A stretch of 64,000 nt of DNA. Source: an uncultured candidatus Porisulfidus sp. (lineage in GTDB: Bacteria; Pseudomonadota; Gammaproteobacteria; Poriferisulfidales; Oxydemutatoraceae). The DNA lies in contig OZ244052.1 of assembly GCA_965215125.1 (NCBI GenBank), forward strand, positions 288,001 to 352,000. Reading direction: 5' to 3'. The position numbers and the translations under genes were made by a program. The stretch's first letter is position 1; each line of letters starts with the position of its first letter. Below, in pieces: positions 1-64,000 of this stretch. The notes under the pieces were generated by a model. The model worked only from the letters and a program-made list of their open reading frames with translations, had not been told where the DNA came from and did no database searches.

Positions 1-525
1 TTGTTGTATTTCTTCTCGCAAGTAGATTAGCGAATAGGATTCTAAAAATTCTATTTTTTGTTTCACTGTTTTTAGGTTAAGACTTTCGGGTAGAGTCCCG
101 AATCGTAGAATATCGTCCCATTTATCTATTTGATGCTCGGAATAAATCAGAGGATAAAAATATCTTTGACTGGCTCGTCCTCCCAATAAATTAGTCGAAG
201 TTCTTTTGAGTTTTCTAGCACTAGAACCCGATAGGATGAATTGTTTGTTGTTGTCCCTTTGTGCCAGAAAATGATGAACATCGTCCAACAGAATAGGAAG
301 TTTTTGGACTTCGTCGATTATAACGATTGAATCTTCGGGGATGGCGGATATCTCTTGGCGGAATAATTCCGGGTTTCTACGAAGTTTTAGATAAAGAGAA
401 GGATTGAGGAGGTCATAAAAAATGGCTTTTTTATAGCGGTTCTTAAGCCAAGTGGATTTGCCCGTTCCTCTAGGTCCTAAAATAAAGAAAGATCTGTCTG
501 AAGAGGTAAAGATTCTTTTGTACAT
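1..525 (-). CDS. AAA_14/DUF4143-type ATP-binding protein, N-terminal part (runs off window start)
   Basis: Manual translation from CAT at 523-525: MYKRIFTSSDRSFFILGPRGTGKSTW (Walker A), IIDEVQKLP (Walker B), FILSGSSARKL, NLLGGRA. Not in the ORF track because it is truncated. Confidence 0.85.
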   Translation of the reverse strand, partial: MYKRIFTSSDRSFFILGPRGTGKSTWLKNRYKKAIFYDLLNPSLYLKLRRNPELFRQEISAIPEDSIVIIDEVQKLPILLDDVHHFLAQRDNNKQFILSGSSARKLKRTSTNLLGGRASQRYFYPLIYSEHQIDKWDDILRFGTLPESLNLKTVKQKIEFLESYSLIYLREEIQQ

Positions 526-639
526 AACGAAAGATTAGCACAAAAGTTAAAAAATGTATAGTTTGTTGTCAAAATTACCATAAAAATGACATCTGATATA
601 GCATTTTTAAGTGAGGGATAACATCGGTACCAGCACTAT

Positions 640-1140
640 ACTAGCGCAGATACGCCACAACCACCCCGTGGAAAGGCTTTACATTTTGTAATATGTACTA
701 AGATTCTGCACAACGTTACGCCGATTGATTTTGATATATGTAATATCCCTAATGGACACGATATTTAGATTTTGTACGAAGTTACGCCACTTGACCTACT
801 GGCTTAAGTGGCGGGTTTACTCGGCGATAATCGGCGGTTCTATTCTGCCCCTACTGGCTCAATCGATGGTAGTCGGTATAGTGAAAGAACCTGAAATTAC
901 ACGATTACTGCGTTATGCAAGGCATTGTATTTGCACATCGCTACCGCTTTGAACCTATGAGAACAAGCCCTAGCTTGTTTGGCCTACATACCAATGCTAA
1001 GTCGGGCTGTTGAAAAAGTATCCACAAACTGTAGGACGGTACATTGGATGGGTAGCGAGTGCTTTCACGCCTATCTTTAGTTGAAAAAGTATCCACAAAC
1101 TTTAGGACGGTACATTCCCCTCCTTTGGAGGGGAATTAAC
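640..1140. repeat. Cluster of dispersed modular repeat (REP/MITE-like) units
   Basis: Contains modules seen elsewhere in the window: caaccaccccg, ggaaaggctttacattttgta, acgccgattga...aatcggcggttcta, two copies of gttgaaaaagtatccacaaact.taggacggtacatt, and palindrome ttcccctcctttggaggggaa. Confidence 0.75.
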
Positions 1141-1195
1141 TGGTGCAGATACGATAGAGCTGTTGAATATAAGCCGTACTATGCGGCTAAAGTGC

Positions 1196-1954
1196 TTAGC
1201 CGAAGGTTTTTGCCATCCATCTGACTTCTCCGATAATCTCCGCAGAGCTCGGAAACGACTCGGGCTTTGATTTCGGATGGTCGGCAATTAACTGCCATTT
1301 ATCTTGGTTTTTGCTAAGCCGCCTGACAACGAGATTATCACCGATGCGTATTGCGTAGATACGCTCCTGCCGTCGGCGGTATCGTGAAAGGTCTACCAAA
1401 ACTATTGAGTGGCTTGCTATGGTGGGTTCCATCGATTGATCTAGGATTTGCACGATAAGGCAGTATTCCGGATTCAAACCTTGTCCGTTAAACCAACTTT
1501 CCTGAAAAGATATATGACCCACAGCGCGTTTTTTCTTATCGACCGGAGTGTCATCCATAGCGGCATTAGTCTCAAAAATAGGAATCCGATACATACTACC
1601 TAATTTTGAACCTTTATACGATTTGCCGGTTTTTGATGTTTGCTTTAGGATTTTACGAGGAGGTAATCGAGATATTATCTCTTCAAGCATATCGAACATA
1701 GTTTGCTTTTCGCTAACGGCACGAACCGAAGGTGATTTTTGATGATATTTGGGACCTACATAAAACTCTAGGTTTAGGACATCGCATAAAGCGCAAAATC
1801 TCTCCACCGAGGGTACGCGCCCACGACGCATATTGCGAATAAGTTCGGGAGTGCCGGTCGCAAGAAGGGAGGCTTGGCGGGCAGAGATACCCTGCTCATC
1901 GAGGGCACGGTCAATAATTCTTAAGAGGTCTTTGCTTGAAACACGTTTATTCAT
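1196..1954 (-). CDS. Phage cI/LexA-like repressor (HTH + S24 peptidase-like domain), paralogue 1
   Basis: N-terminal HTH-like ISARQASLLATGTPELIRNMRRGRVPSVE; C-terminal QSMEPTI...IVLVD...VVRRL...IIGEVRW. Confidence 0.85.
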   Translation of the reverse strand: MNKRVSSKDLLRIIDRALDEQGISARQASLLATGTPELIRNMRRGRVPSVERFCALCDVLNLEFYVGPKYHQKSPSVRAVSEKQTMFDMLEEIISRLPPRKILKQTSKTGKSYKGSKLGSMYRIPIFETNAAMDDTPVDKKKRAVGHISFQESWFNGQGLNPEYCLIVQILDQSMEPTIASHSIVLVDLSRYRRRQERIYAIRIGDNLVVRRLSKNQDKWQLIADHPKSKPESFPSSAEIIGEVRWMAKTFG

Positions 1955-1991
1955 AATAAGGGAATTATCCCTTATTGCATGAAATATGCAA
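1955..1991 (-). promoter_or_regulatory. Putative promoter and operator of cI paralogue 1
   Basis: Near-perfect 22-bp dyad aataagggaattatcccttatt abutting the ATG. Minus strand reads TTGCAT-16nt-GATAAT, 9 nt before the ATG. Confidence 0.6.
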
Positions 1992-2084
1992 GTAGAAAAT
2001 TGTTTTGTGCCTGCGGATAGTTATCGTGAATTAGATGGTGAACGCGCTCATCGTGCGAGTACGGTACTTTGGGGAGGGCATTTT

Positions 2085-2240
2085 GAATCGCCGATTAATC
2101 CACTGAGTTAATCGGCGCGACATTGTACAGAATCTTAGCACGATTGCTAAATGCATGTATTACAAAAACCACCCCATCAAGCGGAGCCCGCCACCCTAAG
2201 GGCAGATATACGAGTCTGCCCCTAAAAGGAGGGGAATGGT
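2085..2240. repeat. Dispersed modular repeat unit between the two cI genes
   Basis: aatcgccgattaa...ttaatcggcg hairpin, aaccacccc module, and REP-like agggcagatatacgagtctgcccct. Confidence 0.7.
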
Positions 2241-2256
2241 CGGCACCTATGGGTGG

Positions 2257-3012
2257 TTAGCTGAAGGTTTTGGCCGTCCATTTTACTTCTCCGATAATCT
2301 CTGCAGAATCCGGAAAGGATTCGGATTTCAATTTCGGATAGTCGCTGACGAGCTGCCATCCATTTTTGTTCTTATCAAGACGCCTAACGACAATATCATC
2401 GTTGATTCGTATTGCGTAGATATTCCCTATTCGGCGACGGCATCTCGAACGATCAATCAGGACTATAGAACGCTTTGATATTGTCGGTTCCATAGATTTT
2501 TCTTGGACTGCCATAATAACGCAATGTTCAAAATCCAGCTTATGCCTAGCAAACCAATCGCAATGAAAAGCGATATGACATGGCTTTTGATAATCTTCGT
2601 TAGCTGTTGTTTTGTTTGTGGTAGCTTTCATTTCAAGAATGGGAATATAGCGAATTAGATCCGACTCCGAAACATACGATGCCTTAGGTTCTGCCATTTT
2701 CCGGTAAGAACTATTAGGCGGCAATCGGGACATTATTTCTCGGAACATGCTGTATATCATTCCTTTATCTTCAGCTGAGTTAGTTAAATCTGACCGTTTG
2801 GGACGTGACGGGCCTATATAAAATTCTAATTTGAGCACCTCGCATAAAGCACGAATTCTTTCTACCGAAGGTATGCTACCACGGCGTATACCGCGAATAA
2901 GTTCGGGACCTCCGGTTGCCAGAATGGAGGCTTGACGGGCAGACATGCCTTGCTTATTTAGAGCCTGATCAATAATTTTTAAGAGAGCTTTAGCTGAAAG
3001 GTCTTTATTCAT
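2257..3012 (-). CDS. Phage cI/LexA-like repressor (HTH + S24 peptidase-like domain), paralogue 2
   Basis: Colinear with and clearly similar to 1196..1954 (MSARQASILATGGPELIRG; KSMEPTI; IVVRRL; ESFPDSAEIIGEVKW). Confidence 0.85.
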   Translation of the reverse strand: MNKDLSAKALLKIIDQALNKQGMSARQASILATGGPELIRGIRRGSIPSVERIRALCEVLKLEFYIGPSRPKRSDLTNSAEDKGMIYSMFREIMSRLPPNSSYRKMAEPKASYVSESDLIRYIPILEMKATTNKTTANEDYQKPCHIAFHCDWFARHKLDFEHCVIMAVQEKSMEPTISKRSIVLIDRSRCRRRIGNIYAIRINDDIVVRRLDKNKNGWQLVSDYPKLKSESFPDSAEIIGEVKWTAKTFS

Positions 3013-3014
3013 AC

Positions 3015-3168
3015 GAGGGAATTATCCCTTATTACAGAAAATATGGCAAATAAAAATTACCCCAAAAGTGGAGAATTATAGTCATATCAGAGAGGGAATT
3101 ATTCCTCATTACAGAAAATATAGCAAATAAAAATTACCCCGAAAGTTGAGAATTATAATCATATCGGA
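3015..3168 (-). promoter_or_regulatory. Tandem 77-bp duplication of the cI promoter/operator unit
   Basis: Units begin gagggaattat at 3015 and 3092. The first reads TTGCCA-17nt-GATAAT on the minus strand, 8 nt before the ATG, and contains the dyad agggaattatccct. Confidence 0.7.
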
Positions 3169-3304
3169 ACCTGAAAGTGGTATTTGTTCATCGTTGCATG
3201 TATATAAAATTTGTGGGAATACCTAAAAAACCACCAATATACAATAACTTTTATATTCTTCTGTCATTCATCTTTTATGCTAAAATGACTTGTGATCTTG
3301 CTTA

Positions 3305-3358
3305 TTGACATAAGGTTAATTTACCCTAAAATAATCTATATGAGGGAAATTGACCTTA
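3305..3358 (+). promoter_or_regulatory. cro promoter with two operator-like sites
   Basis: TTGACA (3305)-16nt-TAAAAT, 7 nt before ATG 3340. Sites taaggttaatttaccct and agggaaattgacctta are near inverse copies of each other and resemble the cI operators. Confidence 0.6.
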
Positions 3359-3603
3359 TAAAGATTAGTAGAAAATACACACATGCCAAAAAGATTAGTC
3401 TCTCGAGGCTAGGCTTCTTGGCAGTGAAAGACGGCAAATTCTTTTCCAGACTGGAAAAAGGAAGTAGCTGCACACTTCGCACGGCGAGGCGTGTTATCCA
3501 ATATCTCTCGGATAGGTGGCCACCGGGACTGAAATGGCCATCGGACATTCGGCGACCTCCGATATCTTCTAGTCCGAAAAGAAAATCCGTACAAAACACT
3601 TGA
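3340..3603 (+). CDS. Cro-like small HTH protein, divergent from the cI pair
   Basis: MREIDLIK...ISLSRLGFLAVKDGKFFSRLEKGSSCTLRTARRVIQYLSDRWP resembles proteobacterial phage Cro-like proteins. ATG at 3340 is preferred over 3292. Confidence 0.7.
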   Translation: MREIDLIKISRKYTHAKKISLSRLGFLAVKDGKFFSRLEKGSSCTLRTARRVIQYLSDRWPPGLKWPSDIRRPPISSSPKRKSVQNT

Positions 3604-3726
3604 CAAGGACTAAAAGAATAGGGTATAAATACTACTTAAGACGATTACAAGGATGTTCTGTATTAATTGATTTTTTGCTAAAATATGTAAGATTACTTTT
3701 CATTGGTTGCCTCCTATGAGGCCCTT

Positions 3727-3765
3727 GAGGCGGTCTCTTCCCCCCTCCGACCGCCTCCCTCTTTT
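3727..3765. terminator. GC-rich hairpin between the convergent cro and fic genes
   Basis: gaggcggtc...gaccgcctc followed by cctctttt. Confidence 0.5.
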
Positions 3766-3785
3766 GAGGAAACAACTCCGATTAA

Positions 3786-4766
3786 TCACCCCTCATAAAA
3801 CTTTTTTCTAATCTCCTGCAATGTTAAACGCTTTTTTTTCATTGCGTAAATCCGTTCTACACGTTTAATCATATCGGAGTCGTATAGCTGATATCCTGCT
3901 TCGGTAACTTCGGCAACTTCAAGCAATCCTTTTTTTGTCCAATATCTAATAGTGGAATTATTTTCGGATACTTTCCCGGCTAGTTCTCCTATTTTTAACA
4001 ACTTGGTATCGTAATCAATTATCGCACTTTCACCTTGAGCCGCTTTGAGATAAATATCTAAAGAACGATTTATCGCCTTAGCGATAAGCTTCAAATAATC
4101 GTCTTTAGAACCACCCGCCTGCGCTTTCTCTAACGCCGTTATGTAGGCTAAACGTTCTCGTTTTGCGATAATCGCCGGCGGGTAACCGGACATCAATAAA
4201 ATCATATTCATCATTAGTCTGGCAGTTCTACCGTTGCCGTCTACGAAAGGGTGTATACTCACCAAACGATAATGCGCCTCCGCTGCCAAATCTATCGGAT
4301 GGATGTTGTCCGCTGTCTTAATCCATTTTATAAATTCAGTCATCATATCCGGTACTTTGATTGGATTAGGCAACACAACCGTAGAACCGGATATACGTAC
4401 TGCTACCGTACGGTAACAACCGGCGTTAGCATCATCTATACCTCGCAGGATCGTATTGTGTATTTGTAAAATATCTCTTTGTTTGAAGCTACCGGGTTTG
4501 CGGTTGACTTGCTCATGCACCCAATCCAATGCGCAGGCATGGTTTGTAGCTTCCAAATGTTCAGCCAGCAATCTACCTCCGACCGTCAAACCCTTATCAA
4601 CTACCAGAGCAGTCTCACGGCGCGTCAAAGTATTACCCTCAATCGCATTGCTGGTATAAGTCAGTTCTACTCGAAACCAGTCCTCTAAATTTCGAACCAG
4701 CACGCTCGGTAACGGACGGAACCGATCGAGCTGCTGCTTTTTTTCTGTGAGTAGTTCATAGTTCAT
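3786..4766 (-). CDS. Fic-domain protein with C-terminal MerR-type HTH
   Basis: Fic motif HPFVDGNGRTAR; autoinhibitory-type TSNAIEGN; C-terminal LLKIGELAGKVSENNSTIRYWTKKGLL...GYQLY. Likely start MNYELL. Confidence 0.88.
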   Translation of the reverse strand: MNYELLTEKKQQLDRFRPLPSVLVRNLEDWFRVELTYTSNAIEGNTLTRRETALVVDKGLTVGGRLLAEHLEATNHACALDWVHEQVNRKPGSFKQRDILQIHNTILRGIDDANAGCYRTVAVRISGSTVVLPNPIKVPDMMTEFIKWIKTADNIHPIDLAAEAHYRLVSIHPFVDGNGRTARLMMNMILLMSGYPPAIIAKRERLAYITALEKAQAGGSKDDYLKLIAKAINRSLDIYLKAAQGESAIIDYDTKLLKIGELAGKVSENNSTIRYWTKKGLLEVAEVTEAGYQLYDSDMIKRVERIYAMKKKRLTLQEIRKKFYEG

Positions 4767-4819
4767 AGAATAAACCATAAACCATAAAGTTATGGTTGTC
4801 AATATCTTAAATTTATAAC

Positions 4820-5623
4820 TTATTGTAAATAGCTTTTTTTAGCATATGAAGACAAAGAAAGTATTACTATAAAAAGCACTGCAGCCATTGCAACAATAGA
4901 CGGACTCGAAGGCGTATCAAATTGAATAGAAGCGTAAATTCCGCCAACAACGGCAATCATGCCGAGTACAGAGGCAGTTAATGCCATCGCTTCGGGTGAT
5001 CTTACCAGCTGTTTGGCAGTTGCAGCCGGGATAATCAACATAGAAGTAATTAAGAGAATTCCTACAACACGAATAGAAACGGCAACGACAATAGTCATTA
5101 GAAACATAAGCAAAAGGTGCATTAAAAATACCCGAACATTGTCTGCGATAGCTAAATCTTCATCAATAGTCATCAACACTAAAGACTCCCAATTCAACAA
5201 CAGTAGCGTTAAAACAATCGCACCACCAACATAAATCCACCACAGTTCTTCTAGGGTTACGGTTAGAATGTCGCCGAACAAATAAGCATGCAAATCAACG
5301 CGCTGCTCCAACGTGCCGATAACGATAATGCCTACGGATAGTGCCGAATGTGCTAGGATGCCGAGTAATGTATCGGTAGCTAATACTTTCTTTTGTTGCA
5401 ACCAAAGCAACAACAAAGCAAAAGCAAAACAAACAATAATCGTAGCGATGTTAGTGCCTAAACCGGTAGCCAATCCCAGTGCAATTCCCAGCAAAGCACT
5501 GTGTGCTAAAGAATCACCGAAATACGCCATACGCCGCCAAACCACGAAACAACCGATCGTGCCGGCGATAATCGCAACACCGATACCCGCAGCTAATGCG
5601 CGGAGGATAAAAGGTTCAGACAC
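4820..5623 (-). CDS. znuB: Zinc ABC transporter permease
   Basis: VWRRMAYFGDSLAHSALLG, ABC-3 permease pattern; in an operon with znuC and zur. Confidence 0.92.
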   Translation of the reverse strand: MSEPFILRALAAGIGVAIIAGTIGCFVVWRRMAYFGDSLAHSALLGIALGLATGLGTNIATIIVCFAFALLLLWLQQKKVLATDTLLGILAHSALSVGIIVIGTLEQRVDLHAYLFGDILTVTLEELWWIYVGGAIVLTLLLLNWESLVLMTIDEDLAIADNVRVFLMHLLLMFLMTIVVAVSIRVVGILLITSMLIIPAATAKQLVRSPEAMALTASVLGMIAVVGGIYASIQFDTPSSPSIVAMAAVLFIVILSLSSYAKKSYLQ

Positions 5624-6344
5624 GATCGTCGTTTTCGTGTATATGATTATGGCTATGCTGATAAACCGCGACCATCTTCGCCATATCGCGTCCGAACAAA
5701 GAAATAAACTCCGGGTCTTTGGTTACCGCTTGCGGTTCTCCGGAACAGCAGATATGATGAAAAAGACAAACGACCTGTTTTGTCGACGCCATCACCAAAT
5801 GCAAATCGTGCGACACCATCAAAATACTCAGAGGACGACTCGCATAAATCTTCTCCAATAACTTATAGAAAGCGAGTTGTCCGGAAATATCCAAGTTTTG
5901 CGCCGGTTCGTCCAATACCAATAACTCCGGATCATTTAATAAGCTCCGAGCTAGCAGTACACGTTGCAATTCTCCACCGGAAAGCACCGACACCGGTCTT
6001 GTTACGAGCTGTGCTATGTTGGTTTCGTGCAATATCCTTTGAAGTTGCGAAACATCGATGCGTTTTCGTAGACGCAAGAAGCGACCTACGGTGATAGGCA
6101 TGCTACGTTGAAAACTAAGATGCTGCGGCATATACCCGATTTTTAACCCCTTAGATCGTTCTATGGTTCCGGCATCGGCTCGTTGAAAGCCCAATAAACA
6201 TTTGAGCAACATCGACTTGCCGGCACCGTTCGGGCCTATCACGGTAATAAAATCTCGCTCGCCTATGCTAATAGATACATCTTTGAGGATATATTTTTTT
6301 CGCTTAAGAACGTTAATGCGCTTAGCTTCTATCAATACATTCAC
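5616..6344 (-). CDS. znuC: Zinc ABC transporter ATPase
   Basis: GPNGAGKS, LSGGELQRVLLAR, LVLDEP, HICCSGEP and a His-rich tail. Confidence 0.93.
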   Translation of the reverse strand: MNVLIEAKRINVLKRKKYILKDVSISIGERDFITVIGPNGAGKSMLLKCLLGFQRADAGTIERSKGLKIGYMPQHLSFQRSMPITVGRFLRLRKRIDVSQLQRILHETNIAQLVTRPVSVLSGGELQRVLLARSLLNDPELLVLDEPAQNLDISGQLAFYKLLEKIYASRPLSILMVSHDLHLVMASTKQVVCLFHHICCSGEPQAVTKDPEFISLFGRDMAKMVAVYQHSHNHIHENDDRV

Positions 6345-6345
6345 A

Positions 6346-6807
6346 TTATTTTTTCATACAGTCGCTACACTTGCCGTTAATCTCCAACGTAGTGTGGCGC
6401 GGGCTAAATTTATTTTTGCCGGTAGTCTCGACAATAGCATCGTATATCACTTGGTCACAATACTCTTTGACTTCTTGACATTCACTGCATATCAAAAAAT
6501 AACATCCCTGATGTTTGCCCGGATGAGAACATCCTACATAGGCATTCAGGCTTTCCAGCTTATGAACAAAACCTTGTTCTATAAGAAAATCCAGAGTGCG
6601 ATAAACCGTCGGAGGTTTGGCCGAATAATCCATATCTTTGAGCTTATCTAAAATGTCATAGGCTTTGGTAGGTTTATGACTTGCCCATATCATTTCCAGT
6701 ACTTTACGCCTTAAGTCTGTAAAACGAAGCTCCTCTTCTTTACATATCCGTTCCGCCTCACTCATTGCATTGCGAATACAATTTTTATGCGAAACACATT
6801 TATCCAT
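6346..6807 (-). CDS. zur: Zinc uptake regulator (Fur family)
   Basis: KAYDILD, PPTVYRTLDFL, CSEC and CSDC zinc sites; located in the znu locus. Confidence 0.92.
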   Translation of the reverse strand: MDKCVSHKNCIRNAMSEAERICKEEELRFTDLRRKVLEMIWASHKPTKAYDILDKLKDMDYSAKPPTVYRTLDFLIEQGFVHKLESLNAYVGCSHPGKHQGCYFLICSECQEVKEYCDQVIYDAIVETTGKNKFSPRHTTLEINGKCSDCMKK

Positions 6808-6835
6808 TATTCATTATTTAATTGATTTGCCCAAG

Positions 6836-6858
6836 TAAATGTTATAATATAACATACC
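6836..6858. promoter_or_regulatory. Zur box
   Basis: taaATGTTATAaTATAACATacc matches the proteobacterial consensus GAAATGTTATANTATAACATTTC and lies between divergent zur and znuA. Confidence 0.9.
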
Positions 6859-6894
6859 AATTAGATGAGCGAACAAATATTCGGAGTGTTAGTC

Positions 6895-7941
6895 ATGATA
6901 AAAAGAAAGTTTATATTATTTCTCGCTTTATTGATAGCGTTGTCGGCAAACGCAACAGAAATAGAATCTAATAGCGTAATCGTTACGATTAAGCCGTTAC
7001 ATTCTTTGGTTGCAGGAGTAATCGGAGATACCGGAAAAGCGCAGTTATTGGTTGACGAGGCTGTATCTCCTCATCATATGCAGTTAAAGCCTTCTCAAAT
7101 CAAAAGCATGCAAGAAGCGCACATTATCTTTTATATAGATGATAGTTTTGAGACATTTCTTGCACATGTTTTTAATATTCTGCCGGACGATGTGTTAAAA
7201 GTATCGATGATAGACAACGCAGCATTAATGTTACTACCCTATCGCAAAGGGACGGATTGGGAAGTACATGACCACCACGCGGACGAACACGATGCGGACG
7301 AACACAATGCGCACGACCACCATGCAGACGAGCATGAGGCACATGACGAACATGATACGCACGACCACCATGCGGACGAGCATGAGGCACATGACGAACA
7401 CGATACGCATGAAAGTTACGATATGCATGTATGGCTAGATCCAAAAAACGCTCAAAAGATGGTTGCACTAATCGCCGATACGCTTAGCACTGTATATCCC
7501 GAACACCGTGATATTTACAAAGCAAATGCACAAGGGTTGATGGAAAAAATAGATCGCTTGAATGTAGAACTCAAGACAGAACTCTCCCCGATACAAAACA
7601 AACCCTTTATCGTTTTTCACGACGCATATCAATATTTTGAACACGCTTATGGACTAAACGGCGTAGGGTCTATTACGTTTGAAGGAGGTGAGTTGCTGTC
7701 GCCGGTACGTATTAAATCAGTACGAGAAAAATTGCAGCGCACCAGGGCTACTTGCGTTTTCAGCGAACCGCAATTTCCCGCTCGCCCAATACAGACAATC
7801 GCCGAAGGTTTTGATATAAAGGTCTCGGTACTGGATCCGCTGGGTGCGAACTTAGCCAGCGACGAAAGCCTATACTTCGGTCTGCTTGAGGATTTGGCAC
7901 ACAACTTAACACAATGCTTAACGTCTGAAAACAAAGATTAA
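6895..7941 (+). CDS. znuA: Zinc ABC transporter substrate-binding protein
   Basis: Signal peptide, TIKPL, SPHH, His/Asp/Glu-rich loop, DMHVWLDP, VFHDAYQYFE. Start at 6895 has a GGAG RBS. Confidence 0.93.
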   Translation: MIKRKFILFLALLIALSANATEIESNSVIVTIKPLHSLVAGVIGDTGKAQLLVDEAVSPHHMQLKPSQIKSMQEAHIIFYIDDSFETFLAHVFNILPDDVLKVSMIDNAALMLLPYRKGTDWEVHDHHADEHDADEHNAHDHHADEHEAHDEHDTHDHHADEHEAHDEHDTHESYDMHVWLDPKNAQKMVALIADTLSTVYPEHRDIYKANAQGLMEKIDRLNVELKTELSPIQNKPFIVFHDAYQYFEHAYGLNGVGSITFEGGELLSPVRIKSVREKLQRTRATCVFSEPQFPARPIQTIAEGFDIKVSVLDPLGANLASDESLYFGLLEDLAHNLTQCLTSENKD

Positions 7942-7952
7942 GCAATCATGCG

Positions 7953-8316
7953 CGGCTGTTAAAAGTAGAATCGCCGATTGAGCCAGTAGGTCAATCGGCG
8001 TAACTTTGAGCAGAACCTTAACATATTGGTGACGCATGCATTACAAAATGCAAAAATCGCCGATTGAGCCAGTAGGTCAATCGGCGTAACTTTGAGCAGA
8101 ACCTTAACATATTGGTGACGCATGCATTACAAAATGCAAAGCCTTTCCATGGAGTGGTACATTCCCCTCCTTCGGAGGGGTGGCAGGCGTAGCCTGACGG
8201 GGTGGTTGTGTCGTATCTGCATGATTTATAAATTCATTTATCCAATTTATGGAAACCAAAACCATACGGTGCAAGCGGTTGCAATTGTGCAAAACGGTAC
8301 TTTTTCAACACTCCCC
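7953..8316. repeat. MITE-like composite repeat with an internal 2 x 86-bp tandem duplication
   Basis: 7969-8054 and 8055-8140 are duplicated. Contains ttcccctccttcggaggggtggcaggcgtagcctgacggggtggtt. Ends ggctgttaaaagt and actttttcaacactccc. Confidence 0.75.
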
Positions 8317-8513
8317 AATGTCTGCACTAAAAGTACCGCTCGCTACGGATAATGCGTTTACCCACCAATTTAAAACAACTACCCGTAGAAGCAGACTAAA
8401 TGGTATAACATACCTATTAGATTAATCAATATTGAGGTGCTACACGGTATCAAGAAATTACAGTGCAAAGCGTGAATAAAAAATCTACCATTTAGTAAGA
8501 CCTGCTAAAATAC

Positions 8514-9956
8514 TTGCCGACAATGACTATAGAATTAACAAAAGATTGGATCAAAAACTTAAAAACAGAGAAGGCTTATAACCTTTCGAGTCTCTTTTTG
8601 GACAATACCAAACCCAGAGAAGTTCTTTTTATATTGCAAAACCTAGGGCATCTGTCTACTAATTTCGACGATAGTTGTATCTTGCCTTTGGTAACCGATA
8701 AAAACCAGAAGATCCGTCTTTGGTCAATTAAAACATTAGGCAAAACCAAAAAAATAAAAAACCTACATGTGTTAGAAAAAGTAGCATATCGGGATACATC
8801 AACCGAGGTTAGAAGAGAAGCAATTTCCTCTATCGGTAGAATCAAGGATAAAGTGATTATTCCTACTCTAATCAAATTTCTTAACGACGATGATCCTAAA
8901 ATTGTTTTGCAAGCAATTAGAGGGCTTCTAACTTTTAGGACAGAACCTAAAGTCTGCCATGTACTTAAGAAATGTGCAACACATCCCAATGAAACGGTAC
9001 AGAAAGTCATTAAAAAAGAGTTTTTATCGGAAAATAAAACAATACCTAGAGAACAAAACCACCCTCAATCTTATCCTTTCTTAAAAAATGTGGTCGTGTT
9101 GGGCGATGTGAGAAAGACATTGAAGTATGTACCCGATGAGAGTTTTCATCTCACTTTTACATCGCCACCATACTATAACGCGAGAGATTACTCTATCTAC
9201 AAAAGTTATCGTGAGTACTTAGATTTTCTGAAAGAGGTTTTTTCCCTAACTTATAACAAAACCAAAGAAGGTCGTTTTCTAATAGTCAATACATCACCAA
9301 TTATTATTCCTAGAGTAAGCCGTCGGTATTCCAGCAAGCGATACCCCATACCCTTTGATATTCATAATTTTTTAGTGCCGATGGGTTGGGATTTCATAGA
9401 CGATATCGTCTGGGTGAAACCTGAATCCAGCGTCAAAAATAGAAATGCAGGCTTTTTACAGCATAGAAAACCACTTGCATATAAACCGAATACCGTAACC
9501 GAATATCTAATGGTCTATAGAAAAAAAAGCGATAAATTAATAGACTGGAATATCCACCAATACGACTCGAATACCGTTAACGATAGTAAAGTCAAAGATG
9601 GTTATGAAACATCCAATGTGTGGGAAATTGACCCCAAACATAACAAAATTCATTCGGCAGTTTTCCCCGACAGTTTATGCAAACGAGTCATAGAATATTA
9701 TTCCTTCAAAAATGATTTAGTGTTTGACCCGTTCGCCGGAAGCGGCACTTTCGGCAGAGTGGCTAAGTGCCTTAATAGATTTTTTTTCCTTACCGAAAAA
9801 GAATCCAAGTATTTCAATTATATAAAAGCCTCTTTTTCTAAAGAGGGCACTTTGTTTGAGAAAGAAGAAAAGAGAAACTCCTTTCTATGTCTGGATGAAT
9901 TTGGGACTGTTGAAAAAGTGCTGGCATCGCAAAAATCCAACCGCTATGCGCTGTGA
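8514..9956 (+). CDS. HEAT-repeat + beta-class (probably N4-cytosine) DNA methyltransferase fusion
   Basis: N-terminal HEAT-like repeats (IRLWSIKTLGK, EVRREAISSIGRI, DDDPKIVLQAIRGL). Motif IV FTSPPYY precedes motif I DPFAGSGT. Confidence 0.85.
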   Translation: MPTMTIELTKDWIKNLKTEKAYNLSSLFLDNTKPREVLFILQNLGHLSTNFDDSCILPLVTDKNQKIRLWSIKTLGKTKKIKNLHVLEKVAYRDTSTEVRREAISSIGRIKDKVIIPTLIKFLNDDDPKIVLQAIRGLLTFRTEPKVCHVLKKCATHPNETVQKVIKKEFLSENKTIPREQNHPQSYPFLKNVVVLGDVRKTLKYVPDESFHLTFTSPPYYNARDYSIYKSYREYLDFLKEVFSLTYNKTKEGRFLIVNTSPIIIPRVSRRYSSKRYPIPFDIHNFLVPMGWDFIDDIVWVKPESSVKNRNAGFLQHRKPLAYKPNTVTEYLMVYRKKSDKLIDWNIHQYDSNTVNDSKVKDGYETSNVWEIDPKHNKIHSAVFPDSLCKRVIEYYSFKNDLVFDPFAGSGTFGRVAKCLNRFFFLTEKESKYFNYIKASFSKEGTLFEKEEKRNSFLCLDEFGTVEKVLASQKSNRYAL

Positions 9957-10354
9957 ATATTTATAAACCGCCGTAGGGGCGGACTGGCATGATGCCTTAT
10001 TAAAAATCAAGCCGTTTTATTCATTTTTTATCTCCTTTTGTGAGTATCGATTTAGGACGCAAATGCTCAACAATAATTCGTGTCAAACGGTTGCTTGTGC
10101 GTGGTGACCCCATAAATAATACGCGTGAGCTTATGAGCGCAAGCAACAATAATCTGCTTTTTAGTTAACTCCGGACGCCGCCGACTTAATTGGTCGGCAA
10201 ATGCACGGATGGTTAGGTTATGCCGACGTGCCGAGAGTGCTGCCATAAATAGGAGGGTGCGCAGGTCGGCATTGCCCTGTTTAGAGATGGGCGTGGGCGA
10301 TGCGCAGTTGCCGGATTGCTTGTGCTTGGGCGTGATGCCGATATAGGCGGCGAG

Positions 10355-11495
10355 TGTACAATGCCAGATACATATTGGACTCTTTAGAACCTAATCTTTC
10401 CACTAGGAAAAGTACTTTTCCTAGTGGAAAAATACCTCTTAAATCAAAGTAGCCGACATGCAAAACCAGCACATCGGCTACCGCATTACAGGTTTTTATA
10501 AAATAGCCTCTTTTTCCAACAAAACGGAGGCTATGATGGCAACAGATGCCAAACAAAAACTTAATGCATTAGAATTTTGGAACAAACACGGCTTAAACGC
10601 AACCCAAGACTTTGTCGGGGTGAGCCGTTCCACCCTATACCGCTGGAAAAAGTGCTTTGACGAGGGCGGTGTATCCGCTTTGCGAGACGCAAGTAAAGCA
10701 CCTCGGCAGCATCGTCGCCGTAATTGGTCTACTCACATCAGCGATGAGATTAGGCGACTGCGACACAGCTATCCGAATATGGGTGCGCCGAAGATTTATT
10801 ACTTCTTAAAGCCGTGGTGTGATGCACGCGAACTGCAGTGTCCGAAGCCGCGCACCATTGCACGGTTGATTGCCGATGCATCCGACAACATGCGCTGTTC
10901 GCCCCCTAAACTCTCTAAAAGAAAACACAAATGCAAGACTTCTCAACCACGCAACCGTCTCAGCAAAGATGCCAAAGCGCAATTTCCCGGACACTGCGTG
11001 GCTATGGATACTATCCATTATTTCGTTAATCGAACACGCTATTATCTGTTCACTGCGATTGACCACTACAGCCGTTTTGCCGTTGCCATTACCTGCCGAC
11101 GCGCCCACAGTAAAAATGCTGCGACATTCGCAAGATTGGTGGACACGGTATTCCCCGGCAACCTCTCTCAAGTACTGACCGACAACGGGAGCGAGTTTGC
11201 CGGCGACTTCGAGGCTTATCTACAACGACACAACATTAAACACTGTTATACTTATCCTCGTTGCCCGAAAATGAATGCCATAGACGAGAGATTTAACCGT
11301 ACCATTCAGGAGGAGTTTGTAGCACATCATGAGGATATTTTAGTGACCGATTTAGCACAATTTAACGACGTATTATTTGAGTATCTCGGGCGGTATAACT
11401 TCAGGAGACCGCACCAAAGTCTAGCCTATAAAACACCGGCACAACAGCTTGCTTCCTTTTGTCCCCATTTGTCCAATATGTCATGGCATCGTACA
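10355..11495 (+). mobile_element. IS481-family insertion sequence (1141 bp)
   Basis: Imperfect IRs TGTACAATGCCAGATACATATTGGAC / TGTACGATGCCATGACATATTGGAC. 5-bp TSD GCGAG at 10350-10354 and 11496-11500. Confidence 0.88.
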
Positions 11496-11561
11496 GCGAG
11501 TTGCTTTGGATGGCGAAACGTATTATCATCCAGTACTGCACACAGGGCAGCCGCAGTTTGA
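10458..11561 (+). CDS. IS481-family DDE transposase (HTH + rve integrase core)
   Basis: GVSRSTLYRW; VAMDT; LTDNGSEF; IDERFNRTIQEEF; YNFRRPHQSL. The frame reads through the right IR into IS110 DNA. Confidence 0.9.
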   Translation: MQNQHIGYRITGFYKIASFSNKTEAMMATDAKQKLNALEFWNKHGLNATQDFVGVSRSTLYRWKKCFDEGGVSALRDASKAPRQHRRRNWSTHISDEIRRLRHSYPNMGAPKIYYFLKPWCDARELQCPKPRTIARLIADASDNMRCSPPKLSKRKHKCKTSQPRNRLSKDAKAQFPGHCVAMDTIHYFVNRTRYYLFTAIDHYSRFAVAITCRRAHSKNAATFARLVDTVFPGNLSQVLTDNGSEFAGDFEAYLQRHNIKHCYTYPRCPKMNAIDERFNRTIQEEFVAHHEDILVTDLAQFNDVLFEYLGRYNFRRPHQSLAYKTPAQQLASFCPHLSNMSWHRTASCFGWRNVLSSSTAHRAAAV

Positions 11562-12244
11562 GTTCCGATTCCAGGAATGGAACACAGCAACTGGTGAAGC
11601 TGTGTGAGGTGCTCGTCTTGAGCGATGATTTTGTCCATTGAGGCATTAATCTTATCGATCTGCTTCTCATGGTTCTTCAGGCTAGTGGCTGCCACCTTTT
11701 TTTGCTTCGCATCGCGCAGGGTATTAGCGCAATTGCTTAACATCGTACAACACTTGACTAATTCCCTGCGCCATTTCAGTGCGTCGCGCAAAGCTTGCAC
11801 AGCCGGTGAGGGCTTTTGCCAATTGTTTTCAGGCGGGATAGCAAATACGAAGCGTGCGATGATACGCGCATCCACGCGATCGGTTTTACTGCGTATGCCG
11901 AGCGAGTCGCGGAATCTAGCGATCAGCACCGGTGCTGCCACGATGATTGGATGCCCGGCATCATAGCCGGCCATGCACAGGTCTAGTTCAAGACCGCCGG
12001 TCGCCTCAACACAGATGCGACACTGCTGTGCGCGGTGTTTGCTCGTCCAAGCTAACAACTGTTTGATGCCTTGGGCATCACTACTAAATTGTTGCTCGGC
12101 AAAACTATTATCAGTGAATAATAGAGCCGCCTCTAAAGTGTCTTTAGAGACATCAACGCCAATCGTGACGGGTTGTTTGTTTTCCATAATAAATTACTCC
12201 ATAAGGGTTGGTTAATGAATGAAATACTAGGTATCAAACACAGT

Positions 12245-12425
12245 TTAGGAAAGTATGACTACGCCGCCCAAACAGATGAATACGAGATCTAAAGTCCCAA
12301 GCTGCCTTTCGAGCTCTATAGTCATAACGCCGGAGGAGTGCTTTTCATACCATCAGGCTTTAATGCCTCGTCCGTCCTGCAGCGTGTCTCCTCCGACTTC
12401 CTAGGCACTGCATCTGCCTAAGCGT
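12245..12425 (-). ncRNA. IS110 bridge RNA (predicted)
   Basis: Three elements on the minus strand: 5' hairpin taggca/tgccta, target-binding loop closed by gtcggaggag/ctcctccggc, donor-binding loop closed by tatgacta/tagtcata. Loop sequences match the target and donor junctions. Ends approximate. Confidence 0.8.
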
Positions 12426-12489
12426 TTATCTTATATCAAATAAGCCAGGGTTTAATATATCTGTCCGCCCTAAAGTTCCGTTCTGCACA

Positions 12490-12812
12490 GCCGTAACCGC
12501 TTGCGCCGTATGGTTTTGGTTTCCATAAATCGGGTGGATGAATGTATAAATCTTGCAGATACGACACAACCACCCCGTCAGGCTGCGCCTGCCACCCCTC
12601 CGAAGGAGGGGAATGTACCGTTCCTACAGTTCGTGGATACTTTTTCAACAGTCCCACGCAGCAACCACTCCATGGAAAGGCTTTACATTTTGTACTATGT
12701 ATCAAAGTTCTGCACAATGTCACGCCGTTTGTGCTACTGCAACAAACGGCGGTTCTATCGCGCCTGCCACCCCTCCACAGGAGGGGAATAATACTCTTTA
12801 AACAGTCCCAAT
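12490..12812. repeat. Dispersed modular repeat cluster
   Basis: Inverse copy of the 8140-8290 modules (caaccaccccgtcaggctgcgcctgccacccctccgaaggaggggaatgtacc), plus ggaaaggctttacattttgta and cccctccacaggaggggaa. Confidence 0.75.
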
Positions 12813-12928
12813 TTAAGAACACCCTTAAAGAATGACACTAAGCGAACGTATTGAAAAAATATTTAACGAGATATTCGTTAATTAAACATAAGCTGTTAAT
12901 CGGAAGAATTGCCGTAAAATAATCTCTT

Positions 12929-14020
12929 ATGGAGATGGATGCGCTTGCCGATAGAATTAAACGATGGGGAATAGAACTCGGCTTTTCCGATGTCGGTTTC
13001 GCCAATACCGAATTGCACGGTTATGAACTCAAGCTACTGGAGTGGTTGAACGATGGAATGCACGGTGAGATGCATTTTATGGAAAAACACGGCAACAAGC
13101 GCAGTAGACCCGAAAAATTAATCGACGGTACCGTTAGCATCATATCGGTGCGCATGAATTATCTCGATAAGGATGCTACGGATGCAGATACGGTATTAAA
13201 GCAACCCGAAAAAGCGTATATTTCCCGCTATGCCTTGGGGCGCGATTACCACAAATTGATACGCAAAAGATTGCAGCGGCTCGCCGATAAAATTACCCAG
13301 GCGATCGGACCTTTTGCATACCGCGCATTCAGCGATAGCGCGCCGGTATTGGAGAAGCCGCTTGCCGAACAAGCCGCACTCGGTTGGATCGGCAAGCACA
13401 CGCTATTGCTCGATCGCTCTGCCGGTTCGTGGTTTTTCTTAGGGGAGCTGTATACGAATTTGGCACTCCCACCGTCTACCCCGACGACGAATCACTGCGG
13501 GAGCTGTGAACGTTGCATGGATATATGCCCGACTCGAGCTATCGTTGCACCCTATAAACTGGATGCACGACGTTGCATCGCTTATTTAACGATAGAACTT
13601 AAGGGTTCTATCCCGGTAGAGTTGCGTCCTCTGATGGGCAATCGCATATTCGGCTGCGACGATTGTCAACTGGTTTGCCCGTGGAACCGTTATGTGCGCT
13701 ATTCCACCGAAGAAAAATTTCGCACACTACATAATCTGGATTCGGCAGATTTGATAGAACTATTTTCATGGAACGAACAAATGTTTTGCGACAGATTGGC
13801 GGGGTCGGTCATTAAACGTAGCGGTTATGAAAGTTGGCTCAGGAATATCGCAGTGGCACTCGGCAATGCACCCGGTAGCGATGAAGTTATACGAGCTTTG
13901 AAGACACGCCTGCACCATCCTTCCGAAATCGTTCGTGAGCATGTACGATGGGGCATCGCACAACATACTCGGAATACCGATACTAAGTGTTCCCCTCGCG
14001 CCACGCCAGATATTTATTAA
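12929..14020 (+). CDS. queG: Epoxyqueuosine reductase
   Basis: ISRYALGRDYH, DSAPVLEK, CGSCERCMDICPT, GCDDCQLVCPWN. Confidence 0.95.
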   Translation: MEMDALADRIKRWGIELGFSDVGFANTELHGYELKLLEWLNDGMHGEMHFMEKHGNKRSRPEKLIDGTVSIISVRMNYLDKDATDADTVLKQPEKAYISRYALGRDYHKLIRKRLQRLADKITQAIGPFAYRAFSDSAPVLEKPLAEQAALGWIGKHTLLLDRSAGSWFFLGELYTNLALPPSTPTTNHCGSCERCMDICPTRAIVAPYKLDARRCIAYLTIELKGSIPVELRPLMGNRIFGCDDCQLVCPWNRYVRYSTEEKFRTLHNLDSADLIELFSWNEQMFCDRLAGSVIKRSGYESWLRNIAVALGNAPGSDEVIRALKTRLHHPSEIVREHVRWGIAQHTRNTDTKCSPRATPDIY

Positions 14021-15590
14021 TCAGACCGCGGGTCGAAGCGTCCAACGAGGTTATCACATCGCTTTTATCTTCGCTCGGATTGTTTTGCAAGCAATCAAAA
14101 ACTCGGCTCGCTAGTTGCTTTCCTTGTTCCACCCCCCACTGGTCGAAAGAATTAATCCCCCAAATCAAGCCCTCACAAAATACTTTGTGTTCGTACAATG
14201 CAATTAAAGAACCCAAAGTGTGCGGGCTAAGTTTACGGAGCATAATCGTATTGTTCGGTCGATCTCCCGGACATTCACGCTCGGATGCACCGTCCTGTAC
14301 GCCCTGCATCAACGCATGAGACTGAGCAAAACAACTTGCATGAGGCCAAGCCCCCCCGTCGGTTTTATTAGCGATACCGTCGGTGTCGGCAGTCACGATG
14401 AAATCAATCGGGATTAATCGCGTGCCTTGATGCAAAAGTTGGTAATATGCGTGCTGCCCGTCCAGAGCCTTCCCACCCCATATTACCGGAGCCGTATCGC
14501 AATCGAGTCTCTGCCCGTATCTATCCACGCGTTTGCCGTTGCTTTCCATTTCCACCTGTTGCAAATAATCGGGTAATAGTTCCAAGCGGGTGTCGTAACA
14601 CAACACGGCATGGCTTTGTGCATCGTGAAAATTGTTATACCAAATGCCGAGCAAGGCTAGAATAACCGGCATATTCTTTTCCGGTTCGGCGGTTTGAAAG
14701 TGCCGATCCATTCGGTAAGCACCGGTCAATAACTGTTCGTATATCTCCATACCCAAGTTTACTGCAAGCGGTAATCCCGCTGCCGAACACAAAGAATAAC
14801 GACCGCCTATCGTAGTCGGTATCGCTAAGCAATGCTCGGGGGCGATACCGAACTCAACAGCTCGGGCACACTCGGCTGTCACCGCAAACATCCGATTTTC
14901 TGCACCATTGCCCAACCAAGTTTTAGCATAGCTTGCATTCATCAAGGTTTCTCGGGTTTTGAATTTCTTAGAAATAACGATAAAACAGGTATGTTCGGGG
15001 TTCAACTCGGACAGCAAAGACTCTAATTCCCCACAACCTACCGTAGAAACAAAATGAACCCTGGAGGGTGTTTGCTTATAAGTCGCTAGGGCTTGACTTG
15101 CCATCGCCGGACCGATATGCGACCCTCCTATGCCCAGACTGACGACATCGGTAATCGTTTGTCCGCTGGCACGGTGCGGAACCGAACCGGACAATTCCAA
15201 ACATAATTCTTGCATTCGTTGTTTGGTTGCAATAATCTCGGTGTTCAAATCATCGGCATTCGGTTCATCCGACCGGCTACGAGGTTGACGCAAGACGGTA
15301 TGCAACGCTGCCTGTTTTTCACTTAGATTGATTTCGTCGCCTTTGAATAACCGCGCTCGCCAATCTATAAAATCCGACGAGTTCAATAATTCTACCAATA
15401 GCTTTATAGTCTCGTCGGTAAATTTATTTTTTGAATAATCTAGAAATAGGTCGTGTACTTCTATTGAATATTTGTCAAAGCGCTCGCGGTCTTGTGCGAA
15501 TAGATCGTGCAGTCGCATCGATTGCGATTGCGCATGGTGTGCCTTTAACTTTTTTAGGATATCCGTTTTTTGATTAGAATATGGCTTCAT
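13983..15590 (-). CDS. pgi: Glucose-6-phosphate isomerase
   Basis: GIGGSHIGP, GGRYS, QQVEMESNGK, INSFDQWGVEQGK. Confidence 0.95.
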   Translation of the reverse strand: MKPYSNQKTDILKKLKAHHAQSQSMRLHDLFAQDRERFDKYSIEVHDLFLDYSKNKFTDETIKLLVELLNSSDFIDWRARLFKGDEINLSEKQAALHTVLRQPRSRSDEPNADDLNTEIIATKQRMQELCLELSGSVPHRASGQTITDVVSLGIGGSHIGPAMASQALATYKQTPSRVHFVSTVGCGELESLLSELNPEHTCFIVISKKFKTRETLMNASYAKTWLGNGAENRMFAVTAECARAVEFGIAPEHCLAIPTTIGGRYSLCSAAGLPLAVNLGMEIYEQLLTGAYRMDRHFQTAEPEKNMPVILALLGIWYNNFHDAQSHAVLCYDTRLELLPDYLQQVEMESNGKRVDRYGQRLDCDTAPVIWGGKALDGQHAYYQLLHQGTRLIPIDFIVTADTDGIANKTDGGAWPHASCFAQSHALMQGVQDGASERECPGDRPNNTIMLRKLSPHTLGSLIALYEHKVFCEGLIWGINSFDQWGVEQGKQLASRVFDCLQNNPSEDKSDVITSLDASTRGLINKYLAWREGNT

Positions 15591-15689
15591 TTTGTATTGT
15601 GTTGTGCAAAGCCGATAGCTTAAACGATTAACGAACTTTGCGCTTTATCACGATTATTATACAAAAGATAGCCGATACTATTGATTAAA

Positions 15690-16274
15690 TTAGATAGATC
15701 TATAGGGACTATAGCAATAGTATTTAGGTTTGTTATCCAATCTGATATGCAACCATGCCACACCGCCACCTGCGGTGTTCAGCCATCTAGGTGTGTTATC
15801 CAGATGTGCCTCAACCAGCCGACCGACTCGCTGCCACAACGCGTGATTTTGATGATCGGGCGCATGTCTGCTAAATGCCGCTAAATGACCGTAGGCAAAG
15901 ACTTCGGCTTTAGGACACGGGGCTACCAACCAAGCGTCTCTACCCAAGTTAGGAAATGCAACTACATCTTTATCCGAAAAATAGCCTGCAAATGCATCGG
16001 CATCGGGAGGTAGGTCTAATCCCGGGCTATCTATTATCACGAACTCAAAAGGACGATGCACGGTGTCCGAACTCAGCGGCGGTGTCTCCCAACGATAAGC
16101 GATATATTCAATACTTGATAAGAAACCGATATAAAAGGCTCTGAAAATATCACTTTTCTGCCATAAGGCGATCACCGAATGATAACTCATTACGGCACCT
16201 TCCTTTAATATACGTACCTTTAGTACCCCTTTAGTAGCAACCTCCTCGTTTACACGAGTTTCAAACATACCCAA
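15690..16274 (-). CDS. Conserved hypothetical protein (DUF6940-like)
   Basis: YRWETPP, FPNLGRDAWLVAP, WLNTAGGGVAWLHIRLD..PKYY; family recalled from memory. Confidence 0.65.
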   Translation of the reverse strand: MGMFETRVNEEVATKGVLKVRILKEGAVMSYHSVIALWQKSDIFRAFYIGFLSSIEYIAYRWETPPLSSDTVHRPFEFVIIDSPGLDLPPDADAFAGYFSDKDVVAFPNLGRDAWLVAPCPKAEVFAYGHLAAFSRHAPDHQNHALWQRVGRLVEAHLDNTPRWLNTAGGGVAWLHIRLDNKPKYYCYSPYRSI

Positions 16275-16279
16275 TCTCC

Positions 16280-16954
16280 TTAGGAATTTATACCGCCCAA
16301 CAATTCAACCAATCCCGACAATGCCGAGCGACCGATAGTGTCTTTGTACACCTGAATAATCGGCACCTCGGTCCAGACACTTAATTCGCGTTGATTATCA
16401 AGCTCGCTTCCATAAGTCTGCGGATGCATGCGATTAAGCACCACTGCGATAGCTTTGAGCTTCCGAGCGGCGAGTACTTCTAAGGTCAGTAATATGTGAT
16501 TGATGCAACCCAAACGATCGGGCGATACAACGATCGCCGGAAATTCCAATGCCGATATTAAGTCTACATTAAGGCCGTCGGCGGCGATAGGAGACAACAA
16601 CCCGCCGGCACCCTCCACTACCACGAATTGTTCTTCGCAACGGCAACAGGTAGCGAGTTGCGCTATCGTATGTGTTGCACCCGCCAGTATCGCCGCGCGT
16701 TGCGGTGAGGTCTCCGCTTTATAACGATAAGGGCATACTCGTTCAATCGACTGGGGGGATACCGAGGCTGCCGCCAAGCGAACGGCATCTTGGGCGATCA
16801 ATCCATGCTCACCCTCCGAACAACCGCTTTCTACCGGTTTGCGCACCGCCACGCTTAGACCGGTCTCCTCCAGTGCTTTTATTAAGTGGCATGCGATTAC
16901 TGTTTTACCTATTCCCGTATCGGTGCCGGTAATAAACACCCCCGAACCGATCAT
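16280..16954 (-). CDS. bioD: Dethiobiotin synthase
   Basis: FITGTDTGIGKT, KPVESG, VVEGAGG, LGCINH. Confidence 0.93.
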   Translation of the reverse strand: MIGSGVFITGTDTGIGKTVIACHLIKALEETGLSVAVRKPVESGCSEGEHGLIAQDAVRLAAASVSPQSIERVCPYRYKAETSPQRAAILAGATHTIAQLATCCRCEEQFVVVEGAGGLLSPIAADGLNVDLISALEFPAIVVSPDRLGCINHILLTLEVLAARKLKAIAVVLNRMHPQTYGSELDNQRELSVWTEVPIIQVYKDTIGRSALSGLVELLGGINS

Positions 16955-16955
16955 C

Positions 16956-17843
16956 TCAACCTTTAGCCAACAATAGATTTTCAATCCATCTATATTTTTC
17001 GGTGGTTTGCTCTACAACCTCTAAAGGAAGTTCGGGTGGCGGTGTTTGCGCATCCCAATTCTGCCGTATCAAGTAGTTGCGTATATATTGTTTGTCAAAA
17101 CTGGTCGGTTCGGCACCGGGACGGTAGCTTTGCAAGTCCCAAAAACGCGAGGAATCGGGGGTTAGTATTTCGTCTATCAGTAGCAAATGTCCTTCCGGGT
17201 CAATGCCGAATTCAAACTTGGTGTCGGCGATTATGATGCCGCGATCATAAGCGTAGTCGCTACAAAGTCGGTAAATCTCAAGTGCCGTGTCGCGAATTTC
17301 GGCAGACATTTCCGCACCTATGGAGTCTGCCATTTGCTCGAAGCTGATGGGTATATCGTGTGCGCCTATCTCGGCTTTGGTAGTCGGTGTGAAAATAGCC
17401 TCGGGCAACCGCTCGCCGAGTTGCAATCCGGCATCCAAAGAAATGCCGCATAACTCACCGTTGTCTCGGTAGTCGTTCCATGCAGAACCGTATAAATAAC
17501 CGCGCACAATCGCTTCTATGGCAAGCGGTTTCACTTTTTTCACAACCATGCTACGCTCGGCTAACTGCGGCCGATGTTTCAATTCCGGCACGCTATCGAT
17601 TGCCGCTATATCGGTGGTATGGTTGGGAACTATCGTTGCGGTTTTATCGAACCAAAAGGTACTCAGCGAGGTCAATACTCTACCTTTATCGGGAATCGGA
17701 GTCGGGAATACGACATCAAACGCCGAGAGCCGATCGCTGGCAACCATCAATATATGTGGTTCGTCTAAATCATACAGATCTCGGACTTTACCTTTGCACA
17801 ACAACGGTACGGATTCTAAATTAGAATCGTATATTGCGTCCAT
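16956..17843 (-). CDS. purC: SAICAR synthase
   Basis: GKVRDLY, SDRLSAFD, IADTKFEFG, DEILTPDSSRFW. Start MDAIY. Confidence 0.95.
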   Translation of the reverse strand: MDAIYDSNLESVPLLCKGKVRDLYDLDEPHILMVASDRLSAFDVVFPTPIPDKGRVLTSLSTFWFDKTATIVPNHTTDIAAIDSVPELKHRPQLAERSMVVKKVKPLAIEAIVRGYLYGSAWNDYRDNGELCGISLDAGLQLGERLPEAIFTPTTKAEIGAHDIPISFEQMADSIGAEMSAEIRDTALEIYRLCSDYAYDRGIIIADTKFEFGIDPEGHLLLIDEILTPDSSRFWDLQSYRPGAEPTSFDKQYIRNYLIRQNWDAQTPPPELPLEVVEQTTEKYRWIENLLLAKG

Positions 17844-17859
17844 CGTTATACGTTTGTCG

Positions 17860-18612
17860 TCAACCCTGATCGTGCATATCGCATATACGCTGGGCCGACT
17901 CGGGCAGGTTGTCGGGACAACGACCGCACATCTCATTGCCGGGCACCGCGTAATCCATCTTTTGCGGTTTAGGAAACTCCAACGAGTCCATCAGCGCGAT
18001 AAACTGTGTTCGGGTCGTTCCGACTTTAAGACGCGGGTTGCGCATTTTTTCTTGACCTACGGTACTGATTCGGCGATTCTCGTAATCGTGGCCGGGATAG
18101 ACCAAAGTATCTTCGGGAAGGCTGAATATCTTGTCGTAAATGCTATCGTACAGAGTGCCGGAATCGCCCGATTGGAGGTCGGTTCTGCCACAGCCTTCTA
18201 TCAATAGCGCATCACCGGTGAAAATCATTTTGTGTATGCCGTCGTCTATTAAGTAAGCATAATGGGTGTCGGTATGCCCCGGAGTAAACAACGGATGGAA
18301 TTCTATATGCCCTATTTTCAGTGCCGTTCCTTCCTGCACCCCTATATCCCGGCACGGAAGTTGGTCGGCTTCGGCACCTACCAGTTTGCAATCGGTCAAC
18401 GATTTAAGTTTCAACCCACCGGTAATATGGTCGGCGTGTATATGTGTCTCTATCGCATAATTCAAATTTAAGCCCAATTCTCTAATCGTCTCCAAGTCAC
18501 GCTCGAAAACATCGAGCACCGGATCTACGAGTGCCGTGATGCCGGTCTCGGTACACGCAATTAGGTAAGTATAAGTACTGGATTGGGATTCAAAAAGTTG
18601 TTTGAATATCAT
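17860..18612 (-). CDS. Persulfide dioxygenase (ETHE1/Sdo-like MBL-fold protein)
   Basis: STYTYLI, ETHIHADHITG, TPGHT, FTGDALLIEGCGRTD, YPGHDY. Confidence 0.88.
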   Translation of the reverse strand: MIFKQLFESQSSTYTYLIACTETGITALVDPVLDVFERDLETIRELGLNLNYAIETHIHADHITGGLKLKSLTDCKLVGAEADQLPCRDIGVQEGTALKIGHIEFHPLFTPGHTDTHYAYLIDDGIHKMIFTGDALLIEGCGRTDLQSGDSGTLYDSIYDKIFSLPEDTLVYPGHDYENRRISTVGQEKMRNPRLKVGTTRTQFIALMDSLEFPKPQKMDYAVPGNEMCGRCPDNLPESAQRICDMHDQG

Positions 18613-18678
18613 CGCGCTACTCTCTTTGCTGAAGTTGGATCAAATACATAGTATACTAGCTTAAATACCGAAAATATT

Positions 18679-18915
18679 ATGGGAACCGAAGAAATCAAGA
18701 ATCTAATAACCGCAGGCTTACCGAATGCACAGATTGATGTAGATGGTAGCGACGGCAAATACCAAGTCAAAATCATCAGTACGGCTTTTGAGGACTTAAC
18801 TCAGGTACAGCGACATCGGGCGGTTTATGCAACGATTCAAGCCCAAATACAAAGCGGCGAACTGCACGCGTTGAGTATAGAAGCCCTGACACCCTCGGAA
18901 GCCGAGCAACGATAG
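18679..18915 (+). CDS. BolA/IbaG family protein
   Basis: IISTAFEDLTQVQRHRAVY...LHALSIEALTP. Confidence 0.9.
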   Translation: MGTEEIKNLITAGLPNAQIDVDGSDGKYQVKIISTAFEDLTQVQRHRAVYATIQAQIQSGELHALSIEALTPSEAEQR

Positions 18916-18917
18916 CA

Positions 18918-19532
18918 CTAATTATCTCTGAAAACCCGACGCTCTAAGCGATATGCGGATAAGCCTTGTTGCTTTGAATAATAGAGCGACAATAATTTCA
19001 TATCCGCGTCGTTCAGTGTGGTGATCATCCCCATCATGATAGGGTTTTTGCGTTTGCCGTTCTTATAATCAAGCAAGGATTGATAAAGATAATCCCGATA
19101 TTGTCCCGATAAACGCGGGTATTCGGGTAGCGGACTATTGCCGTCCATACCATGACAACCTGCACAGACTGCGAGTTTGGCATTGAGTTCCTCGGAAAGC
19201 TGAGGAGACTGGGAAGCCGAAACGACAGTCTCCGAACCCGAGAAATAAGCAGCGATATCCGCCATATCCGTTTCCGATAAACCGGCGGCATGGGCACGCA
19301 TTGTCGGGTGACTACGCTCGCCGGATTGGTATGCCTTTAAGGCAGCGACTATATAGGGAGCATGCTGACCGACCAGTTTAGGTACGTGATAACTAGGATA
19401 GATATTGCCGTAACTCGGCACACCATGACAACCCAAGCAGGTTTGCGCTTTCAATCTTCCGCTTTCGGCATCTCCGGCATTCACAAACGGCGATAATATA
19501 AGTAAGCAAAGAACGTAAAAACGATACTTCAT
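18918..19532 (-). CDS. Diheme cytochrome c4-like protein
   Basis: Signal peptide, two CxxCH motifs (CLGCH, CAGCH), PKLVGQ/PRLSGQ. Confidence 0.9.
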   Translation of the reverse strand: MKYRFYVLCLLILSPFVNAGDAESGRLKAQTCLGCHGVPSYGNIYPSYHVPKLVGQHAPYIVAALKAYQSGERSHPTMRAHAAGLSETDMADIAAYFSGSETVVSASQSPQLSEELNAKLAVCAGCHGMDGNSPLPEYPRLSGQYRDYLYQSLLDYKNGKRKNPIMMGMITTLNDADMKLLSLYYSKQQGLSAYRLERRVFRDN

Positions 19533-19614
19533 AAAAACTCCCTAAATGATTTAATATAAAGTAGCTATCATGCCAAAATATCGGAAAATGTCCATAGTTT
19601 TAGTTTGTTTTTGA

Positions 19615-20679
19615 TTGAATATGCCGCCAACCCCGCATAAACCTCCGCAAAAAATTTGTATCCTGCGATTGTCCGCAATCGGAGATGTCGTACAAGCATC
19701 TATCGCGGTCAACGCGCTCAAATCGTCGCATCCTCAACTTGAACTCACTTGGATTATAGGAAAAACCGAATACGAATTGTTAGCCCATCTGGACGATATC
19801 AATTTTATAGTCTTTGATAAAGACAAGGTTTTGAGGTCTTATAAACTGATTGCCGAACGATTGTCCGGTAGAAAATTTGATGCCCTGCTCCTGATGCAAT
19901 ACTCGTTACGCGCCGGTCTGCTCAGCCTTTTAGTCAAAACACCGTTGCGCATAGGCTATCCGCACCGGTTATCTAGAGAGTTTCATAGTCTGTTTGTTAA
20001 TCAACATATAAAGATGCCGACCGGCAAGCATGTATTGGATATTTATTACGGTTTTGCCGAAGCATTAGGCATAAAGGCGCGGACAAATACCGTCCCCAAC
20101 TATTATCTGCCGGACGATACCCGATTTGCCGAACGCAACTTAGCCCAAGACAAGAAAATACTGTTGATCAGCCCGTGTTCCAGCCATAGCTTCAAAAACT
20201 GGCTACCCGAACGTTATGCGGAGATCGCTCAAATTGCAATGCAACGATACAACATGCATGTCGTATTAGTAGGCGGCGATAGTCAAACCGAACGGGTGTA
20301 CGCAACACGCATACAACAATACCTCCGTACACCCTGCGCCAGCTTAATAGGGAAAACCAGCCTGCGGCAATTAGCCGCCGTCGTTGCACATAGCCATCTA
20401 GTGATCGCACCCGACTCGGCAATCGTACATATCGCCTCTGCGCTACAAACTCCGGTCATCGGACTCTATGCGGCAACCGATGCCGAGCGTAGCGGTCCCT
20501 ATCGTTATCTAGATCGGTGCGTCAATCGCTACCCCGAGGCATTGGAAAAATACTGCGGTAAATCCATAAAAGATGTGCGTTGGGGGAAACATATAAAAAA
20601 ATCCAATGCAATGGAGTTAATCAACACACGATCGGTGATTGCACAACTTGACCGTATTATGGAGGCCGGAGAATGTTAA
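19615..20679 (+). CDS. GT9 family LPS heptosyltransferase
   Basis: ILRLSAIGDV, KNWLPERY, GKTSLRQL, PDSAIVHIA. Confidence 0.88.
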   Translation: MNMPPTPHKPPQKICILRLSAIGDVVQASIAVNALKSSHPQLELTWIIGKTEYELLAHLDDINFIVFDKDKVLRSYKLIAERLSGRKFDALLLMQYSLRAGLLSLLVKTPLRIGYPHRLSREFHSLFVNQHIKMPTGKHVLDIYYGFAEALGIKARTNTVPNYYLPDDTRFAERNLAQDKKILLISPCSSHSFKNWLPERYAEIAQIAMQRYNMHVVLVGGDSQTERVYATRIQQYLRTPCASLIGKTSLRQLAAVVAHSHLVIAPDSAIVHIASALQTPVIGLYAATDAERSGPYRYLDRCVNRYPEALEKYCGKSIKDVRWGKHIKKSNAMELINTRSVIAQLDRIMEAGEC

Positions 20680-20698
20680 TGCGACACTGCGTACAAGG

Positions 20699-21835
20699 CT
20701 ATAGTCGACAATACTCAATGACGAAATTTGCAATTTGTTCGGGGTCGTTGATGTCTAGAATCGGAATTGTAATATCGGACGGTGGATCCTCATCGGTAGC
20801 AAGCGCAACCACATGGGAGTCTCGGCTATACATATAGGGGTGATCCAGACCGCGCCGATGTAGTTCTATTTTAGCAAAGGTCTCGCGCTTAAAACCTTCA
20901 ACCAAAACAATATCAAGGCTTTGGCGAGTAATAATATCGACGAGTTCGTCCAAGGTCGCTTCTTCGTTCTCACTTAAATGCTCGTTAATCAACGCCCACC
21001 GCCTACTCGACGACACGAGCATATTTTTGGCACCTGCTTTTCTAAGTTCATAACTATCTTTACCCGGCTGGTCGGTGTCAAAATTGTGGTGCGCGTGCTT
21101 AACAATACCCAACTTAAACCCTTTGTCCTTTAATATAGGAATGATTTGCTTGAGCAAAGTAGTTTTCCCGGTTCCGCTGTGGGCGCAAAAACCTATAATC
21201 GGCGGAGTGCTGTCGTTTGTGTTTATCATTTCCATTTCCAGTTTCTTGAGATCTTCGGGTGTGTTGATATTCCTGAAAGCATCTACGCTATCATCAAAAT
21301 TGCAACTAACCGTTTTAAGTTTATCAAACCACCGATCTATTTTACGTCCCCCTTGCGCCAAATATTCCGACAAAGAAGGCCTTAGATTCGTTTTTATCAA
21401 ACAGAAAACCGGATGAATCCGTTTTCCGTCGTCGGCAACCGCAATATCGGCATCATATTCTATCAAGGTATTATATAAACGCTGCGCCAAATCCGTCGGA
21501 GGATGCGGCGTGTCGCAGGGACACACCAACAAATAAGATGTTCGTACATCACGCAATGCACTCGCTATTCCCGCTAAAGGTCCCATAAAATCCTCGTTTT
21601 CATCGGTGATAACCGGATAGCCGTATTTTTGATACTCCTCTAAATTCCGATTTGCATTGATCAATACATTGCCGGCTTGCACGGCAATACGCTCGATTAC
21701 ATGTTCTATCAGAGGACGACCTGCCAACATTATTAAACCTTTATCGGAATGTCCCATACGCGAACCTCGTCCACCTGCCAAAATCACGGCACTTAAATTT
21801 TCTTTCGCCCTTAACACTGAACTATCAAATGTCAT
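20699..21835 (-). CDS. mobAB: Fused molybdenum cofactor guanylyltransferase MobA / MobB
   Basis: ILAGGRGSRMG..DKG, GPLAGI and NINTPEDL (MobA); SGTGKTTL, KHAHHNFD..GKDS and LVEGFK (MobB). Confidence 0.9.
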   Translation of the reverse strand: MTFDSSVLRAKENLSAVILAGGRGSRMGHSDKGLIMLAGRPLIEHVIERIAVQAGNVLINANRNLEEYQKYGYPVITDENEDFMGPLAGIASALRDVRTSYLLVCPCDTPHPPTDLAQRLYNTLIEYDADIAVADDGKRIHPVFCLIKTNLRPSLSEYLAQGGRKIDRWFDKLKTVSCNFDDSVDAFRNINTPEDLKKLEMEMINTNDSTPPIIGFCAHSGTGKTTLLKQIIPILKDKGFKLGIVKHAHHNFDTDQPGKDSYELRKAGAKNMLVSSSRRWALINEHLSENEEATLDELVDIITRQSLDIVLVEGFKRETFAKIELHRRGLDHPYMYSRDSHVVALATDEDPPSDITIPILDINDPEQIANFVIEYCRL

Positions 21836-22034
21836 ACTGCCATTATACACAGTGGGGTTATCACAAATTAATAAACGAATAAATGTTGGTACGACCACAA
21901 CATAATCAATGTATGTAGGGAAGGTTTTATATTTTGTGATGTACGAAATTTAGCGATCGCGTTAAGGTTCCGTATAACATCATGCCGATTAACCTGCCGG
22001 CTTCATCGGCGACTCTATGCAACAAGTGTCGGTT

Positions 22035-25000
22035 CTACTCTGTTCCTACAGGTAATAATCCTTCCAGTAGGACTCTAATATGAAGATAAATTTTTAGCAT
22101 CGTCGCTCTAAAAGTACTATAGATTGTTTCATCGGATGCAACGCTTTCTCGATAGCCTTGGTCATCGGTGTAGCTTGCAAACACGCGATAAGGGTGATCT
22201 ATTTCCGCTACATGCGGAGTATAGCTTGTTCCGGTTTCGCCGTTTATATCGACCCAGCGAGTTCTTTCGTACTTTTGCCATTGGTATTGGATAGTATCCG
22301 GATATGTAACACCGTCAAGGTCTTGCGACAGCAAACTATCTATCTCGGGAACCGCATAACTCTCATCTTGCAAAATAGGTGCCGGAAGACTCACTATAGC
22401 ACCGTTGTTCTTTTTGCTTATGTACAACGATATACTTTTTTTAACGCTGGCCGTATCGTCTGCTACGGTCAAATCAAATATTATTCGGTCGTCGTCTTGC
22501 GCTGCATCCAATAGATTTTCGGGTATCTTAAAGGATAAATCGGCAGTACCCTGATCGGTTATGATGCCGGATAGTCTATCCACTGCGGATAGTATATCGA
22601 CACCCGAATGTTGCGACCATCGATATCTTAAAGGATTGTCGTCGGGATCTCCGGTGGAAACATCCAAGATAATATCTTCTCCTTCGTCGAGCCGCTCTCT
22701 CGGTATCACATCAATTGCCACTTGTGGAAAACGATTATTGACCGAAAGCGTATATTGAACGGGTAATGCACGTTGCGTTAGCGTATGAATGACGATTACG
22801 GTTGTAGTCATTGCGTGCAAGGTAATCGGGGGACTAAGCTCGCCACTTGACACCGTGAAATCGTTAATACGAACATCGGCATTAAGTGCAATCGGTAATA
22901 CTCTAAGATAGGGTGTATCGTCGGCAATCGTAACATCATAATGGAAAATTTCGGGATTGAAACGAGGGAACATCCGCGCCGGATCGGACAATGTCAAATC
23001 GATCAAACCAATGCGTTGAAACGGCAATAATTCACCGGACGCATCTTTGAGAACAGGATATTGAGATTCATCGCCGAAATCCCAATCAATGTTATTCCAT
23101 CCGTAATAGACTTCGGTCAAAGTCGTGCCGGGCGCGGTAGGTCGTTGCATTTGTGCAGTACTTAAAGCGATACCGTATGGACTATTGCTCGCTCGGTTTG
23201 CCTCTACATTCCAATAGCTATTCATAATTGCCTCGGGATTTAACTTCAAGCCCAAACCTACGAGTCCACCGACATCGTCGCCGGCAACCACTTGACCGAC
23301 CATATAGCTATTGCTTAGTGTGATATTGGTACCCAGACCGATCAAACCACCCACTACACTATTGCCGACGATATTGCCGTTTATATAGTTGTTATTAATA
23401 ATTCCCTCTAAATCGTAAGCTACCAAACCACCTATCAGCATGTCGCCTTCGACATCAACGCGTGCATAACTATTTCTAATCTTACCGCTTCGGTTAAAAC
23501 CAACCAAGCCGCCTACGATATGATCACCCGCTATACTACCGATTACATAGCTATTGCTAATCATCCCCCCGATATTACTACCTACCAATCCACCGATATT
23601 AGACTCACCACGAATGTCGGTATGCAGTAAGCCGATATTATTAATTTTAGCGGTATTTCCTTTAACACCGAAGAAACCTACATCGTAATCACCGGACTTG
23701 ATTGTTAAATTAGAAATTGTATAGCCGTTGCCGTCAAAGTTTGCAACAAAAGAATTGCTTGCATCCCCGATGGGTTGCCAACCTCGACCTTCCGACCAGA
23801 CTTTTTTGTTCACCGACGGATTACGATAGCTCGCATCGTGCTTGAAGTCCAGACTTCTAATTAATTCATAGCCTTTGCAACCGGATATCGGACAACCTTG
23901 CGAAATTATTTGATCTGCGAAACTTTCTTTATAACCGCTACCGTCCAACACATAACGTATTGCGTTGAGCTCCTCCAGTGCTCCGATTTCTATCAAACCG
24001 TCGCCGTCTCTGTCCACATTTTTAATATAGTTAATCGTTTTTGAAAATGTGGTATTACTATAACCCTGTCCGTCTATATAGGTGACTTTCACGCGATGGG
24101 TGGTACTGCCTGTAGTATTCGATGCGAAGCTGTATGTTTTATAGCTTGCATCGAGAATGTCTTGCCAGCTTGTACCTATCCTTCGCTGCCATTGGTAGCT
24201 AATATCGCCTTCATCGCCGACACCGTCCGGATCGCCGGACAATTCTATTTTTGGAGCAGACATTGTGAATGCACCGATAAATTCGGGAGCATCTATAGCA
24301 ACACCTCCGTTGTTTCGCTTTTTTATTCGTATCGGTATATCCATCTCCGTTGCGTCCACACCGTCGCTGACTGTCACTCTCAAAATCACCTCGTCATTCG
24401 TAGTGGATTGTGCTACTAAATCTTCGGGAACTATAAAATCCAAATTTGGGTTCATCTTTTGTTCAAAGTTCAACGATAAAGGCGGTCCCGATAATTGTTC
24501 CCACTCGTAGCGCAATAAATCGGCTTCGTTGTTATCGCTGCTACCCGAAGCATCCAAACCGATACGCATACCCTCGCTCGCTTCACCGGCATCCGGTATG
24601 CCGGAAATCATCACCTCGGGAGCATGGTTCACATGCAACTCGTAGCGCCCCATCCTCTGGTCGGGTTCTACCAAATCTATCGTAATCAAATTCGTCGCGG
24701 TCTCTTTGAGAGGGATTGAAACCCGCTCACCGGTAGTTACCGCTTTTATAAAAATACCGTTCTTCCCGATCCTACTCCCGATGTTCGGGTTCTCCGCTAT
24801 CGGAATGAACTCTATGCTATCGGCATCGTTTAGCACGACCTTATAAACCAATATTTTCGGGTCAAAAGTAGGCACTAATCTCGCACCTCCCAATAAAATC
24901 AATTGTACTAAACCGGTAGATTTATCTTGATTCGATAATAAAATATCACAACGCAGTAATTGCAAAATGCTGCACTCGCCTTTCACGGGTGCGTACTTTA

Positions 25001-28000
25001 GATAGGGATACTGAACCTTAGTGCCGAAATCCCAATCGTCGCTACTCCAATCGTAATAAACCTCAAATGCGGTGTCACCCGCCTCGGTAGGTGATTGTAA
25101 CTGTACGGTGGTTTTAGAAGTGCCACCGGCACTGGTTTTGACACCACTCGTGGTGACATTCCAATAACTGTTCTTAGTGTCGATATAACGACGGCTTCTA
25201 CCTACCAAGCCACCCAAGCCATCGCTGCCGTTACTCCAAACCCTCCCTATTGCATAACTATTTTCAATAACGGATGCATCGTTTATCCCGACCAAACCAC
25301 CGATGTATCCGAGATTATGCTCTCGGCATCTCGCCGTAGGAACGGTCCTGAGTAATACATCACCGGTGGCATAGCTATTCTCGATTTTACCGTGGGTGCC
25401 GCGACTATATCCAACCAAACCACCTGCACCACAAGGACTGTTTACATCACCCTTTGCATAGCTATGAGTGATCGTTGCAGTGTTGATATTTTGACCTACT
25501 AAGCCGCCGGCGATAACAAAACTGTCATCAACGCTTCTCGCGTATACAGCAACATTTGCATAGCTATTTATGACCAAAGCGGAAAAATTGCCGCCACCGT
25601 CGTTGGTCCCGATCAAACCACCTACACCGTATCGGGAACCTTCGACTTGACTTTCTACAGCATAGCTGTCGGAAACAATTCCTTTATTGATGCCGACCAA
25701 ACTCCCGATATTGCCGCGGCCTATTATACTGGCATAAACTAAACCAATTCCATCGATCTCGGCGGTACCCGACGTTGCACCGAATAAACCTATCACATCG
25801 CTGCGTCGACTATTTATGTTCAAGTTGAAAATCTTATAATGATTACCTTTGAATATCGCAGTAAACGGTTTGCTCTCGCTACCTACCGGTTTCCAAAGTT
25901 CCCCTCGTAAATCCAAGTCTTTGCTTAGTTCATATCCTCTGCAGCCGGTTTCGGGGCAGCCGACCGTACTCGTAGTCGCACCGATATTGCGGCGATAGCT
26001 ACTGCCGTCCAACGCATAATACATCGCATACAAATCTTGCACATCGTGTATTTCTATCAGACCGTCACCATCTTTATCTATATCGGTCGCAGTAAATGCC
26101 TCGGAATCCATATTCTCATGTATATACCCTTGCCCATCTACATAACTAATCAATACACGATAGCGTGTGGCATCGAGTACCGATGCAGGAATTGCATAAT
26201 ACCTTGCGGTTGCGCCGCGAATATTACGCCAATGTGCCGCTGCGATCGGGGCTAAACTTTGCCATTGATAAGCGACGGTCTTGGGATCACCGCCACTGTC
26301 GGGATCCGAGGACAATTCTACCGATGCGGTCAATTCGGTATCCCGTAAAACGGGTGCACTAAACCGCTTAGTCACAGACCCATTGTTGCGTTTATTGATT
26401 ATCAACGGCAGATCTTTTTTCATTACCGAGTCGCCGGCTTTTACTTCTAGTGTCAGTATTGTCTCGCTATAGAGTACAGTTTTTGCCAACAGATCCACCG
26501 GCACGGTAAAATCTAAAACAGCTCGGTTTGTGACCACACTCGACAACATAGAAGGTCCCGATGTTTGTGTCCAAAGATATTCGAACGAACCGTTGTCCAA
26601 ATGATGACTCCCGTCCAGCATAATCCGCTCTCCTTCTTCAATCGCTCGGCGAGGAATACCCGAAATTTGCATAGCAGGGGAACGATTTACGACAAATTTA
26701 TACAAGACCGACCGACGACTTTCGGTTTCTACCGTCACCGCAATATTGGTGGCACCGCTGTGAGCAAGCGGTATGTCCACGATTATGAAGCCTAGCTGCT
26801 TGCCGATCAAATCTCCGGTGTTAACAGTGATTTTAGCGTTGTCGTGGATCGCGATTGCTTGTAATCTTATTAGATCGGTCTCGGGCGGCACTGTGAGTTG
26901 ATAATCAAATACATGGGTATTGAAAGCCGGAAATATTAGGACTTCGTCGGATACTATCAAACGATACAAGCCGTCGCGCTGATGAGGCAATAAAGTATCG
27001 TCACCATTTGCATATTTAAGCGCAGGATACTGCTTCGTACTGCCGAAATCCCAATCGCGACGAGGCCAATCATAATAAACATCTCCTGCAACAATTCCGG
27101 CAGTAACAGGCGTTTTAAGTGCTTCGCTACCAAGACCTATGCCGTGCGTGCCAACCGTTATTCCACTCGTCTTTATATCCCAATAGCTATGGACGATTGT
27201 TCCGCTTGATACCGAACCTATTAAGCCGCTTGCCGGTGAACCTCCATCCAAGCGCACACCCCCTATCGCATAGCTATTTTCTATGACACCTTTATTCAAA
27301 CCCACTAGACCGCCACCGTGGCTTCTCCCGGTAATTCGGTTCATCGCATAACTGTTTGCAATCTTGGCTTGATTTTCTCCTATCAACCCGCCGAGATATT
27401 CAATACCCGATATTTGTCCACCGGTATAACTGTTCAGTATTGTTCCGGTGTTTTTCCCGACCAAACCGCCGGCACGATCTATTGCCGATAGACGCCCGAT
27501 CGAATAGCTATTTACTATTTTCCCACCGTCATTGCTACCGACTAAACCACCGACTAGAGAAGCACCTTTGATATCGAAGTTTAGTAAGCCGATGCCGTCA
27601 ATTTCTGCATTTTCGGCTATCACACCGAATAAACCTACGGAATTGGTATTGCTCCTTGTGATTATTAGATTAGAGATGCTATAACCATTGCCCTTGAATA
27701 GGCAGTTCAAAGGTTCGCTGCCGAGACTACCGATCGGCTGCCAACCCTGTCGTGAAGTAAATAGGGTTTTATTGCTATTGGGATCGCGATAACTCTCGTC
27801 AAGTGCAAAATCCAAATCTCGAACTAATTCATAACCTCGACAACCGTCAACAGCACAACCCGTAGTAACCGGTCTTGCTTCGTCTCTCGTTTGATACGCC
27901 GCGCCGCTCGGCTGATAACGCACCGCATACAAGTCTTCCAAATAGTTTATTTCTATCAAACCGTCGTCGTCGTCGTCTATATCTCTGACGACATCCGACA

Positions 28001-31000
28001 TCGGAAGATCCGCTACAGTCAAGCTATATACTATACCGGCTACTTCGATCGTGATTACGGTTTCATCCTCTGGCTTCAACAAAATAGAAGGAATTGTTTC
28101 ACCGCTGTTGCCGACGGCATGGACACTATCGCTCACCTTGACGGTAATCTTGGTATCGCCGACAAATGCGGTCGGAATAAGATTAATATGTGATTCTCCT
28201 TGGTTGAGAACCAAACGATAATTGAAATGCGAAAACTCAAAGGGCGGAGACATGTGCGAAGGTTCCGATACTTCCAAACTTCTCAGCCCGTAAGGTAGTA
28301 ACAAGGAACCGCAATTCGGCAATTCACGAGCGATGCTACAAGCGGCGCGCATATTGAGAGCCGAAGATGTATATTTTAGCGTTGGATATTGGTTTGTATC
28401 ACCGAAATGCCAGTCCTCATTACGCCACCGATAATAAGGTAAAAACGAAACCTCCGATGCGGCGATAGGTGCTTTGAGCACGGATGTGCCGAAACCCTCG
28501 CCTCCCGCACTATGCCGCACACTGCTAAGATGGGTATCCCAGTAACTGTGTGTAATCAAACCACTATCTCCGACACCCGATAAGCCACCGACACGGACGC
28601 GCCCGACCATAGAGACAGCAGCATAGCTATTACCGACGGCACCGCTATTAATGCCTACCAGACCACCGACGGTTCTCGATCCCGATACACTGCCCAAGGC
28701 ATAGGTATTATTGATCGTGCCGGAGTTAGCCCCCACCAAACCACCAATGTTATGACCGCCCGATACTTCACCGTCGGTATAGCTATTGATAATCCTCGCA
28801 TCGCTTTCGTTGAGACCGACTAAGCCACCGACAGAAACGGTTCCACTTACCGTATTAATCGCATAACTATTGATGATTGTCCTCCCGGTGTTGTTAACGC
28901 CGACCAAACCACCGACGACATCACCTCCTTCCACATTGTTGAAAGCGAAGCTGTTGACGACTTGATTGTCGTTGTAACCAACCAAACCGCCGATTTGAGT
29001 ACTATCGCCATCTCGTGCGTATCCTACAATACGCCCCCTTGCATAGCTACTATGGACTACACCCTGATTTATGCCGACCAAACCGCCGGCGCGAACATTG
29101 CCTCGCAATAGCACCGCGGCAAAACTCGCATTTATTTCCGCACCTATCACATTGCGTCCGGTCATACCGCCCACCTCTTGATATCCGACTACACTGCCGT
29201 CGGTTTGACTTGATTCAATGTTTCCCCCATTGACGGCAACCAAGCCACCGACCCGGTGCCTTCCTCTAATATCAATATCGGATAAAACAACATTATTTAT
29301 TAGGGCTTCGTCGGATAGCCGGGCGAACAAAGCAACATCGTCGGTTTGCGGTCTATTAATCGTCAAATTAGAAATCGTATAACCGTCACCGTTGAATCTA
29401 CCGATGAAGGGATTTTTTTCACCGCCTATGGGTAACCATCCCCGACCCTCAATCCAAGTAGTTCTATAATGAATTGCATTGCGATAGCTTAAAGGATCCT
29501 CAAAATCCAGATCCCTCACCAACTCATAACCTACGCACCCACCTGTCGCACAGCCTGAAGTAACCCTACTTTCATTGAAATCTGTCCTATAGCCGCTGCC
29601 GTCCGGTTGATAACGGATCGCGTACAGATCTTCTAAATAGTTAAGCTCTATCAAACCATCGCCGTCTTTGTCCACCCGATCGCCTGCGTTTAGAAAACCG
29701 TGATTCGCCGCTACTATAGTGTATCGAACCGTCTCGTCGTTTTCGGTTCGTACAACGATTGTAATCGTAGTTGTACCGATCGCATTCAAAGGAATTGCCG
29801 AACTCGTAGTTGCGTTTGCTAAGTTCTCCGAGAAAGAATTATCGTCGCTTATTTCAATTAACGAATTATTACCTAGCTCGATACTTTTACCGTAAGTAAT
29901 CGGAACGAAGCGAATGTGATCGTTATCGGCATAGACTGTCACCCGATAATCGGATGTCCGGTTATGAAATTCCGGCAACAAATTGAGCCCTTCACCGACA
30001 ACGTACAAATCGGCTAAGCCGATACGCTGACCGAGGACTAAGGTGCCACATACAATCCCCGACAACATACCACACGCCGCCTCATTCGCCAATAAATTCG
30101 TTATTGCAATACCCTTTACATGCTTGAGATGCGGATAGAATCCTGTTTCAAAATGCCAAGCCGTGTTGCTCCAACCGGCATAAACATCTTTATGCGGCAA
30201 CATTTTCAGACTGGCGGTATCAAGCCCCGAGTTACCTAAAGTGCTTGTCCTTATTCCGCTGGTCTGTATATTCCAATAGTTTCGGGAATATACAATCCCG
30301 CTATTAGCCCCGGCAAAACCGCCGACATTCGTACCGTCTCCGTTCACTTTGCCGATTGCATAATTATTGGTAATTATACCTCTTTGACTATTACTACCTA
30401 CAAATCCACCTACATTATCTATACCTTCGACATCACCGTGCGCATAGTTGTTTCGAATAACACCTCCTACATTGGTGCCCACAAATCCACCTATATCGTT
30501 ATTTTCTGCTACCACATCACCCGTTGCATAACAGCCGGTGATGTTACCCTCGTTGGATCCGATTAGCCCACCGATGTAATATGCACCTTTCACGGAGATG
30601 TCTGCGTGGCTTGTAACGATTGCCGCATCGCTCTCACCGACTAAACCGCCCACGCGATACTGTCCGGTAACTTCGCCCCGTGCACGAATGTTGACAATCA
30701 CACCGTGACTCATACCGACTAAAGCACCTACCTTGTTATTGCCGGTAACCGTTATATCGGATAAACCGATATTACCGATTCTGCCATCCTCACCGAGCAC
30801 ACCGATTAAACCGACGGCATCGGTATCGGGTCGATTGATTTTTAAATTTGAGATTTTTTTGTTATTTCCGTCAAACACGGCAGTGAACGAATCCCGTTCG
30901 TCGCCTATAGGTAACCAGCCTTCGTCCGAGGCCCGGATTTTTTTATTCATCGTATCGGTGCGATAACTCTTATTGTCTGCAAAATCTAAACTTTTGGCTA

Positions 31001-34000
31001 ATTCATAGCCTTTACACACATTCTCCGGACATCCTGCAGTAATCTTACTCGCCGTGGAACTTACCCTATAACCACTACCGTCGAGCTGATAGCGAATTGC
31101 ATTCAAGTCTTCTAAGCGATGAATTTCTATCAAGCCGTCGCCGTCTCGATCAACCCGATTTTCTTTCACCGTAAAAGGGAGTGCATTCACCGTTATCGTA
31201 TAGACGGCTGCGCTATGGTCTTGTTTCTCCATTGTTAATGTAATGACGGTCGGACGTGATCCGTGCAACGGAATCCGGGAACTTTCATTTGCACCGGTCA
31301 CTATTTCATCAAATCCGGTATCGCTAACGATGCGAATAGTCGCATTCGCATCGTATGCCGTGGCGACGAGTTGAATCGCACGCGTGTCGGCGAACACCGT
31401 CATACTATAGTCGTGTATGAAAGGTTCAAAAGTCGGGAACAAATGGAACCCTCTCGCTGCCGGCACTAAATCGGCTAAATCGGTATACTGGTAGGATAGT
31501 GCAACACCACACCTTGCATCCCGTTCATGCGAATTACAAGCCGGTTTATTATTGAATGTTGCCGCAACCCCGACACCGCTCGTATATTTAAGGCTAGGGT
31601 ATTGCGTGTCGGTACCGAAATCCCAGATATCGGTTCTCCATCCGACATAAACCCTCTCGGTTGGGGTGGTAGGCGATTGTAGCGAGCGAGTGTCGAGGCC
31701 TGTGCTACCGGCAATGCTGATTTTGATGCCACTGGTTTCCAAATCCCAATAATTCGCCTTAAAGGTTCCGCCCTCATTGATGCCACCGAAACCACCGATA
31801 TTTTGACCGCCACTCGATACGCTGCCGATGGCATAGCTATGTAAGACCCCACCTTTACCCAAACTGTGGCTACCGATAAAACCACCGACACTATCGGCAC
31901 CCGAGACATTTACGACGGCATAGCCATTATTTATAACGCCTCCGAAATTGAGGCCTACGAAACCACCGACACGCTCACCTTCGGCTTGCACTTTGCCGTT
32001 TGCATAACAAACGGCAATGCGTCCTTCGTTAAAACCTACAAACCCCCCGGAGCTATTAGCACCTCTCACAGAAGCATCCGTATGACTATTGATGATTACA
32101 CCGCTTTGCGTATTCTCACCGGCTAAACCACCCACTCTATCGCCGCCGACTACGCTACCCTGCGCACGACTACTGACGATCATACCGTTATTGCGACCGG
32201 CGACGATACCGACTCCATCACCACCGATTATTTCGGCAACAAATAAGTCTAATCCACTGATCCTTGCATTTCTCCCAATGACACCGAATAAGCCGACCGC
32301 ATCGGTATCGGGTCGATTGATTTTCAAATTTGAGATTGTCCTCCGGTTTCCATAAAAATCGGCAGTAAAAGGATGTTGGCGGTCTCCTATAGGCAACCAG
32401 CCTCTGTTTAGCGTCCATGCCTGCTTATTTATTGTTGCGATACGATAGCTATCGTCGTTTTCAAAATCTAAGTCTGTTGTCAACTCATAACCTCTGCATA
32501 CCCCCGAAGGACACCCAACGCTGATTAGACTGGCAGTAGAATTCGCCCTATATCCACGACCATCCGGCTGATAGCGAATTGCATGTAAATCCTCTATATA
32601 ATCAATCTCTATCAAGCCGTCTTGGTCTCTATCAATGCGATAACCCGATGTCGCAAAGCGCAGACGCGCGACTGCGATAACATATTGAGCCACGCTGCCA
32701 CCTTGGGTTTGTACCTCGATTACGACTTTGCTCGTTCGGCTTGTATTCAGTGGAATTTCGGAACTCGTCGTAGCATTCGCTACATACTCGTCAAAGGCGT
32801 TGCCGACAGTAATACGAATGTCGGCATCGGTAGCATGAGCAATAGGAATTAAACGTATATGTTCGGTATCGGAGAAAACAGTCAACCGATAATTGCTTAT
32901 AGAACGGCTAAAATGCGGTGCAAGATGAAATCCTTCGGATACCAATTTCAAGTCAACCAGACCTATATCTTGATCGGAAATCGGAGTGCCACAACGAACT
33001 AACGATAAACCACCACAAGCGGGTTTGTCCCTAAACGCAGTTGCAACATCGGTTGCGGCGATATATTTAAGAATCGGATATTGTTCTCGGGTACCGAAAT
33101 CCCAAGCATCGGTACTCCATCCGGTATAAATTGTCCCGGTTGGACTGGTCGATGTTTTCAAGTTTACGGTACTGTGTCCCGCACTACCGATAATACCGGT
33201 GATGATACCGCTTTTTTGTATATCCCAATAGTTATACGATAAGACACCGCTGTTATTGTTGACCCCGATAAAACCGCCTACCCCGCGACCGTCGGCGATT
33301 ACCCTACCGGCTGCATAGTTATTTCGGATCCTGCCTTTATTTGAATTATTTCCGACAAATCCTCCCACTTCGCTTATTGCAATCACATCCCCTATCGCAT
33401 AGTTATTAATGATAGTACCTTCCAAATAGTTCCTACCGACCAAACCGCCGGCGCCATAGCCCCTTGCGACTACGCGACTGATTGCATAACAGTTGCGAAT
33501 CCGACCGGCGTTGATGCCGACCAAACCACCGACATAATAAATTCCTGATACTTCAATCCTTGCATAGCTATTGACTATTGCGCCACTCGTTCTATTCTCG
33601 CCGACCAATCCGCCTACTCTACCTCTTCGTCCTTCCACTTCACCTACCGCGTAGCTATTGACAATCACCCCATCACCGATACCGGCTAGACCGCCTACTT
33701 TATCGTTTCCTACCAGCTTAAGATCCAATAAGCCTAGACCTTCAACCCTGGCGTTCGTGCCGAGCTCGGCGAATAAACCGACAATGTCGGAATCAGGTCT
33801 ATCGATGAACAGATTTGATAATGTTTTTCCGTTGGCGTTGAATACACCGACAAAAGGCTCTTGTTCATCACCTATAGGCAACCACCCCTCACCCTCGCTC
33901 CATGCTTTTTTGTTCACTTCGGGATCGCGATAACTACCGTCAACCTTGAAATCCAAATCTCGTGCAAGTTCATAACCTCTGCAACCTTCCTCGGGACAAC

Positions 34001-37000
34001 CGACGGTGATCACCGGTGCCGACCCGCTTTCTCGATAGCCGCTACCGTCCAAGCGATATCGGATTGCATCGAGCTCTTCCAAATTATCTATTTCTATCAA
34101 ACCATCGTTATCTCTATCAATGTCGGTTATAGGAAAAGCTAGGCGATGTACTCTAATCGTGTATACCGTAACCCTACCGTTCTTGGCTTCCACTTGAATT
34201 GTAATATGCGAACTATCGGCTGAAATAATCGGGCTGCTTTCACCGTTGATAATTGGTATACCGGTTTTACCGTCTATACTCAACTCGATACGGTCGTCAA
34301 AATTAACTGCCGTAGCTATCAAGCTAAAATTCGGTCGGTCGGCATCGAGCGTTAAATCATAGTTGAATGTTTCCGGCTCAAAGGACGGAAATAATGCTAC
34401 ACCTGCCGACGCTTTCAGATCTTGCAAACCGAAACGTTGATCGAACAACAACGCACCGCAGTTTGTTAGCTGTTGGGCAGTACCACAATGTGCATCTCTA
34501 TATTTGAGTACCGGATATTGGCTACTTGTTCCGAAATCCCAATCTGCAACATTCCAATTAAAATAAATTTCTCCGCGAATTTCACCGGGCACGACGGGAG
34601 CCTTAAGTTGTACCGTGGTGGCGGAAGTGCCTGCCGCACTATACCGCTGTCCACTGATTTCCGCATTCCAATAACTCTGCTTTACACGCCCCTGATTATT
34701 CTTCGCAATTAACCCGCCGTTGCTTCCCGACGAGACATGCGATATCGTATAGCTATTAGCGACACTGCCGGCATTGCGTCCTATCAAACCGCCGGCTATC
34801 ACATTCGCCTGAATGTTGCCGGTTGAATAGGCATTGTTAATCGTCCCGATATTACTACCGACCAAACCACCGGTGCTTATTTTTCTTAACAACCCACCGA
34901 ACATAAGAGTATTACCACTGTCGTGAACATCACCGCCGGCGTAGCTGTTGGAAACGATACCGTCGTTCCTTCCGACCAAACCCCCGATACCAAGACTAAA
35001 TTTTTGCGTCGCAGTAGTTACGTTTATATCGACATACGCATAACTACCGATAATTTGCCCGGTAGAATAAGCCACCAAACCACCGATATCCAAAATCTTG
35101 TTATTATCCGCTACAACGACACCGGTCGCATAACTGTTGATAACCCGCCCCTTTGAATGGGCAACTAAGCTACCTATGCTTTCACCGCCTCTGAGTTCTA
35201 CATCCAATAAAGCGACACCCTCTATTAACGCATGTTCGCCGGTATCGGCGAATAAACCTACATTACTCAACGCCGGTCTATTGATCCTCAAATTGGACAA
35301 AGTCTTACCGTTGGCTTTGAATACACCGTTGAAGCTTTCAATCGGTTGCCATCCCCCTTCGGATGCCGTCCAAATATCTTTGTTGGATAAATCACGATGA
35401 TAGGTATTGCGATAACTTGCAATATCCTCAAAATCCAAGTCTCTATCCAATTCATAACCTCGACATCCGTCGGCCGGACAGCCTAGAGTAATTTTAGAAG
35501 TATTTGCACTTGCCCTATAACCGGTGCCATCCGGTTGATAGCGTATTTCGTTCAGCTCTTCCAAGTTGTTTATTTCTATCAAACCGTCGTTGTCTTTGTC
35601 TATATCGTCTATTACCCTATCCAAGCGATGCGTCTTAATCGTATATGCAAACAACGATGTATTCTCTACGATAAATCTAAGATCTGTTCCGTCTAGTACT
35701 ATTGGTTCACTAACGGCACCGCTCGTTACATTTCCTATAAATATTCCATCCTTATAGATGCCGATAAAAGTCGGTAACTCTGCGGTCGGTGTTGCTCTAA
35801 TCCGTTCTATATCGGCATTAACATACATATCGTAGGTAAATATAGAAGATTCAAAAGTCGGCACCAACCATACACCCTCGGATAATACCAAGTTGCGTAA
35901 ACGATTATAATTTTGATTAGGGAATACGGTACCGCACGGCGTAACATTCAATCGCCTGCAGTCCGGGTGATTGTATTTAAGTGCCGGATATTGTTCGGAT
36001 GTGCCGAAGTCCCAATTCTCGGTACTCCAATTGAAATAGACTTCGGTTAAAGTGCTACCCGGGGCGGCAGGTCCTTTAAGTTTTTCGGTGGCTAAACCCG
36101 CTACACCGTTTGAGATTGAACTTATCATCTCGGCATCTTTGGCATCGGCAATCGTTATATCCCAATAACTGTTTGAGATTGAACCTCTATTGTTATTACC
36201 GACCAGACCTCCGGTCTCCGTGTTGTCGGATACCGAAAAAACAGCTGCGTAGCTTCGAGTAATTACGGCACGGTGATTTGTGCCGACCAATCCGCCGGTG
36301 TTGCGCCCACCTTCTATCGTACCGGTTGCGTAGCTATCGGAAATCGACCCACTCGGCGAATTACGGCCAACCAATCCGCCGGCTGAAACCACCGCATCTG
36401 TTGCCGTCAGATAACCGGCTGCATGGCTGTTGCCGATAACACCTGCGTTAATACCGACTAAGCCACCGACACGGGAATCCGCACCACCCTCGGCTTTTAT
36501 ATGTCCGCTGACATAGCTATTGAAAATCGTGCCGGAAAAATTGATACCTGCCAAACCACCGACACGCAACTTGCCGAGTATATCGACATTCAATAAGGCG
36601 ACACCGTCTATCTCTGCATCTTTCCCCACCACACCGAACAAACCTACATTGTCGGTAGTGGGACGGTTTATCAATAGCTTATCTATGGTTTTTATATTGC
36701 CTTTGAAAACGGCTTTGAACGGTTGCAACTCACTGCCTATCGGTTGCCAACCTTCTCCTTGCCCCCAAACAGCTTTATTCTCTATCCGACGATAGCTTGC
36801 GTCGTCTTGGAAATCCAAATCGCTTATTAACTCGTATCCTCTGCAACCTTGTAGGGGGCAACCGGTCGTAAACTCGGGGGCCTCGGGAGCGGCTTTATAT
36901 GCGGTACCGTACAGATTGTAGCGGATCGCATTGAGGTCTTCTAGTTTTCTAATCTCTATCAAACCGTTGCCGTCTTCATCGACTTTTTTAAAAGGAATAT

Positions 37001-40000
37001 AGCTCACATTAAATGTATAGCGATCTCTCGTTTTGCCTTTTACTGTAACGACGATGCGAATAACCGATTCACTATCGAGTAAAATTGCCGAACTGGCAAC
37101 TCCGCTTTCGATGCCTTTATCTATTATTTCCCCGTCTACACCGATATCTATTAAGGCATCGGATTCTATCGCTTTAGCAATCATATTGAGTCGATCCTTG
37201 CGGCCGGCAATCGTCAAATTATAATCCTTTAGCGACCCTCTAAAAATCGGAGACAACGATATATCACCCTCTGCAAGTATCGTCAAATCCGACAACCCGC
37301 GTTTTCTATCGGGCAGTTGCGAACCGCAAACCGGTAAAGCAGAGTCGTCGCTTGCGGTATTTATACAAAAGCTAAAATCTTGATGCAGATCGGAGGTTTG
37401 CACATATTTAAGTATCGGGTATTGTTTGCGGGTACCGAAATCCCAATCGGCATTGCGCCAGCCGTAATAGACATCGGTTTCGGTAGTGCTTTCATCGGCG
37501 GTTGAAGTTTGAAGTTCTATCGTTGTCTTGGAAGTGCCCCCCGCACTATAATGTATGTTTTCTATCAGACTATCCCAATAGCTGTTGATAATTTGCGCGG
37601 TATCATTACTAGCACCTATCAGACCACCGATCCTGCCGATGCCCGATAGCTTGGTCGCTGCATAGCTGTGCTTCACGATGCCGTTTGAATGACCGACTAA
37701 ACCACCTATACGATCTATGCCTCTTATATCACCGATCGCATAACCGTTCAGAATGGTAGCTTTCGTTCCGTTAAATCCAACCAAACCACCTGTATGCAAG
37801 GCATCCCCTTTCACATCGCCGATTGCATAACTATTAATAATCTTGGCTTCATTCCTACCGACCAACCCACCTGCACAAAGCCCATTTCCTTGCACGTTGA
37901 CATTGGCATAGCTGTTTATAATCAACGGCACCAGGTCACTATTATCCGATGTTTGTAGACCAACCAAACCACCTACTTGAGCACTTGAGAAGAGAGACGC
38001 ATTCATTTTTACACTACCGGTGACATAGCAGTTTGCAATGATGCCTTCGTTAAAACCCGCTAAGCCACCGATAAATGTTTGGCCCGAAATATCTACATTT
38101 AATAAACCGAGATTCATAATCTTTCCGGCGGTACGGCCGAATAAAGATGCAAACCCGATTCCGGTATCGTGTATTTTTAAGTTGGAAATCGTATAGCCGT
38201 TACCTTCGAATGTCGCCCTAAAGGGATTGTTGTGGCCAAGAATACCCGGATATAGCCACAGATTCATCTCCGTCCATCTGCGTTTATTGTTTAGGTCTCT
38301 ATAACTGCCGTCGTCGTTGAAATCCAGATCTCTCAGCAATTCATAACCTGTGCATTTATTGGCAGGACAACCTCTGGTAATGCCCGGCACATCAGAACTC
38401 TCTCTATAAGCATCACCACTCCGTTCATAATACATTGCAGCCAAATCTTCCAAATAGCGAATTTCTATCAGACCGTCGTCGTCTCTATCTAGGTCTAATA
38501 TAGGTAGGATAAATTTTTCCGAGACTATAGTGTCGTTTGAATATCCTTGCCCGTCGCGATAGATTAAGCGCACACGATATTGCGTACGGTCGGCTAAACC
38601 CGAACTTATCGGTATATCGTAATGCGCCTCGCTCGCATCTTTAATATCTTTCCATTCGTCGTTTGCCGCAGGGGACTTGCTTTGCCACTGATAGCCGACT
38701 ATGTCCAAACTCTCTATACCATCCGAATCACCCGATAAGTCCTCAAGATTTAATTCGGGGACTACGAGTGTAAAAGTCTCTTCTATAAATGTAGGTGCTG
38801 CGACGGCAACAACAGCAGATCCATTCTCTACTTTAACTATCGTCAATGTTAGTTCTTTGTTGTCCGTTATAATGCCGTCGCTTGCTTGTACCTGTAATAC
38901 GATGTCGGCACTTTCGTCGTTAACCGCAATTAAATCTTCGGGCACCGTTATTTCCAAAACCGGTTGTCGGGTATCGATACCCGATAACAACGAGACACCG
39001 GATAACTGATCCCATCTGTAATCCACCGTACGAGCATCCGAACCACGCCTCATAGAGGCTTCCAATCTAAGGTGCTCCCCTTCGCTTATTCTATTATTCA
39101 AGGGAATACCTTTAATTTTTAGCGGATAAAACACATTGATCTTATATTGTCTTGCAACCGTGATCAGGTTTGTATCCGTCGCAACATCCAAGGGAATAAG
39201 CGATTGCGCACCGCTATTCATACGGCGACTAGATCCGCCATCGTAGGTGACATCGATTATTGCAGTCTGATCAACCGCAGTCGGAGTCAATCGCAATCGG
39301 TCGGTGCGCTCGGCAACCACGACACGATAATGAAATATCCGTTCATCAAAAGCCGGAAGCAGTTCCAAACCCTCATCCAGTGCTATATCCGATAGGTGCG
39401 GGTATTGACCTTCTAATAAATCGCCACAGGCAAAACCGTCGTCTGTCCAAGCGGTGCAAGCGACGCGTCCTCGTGTCGGTTCGGGTAATCGGACATATTT
39501 GAGTATCGGATAGTGATATTCGCTACCGAAATCCCAGTTATCCGTACTCCAACCGTAATAACTCTGCTCGGGTGAGGTTCCCGGCGCAGTAGGAGATTGC
39601 ATTTGCTTAGTGGTGCGGAGTACGCCGCCGGCACTTACAAACACTCGGGCGGTTGTTAAATCCCAATAGCTATTGGTTGCAGTACTTTCGGACGCTCTGC
39701 CGTCTACATAATTTAACCCGATTAAACCACCGGTGTAGCCCTTCCCTGCAACACCGGCGATCGCATAGCTGTCGGCAACCGAATGTTTGTTATATCCGAC
39801 CAAACCACCGACTCTATAACGCCCTCGTACATCGTATTCCACTTCCATACTTCCCGCCGCATAACTATCGGTGATTATGCCGCTATTCAAACCGACCAAA
39901 CCGCCGACATTATCGGTCAATCCTCTAACACGGCTTCCGGCAAAAGTATTGATAAGCGAACCTTTGTTGTGTCCGATTAAACCACCGACATCATCTGCCG

Positions 40001-40766
40001 AACCCATAACGTTACTCTCTGCATAACTGTTAGCAACCCAACCGCGGTTGTCCCCGATCAGGCCGCCGACTTTGTACGCACCGCTTAAATTAATACGCGC
40101 ATAACTATTGACAACCGTGCCTTGATTAGCACCGACCAAACCACCCCCGGTGCCACCTTTGACACTGAGAGTCCCGTTTTCCACGCTACTGTCGCTGATC
40201 CTACCTTCGTTGGTACCGACCAAAGCACCGATCTCAAAATCTCCGCTGATATCGACGTTGAATAGTCTAAGACCGTCAATCTCGGCATGTCTTTGAGTCC
40301 TACCGAATAAACCTACACTATTAATATTTCTATCAATGCGTAGATTAGAAATCTTATGGCCGTTTGCTTTGAATATCGCTGCGAATGGATTTAGAGGAGT
40401 CCCTATAGGTTTCCAACCCGGCCCGATGCTCCAGATATTTTTATTGTGTATAGCTCGGTAGCTCGCATCGTTTTTGAAGTCTAAATCCAAGACCAATTCA
40501 TATCCCTTACAGCCCTCACTTAGCGAACAACCCGAAGTGATTTTCATTGCATTCGCATCGGCTTTATAGCCGCTACCGTCCAGCTGATAACGAATTGCAT
40601 TCAGAGCTTCTAGATTGCAAATTTCTATGAGACCGTCATCGTCTTCATCTATATCTGCCGAGTCGCACGGCATTGAGAACACAGATGATGTCTGCGCATG
40701 TACTGCATGCAGGCATAGTGCCAGCCACAATAGACCGGCACATAACGCCCATTTAGATACCCCCAT
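22035..40766 (-). CDS. Giant (6243 aa) secreted modular surface protein: 11 x [DxDxDGLIE motif + GLUG-type repeat domain], with cadherin-like and Ig-like domains
   Basis: Signal peptide ending LHAVHA-Q. Eleven DxDxDGLIE...GYEL..DL heads, GGLVG.N.G.I.NSYA repeats, WDFG..QYP.LKY ends, and four YQWQ...W..I...Y.D.QGY Ig-like domains. Confidence 0.88.
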   Translation of the reverse strand: MGVSKWALCAGLLWLALCLHAVHAQTSSVFSMPCDSADIDEDDDGLIEICNLEALNAIRYQLDGSGYKADANAMKITSGCSLSEGCKGYELVLDLDFKNDASYRAIHNKNIWSIGPGWKPIGTPLNPFAAIFKANGHKISNLRIDRNINSVGLFGRTQRHAEIDGLRLFNVDISGDFEIGALVGTNEGRISDSSVENGTLSVKGGTGGGLVGANQGTVVNSYARINLSGAYKVGGLIGDNRGWVANSYAESNVMGSADDVGGLIGHNKGSLINTFAGSRVRGLTDNVGGLVGLNSGIITDSYAAGSMEVEYDVRGRYRVGGLVGYNKHSVADSYAIAGVAGKGYTGGLIGLNYVDGRASESTATNSYWDLTTARVFVSAGGVLRTTKQMQSPTAPGTSPEQSYYGWSTDNWDFGSEYHYPILKYVRLPEPTRGRVACTAWTDDGFACGDLLEGQYPHLSDIALDEGLELLPAFDERIFHYRVVVAERTDRLRLTPTAVDQTAIIDVTYDGGSSRRMNSGAQSLIPLDVATDTNLITVARQYKINVFYPLKIKGIPLNNRISEGEHLRLEASMRRGSDARTVDYRWDQLSGVSLLSGIDTRQPVLEITVPEDLIAVNDESADIVLQVQASDGIITDNKELTLTIVKVENGSAVVAVAAPTFIEETFTLVVPELNLEDLSGDSDGIESLDIVGYQWQSKSPAANDEWKDIKDASEAHYDIPISSGLADRTQYRVRLIYRDGQGYSNDTIVSEKFILPILDLDRDDDGLIEIRYLEDLAAMYYERSGDAYRESSDVPGITRGCPANKCTGYELLRDLDFNDDGSYRDLNNKRRWTEMNLWLYPGILGHNNPFRATFEGNGYTISNLKIHDTGIGFASLFGRTAGKIMNLGLLNVDISGQTFIGGLAGFNEGIIANCYVTGSVKMNASLFSSAQVGGLVGLQTSDNSDLVPLIINSYANVNVQGNGLCAGGLVGRNEAKIINSYAIGDVKGDALHTGGLVGFNGTKATILNGYAIGDIRGIDRIGGLVGHSNGIVKHSYAATKLSGIGRIGGLIGASNDTAQIINSYWDSLIENIHYSAGGTSKTTIELQTSTADESTTETDVYYGWRNADWDFGTRKQYPILKYVQTSDLHQDFSFCINTASDDSALPVCGSQLPDRKRGLSDLTILAEGDISLSPIFRGSLKDYNLTIAGRKDRLNMIAKAIESDALIDIGVDGEIIDKGIESGVASSAILLDSESVIRIVVTVKGKTRDRYTFNVSYIPFKKVDEDGNGLIEIRKLEDLNAIRYNLYGTAYKAAPEAPEFTTGCPLQGCRGYELISDLDFQDDASYRRIENKAVWGQGEGWQPIGSELQPFKAVFKGNIKTIDKLLINRPTTDNVGLFGVVGKDAEIDGVALLNVDILGKLRVGGLAGINFSGTIFNSYVSGHIKAEGGADSRVGGLVGINAGVIGNSHAAGYLTATDAVVSAGGLVGRNSPSGSISDSYATGTIEGGRNTGGLVGTNHRAVITRSYAAVFSVSDNTETGGLVGNNNRGSISNSYWDITIADAKDAEMISSISNGVAGLATEKLKGPAAPGSTLTEVYFNWSTENWDFGTSEQYPALKYNHPDCRRLNVTPCGTVFPNQNYNRLRNLVLSEGVWLVPTFESSIFTYDMYVNADIERIRATPTAELPTFIGIYKDGIFIGNVTSGAVSEPIVLDGTDLRFIVENTSLFAYTIKTHRLDRVIDDIDKDNDGLIEINNLEELNEIRYQPDGTGYRASANTSKITLGCPADGCRGYELDRDLDFEDIASYRNTYHRDLSNKDIWTASEGGWQPIESFNGVFKANGKTLSNLRINRPALSNVGLFADTGEHALIEGVALLDVELRGGESIGSLVAHSKGRVINSYATGVVVADNNKILDIGGLVAYSTGQIIGSYAYVDINVTTATQKFSLGIGGLVGRNDGIVSNSYAGGDVHDSGNTLMFGGLLRKISTGGLVGSNIGTINNAYSTGNIQANVIAGGLIGRNAGSVANSYTISHVSSGSNGGLIAKNNQGRVKQSYWNAEISGQRYSAAGTSATTVQLKAPVVPGEIRGEIYFNWNVADWDFGTSSQYPVLKYRDAHCGTAQQLTNCGALLFDQRFGLQDLKASAGVALFPSFEPETFNYDLTLDADRPNFSLIATAVNFDDRIELSIDGKTGIPIINGESSPIISADSSHITIQVEAKNGRVTVYTIRVHRLAFPITDIDRDNDGLIEIDNLEELDAIRYRLDGSGYRESGSAPVITVGCPEEGCRGYELARDLDFKVDGSYRDPEVNKKAWSEGEGWLPIGDEQEPFVGVFNANGKTLSNLFIDRPDSDIVGLFAELGTNARVEGLGLLDLKLVGNDKVGGLAGIGDGVIVNSYAVGEVEGRRGRVGGLVGENRTSGAIVNSYARIEVSGIYYVGGLVGINAGRIRNCYAISRVVARGYGAGGLVGRNYLEGTIINNYAIGDVIAISEVGGFVGNNSNKGRIRNNYAAGRVIADGRGVGGFIGVNNNSGVLSYNYWDIQKSGIITGIIGSAGHSTVNLKTSTSPTGTIYTGWSTDAWDFGTREQYPILKYIAATDVATAFRDKPACGGLSLVRCGTPISDQDIGLVDLKLVSEGFHLAPHFSRSISNYRLTVFSDTEHIRLIPIAHATDADIRITVGNAFDEYVANATTSSEIPLNTSRTSKVVIEVQTQGGSVAQYVIAVARLRFATSGYRIDRDQDGLIEIDYIEDLHAIRYQPDGRGYRANSTASLISVGCPSGVCRGYELTTDLDFENDDSYRIATINKQAWTLNRGWLPIGDRQHPFTADFYGNRRTISNLKINRPDTDAVGLFGVIGRNARISGLDLFVAEIIGGDGVGIVAGRNNGMIVSSRAQGSVVGGDRVGGLAGENTQSGVIINSHTDASVRGANSSGGFVGFNEGRIAVCYANGKVQAEGERVGGFVGLNFGGVINNGYAVVNVSGADSVGGFIGSHSLGKGGVLHSYAIGSVSSGGQNIGGFGGINEGGTFKANYWDLETSGIKISIAGSTGLDTRSLQSPTTPTERVYVGWRTDIWDFGTDTQYPSLKYTSGVGVAATFNNKPACNSHERDARCGVALSYQYTDLADLVPAARGFHLFPTFEPFIHDYSMTVFADTRAIQLVATAYDANATIRIVSDTGFDEIVTGANESSRIPLHGSRPTVITLTMEKQDHSAAVYTITVNALPFTVKENRVDRDGDGLIEIHRLEDLNAIRYQLDGSGYRVSSTASKITAGCPENVCKGYELAKSLDFADNKSYRTDTMNKKIRASDEGWLPIGDERDSFTAVFDGNNKKISNLKINRPDTDAVGLIGVLGEDGRIGNIGLSDITVTGNNKVGALVGMSHGVIVNIRARGEVTGQYRVGGLVGESDAAIVTSHADISVKGAYYIGGLIGSNEGNITGCYATGDVVAENNDIGGFVGTNVGGVIRNNYAHGDVEGIDNVGGFVGSNSQRGIITNNYAIGKVNGDGTNVGGFAGANSGIVYSRNYWNIQTSGIRTSTLGNSGLDTASLKMLPHKDVYAGWSNTAWHFETGFYPHLKHVKGIAITNLLANEAACGMLSGIVCGTLVLGQRIGLADLYVVGEGLNLLPEFHNRTSDYRVTVYADNDHIRFVPITYGKSIELGNNSLIEISDDNSFSENLANATTSSAIPLNAIGTTTITIVVRTENDETVRYTIVAANHGFLNAGDRVDKDGDGLIELNYLEDLYAIRYQPDGSGYRTDFNESRVTSGCATGGCVGYELVRDLDFEDPLSYRNAIHYRTTWIEGRGWLPIGGEKNPFIGRFNGDGYTISNLTINRPQTDDVALFARLSDEALINNVVLSDIDIRGRHRVGGLVAVNGGNIESSQTDGSVVGYQEVGGMTGRNVIGAEINASFAAVLLRGNVRAGGLVGINQGVVHSSYARGRIVGYARDGDSTQIGGLVGYNDNQVVNSFAFNNVEGGDVVGGLVGVNNTGRTIINSYAINTVSGTVSVGGLVGLNESDARIINSYTDGEVSGGHNIGGLVGANSGTINNTYALGSVSGSRTVGGLVGINSGAVGNSYAAVSMVGRVRVGGLSGVGDSGLITHSYWDTHLSSVRHSAGGEGFGTSVLKAPIAASEVSFLPYYRWRNEDWHFGDTNQYPTLKYTSSALNMRAACSIARELPNCGSLLLPYGLRSLEVSEPSHMSPPFEFSHFNYRLVLNQGESHINLIPTAFVGDTKITVKVSDSVHAVGNSGETIPSILLKPEDETVITIEVAGIVYSLTVADLPMSDVVRDIDDDDDGLIEINYLEDLYAVRYQPSGAAYQTRDEARPVTTGCAVDGCRGYELVRDLDFALDESYRDPNSNKTLFTSRQGWQPIGSLGSEPLNCLFKGNGYSISNLIITRSNTNSVGLFGVIAENAEIDGIGLLNFDIKGASLVGGLVGSNDGGKIVNSYSIGRLSAIDRAGGLVGKNTGTILNSYTGGQISGIEYLGGLIGENQAKIANSYAMNRITGRSHGGGLVGLNKGVIENSYAIGGVRLDGGSPASGLIGSVSSGTIVHSYWDIKTSGITVGTHGIGLGSEALKTPVTAGIVAGDVYYDWPRRDWDFGSTKQYPALKYANGDDTLLPHQRDGLYRLIVSDEVLIFPAFNTHVFDYQLTVPPETDLIRLQAIAIHDNAKITVNTGDLIGKQLGFIIVDIPLAHSGATNIAVTVETESRRSVLYKFVVNRSPAMQISGIPRRAIEEGERIMLDGSHHLDNGSFEYLWTQTSGPSMLSSVVTNRAVLDFTVPVDLLAKTVLYSETILTLEVKAGDSVMKKDLPLIINKRNNGSVTKRFSAPVLRDTELTASVELSSDPDSGGDPKTVAYQWQSLAPIAAAHWRNIRGATARYYAIPASVLDATRYRVLISYVDGQGYIHENMDSEAFTATDIDKDGDGLIEIHDVQDLYAMYYALDGSSYRRNIGATTSTVGCPETGCRGYELSKDLDLRGELWKPVGSESKPFTAIFKGNHYKIFNLNINSRRSDVIGLFGATSGTAEIDGIGLVYASIIGRGNIGSLVGINKGIVSDSYAVESQVEGSRYGVGGLIGTNDGGGNFSALVINSYANVAVYARSVDDSFVIAGGLVGQNINTATITHSYAKGDVNSPCGAGGLVGYSRGTHGKIENSYATGDVLLRTVPTARCREHNLGYIGGLVGINDASVIENSYAIGRVWSNGSDGLGGLVGRSRRYIDTKNSYWNVTTSGVKTSAGGTSKTTVQLQSPTEAGDTAFEVYYDWSSDDWDFGTKVQYPYLKYAPVKGECSILQLLRCDILLSNQDKSTGLVQLILLGGARLVPTFDPKILVYKVVLNDADSIEFIPIAENPNIGSRIGKNGIFIKAVTTGERVSIPLKETATNLITIDLVEPDQRMGRYELHVNHAPEVMISGIPDAGEASEGMRIGLDASGSSDNNEADLLRYEWEQLSGPPLSLNFEQKMNPNLDFIVPEDLVAQSTTNDEVILRVTVSDGVDATEMDIPIRIKKRNNGGVAIDAPEFIGAFTMSAPKIELSGDPDGVGDEGDISYQWQRRIGTSWQDILDASYKTYSFASNTTGSTTHRVKVTYIDGQGYSNTTFSKTINYIKNVDRDGDGLIEIGALEELNAIRYVLDGSGYKESFADQIISQGCPISGCKGYELIRSLDFKHDASYRNPSVNKKVWSEGRGWQPIGDASNSFVANFDGNGYTISNLTIKSGDYDVGFFGVKGNTAKINNIGLLHTDIRGESNIGGLVGSNIGGMISNSYVIGSIAGDHIVGGLVGFNRSGKIRNSYARVDVEGDMLIGGLVAYDLEGIINNNYINGNIVGNSVVGGLIGLGTNITLSNSYMVGQVVAGDDVGGLVGLGLKLNPEAIMNSYWNVEANRASNSPYGIALSTAQMQRPTAPGTTLTEVYYGWNNIDWDFGDESQYPVLKDASGELLPFQRIGLIDLTLSDPARMFPRFNPEIFHYDVTIADDTPYLRVLPIALNADVRINDFTVSSGELSPPITLHAMTTTVIVIHTLTQRALPVQYTLSVNNRFPQVAIDVIPRERLDEGEDIILDVSTGDPDDNPLRYRWSQHSGVDILSAVDRLSGIITDQGTADLSFKIPENLLDAAQDDDRIIFDLTVADDTASVKKSISLYISKKNNGAIVSLPAPILQDESYAVPEIDSLLSQDLDGVTYPDTIQYQWQKYERTRWVDINGETGTSYTPHVAEIDHPYRVFASYTDDQGYRESVASDETIYSTFRATMLKIYLHIRVLLEGLLPVGTE

Positions 40767-41000
40767 TATTGGCCCCTCCTATCTAAACGGTATTAATCGT
40801 ATAGAGTGTTTATTTTAATTGATCAATGATGCAAATTATGCAGAGATTTTTTTTAACTAGAATACAAAAGGATAAAAAGTACTACTATCGGTATGGCGGC
40901 ATCGGCGGTGTTACATCCGGCATAGTTTCCATAAATCGGTGGATGCATATCAATCATGCCGCACACAGAGCGCAGTCGGATTTTGCGTAATTCGTGTTCT

Positions 41001-42008
41001 CTAGTACCAGATTTTCGGTTTGCCTAGAAACCGATAGCGCACCGAATTGATCAGGTATTGATATGTGAACTTAACGCATGGAGGAGAACATATAAAAAAC
41101 TTCACCCCTTTATGTCTATACAATATCCAAGGAATGGCATCTATGTGTTGTATAGGTAGATTAGGATCCATTGCGATTTGTTTAATGAGTATTGCGGTCG
41201 GCAATCTAAGCACATACGCGGTCCCCGAACCGGTCCCTTCGCTAGGGTTGGCGATATAATGCTTAGCTGTGATTTTATGCCACGATGCTTTGTCGCGACT
41301 TAACGGTGTACCTATTTCCGATGAATAATATCGTGGCAACCAGAAATGTGTGCCGGGTTCATTAATATTAATTCTCTTGGCATCGGCATATTTTTTCTTT
41401 AGAAATTTTCCATAACGGGTATTAAAATATAGATAATTTCCGATAATATCAAAATAACATCTAATAACACCTAGGGCAGCCAAGTACGCAGTATACGGGC
41501 GTAAATTCGGATAGCATCGCTTATAGAGCACGATTCTGATGAGACCCCTATAAACCTTCATTCGTATAGGCGAACTACAAGTCCTAAATAAATTAATCAT
41601 GATTTTATTGGGGGTCCTTCCATAACTACTAAGTTTCAGTATATCCCACGATATTTTCATCGCAGAAGCCAATATTTTAGGAAAATCGGGTAGTATATAA
41701 GAATCGTCTTCTAATACGCACGCAGCAGGAATATTATTCTCTATCATCAAATGATACGCCTTTATATGGCTTAACATCACCGCAAACCCTCTATCTTTGA
41801 GTACTTTATATTTGTACTCCATAATGTCTTCGTCTATATCCAGTTGACGAGCGGTTTCTCTTCTATACTCTTTAGAATCTAACTCGTATTTGTCGATCGC
41901 ATCCACAAAACGATAGCTTAAGCCCAAAGCATCAAGCTGTCTTTGTATATAAAGTTTTCTTTCCGGTGTCCGTTTGAGATTGATTACATAAATAGGAGGA
42001 ATGGACAT
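41001..42008 (-). CDS. GT25 family glycosyltransferase
   Basis: IYVINLKRTPERK, FVDAID, LSHIKAY, VLEDD, GTAYVL. Confidence 0.85.
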   Translation of the reverse strand: MSIPPIYVINLKRTPERKLYIQRQLDALGLSYRFVDAIDKYELDSKEYRRETARQLDIDEDIMEYKYKVLKDRGFAVMLSHIKAYHLMIENNIPAACVLEDDSYILPDFPKILASAMKISWDILKLSSYGRTPNKIMINLFRTCSSPIRMKVYRGLIRIVLYKRCYPNLRPYTAYLAALGVIRCYFDIIGNYLYFNTRYGKFLKKKYADAKRININEPGTHFWLPRYYSSEIGTPLSRDKASWHKITAKHYIANPSEGTGSGTAYVLRLPTAILIKQIAMDPNLPIQHIDAIPWILYRHKGVKFFICSPPCVKFTYQYLINSVRYRFLGKPKIWY

Positions 42009-42167
42009 GGAATAATATAAAAGGCTTTGTTACACACGCTGCGTCTATCCGATTGTAGCATACCTAAAACTGAAAAAATTATAATAACATAAACAAGATA
42101 CGCAAATCACCCATAAGCACTATTCGGGGTTGTTGAAAAAATGTCGATAAAAACTTAAACTACTCTA

Positions 42168-43046
42168 TTGACTATGCGTGTAACAATAATAGGCGGCAGC
42201 GGGTTTGTAGGCAGTGCTTTAACAAACACATTGTCGGCTCTAAATCATGAAATTATCCTCTTGAGCCGCAGTTCTGTTGCGGACGGTTTGTCCTCGCGCG
42301 TCAAACTGCGGGTCTACAAACCACAAAATTTCTCTGCCGAATTATTGAGCGATTGCGATTGCGTTATCAACTTGGTCGGGATATTGAATAAACGCATCTT
42401 ACATCCGCAAGATTTTCATGATGCGCACATAGAGTTAGTGAGACAAGTTATACACGCGTGTCGCTCGGCAAACATTCGACGCTACTTACATGTCGGTGCC
42501 TTGAATGCAAATCCACAAGGACCCAGTGAATATCTAAAAACAAAATACGCCGGCGAAAGGCTTGCGTTCGAAGCCGATAGCTTAGATGTCACAAGTTTTA
42601 GACCTTCGGTAATATTCGGTTCCAAGGATAGCTTTCTGAATCGCTTTGCTCGACTTCTTAAACTACTTCCCGTCCCGATATTCCCGCTTGCCTGCGCAGA
42701 TACCCTATTCGCACCGGTTTATGTCGATGAACTGGCAACACGAATTGTAGAAAGCATCGATGACGATAAAACTATAGGTCAATGTATCAATCTCTGCGGA
42801 CCTAAACAATACACACTCGAACAAATCGTAAGCTATGTTGCACACCTACTCGGCAAGCGGGTGAAAATTATAGTCTTGCACGACAGTCTAGCAAAGCTAC
42901 AAGCACGATTTTGCGATTTTGTTCCGGGCCGACCTTTTAGTTTTGATAATTACCTCTCGCTACAAGTAGACAGTATCTGTAGCGCAAGCGATACCTTATG
43001 TAGCACTCCTATGGAAGCTATCGCACCGAACTATATCAAACCTTAA
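42168..43046 (+). CDS. NAD(P)-binding SDR, complex I NDUFA9-like
   Basis: GGSGFVG, INLVGIL, SEYLKTK..GE, RPSVIFG..DSFLNRF. Confidence 0.88.
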   Translation: MTMRVTIIGGSGFVGSALTNTLSALNHEIILLSRSSVADGLSSRVKLRVYKPQNFSAELLSDCDCVINLVGILNKRILHPQDFHDAHIELVRQVIHACRSANIRRYLHVGALNANPQGPSEYLKTKYAGERLAFEADSLDVTSFRPSVIFGSKDSFLNRFARLLKLLPVPIFPLACADTLFAPVYVDELATRIVESIDDDKTIGQCINLCGPKQYTLEQIVSYVAHLLGKRVKIIVLHDSLAKLQARFCDFVPGRPFSFDNYLSLQVDSICSASDTLCSTPMEAIAPNYIKP

Positions 43047-43085
43047 CGCATTGGAGGGTTATTCCCCTCCTGTGGAGGGGTGGCA

Positions 43086-44894
43086 CCCTAATTTCTCAAT
43101 AGAGCATGAAAATTGCATGTGATGGATAATTTACTGCTAAATTATCAGGGCAATCGCCTGAACCCGAAACTGAATGCCACATCATTGCTCGGTGACGGGA
43201 GATAAACTCCTATTGAGAGCTAAATGAAGCATCAAAGTACTCTAATCTCTAGTATTAGGGTATGCTGGGGCATGGCATCTACTTTGATTGATGCCTTATG
43301 AGTAATGAAGAGATAAGGTGGCTAGTTAATGTAGCAAGGGGTATCGCATATCCGGCAATAGCTTGCCGATAGTCTCATCAAGGTCTGAGAAAACTCCACT
43401 CAATAAACTACGATGCACTTCGTGTAGTTTGAGCTTCCATTGCCGACCCTGTCGTACAATCTTCGCCGCTAAACCAAACAGGCGGACCCTGAGCGTCGGG
43501 GCTCTAGAGGAACGAAACTGTTTAGCTAAGCCGGCACGCATCAGTGCGAACACATTGTAGGCTAAAGCACACACACAAACATACAGAGCATTGGCAGCAA
43601 AATCACTACACGGCAAACGACCGGCAACAAAATCCGATTTGAGTTCTTTAATGCGGTTTTCGGAATGCTCACCGCGTTGATTATACTCATGTACAATCTG
43701 TGCATCGTCTAGCCCGTTGATGTTAGTCGCAATCACACGATAGTCATACTTGTCGGGTTGATAGCGCAGCTGTTCAGACAGTCCCGACAACTCCGGTTGG
43801 TTAGACTGTCGGGCGGCTTCGCTCTTGAGGCGGCGTTGAATGACTAGCGTAAATACGAGGTTGCTGCGATACATCTGATAAGTGCAGCGAGCCACATAGT
43901 CGTGGGGTGATAAACTGCCGTCGCTTAATCGCAATGGTCGCCAGTCTGCTTCCGACAGACCAGCAATCGCTTGCGCTATTGACGGGTACATCGGCGCACG
44001 AATAACAAACTCTATTCCTTGAGCTACTAGATATTCAATGATTGCTTGTTGATACCCTGCCGAGTCGATACGCACCCGCTTGAGTATTACGCCACTCGGC
44101 AACTGTGCTTGGCAGGTCTTGATGAAACCGATATTATCAAAGTTCGGGGAGACATTGCCGTGGCGCAACTCAACGGCGATGACTTGACCCACTTCAGCTA
44201 GCGTGCCGACCATTAGCATGAAACCACGCTCCTTAAAACGCGTCCATTTAGCACCGACTTTCTCGGTCAAAATAGTAGTCGCATCAATATCCAAAGTCAC
44301 ATGCTTTACTTTCCACAACTTCAGGGTCTTGGCAATCACCGTGCGATTGAGCTGGTGAACTAAACCGGCACCGGCTTGACCATGGCGTTTCAACCACCTC
44401 GCCAAAGTGTCTGCTCCCGGTATCTTGTTAATACCTCCCAGCTTAAGCAACACCCTTTCGGTGTGTAAATGGCAGACATCCTCAAGGCATCTCGCACCCT
44501 CGTTGAGCATCAAGATGAAGCTCGTTAGAATGTCGCCATTGCGGTAGCCACGATTGCTACCCGGTGCCGCAAACACAGTGTCTGCTTGTGGCTTAAGTTG
44601 TAGTGCTTTGAGCACTTTAATCAATGCCAACAAACCACAACGAGAGGTCAATTTCTGGTGGGTGGTAGCTAGCGTATACGATGATTGATTGTGCTGATTT
44701 TTTTGTTTTGACATAATACCTCCGAAGTTATTAATTGGTAAATAGTAACAAAAAAATAAGGCGTTGTACAGAGTTTTATGTAAAAAATTAGTAATAATTA
44801 TGTTTCACCTAATGGGTGAATTGGGAATATGCATGAGAGTGTTGCAACATAAGAGATTACGGACTTTTGCAGGTGGTCTATTGCGGAATTAGGG
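43086..44894 (-). mobile_element. IS1380-family insertion sequence (1809 bp)
   Basis: IRs CCCTAATTTCTCAATAGA / CCCTAATTCCGCAATAGA. TSD TGGCA at 43081-43085 and 44895-44899. Confidence 0.9.
43326..44714 (-). CDS. IS1380-family DDE transposase
   Basis: TLDIDAT, LRHGN, RIDSAGY, YNQRGEHSENRIKELK, FAANA. Confidence 0.92.
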   Translation of the reverse strand: MSKQKNQHNQSSYTLATTHQKLTSRCGLLALIKVLKALQLKPQADTVFAAPGSNRGYRNGDILTSFILMLNEGARCLEDVCHLHTERVLLKLGGINKIPGADTLARWLKRHGQAGAGLVHQLNRTVIAKTLKLWKVKHVTLDIDATTILTEKVGAKWTRFKERGFMLMVGTLAEVGQVIAVELRHGNVSPNFDNIGFIKTCQAQLPSGVILKRVRIDSAGYQQAIIEYLVAQGIEFVIRAPMYPSIAQAIAGLSEADWRPLRLSDGSLSPHDYVARCTYQMYRSNLVFTLVIQRRLKSEAARQSNQPELSGLSEQLRYQPDKYDYRVIATNINGLDDAQIVHEYNQRGEHSENRIKELKSDFVAGRLPCSDFAANALYVCVCALAYNVFALMRAGLAKQFRSSRAPTLRVRLFGLAAKIVRQGRQWKLKLHEVHRSLLSGVFSDLDETIGKLLPDMRYPLLH

Positions 44895-45195
44895 TGGCAG
44901 GCGTAGCCTGACGGGGTGGTTATTCCCCTCCTGTGGAGGGATGGCAGGCGCAGCCTGACGGGGTGGTTATTCCCCTCCTGTGGAGGGATGGCAGGCGCAG
45001 CCTGACAGGGTGGTTATTCCCCTCCTGTGGAGGGATGGCAGGCGCAGCCTGACGGGGTGGTTATTCCCCTCCTGTGGAGGGATGGCAGGCGCAGCCTGAC
45101 AGGGTGGTTATTCCCCTCCTGTGGAGGGATGGCAGGCGCAGCCTGACGGGGTGGTTATTCCCCTCCTGTGGAGGGGAATAAACCAGCACTTTACT

Positions 45196-46470
45196 TTAAG
45201 AACCTGCCCCTACTACCCTCGAGACGGGAAATCGGCACCTGAAAGTGCTTCCCTTGCCTAATTCGCTTTCTATTTCCAAAGTTGCTTGATGTCTATCCAA
45301 TACATGCTTGACTATAGATAAACCTAAACCGGTATTGCCTTTATTACCCGAGCGAGCCGAGTCCACCCGATAAAAACGTTTGCTTAGCTTCGGCAAATGA
45401 TATGCCTCTATACCGATACCCTTATCGGTCACCTCAAAATAAGCCCCTCGGTCGTCTCGTCTCCATATAATTTTTATATCGTCGGATTGCGAATGACCTC
45501 TTGCATTGTCAATAAGATTATAGAATACGCTGTGGAGTTCCGAAGCGCAGCCACGCAACTTAAAAGACTCTATCCGAGTATCAAAGCGGATTTGTTCGGT
45601 GCCTTTCTTTAAGGACTCCAGTATGGATTCCAGCATCTCGGGTACGTCAACGCTACTTTGCTCTCGCTCCTTTAATTCGGTATTTTCCAAATAGACTATG
45701 CTCAGCGTATCGTCCGCTAATACTTTCATTCGTTCAACCTGTTTTTGCATATTATCCAATATCTTTTGCAGAGTCTCGTCTTTGGTTTCTTCGCTCTTTT
45801 CTTTTAATATTTCCAAATAACCGTTGATCACAGTCAACGGAGAGCATAATTCGTGAGCCACGTTGGCGATTAATTCACGGTTGGTATTTTTCACTTCTAT
45901 AAAATGAGAAATATCACGTACCAACACACAAAGGTAACGCGCGCCGTAGGGCAGCAAACAGACGGCAATGGGCGGCTGTCTATCTTGCAATATGATTTCC
46001 TGTCCATAACATTTTTCATCCAGTGCATCTATAAAACTCGGAGCGCGCAGTGAATGACTTATATCGGTCGTGATATCTCGGTTTGTGCTCAGTTGCAATA
46101 ATACACTTGCTTGTTTGTTCATCCATTTAATACGATTGTCTTCCAGTAACACAAGACCGTAATCACCCTGCTCAATGTTTTGCAGTTCATTAACACTTAA
46201 CTCGGGTACTGCATTTCTATCGCTTAGATGTGTTTCAAGCGAAGTGTAGACGTTTTTCCATATACGATTTAATCCCGCAGACGGTACGGTTATTGATTGA
46301 TCGGAACACCATTTCTGCAAATAATACAACTGTAATAACTGTGTGAAAATAAATGCCAGTATCGCAAGTAGGAGAAATACCAAAAAATGTCCGAAAATAA
46401 TGCCACAGACTACGGCAAGCAATACATAAGGTATCAGTGCCGATACGTTATTTTGTATAAATCGCTTCAC
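45196..46470 (-). CDS. phoR: Phosphate regulon sensor kinase
   Basis: ANVAHELCSPLTVINGYLE, NLIDNA, DKGIGI, RFYRVD, TGLGLSIVKH; follows phoB. Confidence 0.88.
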   Translation of the reverse strand: MKRFIQNNVSALIPYVLLAVVCGIIFGHFLVFLLLAILAFIFTQLLQLYYLQKWCSDQSITVPSAGLNRIWKNVYTSLETHLSDRNAVPELSVNELQNIEQGDYGLVLLEDNRIKWMNKQASVLLQLSTNRDITTDISHSLRAPSFIDALDEKCYGQEIILQDRQPPIAVCLLPYGARYLCVLVRDISHFIEVKNTNRELIANVAHELCSPLTVINGYLEILKEKSEETKDETLQKILDNMQKQVERMKVLADDTLSIVYLENTELKEREQSSVDVPEMLESILESLKKGTEQIRFDTRIESFKLRGCASELHSVFYNLIDNARGHSQSDDIKIIWRRDDRGAYFEVTDKGIGIEAYHLPKLSKRFYRVDSARSGNKGNTGLGLSIVKHVLDRHQATLEIESELGKGSTFRCRFPVSRVVGAGS

Positions 46471-46478
46471 GCCCCTAT

Positions 46479-47171
46479 TTATCTCTTAGGTACGAAACGA
46501 TAACCCACTCCTCTAACCGTTTCTATCGCCTCTTCCGCCCGATAAGTCTTTAGAATATTTCGTAATCTCTTGATATGAACATCGACGGTTCGCTCTTCTA
46601 TATATCTATCTCTATCCCAGACACGGGCCAATATTTTAGAACGCGATAAAACCTGATCGTGATGAATCATCATAAAATACAATAGCTTAAATTCGGTTGC
46701 ACTCAAAAAAGCTTCTTTGTCATTGATCGTAAACCGATATTTCATCGGATCAATCGTATAAGCCCCTAAAGTAATCTTCTTTAGTTCCTTGTCGGGCTTG
46801 GCGCGCCTCAACAGTGCCTTGATCCTAGCAAGCAATTCTCGTTTGGAAAACGGTTTGGTTATATAATCGTCGCATCCGATCTCCAATGCTTTAACTTTAT
46901 CGTTCTCTTCGCTTTTGGCGGTTAGCATAATAATCGGAATATGGGCAGTTTCCGACAACCTGCGCAGATAACGGGTGAAATCGATGCCGTCGGTTTTCGG
47001 CATCATCCAATCAACCAAAATCAGATCGGGCATGGCACGATGTATTTTCTGAATCGCAAGTTCGGCAGTCAAGGCCTGTTCGGCTTGGTAACCCTCGTTT
47101 TTAAGCATCAGGCAGGTCATTTCACAAATAGCAGGGTCGTCATCCACTATTAAAATTTGCGTCAGGTTCAC
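46479..47171 (-). CDS. phoB: Phosphate regulon response regulator
   Basis: PDLILVDWMMP, DDYITKPFS, EERTVDVHIKRLR, TVRGVGY. Confidence 0.9.
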   Translation of the reverse strand: MNLTQILIVDDDPAICEMTCLMLKNEGYQAEQALTAELAIQKIHRAMPDLILVDWMMPKTDGIDFTRYLRRLSETAHIPIIMLTAKSEENDKVKALEIGCDDYITKPFSKRELLARIKALLRRAKPDKELKKITLGAYTIDPMKYRFTINDKEAFLSATEFKLLYFMMIHHDQVLSRSKILARVWDRDRYIEERTVDVHIKRLRNILKTYRAEEAIETVRGVGYRFVPKR

Positions 47172-47175
47172 TGTT

Positions 47176-48171
47176 TTAGCATTTCTTAGCTAACAGTAGG
47201 GAAAAGACATCGTTGTTCGCCAATATATGATGTTCTATCTTAAACCCGCCTTCGTGCATTAAGTTGTTTAATTTTTTATCGTCGAATTTTCGGCTAATTT
47301 CGGTTAACATCACTTCCCCTTTGCGTAGCTTCATAGAACGTCCGAGCTTGGCAAAATAGATTACTTGGTCTTTCTCGGATACTAAGCGCATTTCTACACG
47401 GCTATAAGATTCGTTGAAAACGGCACTATACTTGAAATTATCACACACAAAGTCCGCATCCAGTTCTTGATTGAGCCTATCGAGCAAATTAAAGTTAAAA
47501 CGTTTGGTCACACCGTCGGAATCATCGTACGCAGCAGTTAATATATCGCGATCCTTAATACGATCCGCACCCAATAGCAAAACACCGTCATCACCCAATA
47601 AATCGCCGATCTCCCTCAAAAAATCGGTTGCTTCCTCGGAACTGAAATTACCTATGGTGCTACCCATGAATAGGGCTAAACGACAACCTTCGGGTAAGCG
47701 TATGTTGGTAAAGCCCGCATGATAATCACCCACATAAGCATTGATACGCAACCATGGATACGCAGCGAGTAACTCGTTGCTTAAGTCCTTGATTGCTTTA
47801 TAGCATATATCAATAGGCCAAAAGGTACAATGAATACCTTGTCGCTCACAAGCATCCAATAAAAATCGGCTTTTGGCTAATTTGCCGCAACCAAATTCGA
47901 CGATATGCTCGGGTTTAACTTCGGCAATTAAATAATCTGCTTTCTCCTGTAAGAGCTTATTTTCCGCTCGAGTCAGATAATAATCTTTGGAACTGCAAAT
48001 TTGCTCGAATAACTCGGAACCTTTATCGTTATATAGATATTTAGGCGGTAAGCTAAAAGCATTATTGGATAGACTCTCCATTATGTCTTCCTCCAATGTA
48101 TTCATCGGCTTTGTTGGTTTCAAATTATTACAAGTAAAACGATTTTCTTTATCTTTCAATAACTTATCCAT
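47176..48171 (-). CDS. egtD: L-histidine N-alpha-methyltransferase (EgtD-like)
   Basis: LPPKYLY..KGSELFEQI..YYLTRAE, GSTIGNF, AAYDDSDGVT..FN, TEISRKF. Confidence 0.85.
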   Translation of the reverse strand: MDKLLKDKENRFTCNNLKPTKPMNTLEEDIMESLSNNAFSLPPKYLYNDKGSELFEQICSSKDYYLTRAENKLLQEKADYLIAEVKPEHIVEFGCGKLAKSRFLLDACERQGIHCTFWPIDICYKAIKDLSNELLAAYPWLRINAYVGDYHAGFTNIRLPEGCRLALFMGSTIGNFSSEEATDFLREIGDLLGDDGVLLLGADRIKDRDILTAAYDDSDGVTKRFNFNLLDRLNQELDADFVCDNFKYSAVFNESYSRVEMRLVSEKDQVIYFAKLGRSMKLRKGEVMLTEISRKFDDKKLNNLMHEGGFKIEHHILANNDVFSLLLAKKC

Positions 48172-48349
48172 ACTATTGTGTAACCTTCCCTAAATAATTC
48201 TAGTTTATAGATAAAATTCTTATATATAGTATAACAAATATATTTTTTACCGCTTATTCTAAGAAAATCTTGAAAAGTTTAACTCAAACCTCTGCTAACA
48301 CAATGTAGGTAAATCAACCATACCATAAATTCCGGCTAAACTTTCTGTT

Positions 48350-48525
48350 TTCACAAACAGCCGACGGGTAAGTTCACAAACAGCCGACGGGTAAGTTCAC
48401 AAACAGCCGACAGGTAAGTTCACAAACAGCCGACAGGTAAGTTCACAAACAGCCGACAGGTTGATTCACAAATAGCCGACAGGTAAAATAACAAATAGCC
48501 GAGGAGTAAATTCACAAACAGCCGA
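48350..48525 (+). repeat. 23-bp direct tandem repeats (about 7.6 copies)
   Basis: ttcacaaacagccgac(g/a)ggtaag at 48350, 48373, 48396, 48419, 48442, 48465, 48488 and 48511 (partial); degenerates toward the 3' end. Confidence 0.92.
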
Positions 48526-48543
48526 ACCTTAAACTAAAAAATC

Positions 48544-49791
48544 ATGATAAAGAAAGCTATTTATCCGCGTCATATTGAACCGCGCCTGAAGGAAGCATTG
48601 AAAGATTCTCCTGTTGTTCTAATACAAGGATCGCGTCAATGTGGTAAAACTACGCTTGCTCAAGCAATAGAAAGATCGGCAGATTATAAATACCTAACTT
48701 TTGATGACGAAAACACTAGAATTCAAGCCGTTGAAGACCCTCTAAACTTTGTCAATTCTTTATCGGAACGAGTTATATTAGATGAAGCACAACGTGCACC
48801 GGAAATTTTCTCGTCAATAAAATTGTCGGTTGACCGAGACCGCACAGCAGGAAGATTTATCCTAACAGGTTCGGTCAATCTATTACAAACAATGCAGATA
48901 AAAGAGTCACTCGCGGGTCGTATGGATATACTTCGGCTACATCCTTTTTCACAAAATGAACTTCAACAAACTACACCCCAATTTCCCGACCTTCTATTTT
49001 CTCCCGATTTTTCTATTAGCCAGGACTTACCGAGTAAAAATCTATATATAGACCGTATCGTGACAGGTGGCTATCCGACGGCACTCAAACGATCCAAAAC
49101 AAGAAGACACAACTGGTATAGGACCTATATAGAAAGCATCGTAAATAGCGATGCAAGGATTATTTCCGGAATTCGCTCTATAGAAACATTACCAAGGTTA
49201 CTCGAAATAGCAGCGGGACGTACAGCTTGTCTACTAAACGTAAATAATCTAACATCATCCTTTCAGTTGGATAGGCTGACAATTGATAGCTACCTGATAC
49301 TGCTCGAAAAAATGTTTTTGATGGAAAGAATACCGGCATGGCATAGCAACCGAGCGAAACGACTGGTAAAAACACCTAAAATGCATCTATGCGATACAGG
49401 CATTGTCTGTGCTTTGCTCGATTTGAATGAAGCGGCACTTCTGGAGGATCGTATGTTATTCGGTCATATTCTTGAGACATTTGTTTTACAAGAATTAAAA
49501 AGACAAGCAAGCGCAAGCAATCGAAAGCACAGCTTTTATCATTTTAGAAATAGAGATGGTGAGGAGGTGGATATCGTTATACAACGCGGAACAAAATTGG
49601 CAGGTGTAGAAGTTAAAGCCTCCGGAACGATTAAAAAATCGGATTTTAACGGTCTACGCAAACTTAAAGAGGCAGCAGGAAAAAATTTCGCAAGTGGTAT
49701 CCTATTTTATAACGGTGATAGCGTCGTAAGCCATAGCGAATCTCTTTATGCGTTGCCGGTAAGAAAGTTATGGGAAATAACCGCCGATTGA
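48544..49791 (+). CDS. AAA_14 + DUF4143 ATP-binding protein
   Basis: GSRQCGKTT, ILDEAQR, FILTGS, ESLAGR, KTPKMHLCDTG, EVDIVI...VEVKAS. Confidence 0.9.
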   Translation: MIKKAIYPRHIEPRLKEALKDSPVVLIQGSRQCGKTTLAQAIERSADYKYLTFDDENTRIQAVEDPLNFVNSLSERVILDEAQRAPEIFSSIKLSVDRDRTAGRFILTGSVNLLQTMQIKESLAGRMDILRLHPFSQNELQQTTPQFPDLLFSPDFSISQDLPSKNLYIDRIVTGGYPTALKRSKTRRHNWYRTYIESIVNSDARIISGIRSIETLPRLLEIAAGRTACLLNVNNLTSSFQLDRLTIDSYLILLEKMFLMERIPAWHSNRAKRLVKTPKMHLCDTGIVCALLDLNEAALLEDRMLFGHILETFVLQELKRQASASNRKHSFYHFRNRDGEEVDIVIQRGTKLAGVEVKASGTIKKSDFNGLRKLKEAAGKNFASGILFYNGDSVVSHSESLYALPVRKLWEITAD

Positions 49792-49928
49792 GCCGGTAGT
49801 TCAATCGGCATAACTCTATGCACAGCCTTAACATAAGAATATAAGTCGGATAAACTAAGGTTTATCCTTATAAGTATAAAACAGGTAATCTAAAAATTGG
49901 GTAACATCAATAAATACATCACCCGGTC

Positions 49929-50420
49929 TTACGGATGCTTCGGATTCTCATGATTTAACAACCATGCTTTGATACTCAAGTCTTGCTTGCCGTCGGTTCC
50001 GGTATAACCGCAGAGCGCACCGGACTGAGCAATCACTCTATGGCACGGGATAATAATCGGTATCGGATTAGCGGCACACGCACCGCCGATTGCTCGCGGA
50101 TGCGTGTTCAGCTTTTGCGCTATTTGCTTATAAGTTGCCGTACTTCCCGGTTTGATATTGGATAAGGCTTTCCACACTCGTTTTCTAAAGGAAGTCTGCT
50201 CGGACAATACGAGCGGAATCGTAAACCGGTTGTGCGGTCTATCAAAATAGCGCATCAATTGATTATATGCCAAACGACCTAAGCGAGTTTGAGGATACGC
50301 ATTTGTACGACACGAGGAATTGGAAAAAGATATAGTACCTAAACCTTGCTCTCGTATTTCTAGAACCAGTCCACCTATCGGTGTTTTTAGATATAACAAT
50401 TCCGCAACCGACTCTTTCAT
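49929..50420 (-). CDS. ogt: Methylated-DNA-protein-cysteine methyltransferase
   Basis: [22 protein letters not shown]. Confidence 0.92.
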
Positions 50421-50445
50421 CGCCTATATCATGCGTAAAATTAAA

Positions 50446-50522
<77 letters not shown>

Positions 50523-50526
50523 ATAT

Positions 50527-50880
50527 TCATCGCATGCTTTTTAATATAGCTTGCAGTTCCTTAATAATTTCATCGAGCAAACGGTTGTTATAGTGTTTTT
50601 TGATGGCACCTTCGTCGCTGTTTATTTTCCGTTTGGCTCCGTCTATCGTATAACCTTCGTGCTTGAGCAGCGTATAAATCTTCTTTACTACCAGCAAGTC
50701 GTTCTTAGTATAAAAACGCCGACCACCACGTCTGACGGGTTTTAATTGTCTGAATATCTGTTCCCAGTAGCGTAATACATGCTGTTCTACACCACACCAT
50801 TCGCTGACATCGCCAATCGTGAAATAGTGTTTATCGGGTATCAGCGGATAGCGAGTCGGTTTTTTAGCCTCTTCCGTCAT
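50527..50880 (-). CDS. MerR-family regulator (ihfA-associated)
   Basis: [13 protein letters not shown]...[12 protein letters not shown]. Confidence 0.9.
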
Positions 50881-51160
50881 TTGAAGCTATTCTGTTTTTT
50901 AATTTTAGCCCCGACCTGAATACAACGACCCGACGCGCAGAAATAACCGCCGGTTTTCCGGTCTTAGGATTACGCCCCATGCGCCGTTTCTTATTTCGTA
51001 GCAAAAAGTTTCCGAACCCCGATATTCTAAGGTCTTTGCCCTCTTCCAAAGTGCTAATAATCTCTTCAAAGAAGAGTTTAACGAACTCTTCCGACTCAAG
51101 CCTGTTAAACCCGAGCCTATCGATTAAATTCTGTGCTATATCAGCTTTAGTTATCGTCAT
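50864..51160 (-). CDS. ihfA: Integration host factor alpha
   Basis: ISGFGNF, GRNPKTG, ISARRVVVFR. Confidence 0.93.
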   Translation of the reverse strand: MTITKADIAQNLIDRLGFNRLESEEFVKLFFEEIISTLEEGKDLRISGFGNFLLRNKKRRMGRNPKTGKPAVISARRVVVFRSGLKLKNRIASNDGRG

Positions 51161-51248
51161 TACCTCTACCTATTCTGCTATAATTACTATCATATAATAA
51201 TAGTACTTACTAGAAGTATTTTATCAACTATATACCTTAAATGATACT

Positions 51249-51869
51249 ATGAACGATAAATTTATACAAAACTCTTTTGCTTCTTCTACAGGCATAGACT
51301 TCAGCCGGCGCGACCCCGACGACGGTGTAGATCCTTTATTTTATCAACGCTGGTCGCCGCGTTCTTTTAATAAAAAACCTATACCCGAGAAAACGCTTAA
51401 AACTATTTTCGATGCGGCGCGCTGGGCTCCTTCGTGTTACAACGACCAGCCGTGGTTATTCATCACATCCGACAGCGACGAAGATTTTGATTTTTTTCAT
51501 AACTTATTGACCGAATTCAATCAAACATGGGCACACCGAGCATCTCTGTTAGGTTTCATTGTTGCGCGTAAACATTTTGAACATAACGATAAACAAAATC
51601 AGTTGGCAAGTTTTGATTGCGGCGCGGCGTGGCTCGCGATGACTTTGCAAGCAAGGCTGTTAGGACTTTACACACACGGAATGGGTGGCATCAAACGCGA
51701 GGAAATCTATAAGGCTTTCGATTTAGACACGGCCAAGTTTGAAGTGATTTGCGGTTTTGCACTGGGTTATATAGACTTGGCGGATCAATTATCCGAAGAC
51801 CTTTCGGACACAGAGAAACCATCCGAGAGAAAGCCTTTAGAACAGATATGGCAACGCCGCCGTATTTAG
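51249..51869 (+). CDS. Nitroreductase family protein
   Basis: RWSPRSF, AARWAPSCYNDQPW, FDCGAAW, HGMGG. Confidence 0.9.
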   Translation: MNDKFIQNSFASSTGIDFSRRDPDDGVDPLFYQRWSPRSFNKKPIPEKTLKTIFDAARWAPSCYNDQPWLFITSDSDEDFDFFHNLLTEFNQTWAHRASLLGFIVARKHFEHNDKQNQLASFDCGAAWLAMTLQARLLGLYTHGMGGIKREEIYKAFDLDTAKFEVICGFALGYIDLADQLSEDLSDTEKPSERKPLEQIWQRRRI

Positions 51870-51879
51870 GAAATCCGTT

Positions 51880-54255
51880 TTAAGCCAATCTACATTCGGC
51901 GGAAAATTGTTCGCAGATCTTATCGGTCAATGTTTGGATTAGATTGTCAACGGTTTCTTTTTGTAGCGTTCGGCAGGTATCTTGAAAAATGAGGCCGATG
52001 CCGATATTCTTGACACCCTTTCCCAACTGCTCGTCTTCGTAAGCATCAAATATAAAACGATCTGCCAAATAACCGATATCCAAGGTATCTATATATTCCA
52101 AGATTTTCGTTACATTGATTTCTTTTGCTACGACGAATGCCAAATCTCGGCGCACCGATGGATAAGCCGGTATCGCTTGATAATGTGGAAGTTTTGCATC
52201 GCTTATTGCGTCAATCCGAAGTTCAAATAAAAACGCCGGTGCATGCAATTTATACTGTCCGGTCAGCAACGGCGAAAGTGCGCCCACACAACCGATGTGC
52301 CTATCCTTAATATAGATATCCGCACATTGCCCGGAATGTAATCCCGGATATTCGCCGGCCTTAAATTTCAGTTGACCTTCAAAAGCCTGCAACAAGTTCT
52401 CCAGATCGCCTTTGACATCGTAAAAATCGTAGCACCTAGGCTTATCGCTCCATTGATCGGGCATTATCGTGCCGCAGGCTAAGCCGGCTAGCACATTGCT
52501 TTGTTCAATTTTATTATCGGTAATAAAAAATTTAGCACCTTGCTCAAAAATACAAACCTTATCTTGCTGTCTATTGAGGTTATACTTTAGTACCTGTAGT
52601 AGACCCGGCCACAGAGAAGTACGCATCACCGACATCTGCTCGGAGACCGGATTCTCCAGCTGCAATGCTCCGATATCGGCATCGGGTGTGAATACACGCA
52701 GTTGTTCGGGAGCGATAAAGCTATATGTGATGACTTCAAAATAACCTCGTGCGTTTAAGTAATCGCTGCGATAATGAGTGTGTTGCTCGCTTCTATCTAC
52801 ATCAAAACGATCGGTATGACTGCCGAGTGTTTCGGGAATGCGGTCATAACCGTAGATTCTGGCAATCTCTTCTATCAGATCTTCCTCTATCGCCAAATCA
52901 AATCTATAAGACGGCGGTGTGCATTGCCAGCCTTCTTTGCTCGCTTTTAAGATACAGCCTAAACTTGTCAAGGTTTTTTCCATAAACTCGGGCTTTATTT
53001 CCACACCCAAATATGCGACAACCGACCGCTTATTCAACGCAATCGGTGTTCTGGTCGGTATATGCTCACGCGACACGATTTCAACCGTGGCCCCGACCTC
53101 TGCATCCAATAGCGTTGCGATCAGATAACTCGCATATTCCATAGCCTTAGATTGCAGTTCAAAGTCTACGCCGCGTTCGAAGCGATGTGAAGATTCGGTC
53201 TGTAAACCGTAGTGTCTCGCCCGCCCCAAGATTGCCTCGGGCTTGAAGAATGCGCTTTCTAAAACGATTTCGGTAGAGTCGCTTTGCACCGCACTGTGTT
53301 CTCCGCCTACGATACCGGCGATTGCAACCGCTCGTTGTTCGTCGGCAATAACCAACGTCTGCCGATCTAGCTCAATCGTTTGTCCGCCTAATATTTCCAG
53401 TTCTTCGTTCGCCGCCGACCACCGTATATGCAATGCACCTTTTAAGTTACGCTTGTCGAATGCATGCATAGGTTGTCCTAATTCGAGCATCACATAGTTG
53501 AGTATATCTACGACCGGATAAATCGCACGAATACCGCATCGTCTAAGACGCTCTTTGATCCACAAAGGCGTAGTCTTTCGTACATCTATAGCCCGTATTT
53601 CTTTGGCTAAATAACGCGGGCATGCGTCGGGTTGTAGCAGTTTGATTGCAGGTATATTGCGGTGTAATTCGGTTGGCGAATCCCATTGCAAGTCTTTGAG
53701 CGGCAAATCGAGTATTACCGAAAGTTCGCGGGCGATCCCCGAAATACTCAAACAGTCGGCACGATTGGGAGTTAGGTCTATGTCGTAAACCAGATCGTCC
53801 AATTTCATATAATCAACCAAAGACCGACCTACTTCGGCAGCATCATCGAGTTCCAACAAACCTTCCTGCTCCTGCGCCATACCCAATTCATAAGCCGAGC
53901 AAAGCATTCCATCCGAATCGCATCCTCGTATATTTTTGACTGCGATTCGGGACTCTCCGATGCGTGCACCCGACGGCGCATAAGCTGCCAACATATCGGG
54001 GCGAACGTTGCTTGCTCCGCAAACCACATCACGCAATCGTTGCTCGCCTATATCCACTCTGCATAACTTTAGTTTATCGGCATCGGGGTGCTTATTTACG
54101 GCGACAACGCGTGCGACGACCACACCCGACAAATCATCACAGACGGTTTCCGTCGCATCGAGTTCCAAGCCTGCCATCGTTAGGTGGTTGCCCAATGCTT
54201 CGGCATCCATCTCTATAGGCAACCGTTGCTTAAGCCATTCGAGATTACAACGCAT
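51880..54255 (-). CDS. pheT: Phenylalanyl-tRNA synthetase beta subunit
   Basis: HPDADKL, LTPNRADCLS, RFERGVD, DLIEEIARIYGY, RRDLAF. Confidence 0.96.
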   Translation of the reverse strand: MRCNLEWLKQRLPIEMDAEALGNHLTMAGLELDATETVCDDLSGVVVARVVAVNKHPDADKLKLCRVDIGEQRLRDVVCGASNVRPDMLAAYAPSGARIGESRIAVKNIRGCDSDGMLCSAYELGMAQEQEGLLELDDAAEVGRSLVDYMKLDDLVYDIDLTPNRADCLSISGIARELSVILDLPLKDLQWDSPTELHRNIPAIKLLQPDACPRYLAKEIRAIDVRKTTPLWIKERLRRCGIRAIYPVVDILNYVMLELGQPMHAFDKRNLKGALHIRWSAANEELEILGGQTIELDRQTLVIADEQRAVAIAGIVGGEHSAVQSDSTEIVLESAFFKPEAILGRARHYGLQTESSHRFERGVDFELQSKAMEYASYLIATLLDAEVGATVEIVSREHIPTRTPIALNKRSVVAYLGVEIKPEFMEKTLTSLGCILKASKEGWQCTPPSYRFDLAIEEDLIEEIARIYGYDRIPETLGSHTDRFDVDRSEQHTHYRSDYLNARGYFEVITYSFIAPEQLRVFTPDADIGALQLENPVSEQMSVMRTSLWPGLLQVLKYNLNRQQDKVCIFEQGAKFFITDNKIEQSNVLAGLACGTIMPDQWSDKPRCYDFYDVKGDLENLLQAFEGQLKFKAGEYPGLHSGQCADIYIKDRHIGCVGALSPLLTGQYKLHAPAFLFELRIDAISDAKLPHYQAIPAYPSVRRDLAFVVAKEINVTKILEYIDTLDIGYLADRFIFDAYEDEQLGKGVKNIGIGLIFQDTCRTLQKETVDNLIQTLTDKICEQFSAECRLA

Positions 54256-54260
54256 ATCTT

Positions 54261-55283
54261 TCAGAGGTAAAATTGTTTTAAGAAACGAATGTCGTTTTCA
54301 AACAACAACCGCAAATCGGCTATGCAGTAGCGTAGCATAGCCAATCGCTCTATACCCAAACCAAAGGCGTATCCTTTATACACGGCGGTATCGTAACCCA
54401 CCGCGTTGAACACCGCCGGATGCACCATGCCACAACCCATAACTTCCAGCCAATCTCGTTTTTTGCCTTCTTGCCATTTGATATCGACTTCCGCCGAGGG
54501 TTCGGTAAAAGGAAAGTAAGAGGGCCTGAAGCGTATTGCCAAGTCCTCGTTTTCAAAAAATGTACGCAAGAAATTGGCAACTATCGCCTTTAAGTCGGCA
54601 AAACAAATATCGCTTCCTACCACCAAACCTTCAACTTGATGGAACATCGGACTATGGGTAATATCAAAATCACGTCTGTAGACGCGTCCCGGCGCGATGA
54701 TGCGTATTGGTGGTTCACGCCGCTGCATCACTCTAATTTGTACCGGTGAAGTATGGGTGCGCAGTAAGTTACCGTTGTTCAAATAAAAAGTATCGTGCAT
54801 CGCACGCGCCGGGTGCGATATAGGGATATTCAACGCTTCGAAGTTGTGAAAATCATCTTCTATTTCCGGACCCTCGGCTATATCAAAACCCAGGTTTGAA
54901 AAAAGCATCTCTATGCGGCGTAGCGTACGCGTTATCGGATGCGGATTGGCTGCACCGGTGCGCCTGCCTGCCAAGCCTACATCTATACTTTCCTCTAAAG
55001 TTTGCCGTTCTATGGCTTGCGCTTTGAGCGATTGCTCACGGGCTTTGACGGCTTTGATAATATCTTGCTTGACCTCGTTGGCGAGTTGCCCTATCACCGG
55101 CCGCCGTTTTGCCGGCAATGCATTAATCTCTTTGAGTTGTAGTGTTAGTTCGCCTTTCCTGCCTAGATAGCTAACCCGTAGTTGTTCCAGGCTTTTTAGG
55201 TCTTGCGTTTTTTCAATCTCGGCAAGTGCTCGGAATTTGAGCTGAACCAAATCCGGCATTTCATCCGACATCGGGGGAGACAC
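54261..55283 (-). CDS. pheS: Phenylalanyl-tRNA synthetase alpha subunit
   Basis: HPARAMHDTFY, LRTHTSPVQ, FPFTEPS, FGLGIERL. Confidence 0.96.
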   Translation of the reverse strand: MSPPMSDEMPDLVQLKFRALAEIEKTQDLKSLEQLRVSYLGRKGELTLQLKEINALPAKRRPVIGQLANEVKQDIIKAVKAREQSLKAQAIERQTLEESIDVGLAGRRTGAANPHPITRTLRRIEMLFSNLGFDIAEGPEIEDDFHNFEALNIPISHPARAMHDTFYLNNGNLLRTHTSPVQIRVMQRREPPIRIIAPGRVYRRDFDITHSPMFHQVEGLVVGSDICFADLKAIVANFLRTFFENEDLAIRFRPSYFPFTEPSAEVDIKWQEGKKRDWLEVMGCGMVHPAVFNAVGYDTAVYKGYAFGLGIERLAMLRYCIADLRLLFENDIRFLKQFYL

Positions 55284-55284
55284 A

Positions 55285-55644
55285 CTAGGAGGCGAGTGCG
55301 GTTTTAGCTTTATCGACGATTTTCCCGAAAGCCTCTATATCGTTGACTGCGAGATCGGCTAATAGTTTACGGTCTATTTCCACACCCGAACAGGCAAGGC
55401 CGTTGATCAATCGACTGTAAGACAGACCGAAAGATCGCGCCGCAGCGTTAATCCTGATAATCCATAAAGCACGAAATTGTCGTTTGCGTTGACGGCGATC
55501 TCGGTAGGCGTATTGACCGGCGCGTATCACCGCTTGCTTGGCAACACGAAATGTTCTGCTCCGCGCACCGTAATAACCGCGCGCTTGTTTGAGAACTTTC
55601 TTATGTCTAGCGTGTGAAACCACGCCTCGTTTAACTCTCGCCAT
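55285..55644 (-). CDS. rplT: 50S ribosomal protein L20
   Basis: MARVKRGV...[16 protein letters not shown]. Confidence 0.97.
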
Positions 55645-55656
55645 CTCTACTCCGTG

Positions 55657-55854
55657 TTAAGCATACGGTAGCAGTTTTCTAAGCACCGCCTCATCGTTGC
55701 TGTTTATTAAATCGGGTGCGCGCAAATTACGTTTACGCTTGCTATCTTTTTTAGTCAAAATATGCCGCGCATGGGATTGCTTCTTGCGAAACTTACCCGA
55801 TGCGGTTTTGCTAAACCGCTTTGCGGCACCTCTATTTGTTTTCAATTTAGGCAT
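55657..55854 (-). CDS. rpmI: 50S ribosomal protein L35
   Basis: [14 protein letters not shown]. Confidence 0.97.
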
Positions 55855-55865
55855 CGTCTATCTCT

Positions 55866-56381
55866 TCAATTTCTTTTAGGGGCATATATCATTACTACTT
55901 GGCGACCTTCGGTTTTAGGTTCTTGCTCGACGACACCGTATTCTTTTAGATCATCCTCTATGCGATACAGCATTTCCATTCCGAGCTCGCGGTGTATAAA
56001 CTCTCGTCCCTTGAACCTCAATACAACTTTTGTTTTATCTCCGTCTTGCAAGAATTTCTTCAGACTACGCAACTTGGTCTGATAATCCATCGTCTCGGTA
56101 CTCGGTCTGAATTTTACTTCCTTGACTTGTATACGCTTTTGATTTTTACGCGAACGCTGCTCCTTTTTGCGCTGCTCGAACTTAAACTTTCCGTAGTTAA
56201 GCAACCTGCATACAGGTGGCTTTGCATTGGGCACTAATTCAACTAAATCTAAATTTTGTTCCGCAGCGTAGCTACGCGCTCTCTCTATATCTACAACTCC
56301 TATGTTGGTTCCGTCGGGTGCAATCAAACGTACTTCGGTGCAATCAATCTCACCATTGGTTCTGTTCTGCTTTTTTATCAA
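55866..56381 (-). CDS. infC: Translation initiation factor IF-3 (non-AUG start)
   Basis: LDLVE..PNAKPPVC, QVKEVKFRP, FKGRE; begins TTG/ATA. Confidence 0.95.
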   Translation of the reverse strand: MIKKQNRTNGEIDCTEVRLIAPDGTNIGVVDIERARSYAAEQNLDLVELVPNAKPPVCRLLNYGKFKFEQRKKEQRSRKNQKRIQVKEVKFRPSTETMDYQTKLRSLKKFLQDGDKTKVVLRFKGREFIHRELGMEMLYRIEDDLKEYGVVEQEPKTEGRQVVMIYAPKRN

Positions 56382-56404
56382 ATTAAATTCCTATGTTCAT
56401 AAAA

Positions 56405-58312
56405 TTACTCTCTGCATTGTACCTTAGTTTTCAATTCGCCAAGCAACTGCGCGACAGGCATCCGACCTAAGTCGGTACCGTCAAGGGCACGCACCGAAAC
56501 ATTCTGCATTGCAACTTCCTTGTCACCTACGATTATCATATAAGGTATCTTTTGCAAAGTCCCACTGCGAATTTTATACCCTATCTTCTCATTTCTCAAG
56601 TCCATATCGGCACGAAATCCGTCGGCACGAAATCGTTCGGTTATTATTCGTGCGTATTCGGCTTGCGCATCGGTGACATTCATTACCATAATCTGTAGCG
56701 GTGCAAGCCATAACGGCAGTTTCCCGGCATAATTTTCCAGCAATATGCCTATAAAACGCTCAAGAGATCCTAAAATCGCCCGATGTATCATCACCGGCAC
56801 CCGCTTTTCTCCGCTTTCCGAAATATAAATCGCACCGAGTTGCATCGGCATCGAGAAGTCCAACTGTATGGTGCCGCATTGCCATTTTCTATCCAAGCTA
56901 TCGGTCAGAGTAAACTCTATTTTGGGACCGTAAAAAGCACCTTCACCTTCTTGAACTGCAAATTTCAATCCGCGCGTTTCCAAAACTTCTCGCAACGCAG
57001 CCTCCGCTTTATCCCATAGCGCATCGTCTCCGACTCGTTGCGGCGGACGGGTTGAAAAAGCAATGAGGATATCGTCAAAGCCGAAGTCGCGATAGACCTT
57101 GAATGTTTTTTCTATCAGTATCCCGATTTCGTCGTTGAGCTGTTCTTGGCGACAAAAGATATGCGCATCGTCTTGGGTAAAACGACGGGCGCGCATCAAA
57201 CCGTGTAGGGTTCCAGAAGGTTCGTTGCGGTGTACGACTCCAAACTCGGCGATACGATAAGGTAAATCGCGGTAGCTACGCAGTGTCTGATTATATATTT
57301 GTACATGTGCCGGACAATTCATAGGCTTGACCGCATAGTCTCGCTTCTCGGATTCGGTACTGAAAATCATATCGCCGAACTTCTGCCAATGCCCCGACTG
57401 CTCCCATAGACTACGGTCTATCAACTGCGGGGTATTGACTTCGTAATAGCGATGTTCCTTAATCGTCTGCCGCATATAGTCTTCTACCAAACGATAGAGT
57501 ATCCATCCTTTTTCGTGCCAAAACACCATCCCCGGTGCTTCCTCTTGAAAATGGAATAAATCCATTTGTTTTCCCAAGCGACGATGATCGCGTTTACCCG
57601 CCTCTTCCAGTTTTAGCAAATACGCTTTGAGTTGTTTTTTATCTGCCCATGCGGTACCGTAGATACGTTGTAGCATTTCGTTTTTATGGTCGCCGCGCCA
57701 ATAAGCACCCGCCAAATGCGTTAGTTTGAATGCCTGCAAATAGCGAGTATCGGGCACATGTGGACCGCGGCACATATCTACATACTCCTCGTGATGATAG
57801 AGTGCGATAATCTCGTCATCCGGTATCTCTTCGGCAATTTGAACTTTGTAGCTTTCGCCGCGTTGTTTGAATACTTCTATCGCTCGTTCTTTGGAGACAA
57901 CTTCTCTAAGTACCGGATAATTTTTTTTAGCCAATTCTTTCATGCGTTGTTCTATCAAAACCAAATCTTCTTCGGTAAACGAACGCTTGTATGCAATATC
58001 GTAATAAAAGCCTCTATCTATTACCGGACCTATTGCCATTTGCGCATCGGGATAGAGTTGCTTGATCGCATGCCCCAACAGATGCGCACACGAATGTCGA
58101 ATAATTTCAACACCCGCCGGATCTGCAGAAGTGATAATTTTAACCTCGGCATCATCGTCGACCTTCACACACGCATCTACGAGCTTGTCTCCGACTTGAC
58201 CGGCAATCGTCGCTTTCAATAACCCCGGGCCTATCGCTTCGGCAATCTGTGATACGCTAACCGGGCTATTGAATTCCTTTTTTGAACCGTCTATCAAACT
58301 TATGGTCGGCAT
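56405..58312 (-). CDS. thrS: Threonyl-tRNA synthetase
   Basis: [38 protein letters not shown]. Confidence 0.97.
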
Positions 58313-58343
58313 TTTTAATATGTCTTTGCATTTTAATATGTAC

Positions 58344-58420
58344 TGGTAGGCGCGATTGGATTTGAACCAACGACCTCCACCATGTCAAGGTGGCACTCTA
58401 ACCAACTGAGCTACGCGCCT
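58344..58420 (-). tRNA. tRNA-Val(GAC)
   Basis: AGGCGCGTAGCTCAGTTGGTTAGAGTGCCACCTTGACATGGTGGAGGTCGTTGGTTCAAATCCAATCGCGCCTACCA. Confidence 0.95.
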
Positions 58421-58912
58421 ATTTCAAAAACATCACCGCTCGTTACATCGGAACAAGCAACAATACTCAGGGTAAATTTTTAGCACGAGTATAACATATA
58501 GGGCAATACAGAGATGAACTATAACAGCTAAATTTTTGTGAAATTTTGGCTAAAACAGGCTAATTTACTAGATATAAACACAATAGTCCGGCTTTTATCT
58601 TACCTATATCATTACGGTAAAATAATAAGTTTGACATCTGGATTAAATTGTGTTAGCTTGAGTATCGGTATAGCGTGTCTGTTCGCTTTTATAGAGGGGG
58701 GAGTGAATGTGTGCACGCTATACCACTTCTAATTTTTCAGCGCGAACATCTCGCTTCGGTATTTATCTAAACACTATTAAAAAATTCGAGCTACTACAGA
58801 AGCACCGATTGAACCGGTAGGTCAATCAATGTGAGGTTGTGGAGAACCGGAACATATCGAGTAAGGCATAAATTACAATGCAGCATAGCTGCCTGCCCTT
58901 CGGTTATAAGGA

Positions 58913-58977
58913 CTCGGATATAGAGTCGGTTGTGCGCGGCCTGGGAGGGTGTTTGATATTACCGATCTATATCCGAG
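58913..58977. terminator. Long inverted repeat downstream of the porin gene
   Basis: ctcggatatagagtcggt ... accgatctatatccgag (17-bp stem, one bulge). May be a terminator or an mRNA stabiliser. Confidence 0.4.
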
Positions 58978-58990
58978 AGTTTTTGCTATA

Positions 58991-60463
58991 TCAGAATGCG
59001 TATTGGGCGCGTAGCGAGATGGCATCGCCGTCTACATTTTCATGCCCCTTTGCTTCGGCATCGATATAGTTCAGCATGAACTTGACATTGTTGTTTGCAT
59101 ACCAGTTAATCCCGAGTAGCATTTTTTCGGCATCACTATCTGTACTACCGTTTCTGTCACTTATAGCACCGCCATACTCAACATCAATTTCTTCGTAGCG
59201 AGCAATCAGTTCCCACGCTCCCATAGAACCTTTGGGTTTGATTTTATCAAAGTAAGCCCCTTTGGTTTTATAACTGCGTTGTTCGCCGGTGATAGTCCAA
59301 GCACCTTGAATATAGTAACCGTCGGCTTCTAAATCGCTGTAGCGATCTGTGAAGGAATCTGAGACAGTTTCTGTTATCGTCTCTGTGACTTCTTGCTCAT
59401 CAAATATTCTTGTCACCTCTCTTGTCACCTCTCTTGATGGTCCTATTCTTGTACCAACACCGCCGTCTACTTCTACATCAACATATTCGGCTTGCAGAGA
59501 GAACGGTCCGGTTACAAAAGCAGCTTCCAGTCCCCATTGTGAGATGTCATCTGCGACCGGAAGTGTAGCTAATTCAGCACGTGCATCGTTATTCGTATGT
59601 ATACCAAAACGTGTTCTTACTCTATAGCTACCACTTTCTGATCCATCTCTTTCACGCTCGGAATAAGCAAAGCCTAAGTGAAAAAAGCTATCCTCGCTCA
59701 GTTGCGGTGTGGCAGCAATACGGCCGGTGTATGCATAATTCGAATCGCCGTCGTCATCTTTTTCGTCATCGTCAAATACACCGAATGCCCAGTTCAGATT
59801 TGCCATTTCTGCATAATGACCGGAAAGCATCACGCCGGCTGTTTGGGGTTGTCCGTGACCTTCGTTGACGATATCGAGTATCATTCCACGTTCAATCGTG
59901 TTGATCCATTTGGAACTTGCCAATCTTTCCAAGCTGAAAGGTTCCTTGAATTTACCGACCGTGATGCTCAGCGGTTTGAAGCCGTCATATCGCATATAAG
60001 CGGTATTGATGTCGGCACTCTCGTCGTCATCACTGATATTGATTGTCAATCCATAAGCCCAATCCTTTTTGACGGTGCCTTTGGCAGTGATACGGGTACG
60101 ACGCCATTCGGTATCGGATCCGTCGCCTACTTTGTCTCCGTCAAAGTCGTAATTGTCGTAGTCCAACATCAAACGACCACCAAGCTGGAACGAGTTCCCG
60201 TTGTCCGACTTGAGCTTCAAACCACCGCCGGTGGTAGATAAAGTGATGTTTTCACCATCGCTACGAACAACGCCACCTTTTTCGGATGCATCGGCTTCTT
60301 TGGCTTTTGCCATCTCGGCACGCATCTGAATCAAGGTTTTTTGCAACTGTTCTACGGTTGCTTCTAGGCTTCTAATTTTTTCCTCCATCGTTTGTGCCGA
60401 AACCGATAACGGCAAGCAGATCAAAGTAAGCGAAAAAATCATTATCCGATATAGTTTTTTCAT
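58991..60463 (-). CDS. Phosphate-selective porin (OprO/OprP family)
   Basis: Signal peptide and coiled coil, GGRLMLDY, GKFKEPFSLE, SLQAEY, TGEQRSY, GAWELIARY, C-terminal QYAF; Pho boxes upstream. Confidence 0.88.
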   Translation of the reverse strand: MKKLYRIMIFSLTLICLPLSVSAQTMEEKIRSLEATVEQLQKTLIQMRAEMAKAKEADASEKGGVVRSDGENITLSTTGGGLKLKSDNGNSFQLGGRLMLDYDNYDFDGDKVGDGSDTEWRRTRITAKGTVKKDWAYGLTINISDDDESADINTAYMRYDGFKPLSITVGKFKEPFSLERLASSKWINTIERGMILDIVNEGHGQPQTAGVMLSGHYAEMANLNWAFGVFDDDEKDDDGDSNYAYTGRIAATPQLSEDSFFHLGFAYSERERDGSESGSYRVRTRFGIHTNNDARAELATLPVADDISQWGLEAAFVTGPFSLQAEYVDVEVDGGVGTRIGPSREVTREVTRIFDEQEVTETITETVSDSFTDRYSDLEADGYYIQGAWTITGEQRSYKTKGAYFDKIKPKGSMGAWELIARYEEIDVEYGGAISDRNGSTDSDAEKMLLGINWYANNNVKFMLNYIDAEAKGHENVDGDAISLRAQYAF

Positions 60464-60518
60464 GGCATCTCCTGTAGTAAAAATAAAAAGTTATTTATTA
60501 TTTTTCTATTATCGTAAT

Positions 60519-60562
60519 TTTTGTGACATCAATATGAAAAATATATTACAAATTGATGACTT
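60519..60562 (-). promoter_or_regulatory. Tandem Pho boxes (four 11-bp half-sites)
   Basis: Minus strand aaGTCATcaat|ttGTAATatat|ttTTCATattg|atGTCACaaaa fits the PhoB CTGTCAT-N4 repeat. Confidence 0.8.
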
Positions 60563-60582
60563 TTATTTTTATATGAAGACTG

Positions 60583-61386
60583 TCAACTGTCCTGTGTAAC
60601 TTCGCCTTCAGTGTCAAATCTATCTTCGTGATCAATAGCCTGTAATACTTGGTCTCTTAGAACCAATCCTACAATTCGCATAATTATTTCTATCTGCACA
60701 CCTTCTTTATAAGCTATATCGGTTAAGTGCCTAAATGTCTTTTTGTCTTTTTCTTCTAAGTCTTTGAGAATTTCCTTCGCTGCACAATCAAAGCAACTTT
60801 CTTGTATTTGATACGGACCTCCCTCTTCATCTCTGGCTTTATCAACAAGTTTTGCTATATATTTACTCGCAATCTCTGCTGCTCCCATCTCTTTAGATAG
60901 TTCTCTGCCTCTATCGTTTAGCGACATCGGACTATTGGCTTCCGTATATTGCCGACCACCAACTCCTGCCATTTGTCTAGAAATACTTTCCGTTGTATTC
61001 TCAAGAACGGCCACCTTATTTACGACATGCTCTGTCGTTTTCTCGAGGGTAGCTACCTTATTTACGACGCGCTCTGTTGTTTTCTCGAGGGTGGCTGTCG
61101 TCTTCTCAAGAGTGGCTGTCGTCTTCTCAAGAGTGTCTACCTTATATACAACGATCTCTGTCGTCTTCTCAAGGGTGGCTACCCTATTTCCGACATTCCT
61201 TATTTCCTCAGGCATTTTAGAAATTTCATCTGCATTTTTTCTGATGGGTTCAAGGTCTCTCATTTTCCAATCAATAATCAATATCTTATATATAAAGGTC
61301 GCTATAACCCCTAATAAAGAAATTACTATGAAAGTCCAAACGGTAGGAGGTAAAGAATTAATAAAACTCACTTTTATACAATCCAC
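60583..61386 (-). CDS. Hypothetical membrane-anchored coiled-coil protein with 7/14-aa repeats
   Basis: N-terminal TM segment; repeated (VA)TLEKTT units. Confidence 0.7.
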   Translation of the reverse strand: MDCIKVSFINSLPPTVWTFIVISLLGVIATFIYKILIIDWKMRDLEPIRKNADEISKMPEEIRNVGNRVATLEKTTEIVVYKVDTLEKTTATLEKTTATLEKTTERVVNKVATLEKTTEHVVNKVAVLENTTESISRQMAGVGGRQYTEANSPMSLNDRGRELSKEMGAAEIASKYIAKLVDKARDEEGGPYQIQESCFDCAAKEILKDLEEKDKKTFRHLTDIAYKEGVQIEIIMRIVGLVLRDQVLQAIDHEDRFDTEGEVTQDS

Positions 61387-61394
61387 ATGTAATT

Positions 61395-61829
61395 TTAGCT
61401 AGACAAAAAAAATCGTAACATCATGCCGGTTAGAGAAAGATTCACAAGCACTGTTGCCGCAAGCAATCCTACTATTCTAAAAAGCATTTTATTCTCCGAT
61501 TTTCTAATATCTTCCTTAGTTGCCATTTTTGATTCTAGATATTTAATATCGGCTTTGGTTGCCATATCTTTAATATCGTCCTTAATTACCATATCTTTAA
61601 TGTCGGCTTTGATTACCATATCTTTAATGTCGGCTTTGATTACCATATCTTTAATATCGGCTTTGGTTGCCATATCTTTAATGTCGGCTTTGGTTGCCAT
61701 ATCCTTAACGGCATCTCTAAAAGAGAGCTCGTTTATGTAAGTAATACTATCTACTACCATACCAACCTCTTCATCGGTGGTATTAGGAATTTTGGCAAAA
61801 GTTTTAAACAAAATTGATCTATACATCAT
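61395..61829 (-). CDS. DUF1640/CCDC90-like coiled-coil protein with MATKADIKD repeats and C-terminal TM
   Basis: Six 9-aa (27-nt) repeats followed by a hydrophobic anchor. Confidence 0.7.
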   Translation of the reverse strand: MMYRSILFKTFAKIPNTTDEEVGMVVDSITYINELSFRDAVKDMATKADIKDMATKADIKDMVIKADIKDMVIKADIKDMVIKDDIKDMATKADIKYLESKMATKEDIRKSENKMLFRIVGLLAATVLVNLSLTGMMLRFFLSS

Positions 61830-61949
61830 GAGAAACTCCTATCAATAATTATATGTAAATGCTCGCTAAACAACAAGTATCACAACCTTATCCTATAGAA
61901 ATAAGCATGCAATCGGTTCCGGGTTGAACGGTAGCTAATATCCGACGAA

Positions 61950-62110
61950 ATGAATAAATGGATAAATCATGCAAGCGTGTTCACGATCACCCTGTGAAAA
62001 AGATTTTACATTTTGTAATATATGTTAAGGGTTTGCACAACGTCACGCCGATTAACCTACCGGCTTAATCGGCGGTTCTACGACGCATGCCCTCTCCACA
62101 GGAGGGAAAT
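61950..62110. repeat. Dispersed modular repeat unit
   Basis: tttacattttgta, cacaacgtcacgccgattaacctaccggcttaatcggcggttcta, ctccacaggaggg. Confidence 0.7.
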
Positions 62111-62113
62111 GGA

Positions 62114-64000
62114 TTAGCGTAAAAGACCCTCGGGAAATACTCTGATGTTTATGAAAACACTTATTGACCGATCCACTGAAGTTCTTACAACCTCTCTAGA
62201 TCTCACGACATCATAAACAAATTGCCGTGGTGCCGACACTGCCGGAGATGCGAGCCTCCGATGCCTATAGCCCTGCTTATCGGTATAGTCAACCAATACG
62301 CGATAGCGGTCACCTATAATGCCTTCCACGGTATGGCTTCTATGGGTGGCATCATCAATATCCAACCAGCTACCCAGCAACTCTTTTTGCCACCGGTAGG
62401 CTATTTCAGGAACAGGGTTTATTCCATCCGAATCCGATAATAAATCTATATCCTCGATAGTGTATGTAAAACCATGCAATATAGGTGCAGGGACGGATAT
62501 AATACCGTTGTTTTGTTTGACTATCGTTAGTTGTGTCTTTTCACTTGTGACACCTAAACGATCTCCAACCGTCAAAACGATATCCACAACATCCATGCTT
62601 TGCATTTCACCGAACAGATTATCGGGTATGTTATGTTTATACATCGGATCGGCACGACCTACTGCCGTGCCGGTGAGCCTCTCTAGATCCGGCAATAGAT
62701 CTGCAATCACACTCAAACTATAATTCAACTCGTCCTCCTCGGGATCTTCTACAGAAGCATTCAAGGCAAGGGTTTCACCTTCACCGACTGAAGCAGGGGC
62801 GTTAATATTTATTCTGGGCAGACGATTATTCAACGTTAATTTATACACGACAGGCTCTTCGGTTCCCACCGAATTACTTGTCGCAACTCGGAGAACCGTG
62901 GACGTAGGTTCAGAAGTATTTATCGCAATAGAATAGCCGGTATTGTTTGCCGAAAGGACTTTGTCGTCGGCTATGATAGTCGCATCGGGATTAGACGCTA
63001 TCGGGGTGATTTTCAATTCGCTTGCATCGGTATGAACCGAAACCATATATACCGTAGCCGTAGAGTTAAAGTCGGGAGAAAGGTACAAATGTTCTGCCTT
63101 CACATTTTGCTCCAGCTTCAGATCTAACAAACCGGTGCGTTGATGAAGCAACAATCTGCCGCAATCCGGTGACGGCGTGGAAGTGCCACAGGTGTTATCG
63201 TGGTATTTGAGTGCCGGATACTCATCGGCAGTGCCGAAATCCCAACGCTCCGAATCCCAGTTGTAGTAGGCATTTCCTTCCATAGTGCCTGCCGATACGG
63301 GTGATTTCAACTCATTTAACGAAAAGCCCTTATAATTTATGTTCGTTGCAGTATTACCGGCACTGCCTATAGGGTTATCGGAATCCATCCTCCAGTAACT
63401 TCGGGTCGGATTGGTGGATCCTCTACCGATCAAACCGCCCGCATCGCTACCGCTTGCCGTCACATTGCCCACTGCATAACTGTTTTCTATACTAGAACGA
63501 GCCTCGCCGATCAAACCGCCTACCTCATTTTGTCCCTTAACATCACCGGCTGCATAACTTCCGATAATGTCCGATATAAAATATCCTAAACCTACTAAAC
63601 CACCTACTCTGACACCTTCCTCTGCTGTTACACTACCGGCTGCATAGCTATTGTTTATGGAAGCATTAACAAATAATGCTCCGACCAAACCACCTATATC
63701 CGTACTCTTCCCGGTTGCTATTACATCGCTAAGCGCATAACTATTATAGATATTTTTCGAGAAAAAACCGACCAAACCACCTACAGAATCTGCATCTACA
63801 GCCGTCACATTGCCGGCTGCATAGCTGTTTCTAATATCGGCCCTGCTCTCACCGACCAAGCCGCCTACATGTGAATTTCCGCCGACCGAACTTTTTGCAT
63901 AACTTCCGGAAATTTGCCCGCGCTCTATAAAACCAACCAAACCACCTACATCCGAATGCCCCTCAATGGTCCCTGTTACGTAGCTGTTGGAGATTTTTCC
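62114..64000 (-). CDS. C-terminal part of a second GLUG/cadherin-like modular surface protein (starts beyond the window)
   Basis: Frame is open to 64000 (GKISNSYVTG...). Same GGLVG repeats, WDFGTADEYPALKY and terminal domains as 22035..40766. Confidence 0.88.
   Translation of the reverse strand, partial: GKISNSYVTGTIEGHSDVGGLVGFIERGQISGSYAKSSVGGNSHVGGLVGESRADIRNSYAAGNVTAVDADSVGGLVGFFSKNIYNSYALSDVIATGKSTDIGGLVGALFVNASINNSYAAGSVTAEEGVRVGGLVGLGYFISDIIGSYAAGDVKGQNEVGGLIGEARSSIENSYAVGNVTASGSDAGGLIGRGSTNPTRSYWRMDSDNPIGSAGNTATNINYKGFSLNELKSPVSAGTMEGNAYYNWDSERWDFGTADEYPALKYHDNTCGTSTPSPDCGRLLLHQRTGLLDLKLEQNVKAEHLYLSPDFNSTATVYMVSVHTDASELKITPIASNPDATIIADDKVLSANNTGYSIAINTSEPTSTVLRVATSNSVGTEEPVVYKLTLNNRLPRININAPASVGEGETLALNASVEDPEEDELNYSLSVIADLLPDLERLTGTAVGRADPMYKHNIPDNLFGEMQSMDVVDIVLTVGDRLGVTSEKTQLTIVKQNNGIISVPAPILHGFTYTIEDIDLLSDSDGINPVPEIAYRWQKELLGSWLDIDDATHRSHTVEGIIGDRYRVLVDYTDKQGYRHRRLASPAVSAPRQFVYDVVRSREVVRTSVDRSISVFINIRVFPEGLLR

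Follow-up and report, generated by a model that had tools for sequence, protein, structure and literature searches.

Our closest reference is the insertion sequence IS621 of Escherichia coli, whose bridge RNA and recombinase were described by Durrant et al. 2024 (PMC11208160) and Hiraizumi et al. 2024 (PMC11208158). According to these accounts, a 326-aa recombinase with DEDD and Ser catalytic residues acts with an RNA encoded in the long left end of the element, which folds into a 5′ stem-loop and two loops, one binding the target and the other the donor. Pairing is with the bottom strand for left guides and with the top strand for right guides, the left donor guide (LDG) spans 8 positions of which position 7 tolerates mismatch, the right donor guide (RDG) has a split layout with AU upstream, and the 2-nt core lies in a REP element. 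REP targeting and bridge-RNA architecture have also been described for ISPpu10 of Pseudomonas putida (preprint 10.64898/2026.03.19.712850), an IS110 element that has a bridge RNA and uses a single REP family as its insertion site, with natural wobbles and mismatches in its left guide and a stricter right guide. A further orthologue, ISCro4/IS622 of Citrobacter rodentium (10.1101/2025.05.14.653916; PDB 9t56), has a 14-nt recognition layout with handshake guides and is distant in sequence from the present element. All three use a CT core as described in these sources, and ISPpu10 and ISCro4/IS622 were studied experimentally (the latter in human cells), whereas the element reported here is known from sequence alone. 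Elements of the IS1111 group use seekRNAs (Siddiquee et al. 2024, PMC11187229) and share the recombinase family and an RNA matching both target strands; their RNA is carried by a long right end, downstream of the gene, with subterminal repeats of 7–17 bp (group definition from PMC11208160) and a reversed guide order.

Within the window, by which we mean the whole 64,000-nucleotide stretch analysed, the minus strand carries an IS110-group insertion sequence with 1,324 bp of its own sequence (Table 1). It is a clear but ordinary member of a type of mobile element that was first reported in 2024, here in an uncultured bacterium, and it very probably moves by bridge-RNA-guided recombination, as IS621 does. 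The IS621-type reading made in a first-pass annotation of this DNA is supported by the protein match, by an RNA covariance model and by co-change of guides and sites over 33 copies in four genomes; the strongest support is comparative, namely the insertion site shared by all nine copies in the genome and the guide–site co-change in relatives.

The left junction of the window copy reads GGGCGGA-CA followed, inside the element, by GATATATT, and the right junction reads AAGGCAT followed, outside it, by CA-TGCCAGTCCGCCCC. Given both junction sequences, the empty site is GGGCGGA-CA-TGCCA, as the first-pass annotation had proposed, and it sits within the REP-like hairpin GGGCGGAC/ATGCCA/GTCCGCCC. 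The predicted donor junction AAGGCAT-CA-GAT likewise agrees with the right-end terminus and left-end start of the window copy. Insertion falls at the stem-loop border of the hairpin, a difference from IS621, and the target spans the left arm and loop, whereas the stem-loop of ISPpu10 is described as a GC-rich 5′ extension of its target. The non-coding ends are long on the left (274 bp) and short on the right (75 bp), and the subterminal inverted repeat (TTTAAT/ATTAAA) is 6 bp long, compared with the 2–3 bp IS110-group pattern given in PMC11208160. Membership of the IS1111 group was considered and rejected on the basis of the upstream RNA, the 75-bp right end and the 6-bp repeat.

Table 1 Features of the IS110-group element, its insert and its target site, in window coordinates
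Feature	Position	Strand	Details
Right target half (RT)	9976..9989	-	TGCCA = hairpin loop, 9985-9989; then right hairpin arm GTCCGCCCC, 9976-9984
CA core, right copy	9990..9991	-	
Whole IS110-group element	9992..12461	-	1,324 bp + 1,146 bp from IS481-like insertion and its 6-bp duplication; bounds from 9 genome copies and intact 1,324-bp copies
Right non-coding end	9992..10066	-	75 bp; terminus = left donor half AAGGCAT
Subterminal repeat TTTAAT	9999-10004	-	matches ATTAAA at 12451-12456
-35-like hexamer TTGATT, right end	10005..10010	-	17 nt upstream of -10 only after ends join in circle; consensus match only
Recombinase, C-terminal part	10067..10354	-	catalytic Ser243; stop codon 10067-10069
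6-bp duplications ACTCGC	11496-11501 and 10350-10355		flank IS481-like insert
IS481-like insert	10356..11495	.	1,140 bp; rve-type transposase ORF on + strand, 10458-11561
Recombinase, N-terminal 231 codons	11495..12187	-	identical to intact copy; holds D12, E61, D103, D106
Putative bridge RNA gene	12250..12426	-	5′ stem-loop, target-binding loop, donor-binding loop; model R2 match, 177 bits, at G000 300250-300426; fold; IS621 bridge RNA homology
Donor-binding loop module	12254..12326	-	9-bp outer stem, 5-bp second stem, internal loop, inner hairpin
Right donor guide (RDG) AUCUG	12273..12277	-	covaries with left-end start; aligns to IS621 positions 161-165
Left donor guide (LDG) AAGGCAGC	12301..12308	-	aligns to IS621 A123-C130
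Target-binding loop module	12329..12397	-	10-bp outer stem, internal loop, inner hairpin AGGC/GCCU
Putative handshake guide AA	12344..12345	-	placed by alignment to IS621 A81/U82
Right target guide (RTG) UGGUAUG	12346..12352	-	covaries with hairpin loop; aligns to IS621 positions 74-80
Left target guide (LTG) GGACGGACG	12369..12377	-	aligns to IS621 A50-U58
5′ stem-loop of bridge RNA	12400..12422	-	
-10-like hexamer TATATT, left end	12454..12459	-	consensus match only
CA core, left copy	12462..12463	-	
Left target half (LT) GGGCGGA	12464..12470	-	REP-like hairpin left arm

The recombinase matches the NCBIfam model NF033542 (“IS110 family RNA-guided transposase”) at 216 bits against a cut-off of 140 and contains the Pfam domains PF01548 and PF02371. 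Residues 8-321 align end to end with the solved structures of IS621 (8wt6, E 2e-43) and ISCro4 (9t56, E 1.2e-44, the best such match). Compared with the IS621 catalytic residue numbers in PMC11208158, D12, E61, D103, D106 and S243 are kept, together with G244. The protein is thus a DEDD and Ser recombinase of nearly the same length as that of IS621 (324 aa), with an identity to it of only 33%. In the window copy the gene is split by an IS481-like insert, and this copy, judged from its sequence, cannot make the recombinase because the insert lies between the RuvC-like domain and the catalytic serine; the ends and the RNA gene of the copy remain whole. The first-pass proposal that the recombinase could be rebuilt by deleting the IS481 is unnecessary, since two other copies in the same genome (G000 603046-604369 and 989584-990907) carry intact 324-aa frames with all catalytic residues.

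Upon folding, the left end of the element gave a 5′ stem-loop and a pair of stems whose large internal loops bear the four guide motifs listed by the first-pass annotation, all of which were found on the minus strand where it had placed them (AGGACGGAC, 12370-12378; TGGTATG, 12346-12352; AAGGCAGC, 12301-12308; ATCTG, 12273-12277). As in IS621, the RNA lies in the long left end, the left guides address the bottom strand and the right guides the top strand. Against the bottom strand of GGGCGGA-CA, the LTG forms 7 Watson–Crick pairs, one A.C mismatch and one G.T wobble, while the RTG forms 6 Watson–Crick pairs and one G.U wobble with the top strand of CA-TGCCA; this natural RTG is 7 nt long, as opposed to 4 nt in wild-type IS621 as published. 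The LDG matches the right-end terminus AAGGCAT-C at 7 of 8 positions, the mismatch falling at the position tolerated in IS621 (position 7), and the RDG, with the same split layout and AU upstream, is complementary to CA-GAT at the left-end start at 5 of 5 positions. Of the putative handshake guides 3′ of the RTG and the RDG, pairing would be possible between the first A of AA and donor T7 and between a U and target A7, a rule not kept throughout, as the G035 v8 variant has G opposite G. Taken alone, the folding energy of the left-end RNA is unremarkable (z = -1.60; 18 of 200 shuffles fold at least as well), and single guide-like matches are common by chance once wobbles and one mismatch are allowed; when the left end was dinucleotide-shuffled 20,000 times, all four matches appeared in the right order 12 times. 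A search of window positions 9500-13000 against Rfam 15 in E-value mode yielded no match to the left-end RNA, only three unrelated chance-level matches.

Homology of this RNA to the bridge RNA of IS621 was assessed with a covariance model built from the RNA itself (R1) and with the same model iterated once (R2). Among 100 distant IS110 loci, R1 gave 12 matches at E <= 1, 11 of them immediately 5′ of the recombinase gene and on its strand; on IS621, R1 alone scored 6.3 bits (E 0.76), and the one iteration was needed. R2 matched the IS621 left end in all four intact copies of E. coli W (34.2 bits, E 2.2e-7), the match to this experimentally defined bridge RNA beginning at its published position 1. 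The IS621 numbering was reproduced (A50-U58 = AUCGGGCCU, G77-G80 = GUAG, A123-C130 = ACAGUAUC, C162-G165 = CAAG), and the model places those segments opposite the proposed guides, all in register. When 9 distant and 6 clade matches were aligned, 35 of 44 base pairs had changed on both sides, a count reached by none of 500 shuffles, in an alignment that leans towards the structure of the model because low-scoring distant matches were fitted to it, and that includes one minus-strand match (L177) that is probably spurious. Within the genus, compensatory change was confined to 1 of 44 base pairs, a result equalled by 38-46 of 500 shuffles and too weak to be of use.

The genome holds eight full copies of the element and one degenerate copy. 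A comparison of their flanks, a check put forward with the first-pass reading, placed all nine in the same hairpin and none at a site unrelated to the loop sequences: each has GGGC[G/A]GA-CA on the left and CA-T[G/A][C/T][C/A/T]A on the right, with otherwise different surroundings. The right hairpin arm follows in eight copies and is absent after the degenerate copy D. The hairpin, whose arm and loop are specified by the first-loop guides, exists in dozens of genome copies, unoccupied ones among them; the exact 14-mer GGGCGGA-CA-TGCCA has one unoccupied occurrence, and 52 sites lie within 2 mismatches of it (both strands counted). Numerous degenerate left-end fragments and one deleted copy were also seen. 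Four copies are of the A type, two of them broken, and three are of the B type: B1 and B2 match the query along its whole length (residues 1-324), and B3 matches it from residue 49 to 324. Over 1,325 bp the two intact copies show 100% identity, as do both pieces of the window copy when compared with them, which suggests that the element was recently active.

With ends and RNA gene intact, the window copy could be moved by the recombinase of the two intact copies. ISPpu10 offers a parallel, a left end–cargo–right end construct having been reported mobilised in trans (10.64898/2026.03.19.712850). The cargo here falls short of its family model (best NCBIfam NF033577, 192.4 bits, below the cut-off of 224) and possesses rve and HTH domains; the IS481-like element ends in TGTAC...GTAC(A), with a 6-bp duplication in all nine of its full copies. 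In the other copy broken by this element, the insert occupies an identical position, in the same orientation and with the same 6-bp duplication; the two inserts show 100% identity, only 2 bases in 2,471 distinguish the composites, and these lie in different REP sites with correct CA junctions, all of which would fit movement of the composite as a unit. There is nevertheless a sizeable, if minority, chance that the composite never moved as such and that the two broken copies arose by two independent IS481-like insertions or by gene conversion between IS110 copies: the IS481-like element does reuse some sites (duplication ATCCAT at two unrelated loci), near-identical dispersed copies are substrates for gene conversion, and chimeric elements attest that copies recombine. 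Against repeated insertion, the seven other full IS481-like copies use six other duplications.

We consider it improbable that this is a genuine bridge-RNA family that no longer moves in this genome, its copies being relics of older activity, homologous recombination or gene conversion. The fragments and the deleted copy, the breakage of two of four A-type copies and the one perfect A-type 14-mer left unoccupied are what such decay might leave, and no junction of right end to left end, as expected of a circle, was found in the contigs of four sequencing runs, a weak observation since contigs drop rare forms. Set against this are the complete identity of two intact copies over 1,325 bp at unrelated loci, their open 324-aa frames with all catalytic residues, and the additional presence of three B-type copies, two of which match the query from residue 1 to 324 and one from residue 49 to 324. 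The run contigs did contain joints that bypass the element, their shorter side spanning 19-28 letters, apparently other REP copies without an insertion.

Relatives in sister genomes have differing loop sequences, with insertion sites that differ to match. We tabulated pairing for 33 copies in four genomes of one genus: the RTG tracks the hairpin loop (7/7 positions in 30 copies, 6/7 in 3), the RDG tracks the element's own left end (5/5 in all 33) and the LTG tracks the hairpin arm (8/9 in 15, 7/9 in 1 and 6/9 in 17), while the LDG pairs at 7/8 positions in 30 copies and at 8/8 in 3. The RTG and its site, written as core plus RT, form the pairs UGGUAUG/CATGCCA, UUGCAUG/CATGCAA, UAGCAUG/CATGCTA and UAACAUG/CATGTTA; the corresponding RDG pairs (core plus RD) are AUCUG/CAGAT and ACCUG/CAGGT, and those of the LTG are ..CGGAC./GGGCGGA-C and ..GAGGGC./GAGAGGG-C. 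The A.C mismatch of the LTG at LT position 3 is fixed in all variants that target GGGCGGA, and the type found in G034/G035 pairs at only 6/9. Sites were permuted among the 7 guide classes and scored by Watson–Crick count; of 5,040 permutations, 8 reached the observed count for the RTG, 144 for the LTG and 144 for the RDG, each the minimum possible with tied classes, and these counts overstate independence because the guide classes are related by descent. The RNA stems are nearly invariant and the variable columns cluster in the guide segments, mean column identity being 94–95% for the RNA versus 60–70% identity for the protein. The four genomes thus amount to a small, clean natural experiment in which the scaffold stays 94–95% identical while guides and sites change together, and such co-change is the behaviour that defines bridge RNAs. 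About 19 homologous proteins from ENA assemblies were listed at 46-90% identity; a scan of metagenome contigs for close relatives returned only matches at <=38% identity, and a scan of genome contigs returned the same three sister genomes and then matches at <=37%, leaving the close clade no wider.

Direct reading of the hairpin and ends by the recombinase protein, with the left end only a leader or promoter and the resemblance incidental or a captured REP sequence, is very hard to credit: shuffled sequence does often give single guide-like matches, the fold is thermodynamically unexceptional, the LTG has the same-strand likeness to its target expected of a captured REP fragment, and the REP stem-loop itself is reported to contribute to recognition in ISPpu10 (10.64898/2026.03.19.712850). 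The RTG, however, is the reverse complement of the site rather than a copy and varies in step with four loop sequences, and the RDG tracks the A/G change seen at position 2 of the left end. The left-end RNA and the IS621 bridge RNA are also homologous, their guides lying in register, and the IS621 RNA is reported as required in vitro (PMC11208160).

On the bridge-RNA reading, the feature that most separates this element from the described systems is its core. CA is present at both junctions in all nine copies and a single CA in empty sites, where IS621, ISCro4 and ISPpu10 have CT. The CA core of the first-pass annotation stands, but both left guides meet the second core base non-canonically, a difference from IS621: the LTG ends in G (a G.T wobble), or in A in the B variant, and the LDG has U opposite T. 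In the article texts searched we found no statement on natural non-CT cores, although supplementary tables, which may cover thousands of IS110 elements, could already list a CA core. The core changes reported for IS621 in PMC11208160 altered the first base only; CT and GT have been used as orthogonal cores at a cost in efficiency (10.64898/2026.04.29.721476), and the engineered second cores described (AT, GT, TT) keep the T and lose efficiency. If a CA core works efficiently, it would be orthogonal to, and usable alongside, the CT-core systems currently employed in editing, and an enzyme that naturally combines a CA core with a long right target guide appears a reasonable candidate to test. 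It is possible, if on balance doubtful, that all of the following hold together: a natural CA-core bridge system in which only the right guides read the second core base by Watson–Crick pairing, an RNA scaffold interchangeable between recombinases 60–70% identical (as the natural chimeras may indicate), and broken IS-cargo copies moved in trans.

In the mechanism that we propose, the 274-bp left end would encode an RNA of ~177 nt with two internal loops, to act with the product of the 324-aa DEDD/Ser recombinase gene that the element also carries. [quoted passage not shown] The RNA would bring circle junction and hairpin together in a recombinase tetramer, with strand exchange at the CA dinucleotide; because the hairpin arms are palindromic, orientation would be decided by the loop, as read by the right target guide and the second core base. 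We infer transcription of the RNA, circle formation, catalysis at CA and, for broken copies, mobilisation in trans. Excision as a circle would place the right-end -35 box 17 nt upstream of the left-end -10 box. This junction (TTGATT-17 nt-TATATT), built from genome slices, scores 9/12, and a flank-derived -35 beside one integrated copy scores the same; the -35-like hexamer of the B variant is TTGACT.

On the minus strand of window positions 9990-12463, the left junction of the element reads ...TTTAGGGCGGA-CA|GATATATTAAAC and the right junction ...TTTTTAATAAGGCAT|CA-TGCCAGTCCGCCCCTAC, and the joined flanks give GGGCGGAC-ATGCCA-GTCCGCCC, a REP-like hairpin with an 8-bp stem in which CA, the proposed 2-nt core, marks the border between left arm and loop. 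The four guide motifs proposed in a first-pass annotation all lie exactly where it had placed them: the left and right target guides (LTG, 12370-12378; RTG, 12346-12352) in the first loop and the left and right donor guides (LDG, 12301-12308; RDG, 12273-12277) in the second. The source genome (G000, a single contig of 2.22 Mb) holds further copies of several kinds (Table), among them two intact ones, so that rebuilding the element by deleting the IS481-like insert, as that annotation had envisaged, is unnecessary.

Table. Coordinates of element copies, associated features and the IS621 guide segments used for comparison (G000, source genome; C1, its contig; L-numbers, loci in sister genomes G034 and G035).
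Feature	Location	Strand	Remarks
Intact copy, 1,324 bp	G000 603046-604369	+	100% identical to the other intact copy
Intact copy, 1,324 bp	G000 989584-990907	-	100% identical to the other intact copy
Interrupted copy	window 9992-12461	-	
Interrupted copy	G000:C1:763828-766298		same interruption
B variant, 3 copies			~80% identical overall
Chimera C, 1 copy	G000:C1:1998248-1999578		
Copy D, 1 copy			internally deleted
Left-end fragments, several	G000:C1:521878-521933, 2109565-2109617; L024 (G034), L032 (G035)		L024 and L032 upstream of gene
Left-end relic	G000:C1:670310-670417		third left-end type, 77% identical
IS481-like insert, 1,140 bp	window 10356-11495		
IS481-like transposase frame	window 10458-11561	+	no stop codon within the element
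480-aa ORF with SPPY motif	window 8514-9956	+	adjoins the element
IS621 LTG	A50-U58		AUCGGGCCU
IS621 RTG	G77-G80		GUAG
IS621 LDG	A123-C130		ACAGUAUC
IS621 RDG	A157-U158 + C162-G165		AU + CAAG
IS621 handshake guides			AU and GU

To the left, each of the nine copies that retain both ends abuts GGGC[G/A]GA-CA; to the right it abuts CA-T[G/A][C/T][C/A/T]A, followed in eight of them by the right hairpin arm, and the wider surroundings differ. Every one therefore occupies the same type of hairpin; insertion at unrelated sites, which the first-pass annotation had named as a refuting outcome, is not what the copies show. Searching G000 for this hairpin returned 82 matches with variable loops, a count taken over both strands in which one palindromic site may appear twice, and the exact A-type 14-mer occurs unoccupied once. 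The arms are palindromic, each hairpin site in G000 reading GGGCGGAC on either strand; the opposite strand would offer CT after the arm (e.g., GGGCGGA-CT-TGCAT), and all observed copies are in the CA orientation. The hairpin often lies within longer repeated blocks (at window 12464-12800 and beside other copies), one of which reads ...CCACCCCGTCAGGC...GCCTGCCACCCTAA immediately ahead of the hairpin and another of which begins ...ATACGGCGCAAGCGGTTACGGCTGTGCAGAACGG, and CCCCTCC/GGAGGGG hairpins are found nearby.

Relatives of the element were present in three of the four other genomes of the genus that we searched (60-97% protein identity). In an alignment of the 12 different variants of the left end, columns averaged 94% identity and the stems were nearly constant; the variable columns formed four short blocks that coincide with the proposed guides. 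Base-pair covariation within the genus is nearly absent (1 of 44 pairs, equaled by 38-46 of 500 shuffles) because the stems hardly vary and variability is confined to the guide blocks. Taken singly, the sequence folds with unremarkable energy (z -1.60); in a shuffle control on one sequence, each guide-like match alone was common, and 12 of 20,000 shuffles contained all four in the correct order.

To describe how the guides relate to their sites, we surveyed 33 copies, of which G000 contributed 8, G036 7, G035 15 (out of 17 matches) and G034 3; copy D, whose first loop is deleted, was left aside. The RTG paired with core and right target at 7/7 positions in 30 copies and at 6/7 in three, the RDG at 5/5 in all 33, the LDG at 7/8 in 30 and 8/8 in three, and the LTG at 8/9 in 15, 7/9 in one and 6/9 in 17. 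Changes in the guides go hand in hand with changes in their expected DNA partners: the RTG forms UGGUAUG, UUGCAUG, UAGCAUG and UAACAUG face loops with CATGCCA, CATGCAA, CATGCTA and CATGTTA, respectively; RDG forms AUCUG and ACCUG face left ends with CA-GAT and CA-GGT; and LTG forms ..CGGAC. and ..GAGGGC. face arms with GGGCGGA-C and GAGAGGG-C. Sites were also permuted among seven guide classes: of 5,040 permutations, 8 attained the observed number of Watson-Crick pairs for the RTG, and 144 did so for each of the LTG and RDG. Ties between classes allow no lower counts, and since the classes share descent these figures are not probabilities. Within G000 itself, A and B copies differ in their RTG, and their sites carry TGCCA in three of four A copies and TGCAA in two of three B copies.

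Homology of the RNA was then sought beyond the genus using R1, a covariance model derived from the within-genus alignment. Among 100 distant IS110 loci (≤38% protein identity), R1 found 12 matches at E ≤ 1. Eleven of these were on the gene strand and stopped immediately 5′ of the recombinase gene; the remaining one, on the minus strand and overlapping one of the others, is doubtful. A further 22 distant loci yielded no R1 match at E ≤ 0.05. Nine distant and six clade matches, in a model-fitted alignment that retains the doubtful match, showed two-sided changes at 35 of 44 pairs with 96% of cells pairing, a level reached by none of 500 shuffles (slid controls ≤0.111 vs 0.551). An iterated model, R2, was rebuilt from seven distant matches, the locus of the doubtful match being dropped, and applied to four E. 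coli W copies whose genes are annotated "IS110-like element IS621 family transposase". R2 matched all four over its full length (34.2 bits, E 2.2e-7), starting at the very base that reproduces the published IS621 numbering, and the model alignments set the IS621 guide segments (Table) opposite the proposed guides of this RNA. This supports the bridge-RNA architecture recognized in the first-pass annotation, with the guides in register. The 7-nt RTG here spans IS621 positions 74-80 and thus takes in both the IS621 guide and the stretch added to it in engineered versions; the AU upstream of the RDG corresponds to IS621 A157-U158 and can pair with donor positions 13-14. In G000, R2 recovered eight complete RNA genes and a degenerate ninth, and no other family.

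The 324-aa product, encoded in one intact copy at G000 603320-604294, contains PF01548 and PF02371, satisfies the NCBIfam model NF033542 ("IS110 family RNA-guided transposase") and aligns over residues 8-321 to the solved recombinases of IS621 (E 2e-43) and ISCro4 (E 1e-44). The IS621 catalytic residues reported by Hiraizumi et al. (PMC11208158), D11, E60, D102, D105 and S241, with G242, all have counterparts in it (D12, E61, D103, D106, S243 and G244).

By homology, the element most likely works as IS621 does. It would leave as a circle, whose junction would place TTGATT (right end) upstream of TATATT (left end) at a distance of 17 nt, and the bridge RNA would then be transcribed; its first loop would pair with the hairpin arm (bottom strand) and hairpin loop (top strand) and its second with the circle junction, and a recombinase tetramer would swap strands at CA. 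Because the two strands present identical arms, only the loop together with the second core base would set the orientation, and a long, strictly matched RTG beside a looser left guide fits loop-set orientation. The second core base has no canonical pair with the left guides: the last LTG base is G (a G·T wobble) or, in variant B, A, and the LDG has U opposite T. IS621 is in line with this on the donor side, its LDG being described as spanning positions 1-8 only (PMC11208158). Bridge RNAs are reported as predicted in 85.7% of IS110-group elements and REP elements as known IS110 targets (PMC11208160), and the REP-targeting ISPpu10 has been dissected experimentally, the account covering wobbles that occur naturally, the strictness of the right guide and mobilization in trans (10.64898/2026.03.19.712850). 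With bridge-RNA type and REP targeting already known, the element therefore joins a described kind, as a new member of it, and what chiefly sets it apart from the orthologues described in the main texts compared here is its CA core.

In the window copy, the recombinase ORF begins at 12187 and shares its first 231 codons without a difference with the intact gene before foreign sequence intervenes, and the last 95 codons, catalytic serine included, resume at 10354. The intervening element encodes an rve-type transposase on the plus strand, is bordered on both sides by the 6-bp duplication ACTCGC, and has IS481 as its best family model (192 bits, under the curated cut-off of 224). Its transposase C-terminal tail is set by the insertion site, since the frame has no stop inside the element, which ends at codon 346, and continues for 21 codons into flanking IS110 DNA. 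The second interrupted copy occupies a different REP site and shares insert position, orientation and duplication with the first, with two differing bases in 2,471, and seven other copies of the insert show six other duplications. The simplest reading is that broken IS110 and insert moved as one unit; alternatively, gene conversion may have produced the shared insert in both. As one moving unit, the composite may have been mobilized by the recombinase of the intact copies. The SPPY motif of the ORF adjoining the window copy is typical of N4/N6 DNA methyltransferases.

Other copies are mixed or partial. Chimera C is A-type in its left end and RNA (99.6%) and B-type in its gene and right end (97%), and locus L049 (G036) is the reverse kind of mixture, with a left end of variant v7 and an A-type gene (97%); RNA modules thus seem to have been exchanged between recombinases only ~68% identical. 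Left-end fragments of ~45-75 nt directly abut a full copy or the right hairpin half. Most stop at an internal CA, and at two loci a full copy comes next; they look as if recombination at sites with a partial match had produced them, and they resemble the partial-match products described in a 2026 preprint (10.64898/2026.08.14.744561). A distant IS110 element in a Rhodopila sp. MAG (14 fetched copies, L082-L094 and L096; boundaries approximate) has CTA at both junctions in otherwise varied flanks. The left-end relic in G000 carries different sequence at the guide positions, and its left flank reads ...AGAAGAG-CA.
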